Positions 1 through 32,000 of a stretch of DNA of 32,000 bases are shown here, one piece after another (the stretch's first letter is position 1; the number at the start of each line of letters is the position of its first letter). Under the pieces are notes generated by a model. The model ran no database searches. It saw only the letters and a list, made by a program, of their open reading frames with translations, and was not told the DNA's origin. The DNA lies in the NCBI GenBank assembly GCA_051414845.1, contig CP183313.1:217536-249535 (forward strand), read 5' to 3'. The position numbers were made by a program, and so were the translations under genes. The DNA comes from Neisseriaceae bacterium B1 (lineage in GTDB: Bacteria > Pseudomonadota > Gammaproteobacteria > Burkholderiales > Neisseriaceae).

Positions 1-398
1 ACCGAAGATTTGTTTGCCAAACTCGCCAAAATATAGGCAAACGGGCAATCCCAGCCTTCTTTGAGTGCATTCACGGTAATCACAAAGCGAATGGCGCAAT
101 CAGGCGACATCAAATCCACATTTTTCAGCTCATTGATTTCGCTGGTTTTCATTGCAATTTGATTTTCTGGAATGCCCAAATTCAGCAATTCTTTTTTCAC
201 TTTATCAAACGTGGCCTTGTCGTCTTTGCTGCGCGGTTCGGCTTGAAACAACACAATCGGGCGGATAGGGGCTTGCCCATTGTTTGTGGCAGCGATTTCC
301 AAATTGTGGCGCAAGGTAATGGCTGTCATCATCACATCGGCTTGACTTCGCTGCTGGCTAATCATCAAAGGCAGTTTGACCATTTGCTCTTTTTTCAA
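1..398 (-). pseudogene. 5'-truncated fragment of an SF2 helicase / type III restriction (Res-like) gene, open to the left window edge
   Basis: The minus-strand frame starting at 398 is open to base 1, and is absent from the ORF track because it has no stop in the window. It reads LKKEQMVKLPLMISQQ...AIRFVITVNALKEGWDCPFAYILASLANKSS. The ALKEGWDCP segment looks like helicase motif V of ResIII/DEAD-like restriction helicases. The frame abuts the IS inverted repeat at 399 and no N-terminal part lies beyond the IS. Confidence 0.5.
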
Positions 399-1112
399 GG
401 GTCTGACGTAGATTATCAGTTAGGTTACACTTAAAAAATGAAGATAACCCATTGCAAACTAAGTAAATCTACTCAGCGAAAACTACTCCAATTTTTCGTA
501 TTGGAAGTTACGGCTCGGGCAGCAGCCGATATACTTGGCATCCAAGCCTAATTCAGCGATGTTGTTTTACCGCAAAATCCGTCAAGTCATTGCCTACCAT
601 TTAGAACTTCAAGCAGACGAAGTTTTTAATGGCTCTGTGGAGCGAGACGAGAGCTATTTTGGCGGGCAACGCAAAGGCAAACGCGGTCGTGTTGCGGCTG
701 GTAAAGTCGCTGTTTTTGGTATTTTGAAACGCAATGGTAAGGTCTTTACCATTGTTGTTGAAAATACCAAGCAAGAAACTTTACTACCTGTTATTAAAAG
801 GAAAATTATGCCTGATAGTATTGTTTATACGAATTGCTATAAGAGTTATGATGTGCTGGATGTGAGTGAGTTTACCCATCATCGTATCAATCATTCTCAG
901 CTGTTTGCAGACCGTCAAAACCATATCAATGGCATTGAAAATTTCTGGAGTCAGGCAAAGCGCGTTCTACGAAAATACAATGGAATTGATCGTAAATCTT
1001 TTCTGTTATTCTTGAAAGAATGTGAATTTCGTTTTAACTTTGGTACACCAAAAGAGCAGCTGAAAATTCTGCGAGTTTGGTGTGGTATTTAGGGTTAATC
1101 TACGTCAGCCCC
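399..1112 (+). mobile_element. IS1595-family (IS1016-like) insertion sequence, ~714 bp
   Basis: Terminal inverted repeats are GGGTCTGACGTAGATTA (399-415) and TAATCTACGTCAGCCCC (1096-1112, reverse complement GGGGCTGACGTAGATTA), bracketing a single transposase gene. No 8-bp target duplication is visible (flanks tttttcaa versus aaaatgaa). Confidence 0.85.
438..1092 (+). pseudogene. IS1595/ISXO2-like DDE transposase, apparently frameshifted near codon 37
   Basis: ATG 438 gives MKITHCKLSKSTQRKLLQFFVLEVTARAAADILGIQA then a stop at 549-551. The rest of the protein (..KPNSAMLFYRKIRQVIAYHL...ESYFGG...NGIENFWSQAKR) is in the +1 frame (track ORF 535-1092, which starts at TTG). Confidence 0.75.
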
Positions 1113-1123
1113 AAAATGAAACA

Positions 1124-1158
1124 TTCAGGCAGCCTGAAATATTTTCAGGCTGCCTGAA
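1124..1158. terminator. Inverted DUS pair (TTCAGGCAGCCTGAA / TTCAGGCTGCCTGAA) forming a hairpin, probably the lipA terminator
   Basis: The two 15-mers at 1124-1138 and 1144-1158 are exact reverse complements separated by 5 nt and are followed by a T-run. The pair lies just 3' of the lipA stop. Confidence 0.6.
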
Positions 1159-1176
1159 TGTTTTTTTGCTTAAAAA

Positions 1177-2160
1177 TCAATGATGACCGCAACCGCTTTC
1201 TTTCAACGCTTCTTCCGCTTGCACATCAGCGTGATAAGAGCTGCGAACCATCGCGCCAATCGCCGCATTGGTAAAGCCCATTTCATAGGCTTCCTTTTCA
1301 AATTGCTTGAACATATCGGGCGTTACATAGCGCAACACAGGCAAATGACCGTCAGACGGCTGTAAATATTGTCCCACAGTAATCATCTCAATATTGTGTT
1401 CACGCATATCGCGCATGATTTCGCGGACTTCATCGTCTGTTTCGCCTAAGCCAACCATAATGCCTGATTTGGTTGGGATATTCGGCTGCATTTCCTTAAA
1501 TCGGCGCAACAATTCCAAAGAATGTTTGTAATCCGACCCAGGGCGAGCTTGTTTGTACAAACGCGGGTGGGTTTCCAAATTGTGGTTCATCACATCGGGC
1601 GGATTTTTCGCCAAAATCTCCAACGCAATATCCAAACGCCCGCGGAAATCTGGCACCAACACTTCAATTTTCGTGTTCGGGCTGGTTTCGCGAATGGCGT
1701 TAATGCAATCGGCGAAATGCTGTGCGCCGCCGTCGCGCAAATCGTCGCGGTCTACCGATGTAATCACAACATATTTCAATTTCATTGCCGCCACCGATTC
1801 CGCCAAATTTTTCGGCTCGTCGGGGTCAAGCGCGTTCGGGCGACCGTGTCCCACATCGCAAAACGGACAACGGCGCGTACAAATATCGCCCATTATCATA
1901 AAAGTCGCCGTGCCTTTGCTAAAACATTCGCCAATATTCGGGCAAGATGCTTCTTCGCACACGGTGTGCATTTTCTGTTCGCGCAAAATGTTTTTAATTT
2001 CAAAGAATTTTTTACCTGTTGGAATTTTGGCGCGAATCCATTCGGGTTTTTTCAATTTTTCTTCCAACGGCACAACTTTAATTGGGATACGCGCGGTTTT
2101 GTCTGCACCTTTGTGTTTTACGCCTTGTGCGTTGCTGGGTTGTTGGGTTTCGGTGGTCAT
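1177..2160 (-). CDS. lipA: Lipoyl synthase
   Basis: 327 aa with [12 protein letters not shown] and radical-SAM [10 protein letters not shown] cysteine motifs. Full-length lipoyl synthase architecture. Confidence 0.97.
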
Positions 2161-2227
2161 TTTGTAAACTCTTTTTTTGTGTGTTTAAACAATTGATTTT
2201 TCAGGCAGCCTTACGGTAATAAAAATT

Positions 2228-2297
2228 CGTAGGGTGGACACCGTCCACCGTTTTAATAATCTTGAAATTTTTTGGTGGACTGTGTCCACCCTACAAG
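2228..2297. repeat. REP-like element: inverted pair of GTAGG-hairpin units
   Basis: cGTAGGGTGGACACCGTCCACC (2228-2249) and GGTGGACTGTGTCCACCCTACaag (2274-2297) are mutually inverted, and each unit is itself a hairpin. Confidence 0.5.
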
Positions 2298-2328
2298 ATT
2301 TCAGGCAGCTTGAAACTGGTAAACCGCA

Positions 2329-3054
2329 TTATAAACCTTTTCGCATAATCCGTTGCCCCAACGTGGCGGAAAGGCGGTTAATCCAATAGAGCCATTTGCT
2401 TTTGCCCGCCAAAATTTCAAAATGATTGCGTAAAAAATCACGCCAAAATTCTTCTGCTAATTCATCGGGTTGGATTTTTAAATTGGCATAACCTTTGCCC
2501 TGCGACAAAGGCGTGGCGACCATCGGCGGGAAAATTTCAAACACGCGCACCGAGCTGTTTTCCATTTGCCAGCGCAACACTTGCGAAAAACTGTGCAGCG
2601 CGGCTTTGGTGGCGCAATACATCGCGCAGGTTTCTTTCGGCACAATCGCTAAACCCGACGACACGTTAATCACGGCGGCTTCATTTTTCGCGGTCAAAAT
2701 CGGCAAAAATGCGCGCGTGAGTTGCGCGGGCGCGGTCAAATTCACGTCCACTTCCTGCGCGATTTCGTCATCGGTTTGCGCGTCCAACCGCTTGGTAAAT
2801 TGTATGCCTGCGTTGTTGATTAACACGTTCACATCGGCAAAATCGCGCACCAAACGGGCGCGGTCGTCGGCGTTGGCAACGTCCGCCACAACATAACGGC
2901 TGCCTGAAAGCTGCGCCGCCGCTTGTTGCAACACTTCTTCGCGTCGCCCGACCAAAATCACGTTGTTGCCATTTGCATGAAATTTTTTCGCAAGCGCAAA
3001 GCCAATGCCCGTCGCGCCGCCTGTGATAAGGACGGTGTGTCCTGTGGGATTCAT
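2329..3054 (-). CDS. Short-chain dehydrogenase/reductase (SDR) family oxidoreductase
   Basis: 241 aa with the N-terminal TGGATGIG Rossmann motif and the YCATK catalytic motif. Confidence 0.85.
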   Translation of the reverse strand: MNPTGHTVLITGGATGIGFALAKKFHANGNNVILVGRREEVLQQAAAQLSGSRYVVADVANADDRARLVRDFADVNVLINNAGIQFTKRLDAQTDDEIAQEVDVNLTAPAQLTRAFLPILTAKNEAAVINVSSGLAIVPKETCAMYCATKAALHSFSQVLRWQMENSSVRVFEIFPPMVATPLSQGKGYANLKIQPDELAEEFWRDFLRNHFEILAGKSKWLYWINRLSATLGQRIMRKGL

Positions 3055-3084
3055 ATTTTTCTTTCAATTTCTTATATTTGCGTT

Positions 3085-3099
3085 TTCAGGCAGCCTGAA
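3085..3099 (+). repeat. DNA uptake sequence, palindromic 15-mer TTCAGGCAGCCTGAA
   Basis: Exact 15-mer, intergenic. Confidence 0.8.
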
Positions 3100-3126
3100 A
3101 GTATTAAATGTTAGTTTGAGCATTGT

Positions 3127-3150
3127 GTCGGGCATAAATGCTCGACCTAC
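3127..3150. repeat. Single GTAGG-hairpin REP-like unit (reverse orientation)
   Basis: GTCGGGCATAAATGCTCGACCTAC. Confidence 0.4.
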
Positions 3151-3158
3151 AAATAATG

Positions 3159-3230
3159 TTTCAGGCAGTCTTCTGGTTTTATCCAAATCTTTGATTTGAC
3201 AATAAAACCGTATGTCGTAGACAGTAAAAC
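3159..3230 (+). repeat. ~70-bp palindromic intergenic repeat, copy 1 (most diverged)
   Basis: tttcaggcagtcttctgGTTTTATCCAAATCTTTGATTTGACAATAAAACcgtatgtcgtagacagtaaaac. It shares the core with the copies at 4684 and 7265 and ends at the pdxK-like stop codon. Confidence 0.6.
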
Positions 3231-4072
3231 TATTTATTCAACTCATTGACCAACATCGGCAAGGCTTTTTCAAATTTCACGCCATACCAATGCGATTGGT
3301 CGTCAATGGTTTTGTGCAAACATTCCACCACAAAATCGGCAGCCAAACTGGCGGCTTGTTCAATCGTTCTGCCTTGCATGAGTGCGCCTGTGAATGCGGC
3401 GGCGTAGCAATCGCCTGTGCCATGTGATGCGTAATCCACGCGGTCGTTTAAATACACAAATTTTTCGCCCGACGCGACATCATAAACCACCAAGCCTAAT
3501 TTGTTTGGCACATAGGTCAAACCTTTTAAGATAATGGTTTTCGCTCCCAGTTTAGCTAATTTTGCTAATAAATCATCAATATACGCCTCGTCTTGACCTT
3601 CCATGCGGCATTCGCTGTTGGTCATAAACGCGGCTTCGGTGATGTTTGGCAGCATAATGTCAGCTTGACCACACAAACGCGCCATCGCTTTGACGTGTTT
3701 GTCGTCAAAACCGTAATACAATTTGCCGTTGTCCGCCATCGCTGGGTCCACGATTTTCACGCCGTTTGCGGTCAATAATGTGTTCATCATGTGAATCACA
3801 TCGTCAATTTGGCGTTTGCTGCCCAAATAGCCCGAATAAATCGCGTCAAACGAGATGCCTTCTTTTTGCCAATGCTGGTAAATGGCAGGAATGTCGTCTG
3901 CCAAATCGCGGAAGGTGTAGCCTGTGAAACCGCCCGTGTGCGTGGACAACACGGCAGAGGGCAAAATGGCGGTTTCAATGCCACAAGCCGAAATAATCGG
4001 CAGGGCAACGGTTAAAGAACATTGTCCGTAGCAGGAAATGTCTTGAATGGTCATGACTTTTTTGTCGCTCAT
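3230..4072 (-). CDS. pdxK: Pyridoxal/pyridoxamine kinase (ribokinase superfamily)
   Basis: 280 aa. The N-terminus MTIQDISCYGQCSLTVALPIISACGIE...LSTHTGGF and the C-terminal GTGDCYAAAF anion-hole motif are typical of pyridoxamine kinases. Confidence 0.8.
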   Translation of the reverse strand: MSDKKVMTIQDISCYGQCSLTVALPIISACGIETAILPSAVLSTHTGGFTGYTFRDLADDIPAIYQHWQKEGISFDAIYSGYLGSKRQIDDVIHMMNTLLTANGVKIVDPAMADNGKLYYGFDDKHVKAMARLCGQADIMLPNITEAAFMTNSECRMEGQDEAYIDDLLAKLAKLGAKTIILKGLTYVPNKLGLVVYDVASGEKFVYLNDRVDYASHGTGDCYAAAFTGALMQGRTIEQAASLAADFVVECLHKTIDDQSHWYGVKFEKALPMLVNELNK

Positions 4073-4100
4073 GATTTTTCCTAATTTATATTGATTGGTT

Positions 4101-4115
4101 TTCAGGCAGCCTGAA
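4101..4115 (+). repeat. DNA uptake sequence 15-mer TTCAGGCAGCCTGAA
   Basis: Exact 15-mer, intergenic. Confidence 0.8.
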
Positions 4116-4135
4116 ACTAGCTCTTATGATTGAAT

Positions 4136-4674
4136 TCAAAATGGCTTGCGCGTAACCGTAAACGCTGCGCCTGAACCTTGTCTGACTGCACCATAATCTT
4201 GATGAATATTGATGCTGTAATCGTGGCATGTGTAAATGTATTCGGTGACATCTTCATCGGTAATGTGCTTTTGCCAGCCTATTTTGGGCAAGTCATAGCG
4301 TTGAATCAATTCTGCTTTCAGCTTTTCGGGCGAAGTGTTCAAATCAATCTCGCCTTTGGCTTGGTCGCCGATGACAAAACGCCAGCCGTCAATTTGCCCA
4401 CGTTTGTCGTAGCTAATCCAAGTAACAAACGCCACGCGCTTGTCAAAATGCAAGCCTGCCATATCGGGCGAGAAAAAATAATGGTTTGTGGGGATGTCTG
4501 CTTGTTGCAAACTGGGCAAGCGTTGCAGCAATGCGCTTTTGCTTTCGCCAAAAGTTAAGCCTTCTACTTTGATTTTTGATTTATCGGCACGACACACTCG
4601 CGCGTACTGCTTTTGGGCGTGGCTTGTGCGGTAGCGGCAATCAGTAAACTGGTTAATACGATGAATTTTTTCAT
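4136..4674 (-). pseudogene. Secreted hypothetical protein with an apparent frameshift between signal peptide and mature part
   Basis: ATG 4674 with an AAGGA RBS encodes the signal peptide MKKFIVLTSLLIAATAQA-TPKSSTRE..., which stops at 4564. The 153-aa body (track ORF 4136-4597, GTG start, no RBS) is in another frame (offset 77 nt). Confidence 0.5.
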
Positions 4675-4683
4675 GTTTTTCCT

Positions 4684-4755
4684 TTCAGGTAGCCTTGCAT
4701 GTTTTATCCAAATGTTTGATTTGGCGATAAAACAGCATGCCGCAAGCCAGTAAAT
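4684..4755 (+). repeat. ~70-bp palindromic intergenic repeat, copy 2
   Basis: ttcaggtagccttgcatGTTTTATCCAAATGTTTGATTTGGCGATAAAACagcatgccgcaagccagtaaa, between the lipB stop and the start of the secreted-protein gene. Confidence 0.65.
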
Positions 4756-4760
4756 GCTAA

Positions 4761-5366
4761 TTACTCGCCTAATTCGCGCCTCAAATGCGCACTTAATTTT
4801 TCGCCCACTTCGTCTAAATCAGGTGCAGGCTGCACCAAATCGGCAATTTGCACCATTTCCATGCCCGCATAACCGCAAGGGTTAATCTGCTGAAACGGCG
4901 ATAAGTCCATGTTCACATTCAGCGCAAGTCCATGATAAACCGAGCCGTTTTTAATCCGCAAACCCAATGACGCGATTTTGCGTTCGCCTACATAAACCCC
5001 TGGTCTTTTTGGGTCGGCGGCAGCGGCAATGCCGTATTGGGCAAGTGTGGCGATAATCGCGTTTTCCAATGCGGAAACGATGTGGCGCACGCTTTGTTTG
5101 CGGCGTTTGAAGTCAATCATCGTATACACAACCAGTTGCCCCAAGCCGTGATAGGTAATTTGTCCGCCGCGGTCAATTTGCACCACAGGAATATCGCTGG
5201 GAAACAGCAAATGTTCGGGTTTGCCTGCCAAGCCTTGTGTGAACACGGGATAATGTTCCACCAGCCACAATTCGTCTTCCGTATCGGTGGTGCGGTTGGC
5301 GTTAAACGCCTTCATTTGTTCAAAAATGGGCGTGTAATCTTGTCGCCCTAATTGGATGATTTTCAT
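4761..5366 (-). CDS. lipB: Octanoyltransferase (lipoyl(octanoyl) transferase)
   Basis: [21 protein letters not shown]...[12 protein letters not shown]...[10 protein letters not shown] place the start at the internal Met (ATG 5366), not at the track's 5624, because the N-terminal extension is non-protein-like and overlaps ybeD. Confidence 0.92.
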
Positions 5367-5460
5367 GGGTTTTACCGTTTCAGGTAACCTGAAAATATGC
5401 TGCCTGAAAGAATTTATGAAACAAAAACGCGAGGGTGGCTTTGGACTACACGCCCTAGGT

Positions 5461-5757
5461 TTAAAATACGACTTTAACCATAGGATGCGACGTAACCGCG
5501 CGATAAATATTGTCCAAATGTTCCTGATTTTCCGCGTAAACCGTAACGGTTGCGCCCACAAATTTGCCGCCCGAACTGGGGCGCAAAGTAACGTGCTCGT
5601 GTGATGTGTTGGGCGCGTGTTCACAAATGGCTTTAAGAATTTCGTTCACAAATTCAGGATGTTCCGCGCCCATGATTTTGAGTTTGAAATCGCAGGGAAA
5701 TTCAATTAAAGATTCTTTTTGTTCAATGGGTTGTAAGTTAATTTCGGTGTTGGACAT
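5461..5757 (-). CDS. ybeD: YbeD-family (DUF493) protein
   Basis: 98 aa containing [11 protein letters not shown], in the classical position upstream of lipB. Confidence 0.8.
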
Positions 5758-5882
5758 GATGTATTCCTTAAAAATAAATGGCGCGCATTGTAGCGCAAAT
5801 TGGGCTTAAAGTGATTGCGCTAAAATGCGCATAGGCGACTGATATGGTGTTGAAAGACAGTTTATTCAAGCGTTTAGAACAA

Positions 5883-5891
5883 TGTTATAAT
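5883..5891 (+). promoter_or_regulatory. Candidate extended -10 (TGtTATAAT) for rbgA/ylqF
   Basis: TGTTATAAT lies ~55 nt upstream of ATG 5945. The only -35 is weak (TATTCA). Confidence 0.3.
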
Positions 5892-5904
5892 CGCGCGTTT
5901 ATTT

Positions 5905-5919
5905 TTCAGGCTGCCTGAA
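5905..5919 (-). repeat. DNA uptake sequence 15-mer (TTCAGGCTGCCTGAA on +)
   Basis: Exact 15-mer in the rbgA 5' leader. Confidence 0.8.
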
Positions 5920-5944
5920 AACCGTTACTTAAGAAAGAAATATC

Positions 5945-6892
5945 ATGGCAATCCAATGGTTCCCTGGGCATATGAACAAGGCGAAAAAAGCCATCGCCGA
6001 ACGCCTAAAAAGCGTGGATATGGTGATTGAAATGTTGGACGCGCGCCTGCCTGCGTCTAGTGAAAATCCGTTGTTGGCGCAATTATCTAAAGGCAAGCCA
6101 AAGCTGAAAATTTTGAATAAACAAGACCTTGCCGACCCTGAACGCACGGCGATTTGGTTGGCGCATTATAATTCGCAAGAGCAAACGAATGCGATTGCGC
6201 TGGATAGTTCGGAAAAATCCGCCGCGCCGAAAATTACGGCGGCGTGTCGTGCGCTCGTGCCGAATCGCAAGGGAATTGAGAAGCCGTTGCGCGTATTGAT
6301 TTGCGGCATTCCGAATGTGGGCAAATCTACTTTGATTAACGGTATGATTGGCAAGAAATCGGCAAAAACAGGCAATGAACCAGGGATTACGAAGGCGGAA
6401 CAGCGTTTGTTTTTGGCAGATGATTTTTGGCTCTACGACACACCCGGTATGCTGTGGCCAAAAATCATTGTGGAAGAAAGCGGCTACAATTTGGCGGCTT
6501 CGGGCGCGGTTGGGCGCAATGCGTTGGATGAAGAAGAAGTGGCGTTGGCATTGTTGGATTATTTGCGCCGCCATTATTTATTGATGTTGCAAACGCGTTA
6601 TGCGGCGGATAAGAATGAATCAAGCCATTGGGACGATGTGGCGTGGCTGGAATGGATTGCGAAAAAACGCGGCGCGTTGCTCGGCGGCGGACGTGTGAAT
6701 TATCAGAAAGCGGCGGAAAATGTGCTGACAGATTTTCGCGAGGGCGCGATTGGGCGCATTACGCTGGAAATGCCACGCCAGTGGGAAGAGTGGCTGAAAG
6801 TGGCGCGCAAACGCGAGGCGGAATTGAAGGCGCAACGTGCGGAAAAATTAGCGCAACGTCGTGGGCAGCAGGTGCAACAGTCGCAGGAATAA
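5945..6892 (+). CDS. rbgA: Ribosome biogenesis GTPase A (YlqF/RbgA), circularly permuted GTPase
   Basis: MAIQWFPGHMNKAKK..., NKQDL (G4) precedes GIPNVGKSTLIN (G1). Confidence 0.9.
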   Translation: MAIQWFPGHMNKAKKAIAERLKSVDMVIEMLDARLPASSENPLLAQLSKGKPKLKILNKQDLADPERTAIWLAHYNSQEQTNAIALDSSEKSAAPKITAACRALVPNRKGIEKPLRVLICGIPNVGKSTLINGMIGKKSAKTGNEPGITKAEQRLFLADDFWLYDTPGMLWPKIIVEESGYNLAASGAVGRNALDEEEVALALLDYLRRHYLLMLQTRYAADKNESSHWDDVAWLEWIAKKRGALLGGGRVNYQKAAENVLTDFREGAIGRITLEMPRQWEEWLKVARKREAELKAQRAEKLAQRRGQQVQQSQE

Positions 6893-6894
6893 GT

Positions 6895-6909
6895 TTCAGG
6901 CTGCCTGAA
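6895..6909 (-). repeat. DNA uptake sequence 15-mer (TTCAGGCTGCCTGAA on +)
   Basis: Exact 15-mer directly after the rbgA stop. Confidence 0.8.
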
Positions 6910-6922
6910 AAGTGGAGACAGA

Positions 6923-7264
6923 ATGATGAATACCATTCAATCTACTCAAAAATCTGCTTGGCAAACGATTTTATACAATCTCGGCATTCTCGCACCGATT
7001 GTGTTGCCTAATCTGATTGCGCTGCCTATGCGGTCTTTACTGCAATCAGGCGCATTGTTTGACACTTGGGCGCAGGGATTTTTGATAACTGCTATTGCAT
7101 TGGGCATGTTGATTGCTTTTGTTTCACTGATTCAATTGCAGCCTGAAAAATATCCTCTATGGCGCAAATGTTTACACGCGATTTTGGCAATGCCGATTTT
7201 GGTTTTGTTTACCTTGACTTTTGGCGTATGGACGAGCGCGATTATATTGAATATGGGACATTAG
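6923..7264 (+). CDS. Hypothetical small membrane protein
   Basis: 113 aa with three to four hydrophobic segments. No recognisable motif. Confidence 0.5.
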   Translation: MMNTIQSTQKSAWQTILYNLGILAPIVLPNLIALPMRSLLQSGALFDTWAQGFLITAIALGMLIAFVSLIQLQPEKYPLWRKCLHAILAMPILVLFTLTFGVWTSAIILNMGH

Positions 7265-7338
7265 GTTTTACTGCCTTGCGGCATGCTGTTTTATAGTCAA
7301 ATCAAAGATTTGGATAAAACATGCAAGGCAGCCTGAAA
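7265..7338 (-). repeat. ~70-bp palindromic intergenic repeat, copy 3 (inverted relative to copies 1 and 2), with embedded DUS 7326-7337
   Basis: The reverse complement reads tttcaggctgccttgcatGTTTTATCCAAATCTTTGATTTGACTATAAAACagcatgccgcaaggcagtaaaac. Confidence 0.65.
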
Positions 7339-7360
7339 TGTGTTTTAACGGTAAAAATTA

Positions 7361-8380
7361 ATGAGCAAAAAACGCAAAAAGTCTCAATCCACCGCTTCAC
7401 CTTTGCAACGCCGTTTGCTGTTGTTTTGGCTGCCGTTTATCGTGATGTTTTTCGGTATGGCATGGTTTTCGCAATTGCGCTACAACGGCGACAAAGAAGC
7501 GCGGGTGGCATTGACGCGGCTGAATGATTGGCGCAGTCAGGCAGGCGTACAGCCGTTGGCGCAAGAAGATATGCTGCAAGAAGCGGCACGCAATCATGCG
7601 CTTTATTTGAGCAAAGACGCGCATGGGCATGATGAGCCTAATCGCAGCAATCCTTATTTTACAGGCGAAACGGCACAAGAGCGCGCCACCAAAGTCGGTT
7701 ACAGTGCGCCTGTTGCCGAGAATTTAACCATCAGTAATTGGGCGCGTTCAGGCAGGGCGGGCGTGGATGGTTTGATGACGGCTTTGTATCATCGTTTGGC
7801 ATTGCTCAACCCTAATCACGATGAGGCAGGCGCGGCTTGGGTGCGCGGTAAACATCAGGCTTTGGTAATTGAGCAGGGCAGTCGCGTGGAGCGTGAATTA
7901 TGCGAACAGCCGCGCCAGCACTCGCAAGCGCGTTATGTTTTGACGACTTTGTGCATGAATCAAAAAGTAGAAATTCAATTAAATCAGCTGCCTGAACAAT
8001 ATGTGGGCGCGGTAAAATTTCCGATAGGTTCGTATATCGAGCCTGTTTACGATGGCAAGGAAAAACCCAATCCGATGCCGCAATACAAAGAAACAGGCAA
8101 CCCGATTAGCATTGCGTTTTATGGACAACAGCAACCGATTGAGATGGTAGCGTTTGAACTGTTTGCGCCACAAGGTCAAATCATGCCAACGGAAATTTTA
8201 ACCGCAAAAAACGACCCCAATGGCGTGTTACTGCCAACTGAATTCGCACTGTTTCCTGTTAAACCATTGGATTTCAATACGGAATACCGCGTTCAATTTC
8301 GTTATCGCCAAAACGGACAAGAGAAACAAGAGCATTGGACGTTTAGAACGCGAGAAAAGCGTAATTGGTTGGAATTTTGA
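7361..8380 (+). CDS. CAP/SCP (PR-1-like) domain protein with N-terminal membrane anchor
   Basis: 339 aa. An N-terminal TM segment (LLLFWLPFIVMFFGMAWF) is followed by NHALYLSKDAHGHDE...VAENL...LMTALYHRLALLNP, typical of YkwD/CAP domains. The C-terminal ~170 aa is unassigned. Confidence 0.65.
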   Translation: MSKKRKKSQSTASPLQRRLLLFWLPFIVMFFGMAWFSQLRYNGDKEARVALTRLNDWRSQAGVQPLAQEDMLQEAARNHALYLSKDAHGHDEPNRSNPYFTGETAQERATKVGYSAPVAENLTISNWARSGRAGVDGLMTALYHRLALLNPNHDEAGAAWVRGKHQALVIEQGSRVERELCEQPRQHSQARYVLTTLCMNQKVEIQLNQLPEQYVGAVKFPIGSYIEPVYDGKEKPNPMPQYKETGNPISIAFYGQQQPIEMVAFELFAPQGQIMPTEILTAKNDPNGVLLPTEFALFPVKPLDFNTEYRVQFRYRQNGQEKQEHWTFRTREKRNWLEF

Positions 8381-8392
8381 TGTGAATAGTGT

Positions 8393-8407
8393 TTCAGGCA
8401 GCCTGAA
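8393..8407 (+). repeat. DNA uptake sequence 15-mer TTCAGGCAGCCTGAA
   Basis: Exact 15-mer, intergenic. Confidence 0.8.
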
Positions 8408-8439
8408 ACGCTGTTTTATTCAATTTTCTTGATTATTTT

Positions 8440-8454
8440 TTCAGGCAGCCTGAA
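8440..8454 (+). repeat. DNA uptake sequence 15-mer TTCAGGCAGCCTGAA
   Basis: Exact 15-mer, a direct repeat of the copy at 8393. Confidence 0.8.
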
Positions 8455-8473
8455 AGTTTGATAACAAAAAAAC

Positions 8474-9049
8474 ATGAATCCCGAATCCTTAATTGAAGCC
8501 GCCTTATTCCTGCAAACCGAGCCATTAAGCGAAAAAGCCATGCGCGAATTGTGTATGCCGCCTTTGTCGCAAGACAAGCTGATTGACGTGCTTGCCAGCC
8601 TGAAAAACCGTTGGCAAGGGCGCGCTTTGCAATTGGTGCATTCTGCCGAAGGTTGGCGTTTTCAAATCGCGCCCGAAGCGTTTGACCGCTTAGGCAGCCT
8701 GAACGAAATGCGCACGCCACGTTATTCGCGCGCCGTGATGGAAACGCTGGCCATCATCGCCTATCAACAGCCTGTTACACGCGGCGATATTGAAGCTATT
8801 CGCGGCGTTGCTGTGTCGCAAAACGTGATGCAAACACTGCAAGAGCGCGGCTGGATTGAAGTGATTGGACAACGCGACAGCATTGGTCGCCCGTCTTTAT
8901 GGGCAACAACCGACGCGTTTTTAAGCGATTTGCAACTGGAAAGTTTGGCGCATTTGCCGCCACTGACGGAATTGGGCGAATTGGTGCTGCCTGAAATCAT
9001 GGCGTTGCCAAGCGAAGATGATGAACAAGTGGAGCAGGGTGGAAATTGA
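8474..9049 (+). CDS. scpB: SMC-Scp complex subunit ScpB (segregation and condensation protein B)
   Basis: 191 aa containing PRYSRAVMETLAIIAYQQPVTRGDIEAIRGV. An internal DUS 12-mer at 8692-8703 is read as LGSLN. Confidence 0.9.
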   Translation: MNPESLIEAALFLQTEPLSEKAMRELCMPPLSQDKLIDVLASLKNRWQGRALQLVHSAEGWRFQIAPEAFDRLGSLNEMRTPRYSRAVMETLAIIAYQQPVTRGDIEAIRGVAVSQNVMQTLQERGWIEVIGQRDSIGRPSLWATTDAFLSDLQLESLAHLPPLTELGELVLPEIMALPSEDDEQVEQGGN

Positions 9050-9052
9050 TAT

Positions 9053-9067
9053 TTCAGGCAGCCTGAA
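9053..9067 (+). repeat. DNA uptake sequence 15-mer TTCAGGCAGCCTGAA
   Basis: Exact 15-mer directly after the scpB stop. Confidence 0.8.
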
Positions 9068-9092
9068 AGCTTTGCACCATTTAGAAAAATTG

Positions 9093-9118
9093 GTCGGGTT
9101 CTTTAATCCGACTTTTTG
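9093..9118 (+). terminator. Hairpin plus T-run downstream of scpB
   Basis: GTCGGGTTCTTTAATCCGAC followed by TTTTT. It resembles the REP-like hairpin units. Confidence 0.45.
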
Positions 9119-9166
9119 TTGTTAAGCGTCGAATTTAAGAATTTAAGCAAAAAATTAATGAATATG

Positions 9167-9198
9167 AAAAAGCCCTTTGATTAATCAAAGGGCTTTTA
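9167..9198 (-). terminator. Bidirectional rho-independent terminator 3' of tRNA-Ser
   Basis: AAAAAGCCCTTTGATTAATCAAAGGGCTTTT: an 8-9 bp stem with A/T runs on both sides. Confidence 0.6.
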
Positions 9199-9204
9199 AA
9201 ATCT

Positions 9205-9295
<91 letters not shown>

Positions 9296-9400
9296 GTCTT
9301 GAAGCAGCGAACTATACTGGGTTTTGCGGTTTTTGCCAAGTTTTATTTGCGATTGTTGGTGCTATTTTTGTTAATCATTTGTTTTGTATAAAAACTAATT

Positions 9401-9415
9401 TTCAGGCTGCCTGAA
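9401..9415 (-). repeat. DNA uptake sequence 15-mer (TTCAGGCTGCCTGAA on +)
   Basis: Exact 15-mer in the clpB upstream region. Confidence 0.8.
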
Positions 9416-9498
9416 AAAATCTTGTGTCTTTGCCCTTGTTTTTGTTTCAGGCAGCCTTATATTGTGTGCAACGAAACAATTTCCGAAAGGTAAACTCA

Positions 9499-12078
9499 AT
9501 GAGATACGATAAATTAACAGGTAAATTCCAACAGATTTTGCAAACGGCGCAAAGTTTGGCGTTAAACGCGGATAATGCGTATTTGGAAACGGCGCATGTG
9601 ATGAAGGCGTTGCTGGACGACAATAATAGTGGCGCGGCGGCGTTGCTCGTGAATGCGGGCGGCAATGTGGCGCAGTTGAAGCGTGATGTTCAGGCTGCCT
9701 TAAATGCGTTGCCTAAGGTTTCAGGCGCGGGTGGCGAGTTGAATATTGGCCGCGAGTTGAACAATATTTTTAATTTGACTGACAAGCTGTCGCTCAAAAG
9801 CGGCGATGCGTATATTGCTGGCGAGTGGTTTTGGTTGGCTCTGTTGCAGGAAAAGGGCAGCAGCGCGAAATTATTGAAGGATGTGGGCGTTACCGAACAG
9901 CAGTTGGTAGCGGCGATTGAACAAATGCGTGGAGGCGAAACAGTGGATAATCCGAATGCAGAAGACCAACGCGAGGCGTTGAAAAAATATACTTTGGACT
10001 TAACGGAACGGGCGCGCGAGGGCAAACTTGACCCTGTGATTGGGCGCGATGATGAAATCCGCCGCGCCATTCAGGTATTGCAACGTCGCACGAAAAACAA
10101 TCCTGTGTTAATCGGCGAACCTGGTGTCGGTAAAACGGCGATTGTGGAGGGTTTGGCACAACGCATTGTAAATGGCGAAGTGCCTGAATCCTTGCGTGGT
10201 AAACGTTTGCTGGTGCTGGATTTGGCAGCGTTGATTGCGGGTGCGAAATACCGTGGCGAGTTTGAAGAACGCTTGAAGGCGGTACTGAATGATTTGGCAA
10301 AAGACGATGGCAACACTCTGATTTTTATTGATGAAATTCATACTTTGGTCGGCGCGGGCAAATCGGATGGCGCGATGGACGCGGGTAATATGCTCAAACC
10401 TGCGCTGGCACGTGGCGAATTGCATTGTATTGGTGCGACGACTTTGGACGAATATCGTCAATATATTGAAAAAGATGCGGCGTTGGAGCGTCGTTTCCAA
10501 AAAGTGATTGTTGATGAACCTAGTGTTGAAGCAACTATTGCCATCTTGCGTGGTTTGCAAGAACGTTATCAAAATCATCACGGTGTGGAAATTACTGACC
10601 CTGCGATTGTAGCTGCGGCGGAATTGTCTAATCGCTACATTACCGACCGTTTCTTACCTGATAAGGCTATTGATTTAATTGATGAAGCGGCAAGTAGAAT
10701 CAAAATTGAAAAAGAAACTAAGCCAGAACAGATGGATAAACTTGACCGTCGTCGTATTCAGTTGCAAATGGAACAAATGCATTTGCAAAAAGAAAAAGAT
10801 GAGTCAAGTAAAAAGCGTTTAAGTGTAATTGATGAAGAATTGGCAAATATTAATAAAGAATATGCTGATTTGGAAGAAATTTGGAAGTCTGAAAAAGTTG
10901 TTGCAGAAGGCGGTGTTCAAATCAAGCAACAATTAGAAGAAGTCCAACTTAAAATTGAGAAGGCAAAACGCGAGGGTAATTTAGCATTAGCATCTCAACT
11001 GATGTACGAGGATTTGGATAAGTTAGAAAAACAACTTGCACAGTTAGATAATGTTTCAACTAGCGAAGCCAAAGCCAACAAACTCTTTCGCACCAAAGTC
11101 GGCGCAGATGAAGTTGCCGAAATCGTGTCGCGCATTACGGGCATTCCTGTGTCCAAAATGATGGAAGGCGAACGCGAAAAATTGCTGAAAATGGAAGACG
11201 TGTTGCACAAACGTGTGGTCGGACAAGACGAAGCCGTGCGCGCGGTGGCGGATGCGATTCGCCGCAGCCGTTCGGGTTTGGCTGACCCGAATAAACCGTA
11301 TGGCAGCTTCCTGTTTCTCGGTCCAACAGGTGTCGGCAAAACCGAATTGTGCAAAACGCTGGCAGGCTTCTTGTTTGATAGCGAAGAGCATTTAATCCGT
11401 ATTGATATGTCCGAATACATGGAAAAACACAGCATTGCTCGTTTAATCGGTGCGCCTCCAGGCTATGTCGGCTACGAAGAAGGCGGCTATTTAACCGAGC
11501 AAGTGCGCCGCAAACCGTATAGCGTGATTTTGTTGGACGAAGTAGAAAAAGCGCATCCAGACGTGTTCAACATTTTGTTGCAAGTGTTGGACGATGGGCG
11601 TTTAACCGATGGACAAGGGCGTACGGTGGACTTCAAAAACACCGTAGTCGTAATGACGTCCAACATCGGCAGCCAACACATTCAGGCATTGGGTGCGGAC
11701 GCGGCTTATGAAGACGTGAAAAACGCCGTGATGGGCGATGTGAAAAACTACTTCCGCCCCGAATTGATTAACCGTATTGACGAAGTGGTCGTGTTCCACG
11801 CGCTCGGTCAGGCACACATTCGCAACATCGCCCAAATCCAATTAGGCAGCCTGAAAAAACGCTTGGCAGCACAAGATTTGCACATTCAAATCTCCGATGC
11901 GGCTTTAGACATTATCGCTCAAGCAGGCTTTGACCCCGTGTACGGCGCACGCCCACTCAAACGCGCCATTCAAGCCGAAATTGAAAATCCGCTCGCCCGC
12001 GCATTGTTGGCTGGACAATATGCCGCAGGCAGCACGATTTTGATTAAGGCAGAAGGCGATAAGCTGGTGTTTGCTTGA
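9499..12078 (+). CDS. clpB: ATP-dependent chaperone ClpB
   Basis: [14 protein letters not shown]... with two AAA+ modules ([15 protein letters not shown] and [12 protein letters not shown]) and a coiled-coil middle domain. I place the start at ATG 9499, not at the track's 9424. An internal DUS 12-mer lies at 11844-11855. Confidence 0.97.
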
Positions 12079-12093
12079 TTGAATAAACCAGTT

Positions 12094-12108
12094 TTCAGGC
12101 AGCCTGAA
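12094..12108 (+). repeat. DNA uptake sequence 15-mer TTCAGGCAGCCTGAA
   Basis: Exact 15-mer after the clpB stop. Confidence 0.8.
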
Positions 12109-12110
12109 AA

Positions 12111-12219
12111 CGCAAAATTGGAGCGCGGGCGGCTCGCCCGCATATTTCATTTTATTGAATATTTTATTTTCAAATAGAAATATTTGGAAGCGAGCCGCTC
12201 CCGCTCCAAGTTTTGCAAA
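12111..12219 (-). repeat. ~110-bp MITE-like element, copy A
   Basis: cgcaaaattggagcgcgggcggctcgcc...ggaagcgagccgctcccgctccaagttttgcaaa. The termini are inverted repeats of each other, and the reverse complement aligns with copy B over its whole length. Confidence 0.6.
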
Positions 12220-12240
12220 GGTTTCAGCCTGAAAAAAATC

Positions 12241-12276
12241 AAACCGCTCAACAGAAATAGTTGGGCGGTTTTTTAT
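12241..12276 (+). terminator. Hairpin plus T-run (clpB-side terminator candidate)
   Basis: AAACCGCTCaacagaaatagttGGGCGGTTTTTT. Confidence 0.45.
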
Positions 12277-12417
12277 GATTTCATGGCTTTTCAGGCAGCC
12301 TAAAAATTAAAAATACCGCCAATAAAGTTAACCAACCTAAACAAAACGAGTGATATTATGTAATTTTATGGAGTTGTTATATTGATTTAATTAATTGAAT
12401 TCAATTGAAATTTATCG

Positions 12418-12432
12418 TTCAGGCAGCCTGAA
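12418..12432 (+). repeat. DNA uptake sequence 15-mer TTCAGGCAGCCTGAA
   Basis: Exact 15-mer upstream of mqo. Confidence 0.8.
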
Positions 12433-12549
12433 AGTAGAAAAAAGCTTCCCTAGCTAACACTTTTTTACAGTATCAGTTATAATGAACAAGACGTTCGCAG
12501 ATTACAATCTGTTACAGACAAATCCCACATAACGATTAGAGGAAAACGT

Positions 12550-14052
12550 ATGGACGCGCAACACACAACCACCGCAACACATTCGGACATCATCTTAATC
12601 GGCGCAGGCGTCATGAGCGCGACGCTAGGCACCATGCTCAAAGAACTCTCTCCACAAAGCAGCATTCGCATTTTTGAAACCCTATCAGGACCCGCCGAAG
12701 AAAGTTCCAATGAATGGAACAACGCAGGCACGGGGCATGCTGCCTTATGCGAACTCAACTACACGCCAGAAAATCCAGACGGCAGCGTAGAAATCAACCG
12801 CGCAGTGGCGATTAATGAAAAATTTAAATTATCTTTGCAATTTTGGTCGTATTTAGTCAATCAAGGCAAAATCAGTGCGCCAGAGGAATTTATTACCCAA
12901 CTGCCGCACATCAGCTTTGTACAAGGCGAAAAAGATGTGCAATTCTTGCGCAATCGCTATGCAGCGCTAGCCGACCATCCCTTGTTTTACAACATGGAAT
13001 ACAGCGAAGCCCCCGAAGTTTTGGCGCAATGGATGCCATTGATGATGCAACAACGCGATACAACGCAACCCATTGCCGCCACCAAAATCGATACAGGCAC
13101 CGACATCAACTTCGGCGCGCTCACACGTAAACTCATCGCTCATTTAAACCAACAAGAAAACGTCAGCACCCATTACAATCATTGCGTTAAAGACATCAAA
13201 CGTAATGCGCAAAACCATTGGCAATTAGACATTTTAGACAAAGCCACAGGGCAACATTATCACTATACCGCCAAATTTGTCTTTATCGGCGGCGGCGGCG
13301 GCAGCCTGAAACTGTTGCACAAAACAGGCATTCCCGAAAGCCAACACATCGGTGGCGTGCCAGTGAGCGGCTTATTTATGGTGTGTCAAAATCCAGAAGT
13401 AGTTAGCCAACACTTTGCCAAAGTTTATGGACGTGCCGCACTCGGTGCGCCACCAATGTCTGTGCCACACTTAGACACGCGTTTCATCGAAGGTAAACAA
13501 ACGCTCTTGTTTGGACCTTTTGCAGGCTTTACCTCCAAATTTCTCAAACATGGCTCCGTGTGGGATTTGCCAGCGTCGGTTCATGCAGATAATTTAACCA
13601 CCGTAATTGCCGCAGGCAGTAAGAATTTAGACTTAACTAAGTATTTGATTCAACAAGTATTATTAAACAAAGAGGAGCGCATGAAAGAATTGCGCCAATT
13701 CGTACCCAATGCCAAAAGCGAAGATTGGCACTTGCTCGAAGCAGGGCAACGTGTACAAATCATCAAAGACACACCCAAAGAAAAAGGCGTATTGCGCTTC
13801 GGTACCGAAGTAGTGCATGCCAGCGATGGCTCCATTGCCGCACTTTTAGGTGCGTCGCCAGGTGCATCGATTTCCGTGCAAGCGATGTTGGAAGTGATTG
13901 AGCAATGCTTCCCCGAAAAACTTGCCGAGTGGGACGAAAAATTGCACGAGATGATTCCATCATTAGGCAAAAAATTAGCCGACCACCCCGATTTGATTAA
14001 CCACATTCAAACCGAAGTGCGCGATTCATTGGGTTTAAAACCCAAATCATAA
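12550..14052 (+). CDS. mqo: Malate:quinone oxidoreductase
   Basis: 500 aa with the N-terminal FAD fold [21 protein letters not shown] and Mqo-like length and sequence throughout. Confidence 0.93.
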
Positions 14053-14054
14053 TT

Positions 14055-14069
14055 TTCAGGCAGCCTGAA
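14055..14069 (+). repeat. DNA uptake sequence 15-mer TTCAGGCAGCCTGAA
   Basis: Exact 15-mer directly after the mqo stop. Confidence 0.8.
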
Positions 14070-14082
14070 AAAACAAAACTAA

Positions 14083-14107
14083 GTAGGGACAGGGTTTATC
14101 CCTGTCC
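14083..14107. repeat. Single GTAGG-hairpin REP-like unit
   Basis: GTAGGGACAGGGTTTATCCCTGTCC. Confidence 0.4.
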
Positions 14108-14140
14108 TTTTCTTTGTAACATTTCAGGGAGTCTGAAACC

Positions 14141-14252
14141 TTTGCAAAACTTGTAGCGGGGGCGGCTCGCTTCCAAATATTTCTACTTCAAAAAGTAAAA
14201 TATTCAATGAAATCAATTGTGAGGGCGAGCTGACCGCGCTCCAGAGTTTGCG
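14141..14252 (+). repeat. ~110-bp MITE-like element, copy B (inverted relative to copy A)
   Basis: tttgcaaaacttgtagcgggggcggctcgcttccaaatatttcta...gagggcgagctgaccgcgctccagagtttgcg. By eye it is roughly 80-85 percent identical to the reverse complement of 12111-12219. Confidence 0.6.
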
Positions 14253-14296
14253 TTTCAGGCAGCCTAAATAGTTTTTGCAAACGTTTCAGCCTTTTT

Positions 14297-14387
14297 GCGT
14301 AGGATGGGTTTTACCCACCATTTTTCATCACATCAATATTGTGAGTTAAAATATAGGTACTTCGGTGAGCACAGCCCACCTTACGCA
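14297..14387. repeat. REP-like element: inverted pair of GTAGG-hairpin units
   Basis: GCGTAGGATGGGTTTTACCCACC (14297-14319) and GGTGAGCACAGCCCACCTTACGC (14365-14387). Confidence 0.5.
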
Positions 14388-14409
14388 GATTCGAGTAATT
14401 CAAACACTT

Positions 14410-14424
14410 TTCAGGCTGCCTGAA
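14410..14424 (-). repeat. DNA uptake sequence 15-mer (TTCAGGCTGCCTGAA on +)
   Basis: Exact 15-mer in the argH leader. Confidence 0.8.
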
Positions 14425-14446
14425 AGATTTTTTCAAAGGAAAAACA

Positions 14447-15823
14447 ATGACAAACAAAACATGGTCAGGACGTTTTAACGAACCCGTTTCCGAACTCGTA
14501 AAACAATACACAGGCTCAATTGATTTTGACAAACGGCTAGCGCAATGGGACATTCAAGGCTCGCTGGCACACGCACAAATGTTGCACGAAGCGGGCGTAT
14601 TGTCTGCACAAGATTTGGCGGACATTCAGCGCGGTATGGCGGAAATTCAGGCAGATATTGATTCAGGCAGCCTGCAATGGTCGCTGGATTTGGAAGACGT
14701 GCACATGAATATTGAACGCCGCTTGACCGACAAAATTGGCGACGCAGGCAAGCGTTTGCACACAGGGCGCAGCCGCAACGACCAAGTGGCAACCGATATT
14801 CGCCTGTGGTTGCGCGATGAAATTACAGTAATTCGCCAATTAATCAAAAGTTTGCAAACTTCGCTGGTGGAGTTGGCAGAACAAAATGCGGAAACGGTGA
14901 TGCCTGGTTTTACGCATTTGCAAGTAGCGCAACCTGTGAGTTTCGGGCATCACATGTTGGCATATGTAGAAATGCTGGGACGCGACGATGAACGTATGGC
15001 GGATTGCCGTAAACGCGTCAACCGTATGCCATTGGGGGCGGCAGCATTGGCGGGTACAACTTACCCAATTAAACGCGAAACGACATCACAACTGCTTGGT
15101 TTTGAACAAATTTGTCAAAATTCTTTGGACGCAGTTTCCGACCGCGATTTTGCGATTGAGTTCACCGCTGCCGCCAGTTTGCTGATGGTGCATTTGAGCC
15201 GTTTGAGCGAAGAATTGATTATTTGGATGTCGCCGCGTTTCGGTTTTATTGATATTGCCGACCGTTTTTGCACGGGTTCAAGCATCATGCCGCAGAAGAA
15301 AAATCCCGATGTACCCGAATTGGTGCGCGGCAAATCTGGGCGCGTGATTGGGCATCTTACTGGATTGATTATGTTGATGAAATCGCAACCGCTTGCGTAT
15401 AACAAAGACAATCAGGAAGACAAAGAACCTTTGTTTGACACGGTGGACACGGTGATTGACACGCTGCGAATTTACGCCGACATGATGCGCGGTGTAACCG
15501 TGAAACCTGAAAATATGCGCGCCGCAGTGATGCAAGGTTTTGCTACGGCGACGGATTTGGCGGATTACTTGGTGAAAAAAGGTTTGCCATTTCGCGATTC
15601 GCATGAAGTGGTGGCGTTGGCGGTGCGTCATGCGGATTCGCAAAAATGTGACTTGAGCGAATTGCCTTTGGACGTGTTGCAAGGGTTTAGCAAGTTGATT
15701 GAAAACGATGTTTACGAAGTGCTGACCCCAGAAGGCAGCCTGAATGCGCGTAACCACATCGGCGGCACTGCGCCCGAGCAAGTGCGTTATCAAGTGGCGC
15801 GTTGGAAAAAATTGTTGGCTTAA
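14447..15823 (+). CDS. argH: Argininosuccinate lyase
   Basis: 458 aa containing WSGRF..., the fumarate-lyase signature [12 protein letters not shown] and [10 protein letters not shown]. An internal DUS 12-mer at 15733-15744 is read as EGSLN. Confidence 0.97.
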
Positions 15824-15991
15824 TAATTTGACTAAAAAGATACTGTATTTCGTGTCAATTGAAATTATTAAAATAACTTGATTTAAATCAAATATTCTTA
15901 ACTTTTCTTGCTCTTTACGCGCGTTTAGCAGCGCACCACATTTTTGGTGTGTGCGTTGTTCTTACAGTTGCACCTTATTCAGGCAGTCTTT

Positions 15992-17008
15992 TCAGGCTGC
16001 CTGATTTTCTTTTGTGGGTTGCTCATGCAAGCTAGGATTGAACAAAGTGTCGTTTTTAATGCAGTGATACGCGTATTTCACCAGCTTAACCATCATCATC
16101 ACATACACTTTTTTCGGCGGTTTGCTTTGCACTTGTTTATCAAACCACGAGCGCCAGAGTTTGCTACGCGTACAGGCAACACGAGCGGGAATGTAGAGCG
16201 ATTTTCTTACGCTTCTATCGCCCATTTTGGACAGTTTAGCTTGCCCTTTGTATTTTCCTGATTGCCGTATTACAGGCGATAAACCAAGCCAACTAATTAA
16301 GTGTTTTGCCGTTGTGAATTTATCAATATCAATAAGCACAGCAAGCAGGATTTGTGAAGTTGTTTCGCCTAAGCCCGTTATGCTTTTTAAGATTTGTTGT
16401 TTGCGCTTTAAGTCGGCATTTTTGTCTATCAATCGTTGCATACGTTTTCGGCATTCCTCAAGTTGAATTTGCAAGGTATTTATAATCTTCTCAATCATTG
16501 TTTTGCTGTAGCCATCGGCAACGTACAGGCGATTCTTTTCCATGGTAAGCATGTTGTTCAGTTGTTCGCAACGTCGGTGCAGACTCTTTAATTCGGCTTT
16601 GCATTCACTTTCAGGCTGCCATAGTTCGGGCGTTTCGGCTTTTGCATATTGGGCAATGAGTTTGGCGTCTTGTTTGTCGGTTTTGATGCGTTTTAAGTGG
16701 TATTGGGCATAGTGTTTGATGATGCTGGGATTGATGACGCTGATGGCGATTTGATGGCGGTACAAATATTGGGCAATGGCGATGTAATAGACGTTGGTGG
16801 CTTCGCAGCAGACATGCAGAGATTGGGTGTCTATTTTCAGGCTGCATAACCATTCTAGAAGCTGCATAAAGCCGTTTTCGTCGTTGCTGATAATGATGTG
16901 CTTGTATTTGCTTTGAATGTGTATGCAGCAGTCTATTTTTTCTTTAGAAATGTCTAAGCCCAGCCAGTAGAGAATGCCGCTTTTTAAGTCGCTTTGTGCC
17001 ATGTTCAT
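15992..17008 (-). CDS. IS110/Piv-family (DEDD) recombinase/transposase, the terminal gene of the prophage
   Basis: YWLGLDISKEKIDCCI (N-terminal DEDD-type motif), KTDKQDAKLIAQYA, and ITGLGETTSQILLA...LISWLGLSPVIRQSGK (C-terminal IS110 domain). I place the start at ATG 17008 (TAAGG RBS), not 17059. The stop codon lies inside a DUS-like CAGGCAGCCTGA. Confidence 0.9.
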   Translation of the reverse strand: MNMAQSDLKSGILYWLGLDISKEKIDCCIHIQSKYKHIIISNDENGFMQLLEWLCSLKIDTQSLHVCCEATNVYYIAIAQYLYRHQIAISVINPSIIKHYAQYHLKRIKTDKQDAKLIAQYAKAETPELWQPESECKAELKSLHRRCEQLNNMLTMEKNRLYVADGYSKTMIEKIINTLQIQLEECRKRMQRLIDKNADLKRKQQILKSITGLGETTSQILLAVLIDIDKFTTAKHLISWLGLSPVIRQSGKYKGQAKLSKMGDRSVRKSLYIPARVACTRSKLWRSWFDKQVQSKPPKKVYVMMMVKLVKYAYHCIKNDTLFNPSLHEQPTKENQAA

Positions 17009-17140
17009 AAACCTTATGAATGCGGGCTTTTTTGCCCAAGATACTGTGATATTTATCAAAAATAGGAAACCGCACGCATCAATCTTTCTCTATTCATTTT
17101 CATAAAAGGCAGCTTATTACGATGTCGTGTGGTTTTGATT

Positions 17141-18325
17141 TTACTGAATATTCGCCAAGTTTTGCGCATTGCCTTCGTTGAGCGATGGGCGGGTTTCGCC
17201 ATTGAGTTGCGCAACATAAGCTTGATCATGCATAGGCTCGGTTTCAGTCGTTTGCGTTTGCTGTGGCTGTGTTTCCTGCTCGGGTGATTTGTAGGGATTG
17301 AACGGCATGCCATCTTCTAAATAGCTTTCGCACAATTCTTGCGAAATTTCCTTGATTTTTGTGAATTGGTTGGTGTAACAAGTGCATTTTTTGTCGACGC
17401 CAATAACGCACGCTTCAGGCCATTCCATGGTTTTAACTTGCCGTTGTCCATCGTACAGCGGTTTGGTTTCGGGACGTTCAGCCAATCGGGCAATAAAGTC
17501 TTCGGGTTTTGCGCCCAAGGTGTTTTGCATTTGATTTTGGGGTAAAGCTCCAGTTAGGCTTTGTGTCGCATTGCTGCCATTTAAAGTAGCAGGTGCGCTG
17601 GCAGTTGTGGTTTCAGTCGCGGTTTCTTCAGTTTTGCCGATGTTTTTGAGCAGACTGTAACTGAAATAAATCATAATAGGCATGAGAATAAAGACGACAG
17701 GCAGCACAAATACCCATTTTGTTACCTTGGTTTTGTTTTCTGTATGAATTTCCGCGGATTTGTACAAATCAAAGACTTTGTCATCCAGTTTATGAATTTT
17801 GGCAAAGGCATCTTTTGCTTGCGTGAGCGGATTGTTGGCGCAGTATTTCCATTCCAGTAGGGTACGCATACCGAGTTTGTTTTTGGCGATGTGCAGATGT
17901 TTATTGACCAGTCCACGCAGGTTGATGTCGATGTTTTTCGGGTTTTGGGTAAGAACGAATATATCAACGCCCAAGTGTCGGTGCGTATTGAGCCATGATA
18001 CATTGGGCGGAACTTGTGAACCGTTGGAACGAGCGGGCCATACGTCTTGAACTTCGTCAATAATCACAACTGAGCCATGGTTTTCAGGTTTTTTGATCCA
18101 TGTATGCATGTCGTGAAAGGAAAGTTGCTCGTCGGTGCTATGCGCTAACTCTTCTTTCAGGCTGCTGACGGCGATGTGAGGCAGCTCCAAACCTTTAATA
18201 TTCGTGAAGACTTTGCGCAGTTCGCCGTCAGGTGTCTTAAATATCGGGTCGTGCAACATCATGTGTACCATGTGTGCGGTTTTGCCAGCTCCGGGCGTGC
18301 CGGTAATGAGGACGATTTCTGCCAT
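17141..18325 (-). CDS. Zonular occludens toxin (Zot)-like / pI-type filamentous phage assembly ATPase
   Basis: MAEIVLITGTPGAGKTAHMV (Walker A), VVIIDEVQ (Walker B), a central TM segment (WVFVLPVVFILMPIMIYFSYSLL), and an AAGGAG RBS. Confidence 0.88.
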   Translation of the reverse strand: MAEIVLITGTPGAGKTAHMVHMMLHDPIFKTPDGELRKVFTNIKGLELPHIAVSSLKEELAHSTDEQLSFHDMHTWIKKPENHGSVVIIDEVQDVWPARSNGSQVPPNVSWLNTHRHLGVDIFVLTQNPKNIDINLRGLVNKHLHIAKNKLGMRTLLEWKYCANNPLTQAKDAFAKIHKLDDKVFDLYKSAEIHTENKTKVTKWVFVLPVVFILMPIMIYFSYSLLKNIGKTEETATETTTASAPATLNGSNATQSLTGALPQNQMQNTLGAKPEDFIARLAERPETKPLYDGQRQVKTMEWPEACVIGVDKKCTCYTNQFTKIKEISQELCESYLEDGMPFNPYKSPEQETQPQQTQTTETEPMHDQAYVAQLNGETRPSLNEGNAQNLANIQ

Positions 18326-18425
18326 GTCTGCTCCTTGCGAAATAGCGATTAAGTGGTGTGTGTTTTGCGCTAGAAATTAGATTTGTGGAATGTTTTAGGT
18401 TGGGTTAGCTGTGTGTTCCGAGACC

Positions 18426-18480
18426 GCCTAAATGTTTAAATATTTAAATCTTGGGGATTTAAATATTTAAACATTTAGGC
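18426..18480. repeat. Perfect hairpin: 25-bp arms with a 5-nt loop
   Basis: GCCTAAATGTTTAAATATTTAAATC-ttggg-GATTTAAATATTTAAACATTTAGGC, between the pVI-like stop (18489) and the zot start (18325). There is no flanking U-run on the minus strand. Confidence 0.85.
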
Positions 18481-18488
18481 TACCTGAG

Positions 18489-18782
18489 TTACTTTTTGCC
18501 GATTCGACTCGTAATTTTACTTACGCCAGTCATCGTCACATAAAACGTTAAACCGCCGAGCATGATGTTTAGTGCGGTGCCACCGCCAGCAATATAAAAA
18601 AGTTGCAAAGCATCTTGCGGTGCGCCAGTCAGATTAGCAGTGATTTGATGGCGGAAATTGGCAAAGATGGGCTCAATACCGTTGTAGGTAACCGCGGTAA
18701 TGCCCAATGCAACGAGCAGTTGCGCAATAATGCCTTTAGTGAGCTTACCCAGAGCGGGCAGCAGTGCGGCGAGAAATCTCAT
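18489..18782 (-). CDS. pVI-like minor coat protein candidate (DUF2523-like small membrane protein)
   Basis: 97 aa with hydrophobic segments and a basic C-terminus (SRIGKK), a GGAG RBS, and a position immediately upstream of the zot-like gene, as in other inoviruses. Confidence 0.6.
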   Translation of the reverse strand: MRFLAALLPALGKLTKGIIAQLLVALGITAVTYNGIEPIFANFRHQITANLTGAPQDALQLFYIAGGGTALNIMLGGLTFYVTMTGVSKITSRIGKK

Positions 18783-18863
18783 GGTACGACTCCGTGATAG
18801 GTTTCTGAATGGGATAGGTTTGAAGTGACAGGATAAATAGAAGTTACCGTAGAAACCCGTTAC

Positions 18864-19090
18864 GCATTTTTTTATCCTTTCGTTTCCGCTCTGAGGTTTC
18901 TGGGGTTTCGCGAGTCGAACATTCCGCCTATTTCAGGTAAAGGGGGTATCTGTAACGATTCGTAACAATTCGCTTGGGGCGAATTCTTACAAATCCTTAC
19001 AGAGACTCCCCCTTTACCTGAAATAGGCTACATGTTCTTTGACGCGCACCCCAGAAACCTCAGACCGGCTCCGAAACGATAAAAAAAAGC
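18864..19090. repeat. 227-bp imperfect palindrome (arms ~110 bp, centre cgcTTGGGGcg at ~18977)
   Basis: The left arm gcatttttttatcctttcgtttccgctCTGAGGTTTCTGGGGT..GCCTATTTCAGGTAAAGGGGG..GTAACGATTCGTAACAATTCG aligns with the reverse complement of the right arm (..CGAATTCTTACAAATCCTTAC..CCCCCTTTACCTGAAATAGGC..ACCCCAGAAACCTCAG..gataaaaaaaagc). Confidence 0.8.
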
Positions 19091-19106
19091 TTCACTAGAT
19101 GAAAAT

Positions 19107-19139
19107 GCCCTGCAAGGGGGATTGACCCCCTTGCAGGGC
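19107..19139. repeat. GC-rich perfect hairpin, 14-bp stem and 5-nt loop
   Basis: GCCCTGCAAGGGGG-attga-CCCCCTTGCAGGGC. Confidence 0.85.
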
Positions 19140-19186
19140 AAACCCCATTTCCTAGACACCCACCAAACCGATAGCCCCGAGCAGTC

Positions 19187-19297
19187 CAGAGATTGCAGCA
19201 ATGGACGCCAACAACTGCACCCCATAGGCAGGACGGCAGAGATTGCAGCAATAACACCAGAAACTGCACCCCATAGGCAGGACGGCAGAGATTGCAG
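19187..19297. repeat. Tandem direct repeat, 2.2 units of 49/50 bp
   Basis: CAGAGATTGCAGCAATGGACGCCAACAACTGCACCCCATAGGCAGGACGG (19187-19236), CAGAGATTGCAGCAATAACACCAGAAACTGCACCCCATAGGCAGGACGG (19237-19285), and the partial unit CAGAGATTGCAG (19286-19297). Confidence 0.9.
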
Positions 19298-19304
19298 GAC
19301 GTGG

Positions 19305-20798
19305 TTAGGCGTTGCGTAGGGCTTTGGTGGCAAAGAATGCCACGACCAGCCAAGCTACCGCAATCAGCAGACCGCGGAGCTTGGCTGCCACGTCGCACAC
19401 GTATTCATACGAGAACGCGAAGGTTTTGCTACTTCCAGCAATGGAAATGTCGAAACTCACGGGAGCAGGACAAACGCCGTTATCGGGAAAGATGGTATCG
19501 GGCTTGAAGTGAATATCGACCACTTTTTCAGGTATGCTGAAATTGGGCTCGGATGCGCTCGGTTTGTCGTCGGGCACTTTGTCACAAGCAAGAATGTCGG
19601 GATTTTTCTCACACAGATCTTCTGTGTCAGTCGGCGGTTGCTTGTCGTCGGTCTTATCCTTATCCCTACCAGTATCTGTAGCGGTGTCATCAGCGGTCGC
19701 GGTATCCGGACTGACAGCGGGCGCTTCGGGACTGTTGGGCTTTAGGTCGGGACGAGGGATAATCTCTTCTTCGATTTTACTGTTTTGACCGGGTGCGTCG
19801 GGGTCGTCTACCACTTTCCAACGTGCTTGCTCGGGTTTACCTGTTTCAGGATTGGTGTACGGATTGGATTGGGCAATTTGACCGGGCAATAGATATACTT
19901 TGGGCTCTGACCATGGGAGCGGGTCGTCGCCACCTGCTGCTTCTAACCATTTTTCAATGGCTTTATCCGCTGCTGCTTCGGCTACACCCATGAAGTCGGA
20001 TTCGGTGAAGGGGATTTTGTCCTTGATTGGAATCATTTTAACGGCTACGTCAGTGCCATAAAAATTACCACGAGTACAAGTACCTTGAGCATCATACCCA
20101 TCGGCTGGTTGACCGAACGCATCAACTGTTCGACATTTCTCAATAGCAGCCTGAGAAGCTTCTTGGAAACCTTTCACGAAAGAGGGATTGTAGCATTTGA
20201 GTTCTTTACATAGCGTGTCAAATTCAACATGTGATAAAGCTGCATGGGTTAAACCATTGTATCTTTGCTTTGTCATAATTACTGCATATGTTTCGTTGTC
20301 AGTGACAGTTTTACACATGCCTTGTTCACATTCTTCGGTATAGCCGTTTTCGCGGGCGAGCTCGTCGTAAATAGCATAGGCTTGTCCGACAAAGGGGATG
20401 GATTTGACTAAGCCTTTGGCTAATCCTTTTCCGACTGCTTTGAAGGCGTTCTTGGCGACGGCAGAGGTGACGGCTTTTTTGGGGATGGTTTGGGTTACTG
20501 TGCCTTTGAGTACGTCGGTTGAGACGGCTCCTGTGGTGCCTCTAAGCTTAGGCAAAATTTCAGCTTTCGTAGCATAAGTTGTACCAGTATTGTTATATCT
20601 CACAGTCGCTTCTAGATTTGAATTTTTAGCAATTTTTTCAACTCCATCTTTGTAATATCGATTATGAAGCCTTACTGTGCCATCACTCTGCCTAATTACA
20701 GCATAATCAACCTGCGCAAAAGCAGGAACTGTAAAAAAAAAGCTATACAGCAGAATAATTAAATTCTTTAAATAAACCCCGCGTTGGATGAATAACAT
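19305..20798 (-). CDS. pIII-like adsorption/minor coat protein candidate
   Basis: 497 aa. It has a signal peptide (LIILLYSFFFTVPAFA-QV), Cys-containing N-terminal domains, a Pro/Asp/Thr-rich linker (PDTATADDTATDTGRDKDKTDDKQPPTDTED) and a C-terminal membrane anchor (LLIAVAWLVVAFFATKALRNA). It lies between the coat cluster and the pVI-like gene. Confidence 0.65.
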   Translation of the reverse strand: MLFIQRGVYLKNLIILLYSFFFTVPAFAQVDYAVIRQSDGTVRLHNRYYKDGVEKIAKNSNLEATVRYNNTGTTYATKAEILPKLRGTTGAVSTDVLKGTVTQTIPKKAVTSAVAKNAFKAVGKGLAKGLVKSIPFVGQAYAIYDELARENGYTEECEQGMCKTVTDNETYAVIMTKQRYNGLTHAALSHVEFDTLCKELKCYNPSFVKGFQEASQAAIEKCRTVDAFGQPADGYDAQGTCTRGNFYGTDVAVKMIPIKDKIPFTESDFMGVAEAAADKAIEKWLEAAGGDDPLPWSEPKVYLLPGQIAQSNPYTNPETGKPEQARWKVVDDPDAPGQNSKIEEEIIPRPDLKPNSPEAPAVSPDTATADDTATDTGRDKDKTDDKQPPTDTEDLCEKNPDILACDKVPDDKPSASEPNFSIPEKVVDIHFKPDTIFPDNGVCPAPVSFDISIAGSSKTFAFSYEYVCDVAAKLRGLLIAVAWLVVAFFATKALRNA

Positions 20799-21042
20799 AA
20801 CACTTTTTTTCTTTAAAATTTAAAACAAAAAAAGAATTGTCTGGAAACATCGTTTCAATTTTTTCATCATTGAATTTGGAATAAAAATTCCAAAACCAAT
20901 ATGATTCAACGCATTCAGCAATATTCTTTTTCCTTATCAATTCACGATAAAAAATATAAGCAAAAGGCAAATCACGATACAGATAAGATTGCTGTAATTG
21001 ATACAACTCTTTTTCAGTAATAAACGGATCTAAAGTCTCCAC
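20743..21042 (-). CDS. Hypothetical 99-aa protein in an AT-rich island (GTG start), overlapping the pIII-like start by 56 nt
   Basis: An open frame with an AAGGG RBS-like sequence 9 nt upstream of GTG. The sequence is rich in F, Y, K and E with no recognisable motif. Confidence 0.35.
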   Translation of the reverse strand: METLDPFITEKELYQLQQSYLYRDLPFAYIFYRELIRKKNIAECVESYWFWNFYSKFNDEKIETMFPDNSFFVLNFKEKKCYVIHPTRGLFKEFNYSAV

Positions 21043-21099
21043 AATTAACCCTTTCAGGCAGCCACGCTGCTCTCTGTTAAAAAGGGTTAATCTACCACA

Positions 21100-21174
21100 T
21101 CACACGCTCAGCAGGAAGCACGCAATCATCGCAACCGCACCGAAACCCAATAAAAACCAAAAGTCAATTATCAT
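21100..21174 (-). CDS. Candidate 24-aa hydrophobic peptide (pVII/pIX-like size), not in the ORF track
   Basis: ATGATAATTGAC... encodes MIIDFWFLLGFGAVAMIACFLLSV followed by a stop. The ATG overlaps the last codons of the 103-aa ORF. Confidence 0.3.
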   Translation of the reverse strand: MIIDFWFLLGFGAVAMIACFLLSV

Positions 21175-21475
21175 CACTTGCCCCTACTGCGTTCATAGAT
21201 TTAATGAGATTTATCGCTGCTTTAAAGCCAAAAATAAAAACGGCAATCATCACGAGCATACTGCCCATTTGCGCCCCATTTTGAATTTGTTGCATGATGT
21301 CGCATTGCGGATGTGTGAGCTCAATTTTGTGTTGGTTTAAATACCAGCCATCGTCTTTTCGGACTGGACGGATAAGCTGCCCGTCGGCAGTGATAGTAGG
21401 GGGCATAGTGGACAAGATTAAGTCGTCTGCTTCGGTTTGTGTTGATACGCATTGAATGCCTACGCGATATGCCAT
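21164..21475 (-). CDS. Hypothetical phage membrane protein (C-terminal TM segment)
   Basis: 103 aa with a GGGGG RBS and the TM segment MLVMIAVFIFGFKAAINLI. It directly follows the major coat gene. Confidence 0.55.
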   Translation of the reverse strand: MAYRVGIQCVSTQTEADDLILSTMPPTITADGQLIRPVRKDDGWYLNQHKIELTHPQCDIMQQIQNGAQMGSMLVMIAVFIFGFKAAINLIKSMNAVGASDDN

Positions 21476-21493
21476 ATTGCCCCCTTTTTGGTA

Positions 21494-21751
21494 TTACTTA
21501 ACGGTTTTAATCATACTCCAAGCCAATTTAATGCCTTGGACTGCAACGATTACTGTTATGGACGCCATGCCAATGGCAGATACCAATACAATCATGCCTG
21601 AAATGGCATCTGCTACTTTTGTACCAATGTCTTCAAGTGATGCTGCTGCGTTTGCACCTGTTGCAACTGCGATTAAACTTGTAGCAACGGTGGCTTTTAA
21701 AATCGCTTCGTTGGTATTGAAGCCTTTTACTTTTTGCATGATTTTATTCAT
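21494..21751 (-). CDS. Major coat protein (pVIII-like) precursor
   Basis: 85 aa. A leader ending ..ATGANA-AA is followed by an acidic N-terminus (SLEDIGTKVAD), a hydrophobic core (MIVLVSAIGMASITVIVAV) and a basic C-terminus (KLAWSMIKTVK). There is an AGGAGA RBS. Confidence 0.8.
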   Translation of the reverse strand: MNKIMQKVKGFNTNEAILKATVATSLIAVATGANAAASLEDIGTKVADAISGMIVLVSAIGMASITVIVAVQGIKLAWSMIKTVK

Positions 21752-21837
21752 GACTTGTCTCCTAAAAATTAATGAAATGGGCGTGTCTCAAGGGGCTTTA
21801 CCGCCACGCCCGAACGGTAAACTTTATGTGCTTTGCA

Positions 21838-21924
21838 TTAGCTTAAAAGGATGTACATGCTGCCTAGAAATAGAAATAGGCAGATGACAAATGCTACGCC
21901 CAATTGCGTCAATGTGAATCTCAT
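21838..21924 (-). CDS. Candidate 28-aa hydrophobic peptide (pVII/pIX-like), not in the ORF track
   Basis: MRFTLTQLGVAFVICLFLFLGSMYILLS. Its ATG overlaps the TGA of the upstream 68-aa ORF as ATGA (translational coupling), and it lies just upstream of the major coat gene. Confidence 0.4.
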   Translation of the reverse strand: MRFTLTQLGVAFVICLFLFLGSMYILLS

Positions 21925-22127
21925 TGCATTTCCTTTTCTGATAGATAAAAACCGAAAATTAAGATGTCTTGTCCGTCCATTTCATCCAGCGCAGTTTCTA
22001 AGGCTGCCTGATAGTCGGTAAAGTAGCCGGCTTGATTGACGAGCGTGCAGGTTTCTACGCTGCCGATGCCGTCAGGTTTAAGAAATTCGCCTGTGTCGCG
22101 ATTTTGGACGATGTACACTTTATGCAT
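21921..22127 (-). CDS. Hypothetical phage protein, 68 aa
   Basis: An open frame with plausible RBS spacing, co-directional within the phage core operon. Confidence 0.5.
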   Translation of the reverse strand: MHKVYIVQNRDTGEFLKPDGIGSVETCTLVNQAGYFTDYQAALETALDEMDGQDILIFGFYLSEKEMQ

Positions 22128-22142
22128 GGTGTACCTGCTTTC

Positions 22143-22475
22143 TTATTTGTCGCCTTTGTCGTTGGGCGTTGGTTTGTTTGCTGTGCTATCCAATACGCGA
22201 ACGGCGGTTACGTTGAGTTTTTGCGTTTTACCGTTGGTGGTGATTTGCACGTTTAATTCCGCCATAAAGGGGAAGTTTTGTTTGGCGATGTGGTCGTAGT
22301 TGCTACTGTCGCCGTAGCGGTATTCGGACACGGTTTCGCCTTTGGCGTTACCTGTGCTTTCGTCCATCGGTGTCAAACAAATAAGTTTGGTGTTGTCGTA
22401 CTCGGGTCCGTTGGCATCTGGACGTCCTTTGTATTTTTTGGCACCAACGACTTTGACTTGAATTTTCATTTCCAT
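22143..22475 (-). CDS. Putative ssDNA-binding protein (gV analogue, assigned by size and position)
   Basis: 110 aa from ATG 22475 (AGGAG RBS 8 nt upstream). It is beta-rich and lies immediately downstream of Rep. The track ORF start at 22532 is rejected. Confidence 0.45.
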   Translation of the reverse strand: MEMKIQVKVVGAKKYKGRPDANGPEYDNTKLICLTPMDESTGNAKGETVSEYRYGDSSNYDHIAKQNFPFMAELNVQITTNGKTQKLNVTAVRVLDSTANKPTPNDKGDK

Positions 22476-22541
22476 GTTTACTGCTCCTATATGATTTAAA
22501 AAGGTACGACGATTACAGTGGCAGTCGCACAAGCCACATTC

Positions 22542-23849
22542 TTAAACTTGATTTGCCCAGTCGGGAACTTGGACGCTTTGGGCAATATGGTCGATTTCGG
22601 TAAACAGCATTTCGCGCACATAATCAAACGGTACGCCTGCTTCTTTGCGTTTGTTTTTACTCCACTGATACGCTGCCCATAAAAAGGCTTCGTCGCGTTC
22701 GTGTTGCTCGTTTACAGCGCGTTGATAGTCTTGGTCTAGCTTGGTTTCAGGCGGGATTTCGCTTTGTTGCTGATGTAGGTAAACAGTTTCATCCAGTTCT
22801 ACAGCCACAGCAGCAGCACATAAGCCTTTGGGTAAGCGGTCGTGGTCGGGTTTTAAACGCGCCCAGATTTCGGCTTCGGTTAAGTTCGGAAAGTAGGATT
22901 TGTACATATTCCATACGCCGCCAAAGGCGGTTTTTGCCCAGCTCTCTACTTTGTCTATGGTTTTTTCTACTTGTACGCGATGGCTTTTAATGCGGTCGGC
23001 TTTTTGCGTAAATTGCGCACAAATCGGATACACTCCACCAAAGTATTTGCCTGGCTCGCTTAAAATGTCGGTCGTGATGTGCATGTCACGGTTGCGAAAT
23101 TCGATTTCAAAACGAACCCATGGACTGTTTTTATCGCCCAGTTGTTTGCCTTTTTCATAAATTCGAACGTATTTTGCGCAATTGCGTGAGCCGATATAGA
23201 GTGTTCGCCCTGAACCGACTTCAAACAGTCGATTGCCGTTCTCATCAAAGGCGTTCCAATCACTGCCTACTTTATTCATTTTGGGACGGCGATTGGTCCA
23301 ACTGAAAGCGCCATCAAAATAGGCTTGTTCCATGCTGCCTAAATCAAATAGGCTGCCTGAAAGGTCGTCTATGGTTAAATCGGCGCGAGTAATGCGCGGA
23401 TTGATGGCTTCATCTAAAAATGGTTTTAAGCGTAGCTCCCAGCCCATTAAGGCTGCCTTACAACCTGCTGCGGTTAATTCCACGCATACCGAACCTTTTT
23501 GACTTTTACCGCCATAATGCACTTTGCCGTATAGGATTTCTTCTGTGCCCATTAAGTAACAATGCTCATAAAAGCGGTTACCGCTGGTTTTGGCTTTTTT
23601 CCAGAGCCCGAAACCGAAGATGTCCGCCAGTTGCTCGCTTAATACGCGCATAAAGTCTAATTCGCCTTTGAGTGGGCTTTCGGATAAGGCTTGCAGGGTA
23701 TCTTGATGGAACGTGAATGAAATTTGGTCTATGAATGCTGCATCATCAACGCCACGACGTAGCGGTACTTCTACGACTCTGCCTGTTTCAGTCATAATCA
23801 CTTGAGTGTAATGCTGTGCATTCGGTTTGATGGATTCAGTGCTTTTCAT
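22542..23849 (-). CDS. Rolling-circle replication initiation protein (Rep_trans / phage replication initiation factor family)
   Basis: 435 aa containing ..RITRADLTIDD.., ..GRTLYIGSRNCAKYVRIYEKG.. and ..WVRFEIEFRN.., which resemble the conserved blocks of the Rep_trans family as found in Neisseria filamentous prophages. It has an AAGGGG RBS and contains the only perfect DUS 12-mer in the prophage (23350-23361). Confidence 0.88.
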   Translation of the reverse strand: MKSTESIKPNAQHYTQVIMTETGRVVEVPLRRGVDDAAFIDQISFTFHQDTLQALSESPLKGELDFMRVLSEQLADIFGFGLWKKAKTSGNRFYEHCYLMGTEEILYGKVHYGGKSQKGSVCVELTAAGCKAALMGWELRLKPFLDEAINPRITRADLTIDDLSGSLFDLGSMEQAYFDGAFSWTNRRPKMNKVGSDWNAFDENGNRLFEVGSGRTLYIGSRNCAKYVRIYEKGKQLGDKNSPWVRFEIEFRNRDMHITTDILSEPGKYFGGVYPICAQFTQKADRIKSHRVQVEKTIDKVESWAKTAFGGVWNMYKSYFPNLTEAEIWARLKPDHDRLPKGLCAAAVAVELDETVYLHQQQSEIPPETKLDQDYQRAVNEQHERDEAFLWAAYQWSKNKRKEAGVPFDYVREMLFTEIDHIAQSVQVPDWANQV

Positions 23850-23907
23850 TCGTTCGCCCCTTGTGGTTTTAAATTACGGCTGCGCCGTCCTTTTCGTTCT
23901 TCCCCTA

Positions 23908-24228
23908 TTAGCCGTGGGGGTCGGCATTGACGGCGCAAGACGTGGCTGCTGTGTCAGCATGACTGCTTGCCACCGCAGCCACGTCTTGCGCCTGAAATTG
24001 CATACTGCTGTCATAAAGCAGAACAATCGGTAAGGACGTGCCGTATTGGGTTTGCAATGCAAATGCGCTGGCAATGATGCGTTGTAGGTCGGTATCAAAG
24101 CCGATGTCTTCGTGCATCCAGTCTTTGAAGTTGGTTTTGTAAAGGCATAAGCGGTAGCCATGTTCATGCCGTGTGATGCGGTAGTGGCTGAGTGCGGTGT
24201 TGCCTTGGTTGGTGCTGAGTAACTTCAT
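23908..24228 (-). CDS. Hypothetical phage protein, 106 aa
   Basis: An open frame upstream of rep, co-directional. Confidence 0.45.
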   Translation of the reverse strand: MKLLSTNQGNTALSHYRITRHEHGYRLCLYKTNFKDWMHEDIGFDTDLQRIIASAFALQTQYGTSLPIVLLYDSSMQFQAQDVAAVASSHADTAATSCAVNADPHG

Positions 24229-24314
24229 TTTTATTTCGCTACTTTCGTTTGCGTAGGTAATAAAATAGGGTTTTAACGAGCTCGCGGATTAGAGCGTTGA
24301 GAAAAACGTTCATT

Positions 24315-24527
24315 TCAGGATTGCTTAAAAAGTTTATCTTTCATGATTCGATACCATTGCAATGCTTCTAACCCCGACGTACCGAAATCCTTTAAAATTT
24401 TTTCGTCGCTGAAAGTGTGAATTTCAAACATAGCAATGGCTCTTAATCCATGTTCGCCATAATGCTTTTTAATCACGCTTAAATAGGCTTCTCTTAAGTC
24501 GTCTTTGAATTGTTGTTCATGTTTCAT
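24315..24527 (-). CDS. Hypothetical phage protein, 70 aa
   Basis: An open frame, co-directional. Confidence 0.45.
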   Translation of the reverse strand: MKHEQQFKDDLREAYLSVIKKHYGEHGLRAIAMFEIHTFSDEKILKDFGTSGLEALQWYRIMKDKLFKQS

Positions 24528-24585
24528 TTTTCAGGCTGCCTTAATAATTCGTTGAGTATGCCAATCTCGCCTATCGCTTGTGCAA

Positions 24586-24867
24586 TTAGCGCGATGTGGG
24601 CTTTTTTAAGGCTTGCTCTTGCGCTGCTTGGTTTTGTCTTGCGATTTCACGCCAGCTTACTTTTTTGTAGTCTATGGCGTTTTCAAATTGGTTTAGGTGT
24701 TTGTCTTCAAAGGCTGCGATTTTTTCCAGTGCTTCAGGTAGGGTTTGGCAGATGTGCATTTCGCTTTTGTCAGGCAAACCGTTTTTTATGGTAAGCAGGG
24801 ATACGCGGTAGTTTTGCGTTTCGGGATTGCGTCTAATCTGTACGTTTAAATCTTGGTTGTTTGACAT
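24586..24867 (-). CDS. Hypothetical phage protein, 93 aa
   Basis: An open frame whose start overlaps the end of the upstream ORF by 22 nt. Confidence 0.45.
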   Translation of the reverse strand: MSNNQDLNVQIRRNPETQNYRVSLLTIKNGLPDKSEMHICQTLPEALEKIAAFEDKHLNQFENAIDYKKVSWREIARQNQAAQEQALKKPTSR

Positions 24868-25151
24868 GGCATAATCCCTTTTTTTAAAAAATTTATTATG
24901 TGTTCTGCCATTTGCTCTATTTCAGTTTCCGTGGCGTCATTTGATAAATTTAAGGTTAAGAGTAAATCTGTTCCTATTCGTTTTGTCTTCGAACGAATAA
25001 AGTTGATTTCAATCACTTCTGCGTATGTGAAGCTGTTTACAGTTATTAGATACTGCTCATCAATTAACTTTTCGCCCCAAATGGTTTCTATTTGATATTC
25101 TGGATTTTTATCCTTTAGGCGTTGCTTGATTGTTGATTTCGTGAATGTCAT
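24846..25151 (-). CDS. Hypothetical protein, 101 aa (AT-rich island)
   Basis: ATG 25151 lies one nucleotide after the stop of the upstream ORF (TAAaATG). Confidence 0.45.
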   Translation of the reverse strand: MTFTKSTIKQRLKDKNPEYQIETIWGEKLIDEQYLITVNSFTYAEVIEINFIRSKTKRIGTDLLLTLNLSNDATETEIEQMAEHIINFLKKGIMPCQTTKI

Positions 25152-25152
25152 T

Positions 25153-25413
25153 TTAAAAACCCTTTGCACTTGTTGAAAAATAGTCTGTAGAATTAATTAA
25201 ATATTCTTCATAACGGCGATTTAATTCTTCAAAAGTGCTATCGTGAGCATCGATTGTTCTAAAATGACCAGCTTTAAAACATTCATAGCCATGAATTAAT
25301 GAATTAATTAAGATTTGACCCTTATAATTCGAGATTTCATAATTTGCGTTTAAAAGAGAAAGTTTTGAATCGATTTCGCTTAATTGAGCAGAATTTAATT
25401 TTTGATTTGACAT
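25153..25413 (-). CDS. Hypothetical protein, 86 aa (AT-rich island), first gene of the prophage transcription unit
   Basis: ATG 25413 is preceded by a CAAGGGG RBS that is part of a hairpin stem. Confidence 0.45.
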   Translation of the reverse strand: MSNQKLNSAQLSEIDSKLSLLNANYEISNYKGQILINSLIHGYECFKAGHFRTIDAHDSTFEELNRRYEEYLINSTDYFSTSAKGF

Positions 25414-25416
25414 GTT

Positions 25417-32000: not shown

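What the first reader, a model, noticed from the sequence alone, without database searches (positions are those of the whole stretch)
15835..17048. Junction motifs recur in the IS110/Piv recombinase leader: candidate att cores or guide (bridge/seek) RNA segments
Two short exact repeats link the two prophage junctions. AAAAGATACT is at 15835-15844 and 25500-25509, extending to the imperfect 16-mers AAAAGATACTgTaTTT and AAAAGATACTtTgTTT. ACCTTATTCAG is at 15972-15982, directly 3' of the recombinase stop, and at 25461-25471. Both motifs recur together in the 30-45 bp just upstream of the recombinase start codon: AACCTTAT at 17010-17017 and AAGATACTGT at 17038-17047, the latter identical over 10 nt to 15837-15846. 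My rough estimate is that an 11-nt exact match between two ~170-bp regions is expected well under 0.01 times by chance. IS110-family recombinases are known to be programmed by a structured non-coding RNA encoded in a non-coding end of the element (the bridge RNA of IS621, the seekRNA of IS1111-type elements), whose loops carry short sequences matching the target and donor. The 141-bp non-coding tail 3' of the gene (15851-15991) contains the perfect palindrome TTGATTTAAATCAA at 15878-15891 and an imperfect hairpin at about 15928-15955. That tail and the leader at 17009-17140 are the places such an RNA would sit. An alternative reading is that a ~1.19 kb stand-alone IS110-type element (15847-17037) inserted into an AAGATACTGT-containing phage att site.
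Basis: partly seen in the sequence, partly recalled or inferred. Interest (0 to 1): 0.8.

Follow-up and report, generated by a model that had tools for sequence, protein, structure and literature searches.

The report
Bridge RNA of a filamentous prophage
The repeated short motifs are the guide segments of an IS621-type bridge RNA encoded just upstream of the recombinase of a 9.7-kb filamentous prophage. In related phages its target guides follow the host's DNA uptake sequence, so this looks like natural RNA-programmed integration of a whole virus.

Summary
The window holds an Nf/MDA-type filamentous prophage on the minus strand at 15838-25554. Its terminal gene is an IS621-like DEDD recombinase. 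The 131 nt upstream of that gene (17005-17135, minus strand) form a bridge RNA with a target-binding and a donor-binding loop. Three of its four helices are 96-99% paired with compensatory changes in 62 related sequences. AAGATACTGT (17038-17047) is the left donor guide and matches the phage right end, ACAGTAT-CT. AACCTTAT (17010-17017) is the right donor guide plus the handshake dinucleotide.

In related prophages the target guides covary with both host flanks (0 of 20,000 permutations each). The left flank is the end of the species' own DNA uptake sequence.

The att-core reading is not. The true junction is at 25553-25554, and the 25460-25510 motifs belong to a second, donor-loop-only module inside the phage left end. 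The 3' tail holds no conserved RNA. This window's own insertion site matches its target guides only partly. Transcription and activity are untested.

The parts
15838..25554 (-). Nf/MDA-type filamentous prophage (about 9.7 kb) bounded by two CT cores. Gene order on the minus strand: small ORFs, Rep, TspB-like, DUF2523, Zot, bridge RNA, IS621-like recombinase.
   Evidence: Pfam and PHROG hits. The same gene order occurs in more than 12 related loci. The ends were defined by conservation and by homology to IS621 ends.
15832..15837 (-). Host right-target flank (RT, TTTTAG in phage orientation), 12 nt after the argH stop codon.
   Evidence: This flank is not conserved among loci. It matches rc(RTG) only over CT+TT in this window.
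15838..15839 (-). Core dinucleotide CT at the right-end junction (AG on the + strand).
   Evidence: Direct reading. Every related locus has ..GTAT-CT at this point.
15840..15846 (-). Left donor (LD) = last 7 nt of the phage right end, ACAGTAT. Same sequence as the IS621 right end.
15853..15858 (-). -35 box TTGACA at the right end, 13 nt before the core. On circularisation it gives TTGACA-N17-TATATT.
   Evidence: TTGAC(A/G/T)-N13-CT is conserved in all related right ends. IS621 has the same geometry, TTGCAG-N13-CT + TG-TATTAT.
15859..15991 (-). Non-coding right-end tail. It starts with a DUS inverted-repeat hairpin that begins inside the end of the recombinase gene (15979-16004). Only the last ~54 nt (about 15840-15893, including the palindrome 15878-15891) are conserved.
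   Evidence: z = -1.1. No Rfam match.
15992..17008 (-). IS621-like DEDD/serine recombinase (338 aa, or 336 aa from the second ATG).
   Evidence: Pfam PF01548 + PF02371. It is 33% identical to IS621 over its full length, and the D, E, D, D, S catalytic residues align. PDB hits are the IS621 chain 8WT6 and ISCro4.
17005..17135 (-). Bridge RNA gene: target-binding loop followed by donor-binding loop, ending at the recombinase start codon.
   Evidence: Model R1 scores 107 bits here, the only hit in the window. Covariation is shown. The minimum-energy fold agrees.
17121..17133 (-). Basal stem P1 of the target-binding loop, 5' strand. It pairs with 17069-17080.
   Evidence: 12 of 12 pairs show compensatory changes and 98.6% of cells are paired.
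17107..17113 (-). Left target guide, GCUGCCU. It has the same sense as the host flank GCAGC-CT (one mismatch here).
   Evidence: It covaries with the host DUS dialect in 12 loci: 6.75 of 8 against 4.67 non-cognate, 0 of 20,000 permutations.
17093..17106 (-). Distal stem-loop P2 of the target-binding loop (UUUAUGAAAAUGAA).
   Evidence: 4 of 4 pairs show compensatory changes and 97.6% of cells are paired.
17082..17090 (-). Right target guide GAGAAAG (reverse complement of core + RT), followed by the handshake guide AU (17082-17083), which matches LD positions 6-7 (AT).
   Evidence: RTG against the right flank in 18 loci: 5.0 of 7 against 2.9, 0 of 20,000 permutations. The handshake rule is from PMC11208158.
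17038..17047 (-). Same sense as LD + core.
   Evidence: The ACAG/ACGG variant in the guide tracks the variant in the right end. IS621 has ACAGUAUCAU at the same place.
17024..17037 (-). Distal stem-loop P4 of the donor-binding loop (GGGCAAAAAAGCCC).
   Evidence: 4 of 4 pairs show compensatory changes and 96.4% of cells are paired.
17011..17017 (-). Right donor guide AUAAG (reverse complement of CT+TAT of the left end) plus handshake guide GU. It also overlaps the Shine-Dalgarno region.
   Evidence: The guide reads YAAG and tracks left-end position 2: CAAG where the left end starts TG (L003, L005, IS621), UAAG where it starts TA. G-U opposite host GC is the same as wild-type IS621 G166/U167.
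25545..25552 (-). Phage left-end terminus TATATATT (right donor, RD). TATATT (25545-25550) is the -10 box of the junction promoter.
   Evidence: It occurs once per prophage in all Nf-type loci, always next to host DUS. Nf1 has the homologous ATTCCCGC-CT-TATATGATG, at the position whose insertion point was published for Nf1 from the sequenced circular form.
25553..25554 (-). Core CT at the left-end junction (AG on the + strand).
25555..25565 (-). Host left-target flank TTTCAGGCAGC, the end of a DNA uptake sequence.
   Evidence: AGGCAGCCTGAA and its dyad partner occur 27 times each in 32 kb. Other loci show their own species' dialect at this position.
25526..25543 (-). Left-end hairpin SL1 (GCCCC..GGGGC). 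Function unknown.
   Evidence: Present in all Nf-type left ends.
25460..25510 (-). Second, donor-loop-only module. Hairpin SL2 (25476-25501). 3' guide AUAAGGUU (25460-25467).
   Evidence: The same layout occurs in 10 related left ends, with a different SL2 stem sequence in each and with the CAAGG/UAAGG switch. The fold has z = -5.05.
25420..25453 (-). Hairpin SL3 followed by a T-run: probable terminator of a short left-end transcript, just before the first phage ORF (ATG at 25411-25413).

Best explanation
The window carries an Nf/MDA-type filamentous prophage that is built like a giant IS621-type element.

Shown from sequence and comparison:
- The right end is TTGACA-N6-ACAGTAT-CT.
- The left end is CT-TATATATT.
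- The recombinase has the IS621 catalytic residues.
- A ~130-nt structured RNA gene lies directly upstream of the recombinase.
- That RNA has the two-loop bridge-RNA layout, and its four guides sit in the same order and strand sense as in IS621.

Inferred mechanism:
1. The phage replicative form joins its right and left ends. This creates the donor site ACAGTAT-CT-TATAT and a sigma-70 promoter, TTGACA-N17-TATATT.
2. The donor loop (ACAGUAUCUU ... AUAAG) binds that site.
3. The target loop (GCUGCCU ... GAGAAAG) binds a chromosomal site. That site is the last bases of a DNA uptake sequence, then CT, then a T-rich stretch, which is often the 3' side of a DUS-pair terminator.
4. The recombinase exchanges strands at CT.

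That module lies downstream of the junction promoter and upstream of a terminator hairpin. I propose, with less confidence, that it yields a separate donor-loop RNA made mainly from the circular form.
For: Phage identity and gene order.

Recombinase: 33% identical to IS621, with the D/E/D/D/S residues aligned. The best solved structures are IS621 and ISCro4.

RNA structure:
- On a MAFFT alignment of 20 sequences with a hand-drawn structure, 90.6% of cells pair, 18 of 25 pairs have compensatory changes, and 0 of 500 shuffles reach this.
- On 62 distinct model-aligned sequences, P1, P2 and P4 are 96-99% paired and every pair shows compensatory change. The covariation score is 0.80 against 0.23 for shuffles.

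Guides against DNA:
- RTG against right flank: 5.0 of 7 against 2.9, 0 of 20,000 permutations. About 12 distinct guide/flank pairs share at least 6 leading matches, for example L015 UGGAAAAG with CTTTTCCA, L014 CTATAGT and L018 CTGTCCC.
- LTG against left flank: 6.75 of 8 against 4.67, 0 of 20,000 permutations. It follows the Kingella, Neisseria, Eikenella and king3-type uptake-sequence dialects.
- LDG ACAG/ACGG matches the right end. RDG CAAG/UAAG matches left-end TG/TA.

Homology to IS621:
- A genuine IS621 copy fetched from E. coli shows the same end geometry and guide order.
- The phage-derived model aligns to its experimentally defined bridge RNA in register (E = 0.008).
- The handshake dinucleotides AU and GU are those of wild-type IS621.
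- Separate target-loop and donor-loop RNAs work in vitro for IS621.
Against: - No transcript, circular junction or empty site could be examined. The nearest relatives have different genes after argH, and no circular viral contig was found.
- In this window the target match is poor. LT has one mismatch to LTG, and RT matches RTG only over CT+TT. Three to four other loci are similarly poor.
- The P3 stem closing the donor loop is weakly supported (70% paired).
- No promoter was found directly upstream of the leader RNA.
- The IS621 hit of the model is weak (18 bits).
- The loci are phylogenetically related, so the permutation counts overstate independence.
- The model-based alignment leans towards the structure it was built with.
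Confidence: 0.85

Rival explanations
1. Conventional att sites. The 10-bp AAAAGATACT at 15835 and 25500 is the common core of attL and attR, where a protein-guided recombinase crossed over. The leader copy would be a spare or regulatory binding site.
For: There is an exact 10-bp direct repeat near both ends of the phage genes. GTATCTT recurs near both ends in many related prophages.
Against: - The 45 bp outside the 25500 copy (TATATATT + SL1) are conserved in all Nf-type prophages, including those that lack GTATCTT there. They appear once per prophage and never alone.
- Host-dialect DUS begins only beyond them.
- The bases left of the repeat differ between the two copies in W, L013 and L035.
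- The homologous Nf1 boundary was set experimentally at ATTCCCNC | TATATG....
- The IS621 ends align with CT-TATATATT, not with the 25500 copy.
Confidence: 0.04
2. A stand-alone ~1.19-kb IS110-type element (15847-17037) inserted into an AAGATACTGT-containing phage site. The leader and tail copies would be its target duplication.
For: ACAGTATCT occurs as a direct repeat at both sides of the recombinase gene. One related locus (L010) has just such a mini-element, flanked by CT and lacking phage genes.
Against: - The leader copy lies inside one conserved RNA, whose target-binding loop (17069-17133) is outside the proposed IS.
- About half of the relatives, and IS621 itself, have ACAGTATCAT there. 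That has no CT core, so it is not a duplicated target.
- No TATATT -10 box follows the leader copy.
- The arrangement is fixed in more than 60 prophages.
Confidence: 0.04
3. IS1111-type layout. The guide RNA (seekRNA) would be encoded in the 141-nt tail 3' of the recombinase gene (15851-15991).
For: The tail is non-coding, has hairpins, and has an ATAAGG copy at 15972-15982.
Against: - Tails are 6 to 355 nt long in relatives and are unrelated except for the last ~54 nt.
- The fold is not better than shuffles (z = -1.1).
- The 15972 motif is not conserved.
- All four guides are already accounted for upstream of the gene.
Confidence: 0.02
4. The leader is only a translational control element, or it carries a DNA uptake sequence. 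Site choice would be made by the protein, as proposed for Piv.
For: AUAAGG overlaps the ribosome-binding site. The LTG resembles part of a DUS, and DUS copies are very frequent in these genomes.
Against: - Only the 6-7 junction-proximal bases of the DUS plus CT are present in the leader, not a functional 10-12-mer.
- The RTG covaries with the non-DUS right flank.
- The same YAAGG motif with the same covariation occurs in the left-end module, where no gene starts.
Confidence: 0.05

Closest known systems
IS621 bridge RNA and recombinase (IS110 group; Durrant et al. 2024, PMC11208160; Hiraizumi et al. 2024, PMC11208158)
   Same: - The recombinase has the same fold and catalytic residues.
- The RNA ends at the recombinase start codon.
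- A target-binding loop comes first, then a donor-binding loop.
- The 5' guides are same-sense and the 3' guides antisense, and each includes the CT core.
- The donor is almost identical: ACAGTAT-CT-T(A/G)TAT.
- The handshake dinucleotides AU and GU are the same.
- The junction promoter has the same form: a -35 box, N13, CT, 2 nt, then the -10 box.
   Different: - About 8.5 kb of phage genes lie between the left-end terminus and the RNA gene. In IS621 that distance is 14 nt.
- The junction promoter therefore cannot directly drive the full bridge RNA.
- The IS621 5' stem-loop is absent.
- A second donor-loop-only module follows the junction promoter.
- The target is the end of a DNA uptake sequence, not a REP element.
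- The cargo is a virus.
Nf1-Nf4 / MDA filamentous prophages of Neisseria (Kawai 2005; Bille 2005, PMC2212043; PMC7058167)
   Same: Same gene order (Rep, TspB, Zot, terminal IS110-family transposase). CT at the insertion point. The left end begins TATAT. A circular replicative form is documented for MDA. The covariance model finds the RNA upstream of the transposase in these phages too.
   Different: The published target is the dRS3 repeat. Here and in about 20 relatives it is the DUS end plus a T-run. No guide RNA has been described for these phages in the papers searched. In the Nf1-type locus L119 I could not match the target guide to dRS3.
IS1111-group seekRNA (Siddiquee et al. 2024, PMC11187229)
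   Same: DEDD recombinase guided by an element-encoded RNA with target and donor segments.
   Different: The seekRNA lies downstream of the gene and the element has long subterminal inverted repeats. Neither is seen here.

Membership tests
IS110-group bridge RNA system (IS621 type) | DEDD (RuvC-like) plus Tnp-domain recombinase with catalytic D, E, D, D and S | tested here: met
   PF01548 + PF02371. The BLASTP alignment to IS621 puts D17, E67, D109, D112 and S248 (336-aa numbering) opposite IS621 D11, E60, D102, D105 and S241 (residues named). PDB 8WT6, E = 1e-49.
IS110-group bridge RNA system (IS621 type) | Structured ncRNA in the non-coding stretch upstream of the recombinase, with two stem-loops that carry internal loops | tested here: met
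   P1, P2 and P4 are 96-99% paired with compensatory changes in every pair. P3 is weak (70%).
IS110-group bridge RNA system (IS621 type) | The first loop carries guides matching the target: the 5' guide has the sense of left target + core, and the 3' guide is antisense to core + right target | tested here: met
   Met across loci: 0 of 20,000 permutations each. For this window alone the test is inconclusive: LT matches 6 of 7 plus the core, and RT matches only 2 nt plus the core.
IS110-group bridge RNA system (IS621 type) | The second loop carries guides matching the donor (right-end/left-end junction) | tested here: met
   ACAGUAUCU equals right end ACAGTAT-CT (9 of 9). AUAAG is the reverse complement of CT-TAT. 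Both covary in relatives.
IS110-group bridge RNA system (IS621 type) | The element is flanked by the core dinucleotide (CT), with no longer target duplication | tested here: met
   Direct reading of both junctions here and in relatives.
IS110-group bridge RNA system (IS621 type) | A promoter is rebuilt across the core when the element circularises | tested here: met
   Met at sequence level only. The joined ends give TTGACA-N17-TATATT, the same spacing as IS621 TTGCAG-N17-TATTAT. Activity was not tested.
IS110-group bridge RNA system (IS621 type) | Sequence and structure similarity to a proven bridge RNA | tested here: met
   The model built from phage leaders aligns to IS621 bRNA nucleotides ~36-177 with the guides in register. 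The hit is weak (18.4 bits, E = 0.008 in 3.6 kb with filters off). Rfam has no matching family.
IS110-group bridge RNA system (IS621 type) | The RNA is expressed, binds the recombinase and is required for recombination | not testable with these tools
   Needs RNA-seq or Northern blots, binding assays and recombination assays.
Nf/MDA-type filamentous prophage | Inovirus module (Rep_trans, TspB-like, DUF2523, Zot) with a terminal IS110-family transposase | tested here: met
Nf/MDA-type filamentous prophage | Insertion into dRS3 repeats (ATTCCCN8GGGAAT) | tested here: not met
   The flanks are a DUS end and argH-proximal DNA. No dRS3 is present.
IS1111 group / seekRNA | Guide RNA in a long non-coding end downstream of the gene, with long subterminal inverted repeats | tested here: not met
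   Tails are variable and unstructured. The RNA lies upstream of the gene.

The most novel reading that the evidence does not exclude
This may be a natural split bridge-RNA system that serves a virus. The phage would make a full bridge RNA next to its recombinase. It would also make a separate donor-loop-only RNA from the promoter that exists only in the circular replicative form. In most relatives that second RNA carries the 'optimised' handshake guide GC. Integration would then be licensed by circularisation. The target loop evolves to copy the end of each host's DNA uptake sequence, so it would act as a host-range and safe-harbour determinant for Neisseriaceae inoviruses.
Probability: 0.3. 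Interest if true: 0.85.

Novelty: new variant of a known kind. Interest (0 to 1): 0.72.

Why it matters
Bridge RNAs were described in 2024 for ~1.3-kb insertion sequences. Here the same machinery appears to move a ~9.7-kb virus. That makes it a natural example of large-cargo, RNA-programmed integration.

The comparison also reads like a natural reprogramming series. The same scaffold carries different target guides in Kingella, Neisseria, Eikenella, Suttonella and a Cellvibrionales genome, and each matches its own insertion site.

It gives a testable mechanism for how the medically relevant Nf/MDA phage group chooses its sites. It links phage integration to DNA uptake sequences, which are the hallmark of natural competence in this family. 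It also points to a possible natural use of a separate donor-loop RNA. None of this was found in the papers searched.

Tried and rejected
- Rfam, at gathering threshold and with permissive E-values, found only a tRNA and noise.
- Exact-protein look-ups for the recombinase and ArgH gave one 1.5-kb contig and nothing, respectively.
- Empty-site search through ArgH relatives (K. kingae and metagenomes, 96-97% identical): the genes after argH differ and the intergenic DNA is unrelated, so no empty site was recovered.
- Circular phage contigs in IMG/VR: none had terminal overlaps.
- RNAalifold on the raw MAFFT alignment found only the target-loop stems. The donor-loop stems needed a hand-drawn structure and a model-based alignment.
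I dropped it once TATATATT + SL1 proved to be phage-borne and the DUS flank and IS621 ends were compared.
- Looking for a dRS3-matching guide in the Nf1-type locus L119 found none.
- A MAFFT alignment of the left ends was too poor for column-wise counts. Per-sequence folds were used instead.
Full report
**1. Observation**

The shared 8-mer AAGATACT occurs three times in 32 kb, always on the + strand, at 15837, 17038 and 25502. Shuffles give 0.29 on average and 0 of 100 reach three. The 11-mer ACCTTATTCAG occurs twice, but it is less secure.

**2. Context**

The region 15.8-25.6 kb is a filamentous prophage on the minus strand. Its genes are Rep_trans (22542-23849), a TspB-like gene (19305-20798), DUF2523 (18489-18782), Zot (17141-18325) and an IS110-family recombinase (15992-17008). 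This is the gene order of the Neisseria Nf/MDA phages. Those phages are known to end with an IS110-type transposase whose best match in 2005 was IS621.

The host is 'Neisseriaceae bacterium B1'. Its ArgH is 96-97% identical to that of Kingella kingae. The genome is saturated with the uptake sequence AGGCAGCCTGAA (27 copies in 32 kb). A genome scan and a viral-contig scan returned more than 100 loci with related recombinases. Most of them have the same phage genes in the same order.

**3. Where the phage really ends**

I work below in phage orientation, that is, on the minus strand of the window.

- **Right end.** In about 20 close relatives the right end is TTGAC(A/G/T)-N6-A(C/T)AC(A/G)GTAT-CT, followed by unrelated host DNA.
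- **Left end.** The left end begins CT-T(A/G)TATATT followed by a GC hairpin. This signature occurs once per prophage, even in distant Nf types that lack any GTATCTT nearby. It is always preceded by the host species' own DUS dialect, often a DUS inverted pair.
- **Nf1 precedent.** The Nf1-type locus L119 reads ATTCCCGC-CT-TATATGATG at this point. ATTCCCNC is the insertion point published for Nf1, which was confirmed by sequencing the circular form.
- **IS621 comparison.** A genuine IS621 copy from E. coli has ends ...TTGCAG-GCCATA-ACAGTAT-CT and CT-TGTATTAT.... These are the same sequence and the same spacing.

The prophage is therefore 15838-25554, with CT cores at 15838-15839 and 25553-25554. 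Joining its ends gives TTGACA-N17-TATATT. This is the junction promoter that marks IS110 elements.

The AAAAGATACT copy at 25500-25509 lies 44 bp inside the phage. It is not at a junction.

**4. The RNA**

The Zot-recombinase spacer is conserved in all relatives. It folds into two units.

- *Unit 1.* A 12-bp basal stem (17121-17133 with 17069-17080) encloses an internal loop and a short distal hairpin.
- *Unit 2.* ACAGUAUCUU, then the hairpin GGGC-A6-GCCC, then AUAAGG, ending at the start codon.

On a plain MAFFT alignment of 20 sequences, my hand-drawn structure is 90.6% paired. 18 of 25 pairs show compensatory changes, no shuffle reaches the observed values, and slid controls fall to 27-40% paired.

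A covariance model built from that set finds one hit in the window (17005-17135, 107 bits). It also finds hits directly upstream of the recombinase in more than 60 other prophages, including Nf1-type ones. On the resulting 62 distinct sequences, helices P1, P2 and P4 are 96-99% paired and every pair shows compensatory change. P3 is weak at 70%. That alignment is fitted to the model, so one search is the more conservative figure.

**5. The guides**

[quoted passage not shown] The 3' side is antisense to the core plus the right half-site. Two further bases after the 3' guide, the 'handshake guide', pair with positions 6-7 of the other DNA after strand exchange. The phage RNA fits this rule at every point.

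| Segment | Window coordinates | RNA | What it matches |
|---|---|---|---|
| Left donor guide | 17038-17047 | ACAGUAUCUU | Right end ACAGTAT-CT |
| Right donor guide | 17013-17017 | AUAAG | Antisense to CT-TAT of the left end |
| Donor-loop handshake | 17011-17012 | GU | Host GC; same as IS621 G166/U167 opposite tG6/tC7 |
| Left target guide | 17107-17113 | GCUGCCU | Host left flank GCAGC-CT (one mismatch) |
| Right target guide | 17084-17090 | GAGAAAG | Antisense to CT + right flank (only CT+TT match here) |
| Target-loop handshake | 17082-17083 | AU | Right-end positions 6-7, AT; same as IS621 A81/U82 |

Covariation supports each guide.

- The ACAG/ACGG variant in the left donor guide tracks the same variant in the right end.
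- The right donor guide reads CAAG in L003 and L005, as in IS621; their left ends, and the IS621 left end, start TG. It reads UAAG where the left end starts TA.
- The left target guide follows the host flank: GCUGCCU in Kingella-type, ACGGCCU in Neisseria, UAGCCU in Eikenella and CCUGCA in king3-type hosts. Cognate pairs score 6.75 of 8 against 4.67 for non-cognate pairs, with 0 of 20,000 permutations. Only the 6-7 bases next to the junction are copied, not a whole DUS. This argues for a guide rather than an uptake signal.
- The right target guide matches the non-DUS right flank. L015 matches 10 of 10. L002 and L097 match 8. L004, L005, L009, L013, L014, L018, L088 and L089 match 7. Sister phages differ by one base in both guide and flank (L096/L097 and L013/L089). 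The mean is 5.0 of 7 against 2.9, with 0 of 20,000 permutations.

**6. Membership**

The recombinase is 33% identical to IS621 over its full length and has all five catalytic residues. Its best solved relatives are IS621 and ISCro4. The phage-derived model aligns to the proven IS621 bridge RNA with the guides in register, though weakly (E = 0.008). I file this as an IS621-type bridge system.

It differs in four ways. The phage genome lies between the left-end terminus and the RNA gene. The IS621 5' stem-loop is missing. The target is a DUS end. There is a second donor-loop module.

**7. The second module (25460-25510)**

Just inside the left end, every close relative has the same series of elements:
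- A(C/A)(A/G)GUAUC(U/A)U;
- a hairpin whose stem sequence differs between lineages;
- 8-14 nt of spacer;
- (U/C)AAGG(C/U)U;
- a strong hairpin with a T-run, directly before the first ORF (z = -5).

It shows the same CAAGG/UAAGG switch as the leader. In most loci its handshake bases are GC. That corresponds to the U167C change that improved IS621 recombination in vitro. Separate target-loop and donor-loop RNAs work for IS621 in vitro.

My proposal is that this is a donor-loop-only RNA made from the junction promoter of the circular form. This is inference only. I give it about 0.3-0.35.

**8. What does not fit**

- This window's own site matches its target guides poorly: one mismatch on the left, and only CT+TT on the right.
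- L003, L090 and L092 are also poor matches.
- Synteny after argH differs in the nearest relatives. The flanks may have been rearranged, or this may be an off-target insertion. I could not decide which.
- No promoter was found just upstream of the leader RNA.
- The 15972 copy of ACCTTATTCAG and the 3' tail are not conserved.

**9. Verdict**

Its bridge-RNA interpretation is right for the leader. It is wrong about the att cores, the right-hand junction and the tail.

The kind of system is known. Its setting in a virus, its DUS-directed targeting and its extra donor-loop module were not found in the literature searched.

Noticed in passing
L010:9940-11060 (Eikenella glucosivorans): A ~1.1-kb mini-element. 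It holds only the 3' half of the donor loop (GTCTACAGACACAATATAAGG), the recombinase gene and the right end (TTGACTTTTGATTACGGTAT). It is flanked by CT on both sides, with an Eikenella DUS end on the left. Its circle junction would rebuild a full donor loop. It lacks a target loop, so it may depend on a resident phage.
   Followed up: partly
L119:9871-9996 and 3020-3040 (Nf1/MDA-type prophage): The model finds the RNA upstream of the transposase, and the left junction is ATTCCCGC-CT-TATATGATG (a dRS3 half-site). However, the left-target-guide position reads GUACGGCCAA, and no dRS3-matching segment was found anywhere in the phage. How Nf1 reads dRS3 is unexplained.
   Followed up: partly
window, whole (e.g. 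1124-1141, 15991-16002, 25553-25564): AGGCAGCCTGAA and AGGCTGCCTGAA each occur 27 times in 32 kb. They are mostly overlapping dyads, TTCAGGCAGCCTGAA, as described for Simonsiella muelleri. The king3 dialect of K. kingae is absent, although ArgH is 96-97% identical to K. kingae.
   Followed up: partly
window 15824-15837 and loci L082-L087: The nearest relatives have other genes after argH (a 103-aa ORF, or an ADH gene) and a different argH C-terminus. The argH / prophage / 247-aa gene / recQ arrangement may therefore reflect a rearrangement.
   Followed up: partly
window 15840-15893: The last ~54 nt of the right end are conserved among relatives with otherwise unrelated tails. They include the palindrome TTGATTTAAATCAA and, in some relatives, a second TTGAC box about 40 nt upstream of the terminal one. 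This may be a protein-binding or promoter element.
   Followed up: no
window 25518-25545 (minus strand): A weak sigma-70-like site (TTGCCC-16-TAAAAT, 9 of 12). It would start transcription at the 5' guide of the left-end module even in the integrated state.
   Followed up: no
L168:1679-1800 (E. coli IS621 copy): This IS621 copy carries a tandem duplication of the left-end start plus the first ~70 nt of the bridge RNA (TGTATTATCCCTCCAGTGCAG... appears twice).
   Followed up: no
L003:9880-9976: In the Alysiella prophage the donor-loop hairpin is enlarged, and about 60 extra nt separate the RNA from the recombinase start codon. The guides are intact.
   Followed up: no
window 9208-9295 (minus strand): A tRNA gene (Rfam RF00005, 57.8 bits), unrelated to the prophage.
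   Followed up: no
L093:about 5100-5160: The recombinase and RNA are of the Kingella L005 type, but the nearest right-end-like sequence is of the Eikenella type (ACGGTATCT) and its flank does not match the guide. This may be a chimeric contig or a second element.
   Followed up: no

Follow-up and report, generated by a model that had tools for sequence, protein, structure and literature searches.

A conserved, strand-specific hairpin of Neisseria-type filamentous phages that is most likely an intergenic single-strand DNA signal

RESULTS

A giant hairpin lies between the TspB and pVI-like genes of an Nf/MDA-type prophage

The stretch of DNA that we analyzed, referred to throughout as the window, is 32,000 nucleotides long and carries an inovirus prophage of the Nf/MDA type. 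Its genes run in the order Rep_trans, TspB/pIII-like, DUF2523/pVI-like, Zot, and IS110/IS621-like transposase, all of them on the minus strand of the window. Neisseria Nf/MDA filamentous prophages have their genes in the same order (Bille 2005). The AGGCAGCCTGAA dialect of the uptake sequence occurs 27 times in the window, whose G+C content is 45%, a combination that points to a host of the Kingella/Alysiella/Simonsiella type within the Neisseriaceae, not to Neisseria proper. The genes and intergenic features of the prophage are as follows.

22542-23849, minus strand: Rep_trans initiator gene
21494-21751, minus strand: small coat-like ORF
21164-21475, minus strand: small ORF (orf5)
19305-20798, minus strand: TspB/pIII-like adsorption protein gene, upstream neighbor of the hairpin (PF05616 Neisseria_TspB, 1.7e-26)
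18783-19304, minus strand: TspB-pVI intergenic region, 522 nt, the sole large noncoding gap in the structural/assembly part of the prophage
19187-19297, minus strand: tandem repeat with a 49-nt unit, 2.2 copies (CTCTGCCGTCCTGCCTATGGGGTGCAG...), occupying the start of the intergenic region
19106-19140, minus strand: terminator-like site between the TspB gene (upstream) and the giant hairpin (directly downstream), formed by a GC-rich 15-bp hairpin and, after it, TTTTCATC
18864-19090, minus strand: giant imperfect hairpin, paired region; the arms reach 18859-19095 and form a stem of ~91 bp on the phage coding strand
18489-18782, minus strand: DUF2523/pVI-like gene, downstream neighbor (PF10734, 2.3e-16)
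17141-18325, minus strand: Zot/pI-like assembly ATPase gene (PF05707, 1.2e-31)
15992-17059, minus strand: IS110-family transposase gene

Read along the coding strand, the intergenic region thus consists of the TspB stop codon, the 49-nt repeats, the GC-rich hairpin, the giant hairpin (hereafter the rod), and a 76-nt leader that precedes the pVI-like gene.

The original prediction, made from the letters of the window, had described a 227-bp imperfect palindrome at 18864-19090 between the pIII-like and pVI-like genes, and repeat searches, folding, and Pfam matches confirm this description. A repeat search of the 32-kb window returned the inverted-repeat arms as two nested pairs, 18859-18906/19048-19095 (48 nt, 83% identity) and 18917-18951/19003-19037 (35 nt, 86% identity), in keeping with the earlier estimate of ~85%. 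The two perfect blocks that had been pointed out, CTGAGGTTTCTGGGGT and GCCTATTTCAGGTAAAGGGGG, have exactly two copies each in the window, one per arm, where 0 to 0.19 matches would be expected by chance, and the TTGGGG center corresponds to an apex that reads AATTCGC-TTGGG-GCGAATT on the plus strand of the window (18967-18985). No protein-like ORF had been seen across the palindrome; the ORF list indeed shows only two overlapping, out-of-frame ORFs that touch its edge.

A rod had also been predicted to form in a single-stranded phage genome, and folding bore this out. The minus (coding) strand gave a free energy of -92.4 kcal/mol (z = -19.2) and the plus strand one of -78.8 kcal/mol (z = -15.5), and for neither strand was any of 200 shuffled sequences as good. 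Between 18864 and 19090, the rod comprises 90 Watson-Crick pairs and 1 G·T pair, ~91 bp in all. Its mismatches on the coding strand are four G·G and one T·T, and these become C·C and A·A on the plus strand, where they are far more destabilizing. Within the rod, we distinguish the following elements.

19081-19088, minus strand: T8 run, 5' base of the rod, pairing with the A7 run at 18867-18873; common to two other giant-hairpin clades
18916-19038, minus strand: family-conserved hairpin module, a full-length match to covariance model R1 (80.8 bits, E 7.7e-20)
18993-19014, minus strand: core, 5' half, AAGGGGG-AGTCT-CTGTAAGGAT, comprising the G5 helix, the A of the A·A mismatch, the bulge, and the start of the inner helix
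18967-18985, minus strand: apical stem-loop, AATTCGC-CCCAA-GCGAATT on the coding strand; the apex varies across the family
18940-18959, minus strand: core, 3' half, ATCGTTACAG-ATA-CCCCCTT

We considered and rejected an intrinsic terminator, since a T run precedes the rod and an A run follows it on both strands and a terminator scan reported only the separate hairpin at 19140-19106. A search of Rfam returned no family match to the rod, only subthreshold microRNA noise at a neighboring small hairpin.

The center of the rod belongs to a hairpin family of Neisseriaceae filamentous phages

The relatives nearest by Zot are an Alysiella metagenome-assembled genome (63% identity) and three IMG/VR contigs (68 to 70%), and in all four the same TspB-pVI gap holds a hairpin that aligns with the center of the window rod. 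A Zot-based locus search of species-representative genomes returned one Alysiella contig only. From the alignment of the window with the Alysiella and IMG/VR sequences we derived a scan motif with 16 defined bases, AAGGGGGANNNNNTGTAANGAT, and searched with it on both strands. IMG/VR yielded 90 contigs, ~80 of them with a complete hairpin, the rest being chance matches. The same scan of one genome per species (185,579 representatives) yielded 105 stretches, 12 with a full hairpin, and the genomes with full hairpins among the matches listed (n = 10) belong to Neisseria, Kingella, Alysiella, and Conchiformibius. Eleven of the 12 genomic hairpins lie beside Nf phage genes; the twelfth is on a 223-nt contig, which is too short for a gene. 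In total, the family comprises 78 distinct phage or prophage contexts from these four genera, and the central ~120 nt of the window rod are homologous to the family hairpin (alignment of L001 to L003). Covariance model R1 scored the window at 53.5 bits on the plus strand, against the 80.8 bits obtained on the minus strand.

Searches with more specific probes found few or no matches. Look-up by exact protein in Logan returned three contigs only; two of them (L005 and L006) cover the palindrome and are identical to the window, and close variants of its outer arms were absent from the three. The palindrome had no blastn match among 50,697 phage records, in which the 4.7-kb phage segment found two weak protein-gene matches only. 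An exact 21-mer from the inner arm had no match in the species-representative genomes, a collection that does not include the host genome, and a metagenome scan with a window-specific core 20-mer gave two matches, both unrelated on alignment.

The family core reads AAGGGGG-A(A/G)NN-T(T/C)TGTAA(A/G)GAT ... ATC(T/G)TTAY(G/A)(A/G)ATA-CCCCCTT and includes an A·A mismatch and a 2-nt 5' bulge. From the outside in, the architecture is a variable outer stem, the invariant G5:C5 helix, the A·A mismatch, one base pair, the 2-nt 5' bulge, the inner helix TTTGTAAAGAT/ATCTTTAYGAA, and a variable apical stem-loop. The T·G wobble of the inner helix is fixed in 27 of 28 sequences, and ATACCCCCTT in the 3' half of the core is invariant or nearly so in the family alignment. 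The window copy keeps the whole core and shows one compensatory T-A to C-G change (alignment columns 37-119).

The outer stem covaries strongly, keeping its pairing through compensatory changes. Across 28 diverse sequences, 85.6% of the cells are paired and double changes are found at 28 of 46 pairs, with a covariation score of 0.417 against 0.135 for shuffles (none of 500 reached 0.417) and at most 0.138 for slid controls. Pair 12-143 of the outer stem, for example, is CG in 11 sequences, GC in 9, AU in 6, and UA in 2, and is never unpaired. Conservation of the 5' half is in part a product of how the family was assembled, most members having been collected via the core motif; this bias touches neither the 3' half nor the outer stem nor the orientation. 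The diverged members, which R1 found among loci collected by Zot, keep GGAAG(S)TTTGTAA/TTAYGAATACC, and in them the G5:C5 helix itself covaries (TACGG/CCGTA and GCGG/CCGC).

The hairpin has a fixed orientation and a variable position

Although both strands were searched, the hairpin motif is on the gene strand in 74 of the 77 contexts with gene hits. Furthermore, the coding strand is the more stable one in 55 of 55 unique hairpins and has 1 to 8 G·T pairs per hairpin and no A·C pairs. The structure is selected on the coding strand only. To our knowledge, the coding strand is the packaged (+) strand in all known inoviruses, and the strand in question is, by this analogy, presumably the packaged one. 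The G·T wobbles fit RNA structure equally, mRNA having the same sequence.

Each phage has one hairpin, and its position varies among the 78 contexts as follows.

After zot (before the transposase gene, before Rep in L016, or at a contig end): 59 of 78
Between TspB and pVI (the window clade and others): 12 of 78
Between orf5 and zot (L057): 1 of 78
After the transposase gene (L059): 1 of 78
After Rep (L102, a deletion derivative lacking the genes from ssb to zot): 1 of 78
Contig-end motif, no assignable feature upstream (L026, L111, L072, and L132): 4 of 78

A fixed orientation thus goes together with free, cassette-like placement. In L016 no transposase gene was detected, and the hairpin precedes Rep; the deletion derivative L102 retains Rep and the hairpin together with the sequence found ahead of the transposase gene in its relatives. 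The position between gIII and gVI analogues had been called atypical, which is right insofar as most relatives carry the hairpin after zot and wrong insofar as the TspB/pVI position is common to a whole clade.

Giant size recurs in several clades

Giant rods are not confined to the window. They measure 236 to 246 nt in the L015 type, whose contigs bear the Neisseria uptake sequence, 226 to 233 nt in the L043/L052 type, and 190 to 199 nt in L057 and L062; in other clades, many members have a hairpin of 75 to 107 nt with further small hairpins after it. At their bases, the window rod and the rods of the L015 and L043 types all carry a T8-9 run on the 5' side and an A7-8 run on the 3' side, and their outer arms have recognizable blocks in common. 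The L015 clade shows eight conserved G·T wobbles and compensatory changes at four outer-arm pairs. L035 carries a perfect 236-nt palindrome, its arms matching as though one were a copy of the other.

Hairpin type does not follow the relatedness of phage proteins

The canonical core is found where identity to the Rep, ssb, orf5, TspB, pVI, and Zot of the window is as low as 24 to 47%, and a near-identical diverged subtype occurs with Zot proteins that are 51% (L203 to L205) and 36% (L215 to L221) identical to the window's. Between L204 and L238, identity is 94% over the stretch from Rep into the first part of TspB, beyond which they diverge and continue as [hairpin-pVI-Zot] and [pVI-Zot-hairpin], respectively, with different hairpin subtypes (GGGGGAGGACGTCCAGAAAGAT versus GGGGGAAGCTTTGTAAAGAT). 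The hairpin type therefore does not track the relatedness of Rep, coat, Zot, pVI, or orf5.

An unrelated pair of hairpins occupies the zot-transposase gap of sister phages (L206 to L209, L220, L223, and L228 to L236) that have the same gene set and the Neisseria uptake sequence. Because this alternative set sits in the same gap of other Neisseria phages, the core is not dictated by the host alone.

DISCUSSION

A candidate complementary-strand origin

Conserved in related phages, strand specific, and present in a single copy, the palindrome represents, in this prophage, a hairpin conserved in Neisseria-type filamentous phages, the MDA type included, and is most likely an inovirus intergenic single-strand signal. 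Among the readings first offered for it was a phage cis element, with a packaging signal and the complementary-strand origin as candidates, and it is this reading that the family sustains. We consider it very probable that the element acts in cis on single-stranded phage DNA, as the minus-strand origin, as the packaging signal, or as both.

Of the specific roles, we tentatively prefer that of an sso-like complementary-strand (minus-strand) origin, a choice made by analogy in which the priming function and the binding partner are both putative. Such a rod would act only while the phage genome is single stranded, as the (+) strand, whose sequence is that of the coding strand. In that form, a rod of ~110 bp would stay duplex while SSB coats the rest of the (+) strand, and it would display the conserved, asymmetric core composed of the G5:C5 helix, the A·A mismatch, the 2-nt bulge, and the TTTGTAAAGAT helix with its T·G wobble. 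Host RNA polymerase or primase would bind the rod and synthesize a primer, and the incoming single-stranded DNA would be converted to the replicative form. The rod may double as the packaging (assembly) signal.

We rank the origin above the packaging signal because conservation of the core far exceeds that of any phage protein and because the core does not covary with Zot, pVI, orf5, coat, or Rep, which points to a host partner. The origin also comes first because the cassette behavior is that of plasmid sso elements and because rods of 190 to 246 nt fit sites of the ssoA/Frpo type, not packaging signals of 20 to 78 nt. A promoter scan of 18300-19400 found no sigma-70 -35/-10 consensus in either arm; beside the bulge there is a weak extended -10-like sequence, TGTAAAGAT, recognized by eye only. 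This negative scan counts against an origin, as do the alternative hairpin set in phages of the same hosts and the many members that have just a 75- to 107-nt hairpin with small neighbors. With somewhat greater reserve, we suggest that these hairpins may form an undescribed class of single-strand origin cassettes in Neisseriaceae filamentous phages, MDAΦ and the gonococcal NgoΦ phages among them, which would be mobile among phage lineages and genome positions, with a bulged core read by a host enzyme and arms that are periodically homogenized (L035).

Alternative explanations

A packaging (morphogenetic) signal, that is, an exposed duplex recognized by inner-membrane assembly proteins that starts extrusion and sets the orientation of the DNA as hairpin A of f1/IKe does, is in our view a close rival for the role of the rod, somewhat less likely than the origin, and much about the hairpin would suit it. 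It is an imperfect hairpin on the packaged strand, one per genome and strictly conserved in orientation, and in most relatives it comes right after zot/pI, at the end of the morphogenesis operon, as the Ff signal does. In the L204/L238 mosaic it goes with the pVI-Zot block and not with Rep, and its conserved, sequence-specific bulge or loop would suit a dedicated binding protein such as PSB15 of Xanthomonas phages. Russel and Model are said to have reported in 1989 that the Ff packaging signal interacts genetically with pI. However, the near-invariant core is found alongside assembly and coat proteins that are just 24 to 40% identical, and near-identical subtypes accompany Zot proteins as different from the window's as those of L203 to L205 (51%) and L215 to L221 (36%). 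The rod is also 3 to 10 times the length of any characterized packaging signal, and no pVII/pIX or PSB15-like partner was identified. An element acting at the RNA level would be a long double-stranded hairpin in the polycistronic mRNA, serving as an RNase III site, an insulator, or an attenuator that limits the genes downstream (pVI and zot here, the transposase and its upstream ncRNA in most relatives). The hairpin is on the transcribed strand in 74 of 77 contexts, its wobbles are compatible with G·U pairing, it lies just after a terminator-like hairpin and ahead of genes needing low expression, and in most relatives the transposase region comes after it. We nevertheless judge this reading improbable: neither RNase III nor an insulator would need the conserved asymmetric core, which is kept in five gene contexts, including after Rep (L102), after the transposase gene (L059), and before Rep (L016), and Rfam holds no matching family.

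Still harder to accept is a plus-strand rolling-circle origin or terminator, at which Rep_trans would nick the weakly paired GAATACC of an extruded cruciform. The asymmetric core is on the (+) strand, the deletion derivative L102 retains Rep together with the hairpin and the pre-transposase region, and YGAATACCC resembles, by eye, CTAATAGCC, which we take to be the pT181 nick region. Rep_trans origins normally lie within or beside the rep gene, but the hairpin is usually distant from Rep; the apical loop, the usual position of the nick, is not conserved, and L204 and L238 combine a 94% identical Rep and upstream region with different subtypes (GGGGGAGGACGTCCAGAAAGAT and GGGGGAAGCTTTGTAAAGAT). 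The two other readings first offered for the palindrome have not survived. A MITE or other mobile palindromic repeat inserted into the phage might explain why the element lies at different positions in different phages and why L035 is a perfect 236-nt palindrome, and Neisseriaceae genomes are rich in repeats. Arm and motif searches found a single copy in the 32-kb window, however, and the 12 true matches among the 185,579 representative genomes all belong to an Nf prophage or to a short contig bearing phage genes, save the one on the 223-nt contig. The element keeps a constant orientation with respect to the phage genes and occurs once in each phage, in its only large intergenic gap, and the ends do not resemble, by eye, those of Correia or dRS3 repeats. 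On these grounds, a MITE is very improbable. The repeat search found no direct repeat flanking 18859-19095, although very short duplications could escape it. A folded double-stranded recombination site like the single-stranded attP of CTX phage, which is suggested by the presence of a long hairpin in an integrative filamentous phage, is refuted by position and has practically no likelihood left: the palindrome stands whole in the interior of the prophage, flanked on either side by phage genes, and is not split to the ends. No dif-like (XerC/XerD) site with 3 or fewer mismatches was found, and the phage has its own recombinase of the IS110/IS621 type, which in published work integrates these phages into dRS3 repeats (Bille 2005 among others).

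Likeness to known systems

The f1 packaging signal is 78 nt long; ssoA and Frpo are larger, with sizes like that of the rod. Like the Ff minus-strand origin (hairpins B and C), ssoA/ssoU, and Frpo, the window rod is a long imperfect hairpin that would work on one strand of single-stranded DNA, with an orientation fixed relative to replication and a conserved internal motif in a variable stem. Sso-type sites resemble it further in their exchange as cassettes between replicons, independently of the Rep gene, and in their size of 150 to 330 nt. The rod differs from all of these in that it has no sequence similarity to them and no clear -35/-10 pair, and from the Ff origin in that it is a single rod, not two adjacent hairpins; an alternative hairpin set takes its place in sister phages of the same hosts.

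With the packaging hairpins of f1/M13/IKe and of Xanthomonas phages, the rod has in common that it is imperfect, lies on the packaged strand, occurs once per genome, and conserves specific stem and bulge bases; as with the f1/M13/IKe signal, the hairpin of most relatives sits in the intergenic region after the assembly genes. It differs in being 3 to 10 times longer and in having no known partner protein. The packaging hairpins of integrative Xanthomonas inoviruses are 20 to 26 nt long (Yeh et al., bioRxiv 10.1101/2023.12.30.573655), and preprints of 2023-24 leave the packaging signals of integrative inoviruses largely unknown apart from these short hairpins. The Xanthomonas signals work either way round and lie within the rep gene, whereas the rod is strictly conserved in orientation and lies outside coding sequence. 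The forked attP(+) hairpin of CTXφ is likewise a folded stretch of (+) single-stranded DNA, ~150 nt long, in an integrative inovirus, but the window has no XerC/D sites, its hairpin is internal to the prophage, and the phage has its own recombinase.

A further likeness is to the Nf1-Nf4, MDAΦ, and NgoΦ6-9 prophages, which have the same gene order and gene families, and contigs with the Neisseria uptake sequence have the hairpin core as well; the window clade departs from them in having the hairpin between TspB and pVI, not after zot, and in using the AGGCAGCCTGAA dialect. The accessible literature contains no experiment on the element and no description of a hairpin, origin, or packaging signal of MDAΦ, NgoΦ6, or the Nf prophages, and an earlier mention is possible, as Kawai et al. 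2005 and Meyer et al. 2016 lay outside its scope.

Significance

Neisseria filamentous phages have been linked to invasive meningococcal disease and are in development as vaccine carriers, and the accessible literature maps none of their cis-acting DNA signals (origins or packaging signal). A signal of this kind is to be expected, being needed by every inovirus. A candidate is now defined as a ~45-nt bulged core within a rod of 75 to 246 nt, with a covariance model and ~50 sequence variants, and natural "experiments" are at hand in the form of position swaps, the Rep-plus-hairpin deletion derivative, and the alternative hairpin set. If the proposed role is correct, the rod and the (+) origin would make up the minimal cis set for Neisseria/Neisseriaceae phagemids, and the family would show how integrative inoviruses exchange single-strand signals.

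Two further identities for the rod were considered and rejected. It is not the IS110 bridge RNA: it lies 1.8 kb from the transposase gene, and the hairpin is also present in L016 and L097, in which no transposase gene was detected. Nor does it appear to be MDA "orf9," which we had suspected from an artefactual 107-aa ORF over the rod in L015; the table in Bille 2005 identifies ORF9/NMA1800 as the IS621-like transposase. Deletion of MDA "orf9" abolishes replicative forms, in a ten-ORF numbering that may differ from that of Bille 2005, and we have not used this result as evidence. Both the window and its relatives have, immediately upstream of the transposase gene, a conserved noncoding block of ~140 nt that is separate from the rod.

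Unusual copies and replacements of the giant hairpin in related phages

At the related locus L035, the giant hairpin, which in our prophage is the 227-base palindrome between the TspB and pVI-like genes, is a perfect 236-nt palindrome (~6320-6555, motif strand; −136.6 kcal/mol). Because the 5' arm of this copy exactly complements the 3' arm present in the relatives of L035, the sequence suggests either that the arms were homogenized through template switching or that the perfect palindrome is an assembly artifact. On a Neisseria uirgultaei contig (L102, 1448-2868), the giant hairpin lies immediately after the Rep gene; next comes the sequence found ahead of the transposase gene in relatives, and the genes from ssb to zot are all absent. 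L102 is a deletion derivative, and it may represent a satellite-like mini-element. In the Neisseria-type phages exemplified by L015, an ATG-initiated ORF of 107 codons (8565-8888) covers the entire giant hairpin; this ORF is almost certainly an artifact of the palindrome and could be misannotated as a gene.

The hairpin family, i.e., the intergenic hairpins that share the conserved core of the giant hairpin, is itself replaced in a group of sister phages that have the same gene set (L206-L209, L220, L223, and L228-L236). In these phages the zot-transposase gap holds a second set of hairpins, unrelated to the family and likewise intergenic, consisting of GATATTTATTTAATTGTTGAT.../...ATCAACGGTTAAATAAATATC and then AAACCTGTAAATCGTTTT.../...GGCGGTTTACAGGTTTTT. 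Comparison of two further phage loci, L204 and L238, revealed 94% identity across 4.6 kb, starting at Rep and running into the first part of TspB, beyond which their pVI-zot modules are unrelated. The recombination joint lies within the TspB gene, and both phages are mosaics.

Other sequence elements of the prophage

Further elements of the prophage are listed here (window coordinates).

18426-18480: perfect AT-rich hairpin of 25 bp between the pVI-like and zot genes
19187-19297: 49-nt unit in 2.2 tandem copies, beginning shortly after TspB ends at its stop codon
17003-17140, minus strand: noncoding block of ~140 nt that immediately precedes the IS110/IS621-like transposase gene
23932-23992: inverted repeat of 25 nt with 92% complementarity between its arms, located ~90 nt before the start codon of Rep

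The small hairpin has the same apex as the giant hairpin, C-CCCAA-G on the coding strand; this 7-mer occurs only three times in the window, and the two apices, which share one orientation, account for two of these occurrences. The gap at the pVI-zot site is absent in two relatives, L002 and L003. In a third relative, L001, another perfect AT-rich palindrome, different from this one, lies upstream of pVI (7543-7604).

The 49-nt unit includes CTCTGCCGT...GGGGTGCAG, which is similar to the hairpin CACTCTGCCGTAGGGCAGG that L001-L003 carry after their core hairpin. Two Logan contigs that match the window exactly, L005 and L006, break precisely at this repeat.

The noncoding block, which begins immediately past the zot stop codon in the window, is conserved in L001, L002, L015, and L216 with the pattern AAACC.CACGAC.TCG ... 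GAAAGAT.G..GCGT.CG.TTTC ... ACAGTATC..GGGC, and it is a candidate for the guide (bridge-type) RNA of the recombinase. The inverted repeat, a candidate operator or plus-strand origin, falls within a small ORF upstream of Rep.

dRS3 repeats and DNA uptake sequences

The window also contains two dRS3/NTS-type repeats in inverted arrangement:

31445-31551: inverted pair of dRS3/NTS-type repeats (TCGTCATTCCCGCGCAGGCGGGAAT...)

Repeats of this type are cut by the Ssn nuclease. They are the integration target of Neisseria Nf phages, and the pair found here does not adjoin the prophage.

Because 27 copies of the DNA uptake sequence, in its AGGCAGCCTGAA/AGGCTGCCTGAA dialect, are present across the whole window (e.g., at 1119-1163, 14253-14425, and 15985-16010), the host is identified as a Kingella/Alysiella/Simonsiella-type member of the Neisseriaceae. 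The copies frequently form inverted pairs that serve as terminator-like hairpins, and one of these pairs overlaps the transposase stop codon.
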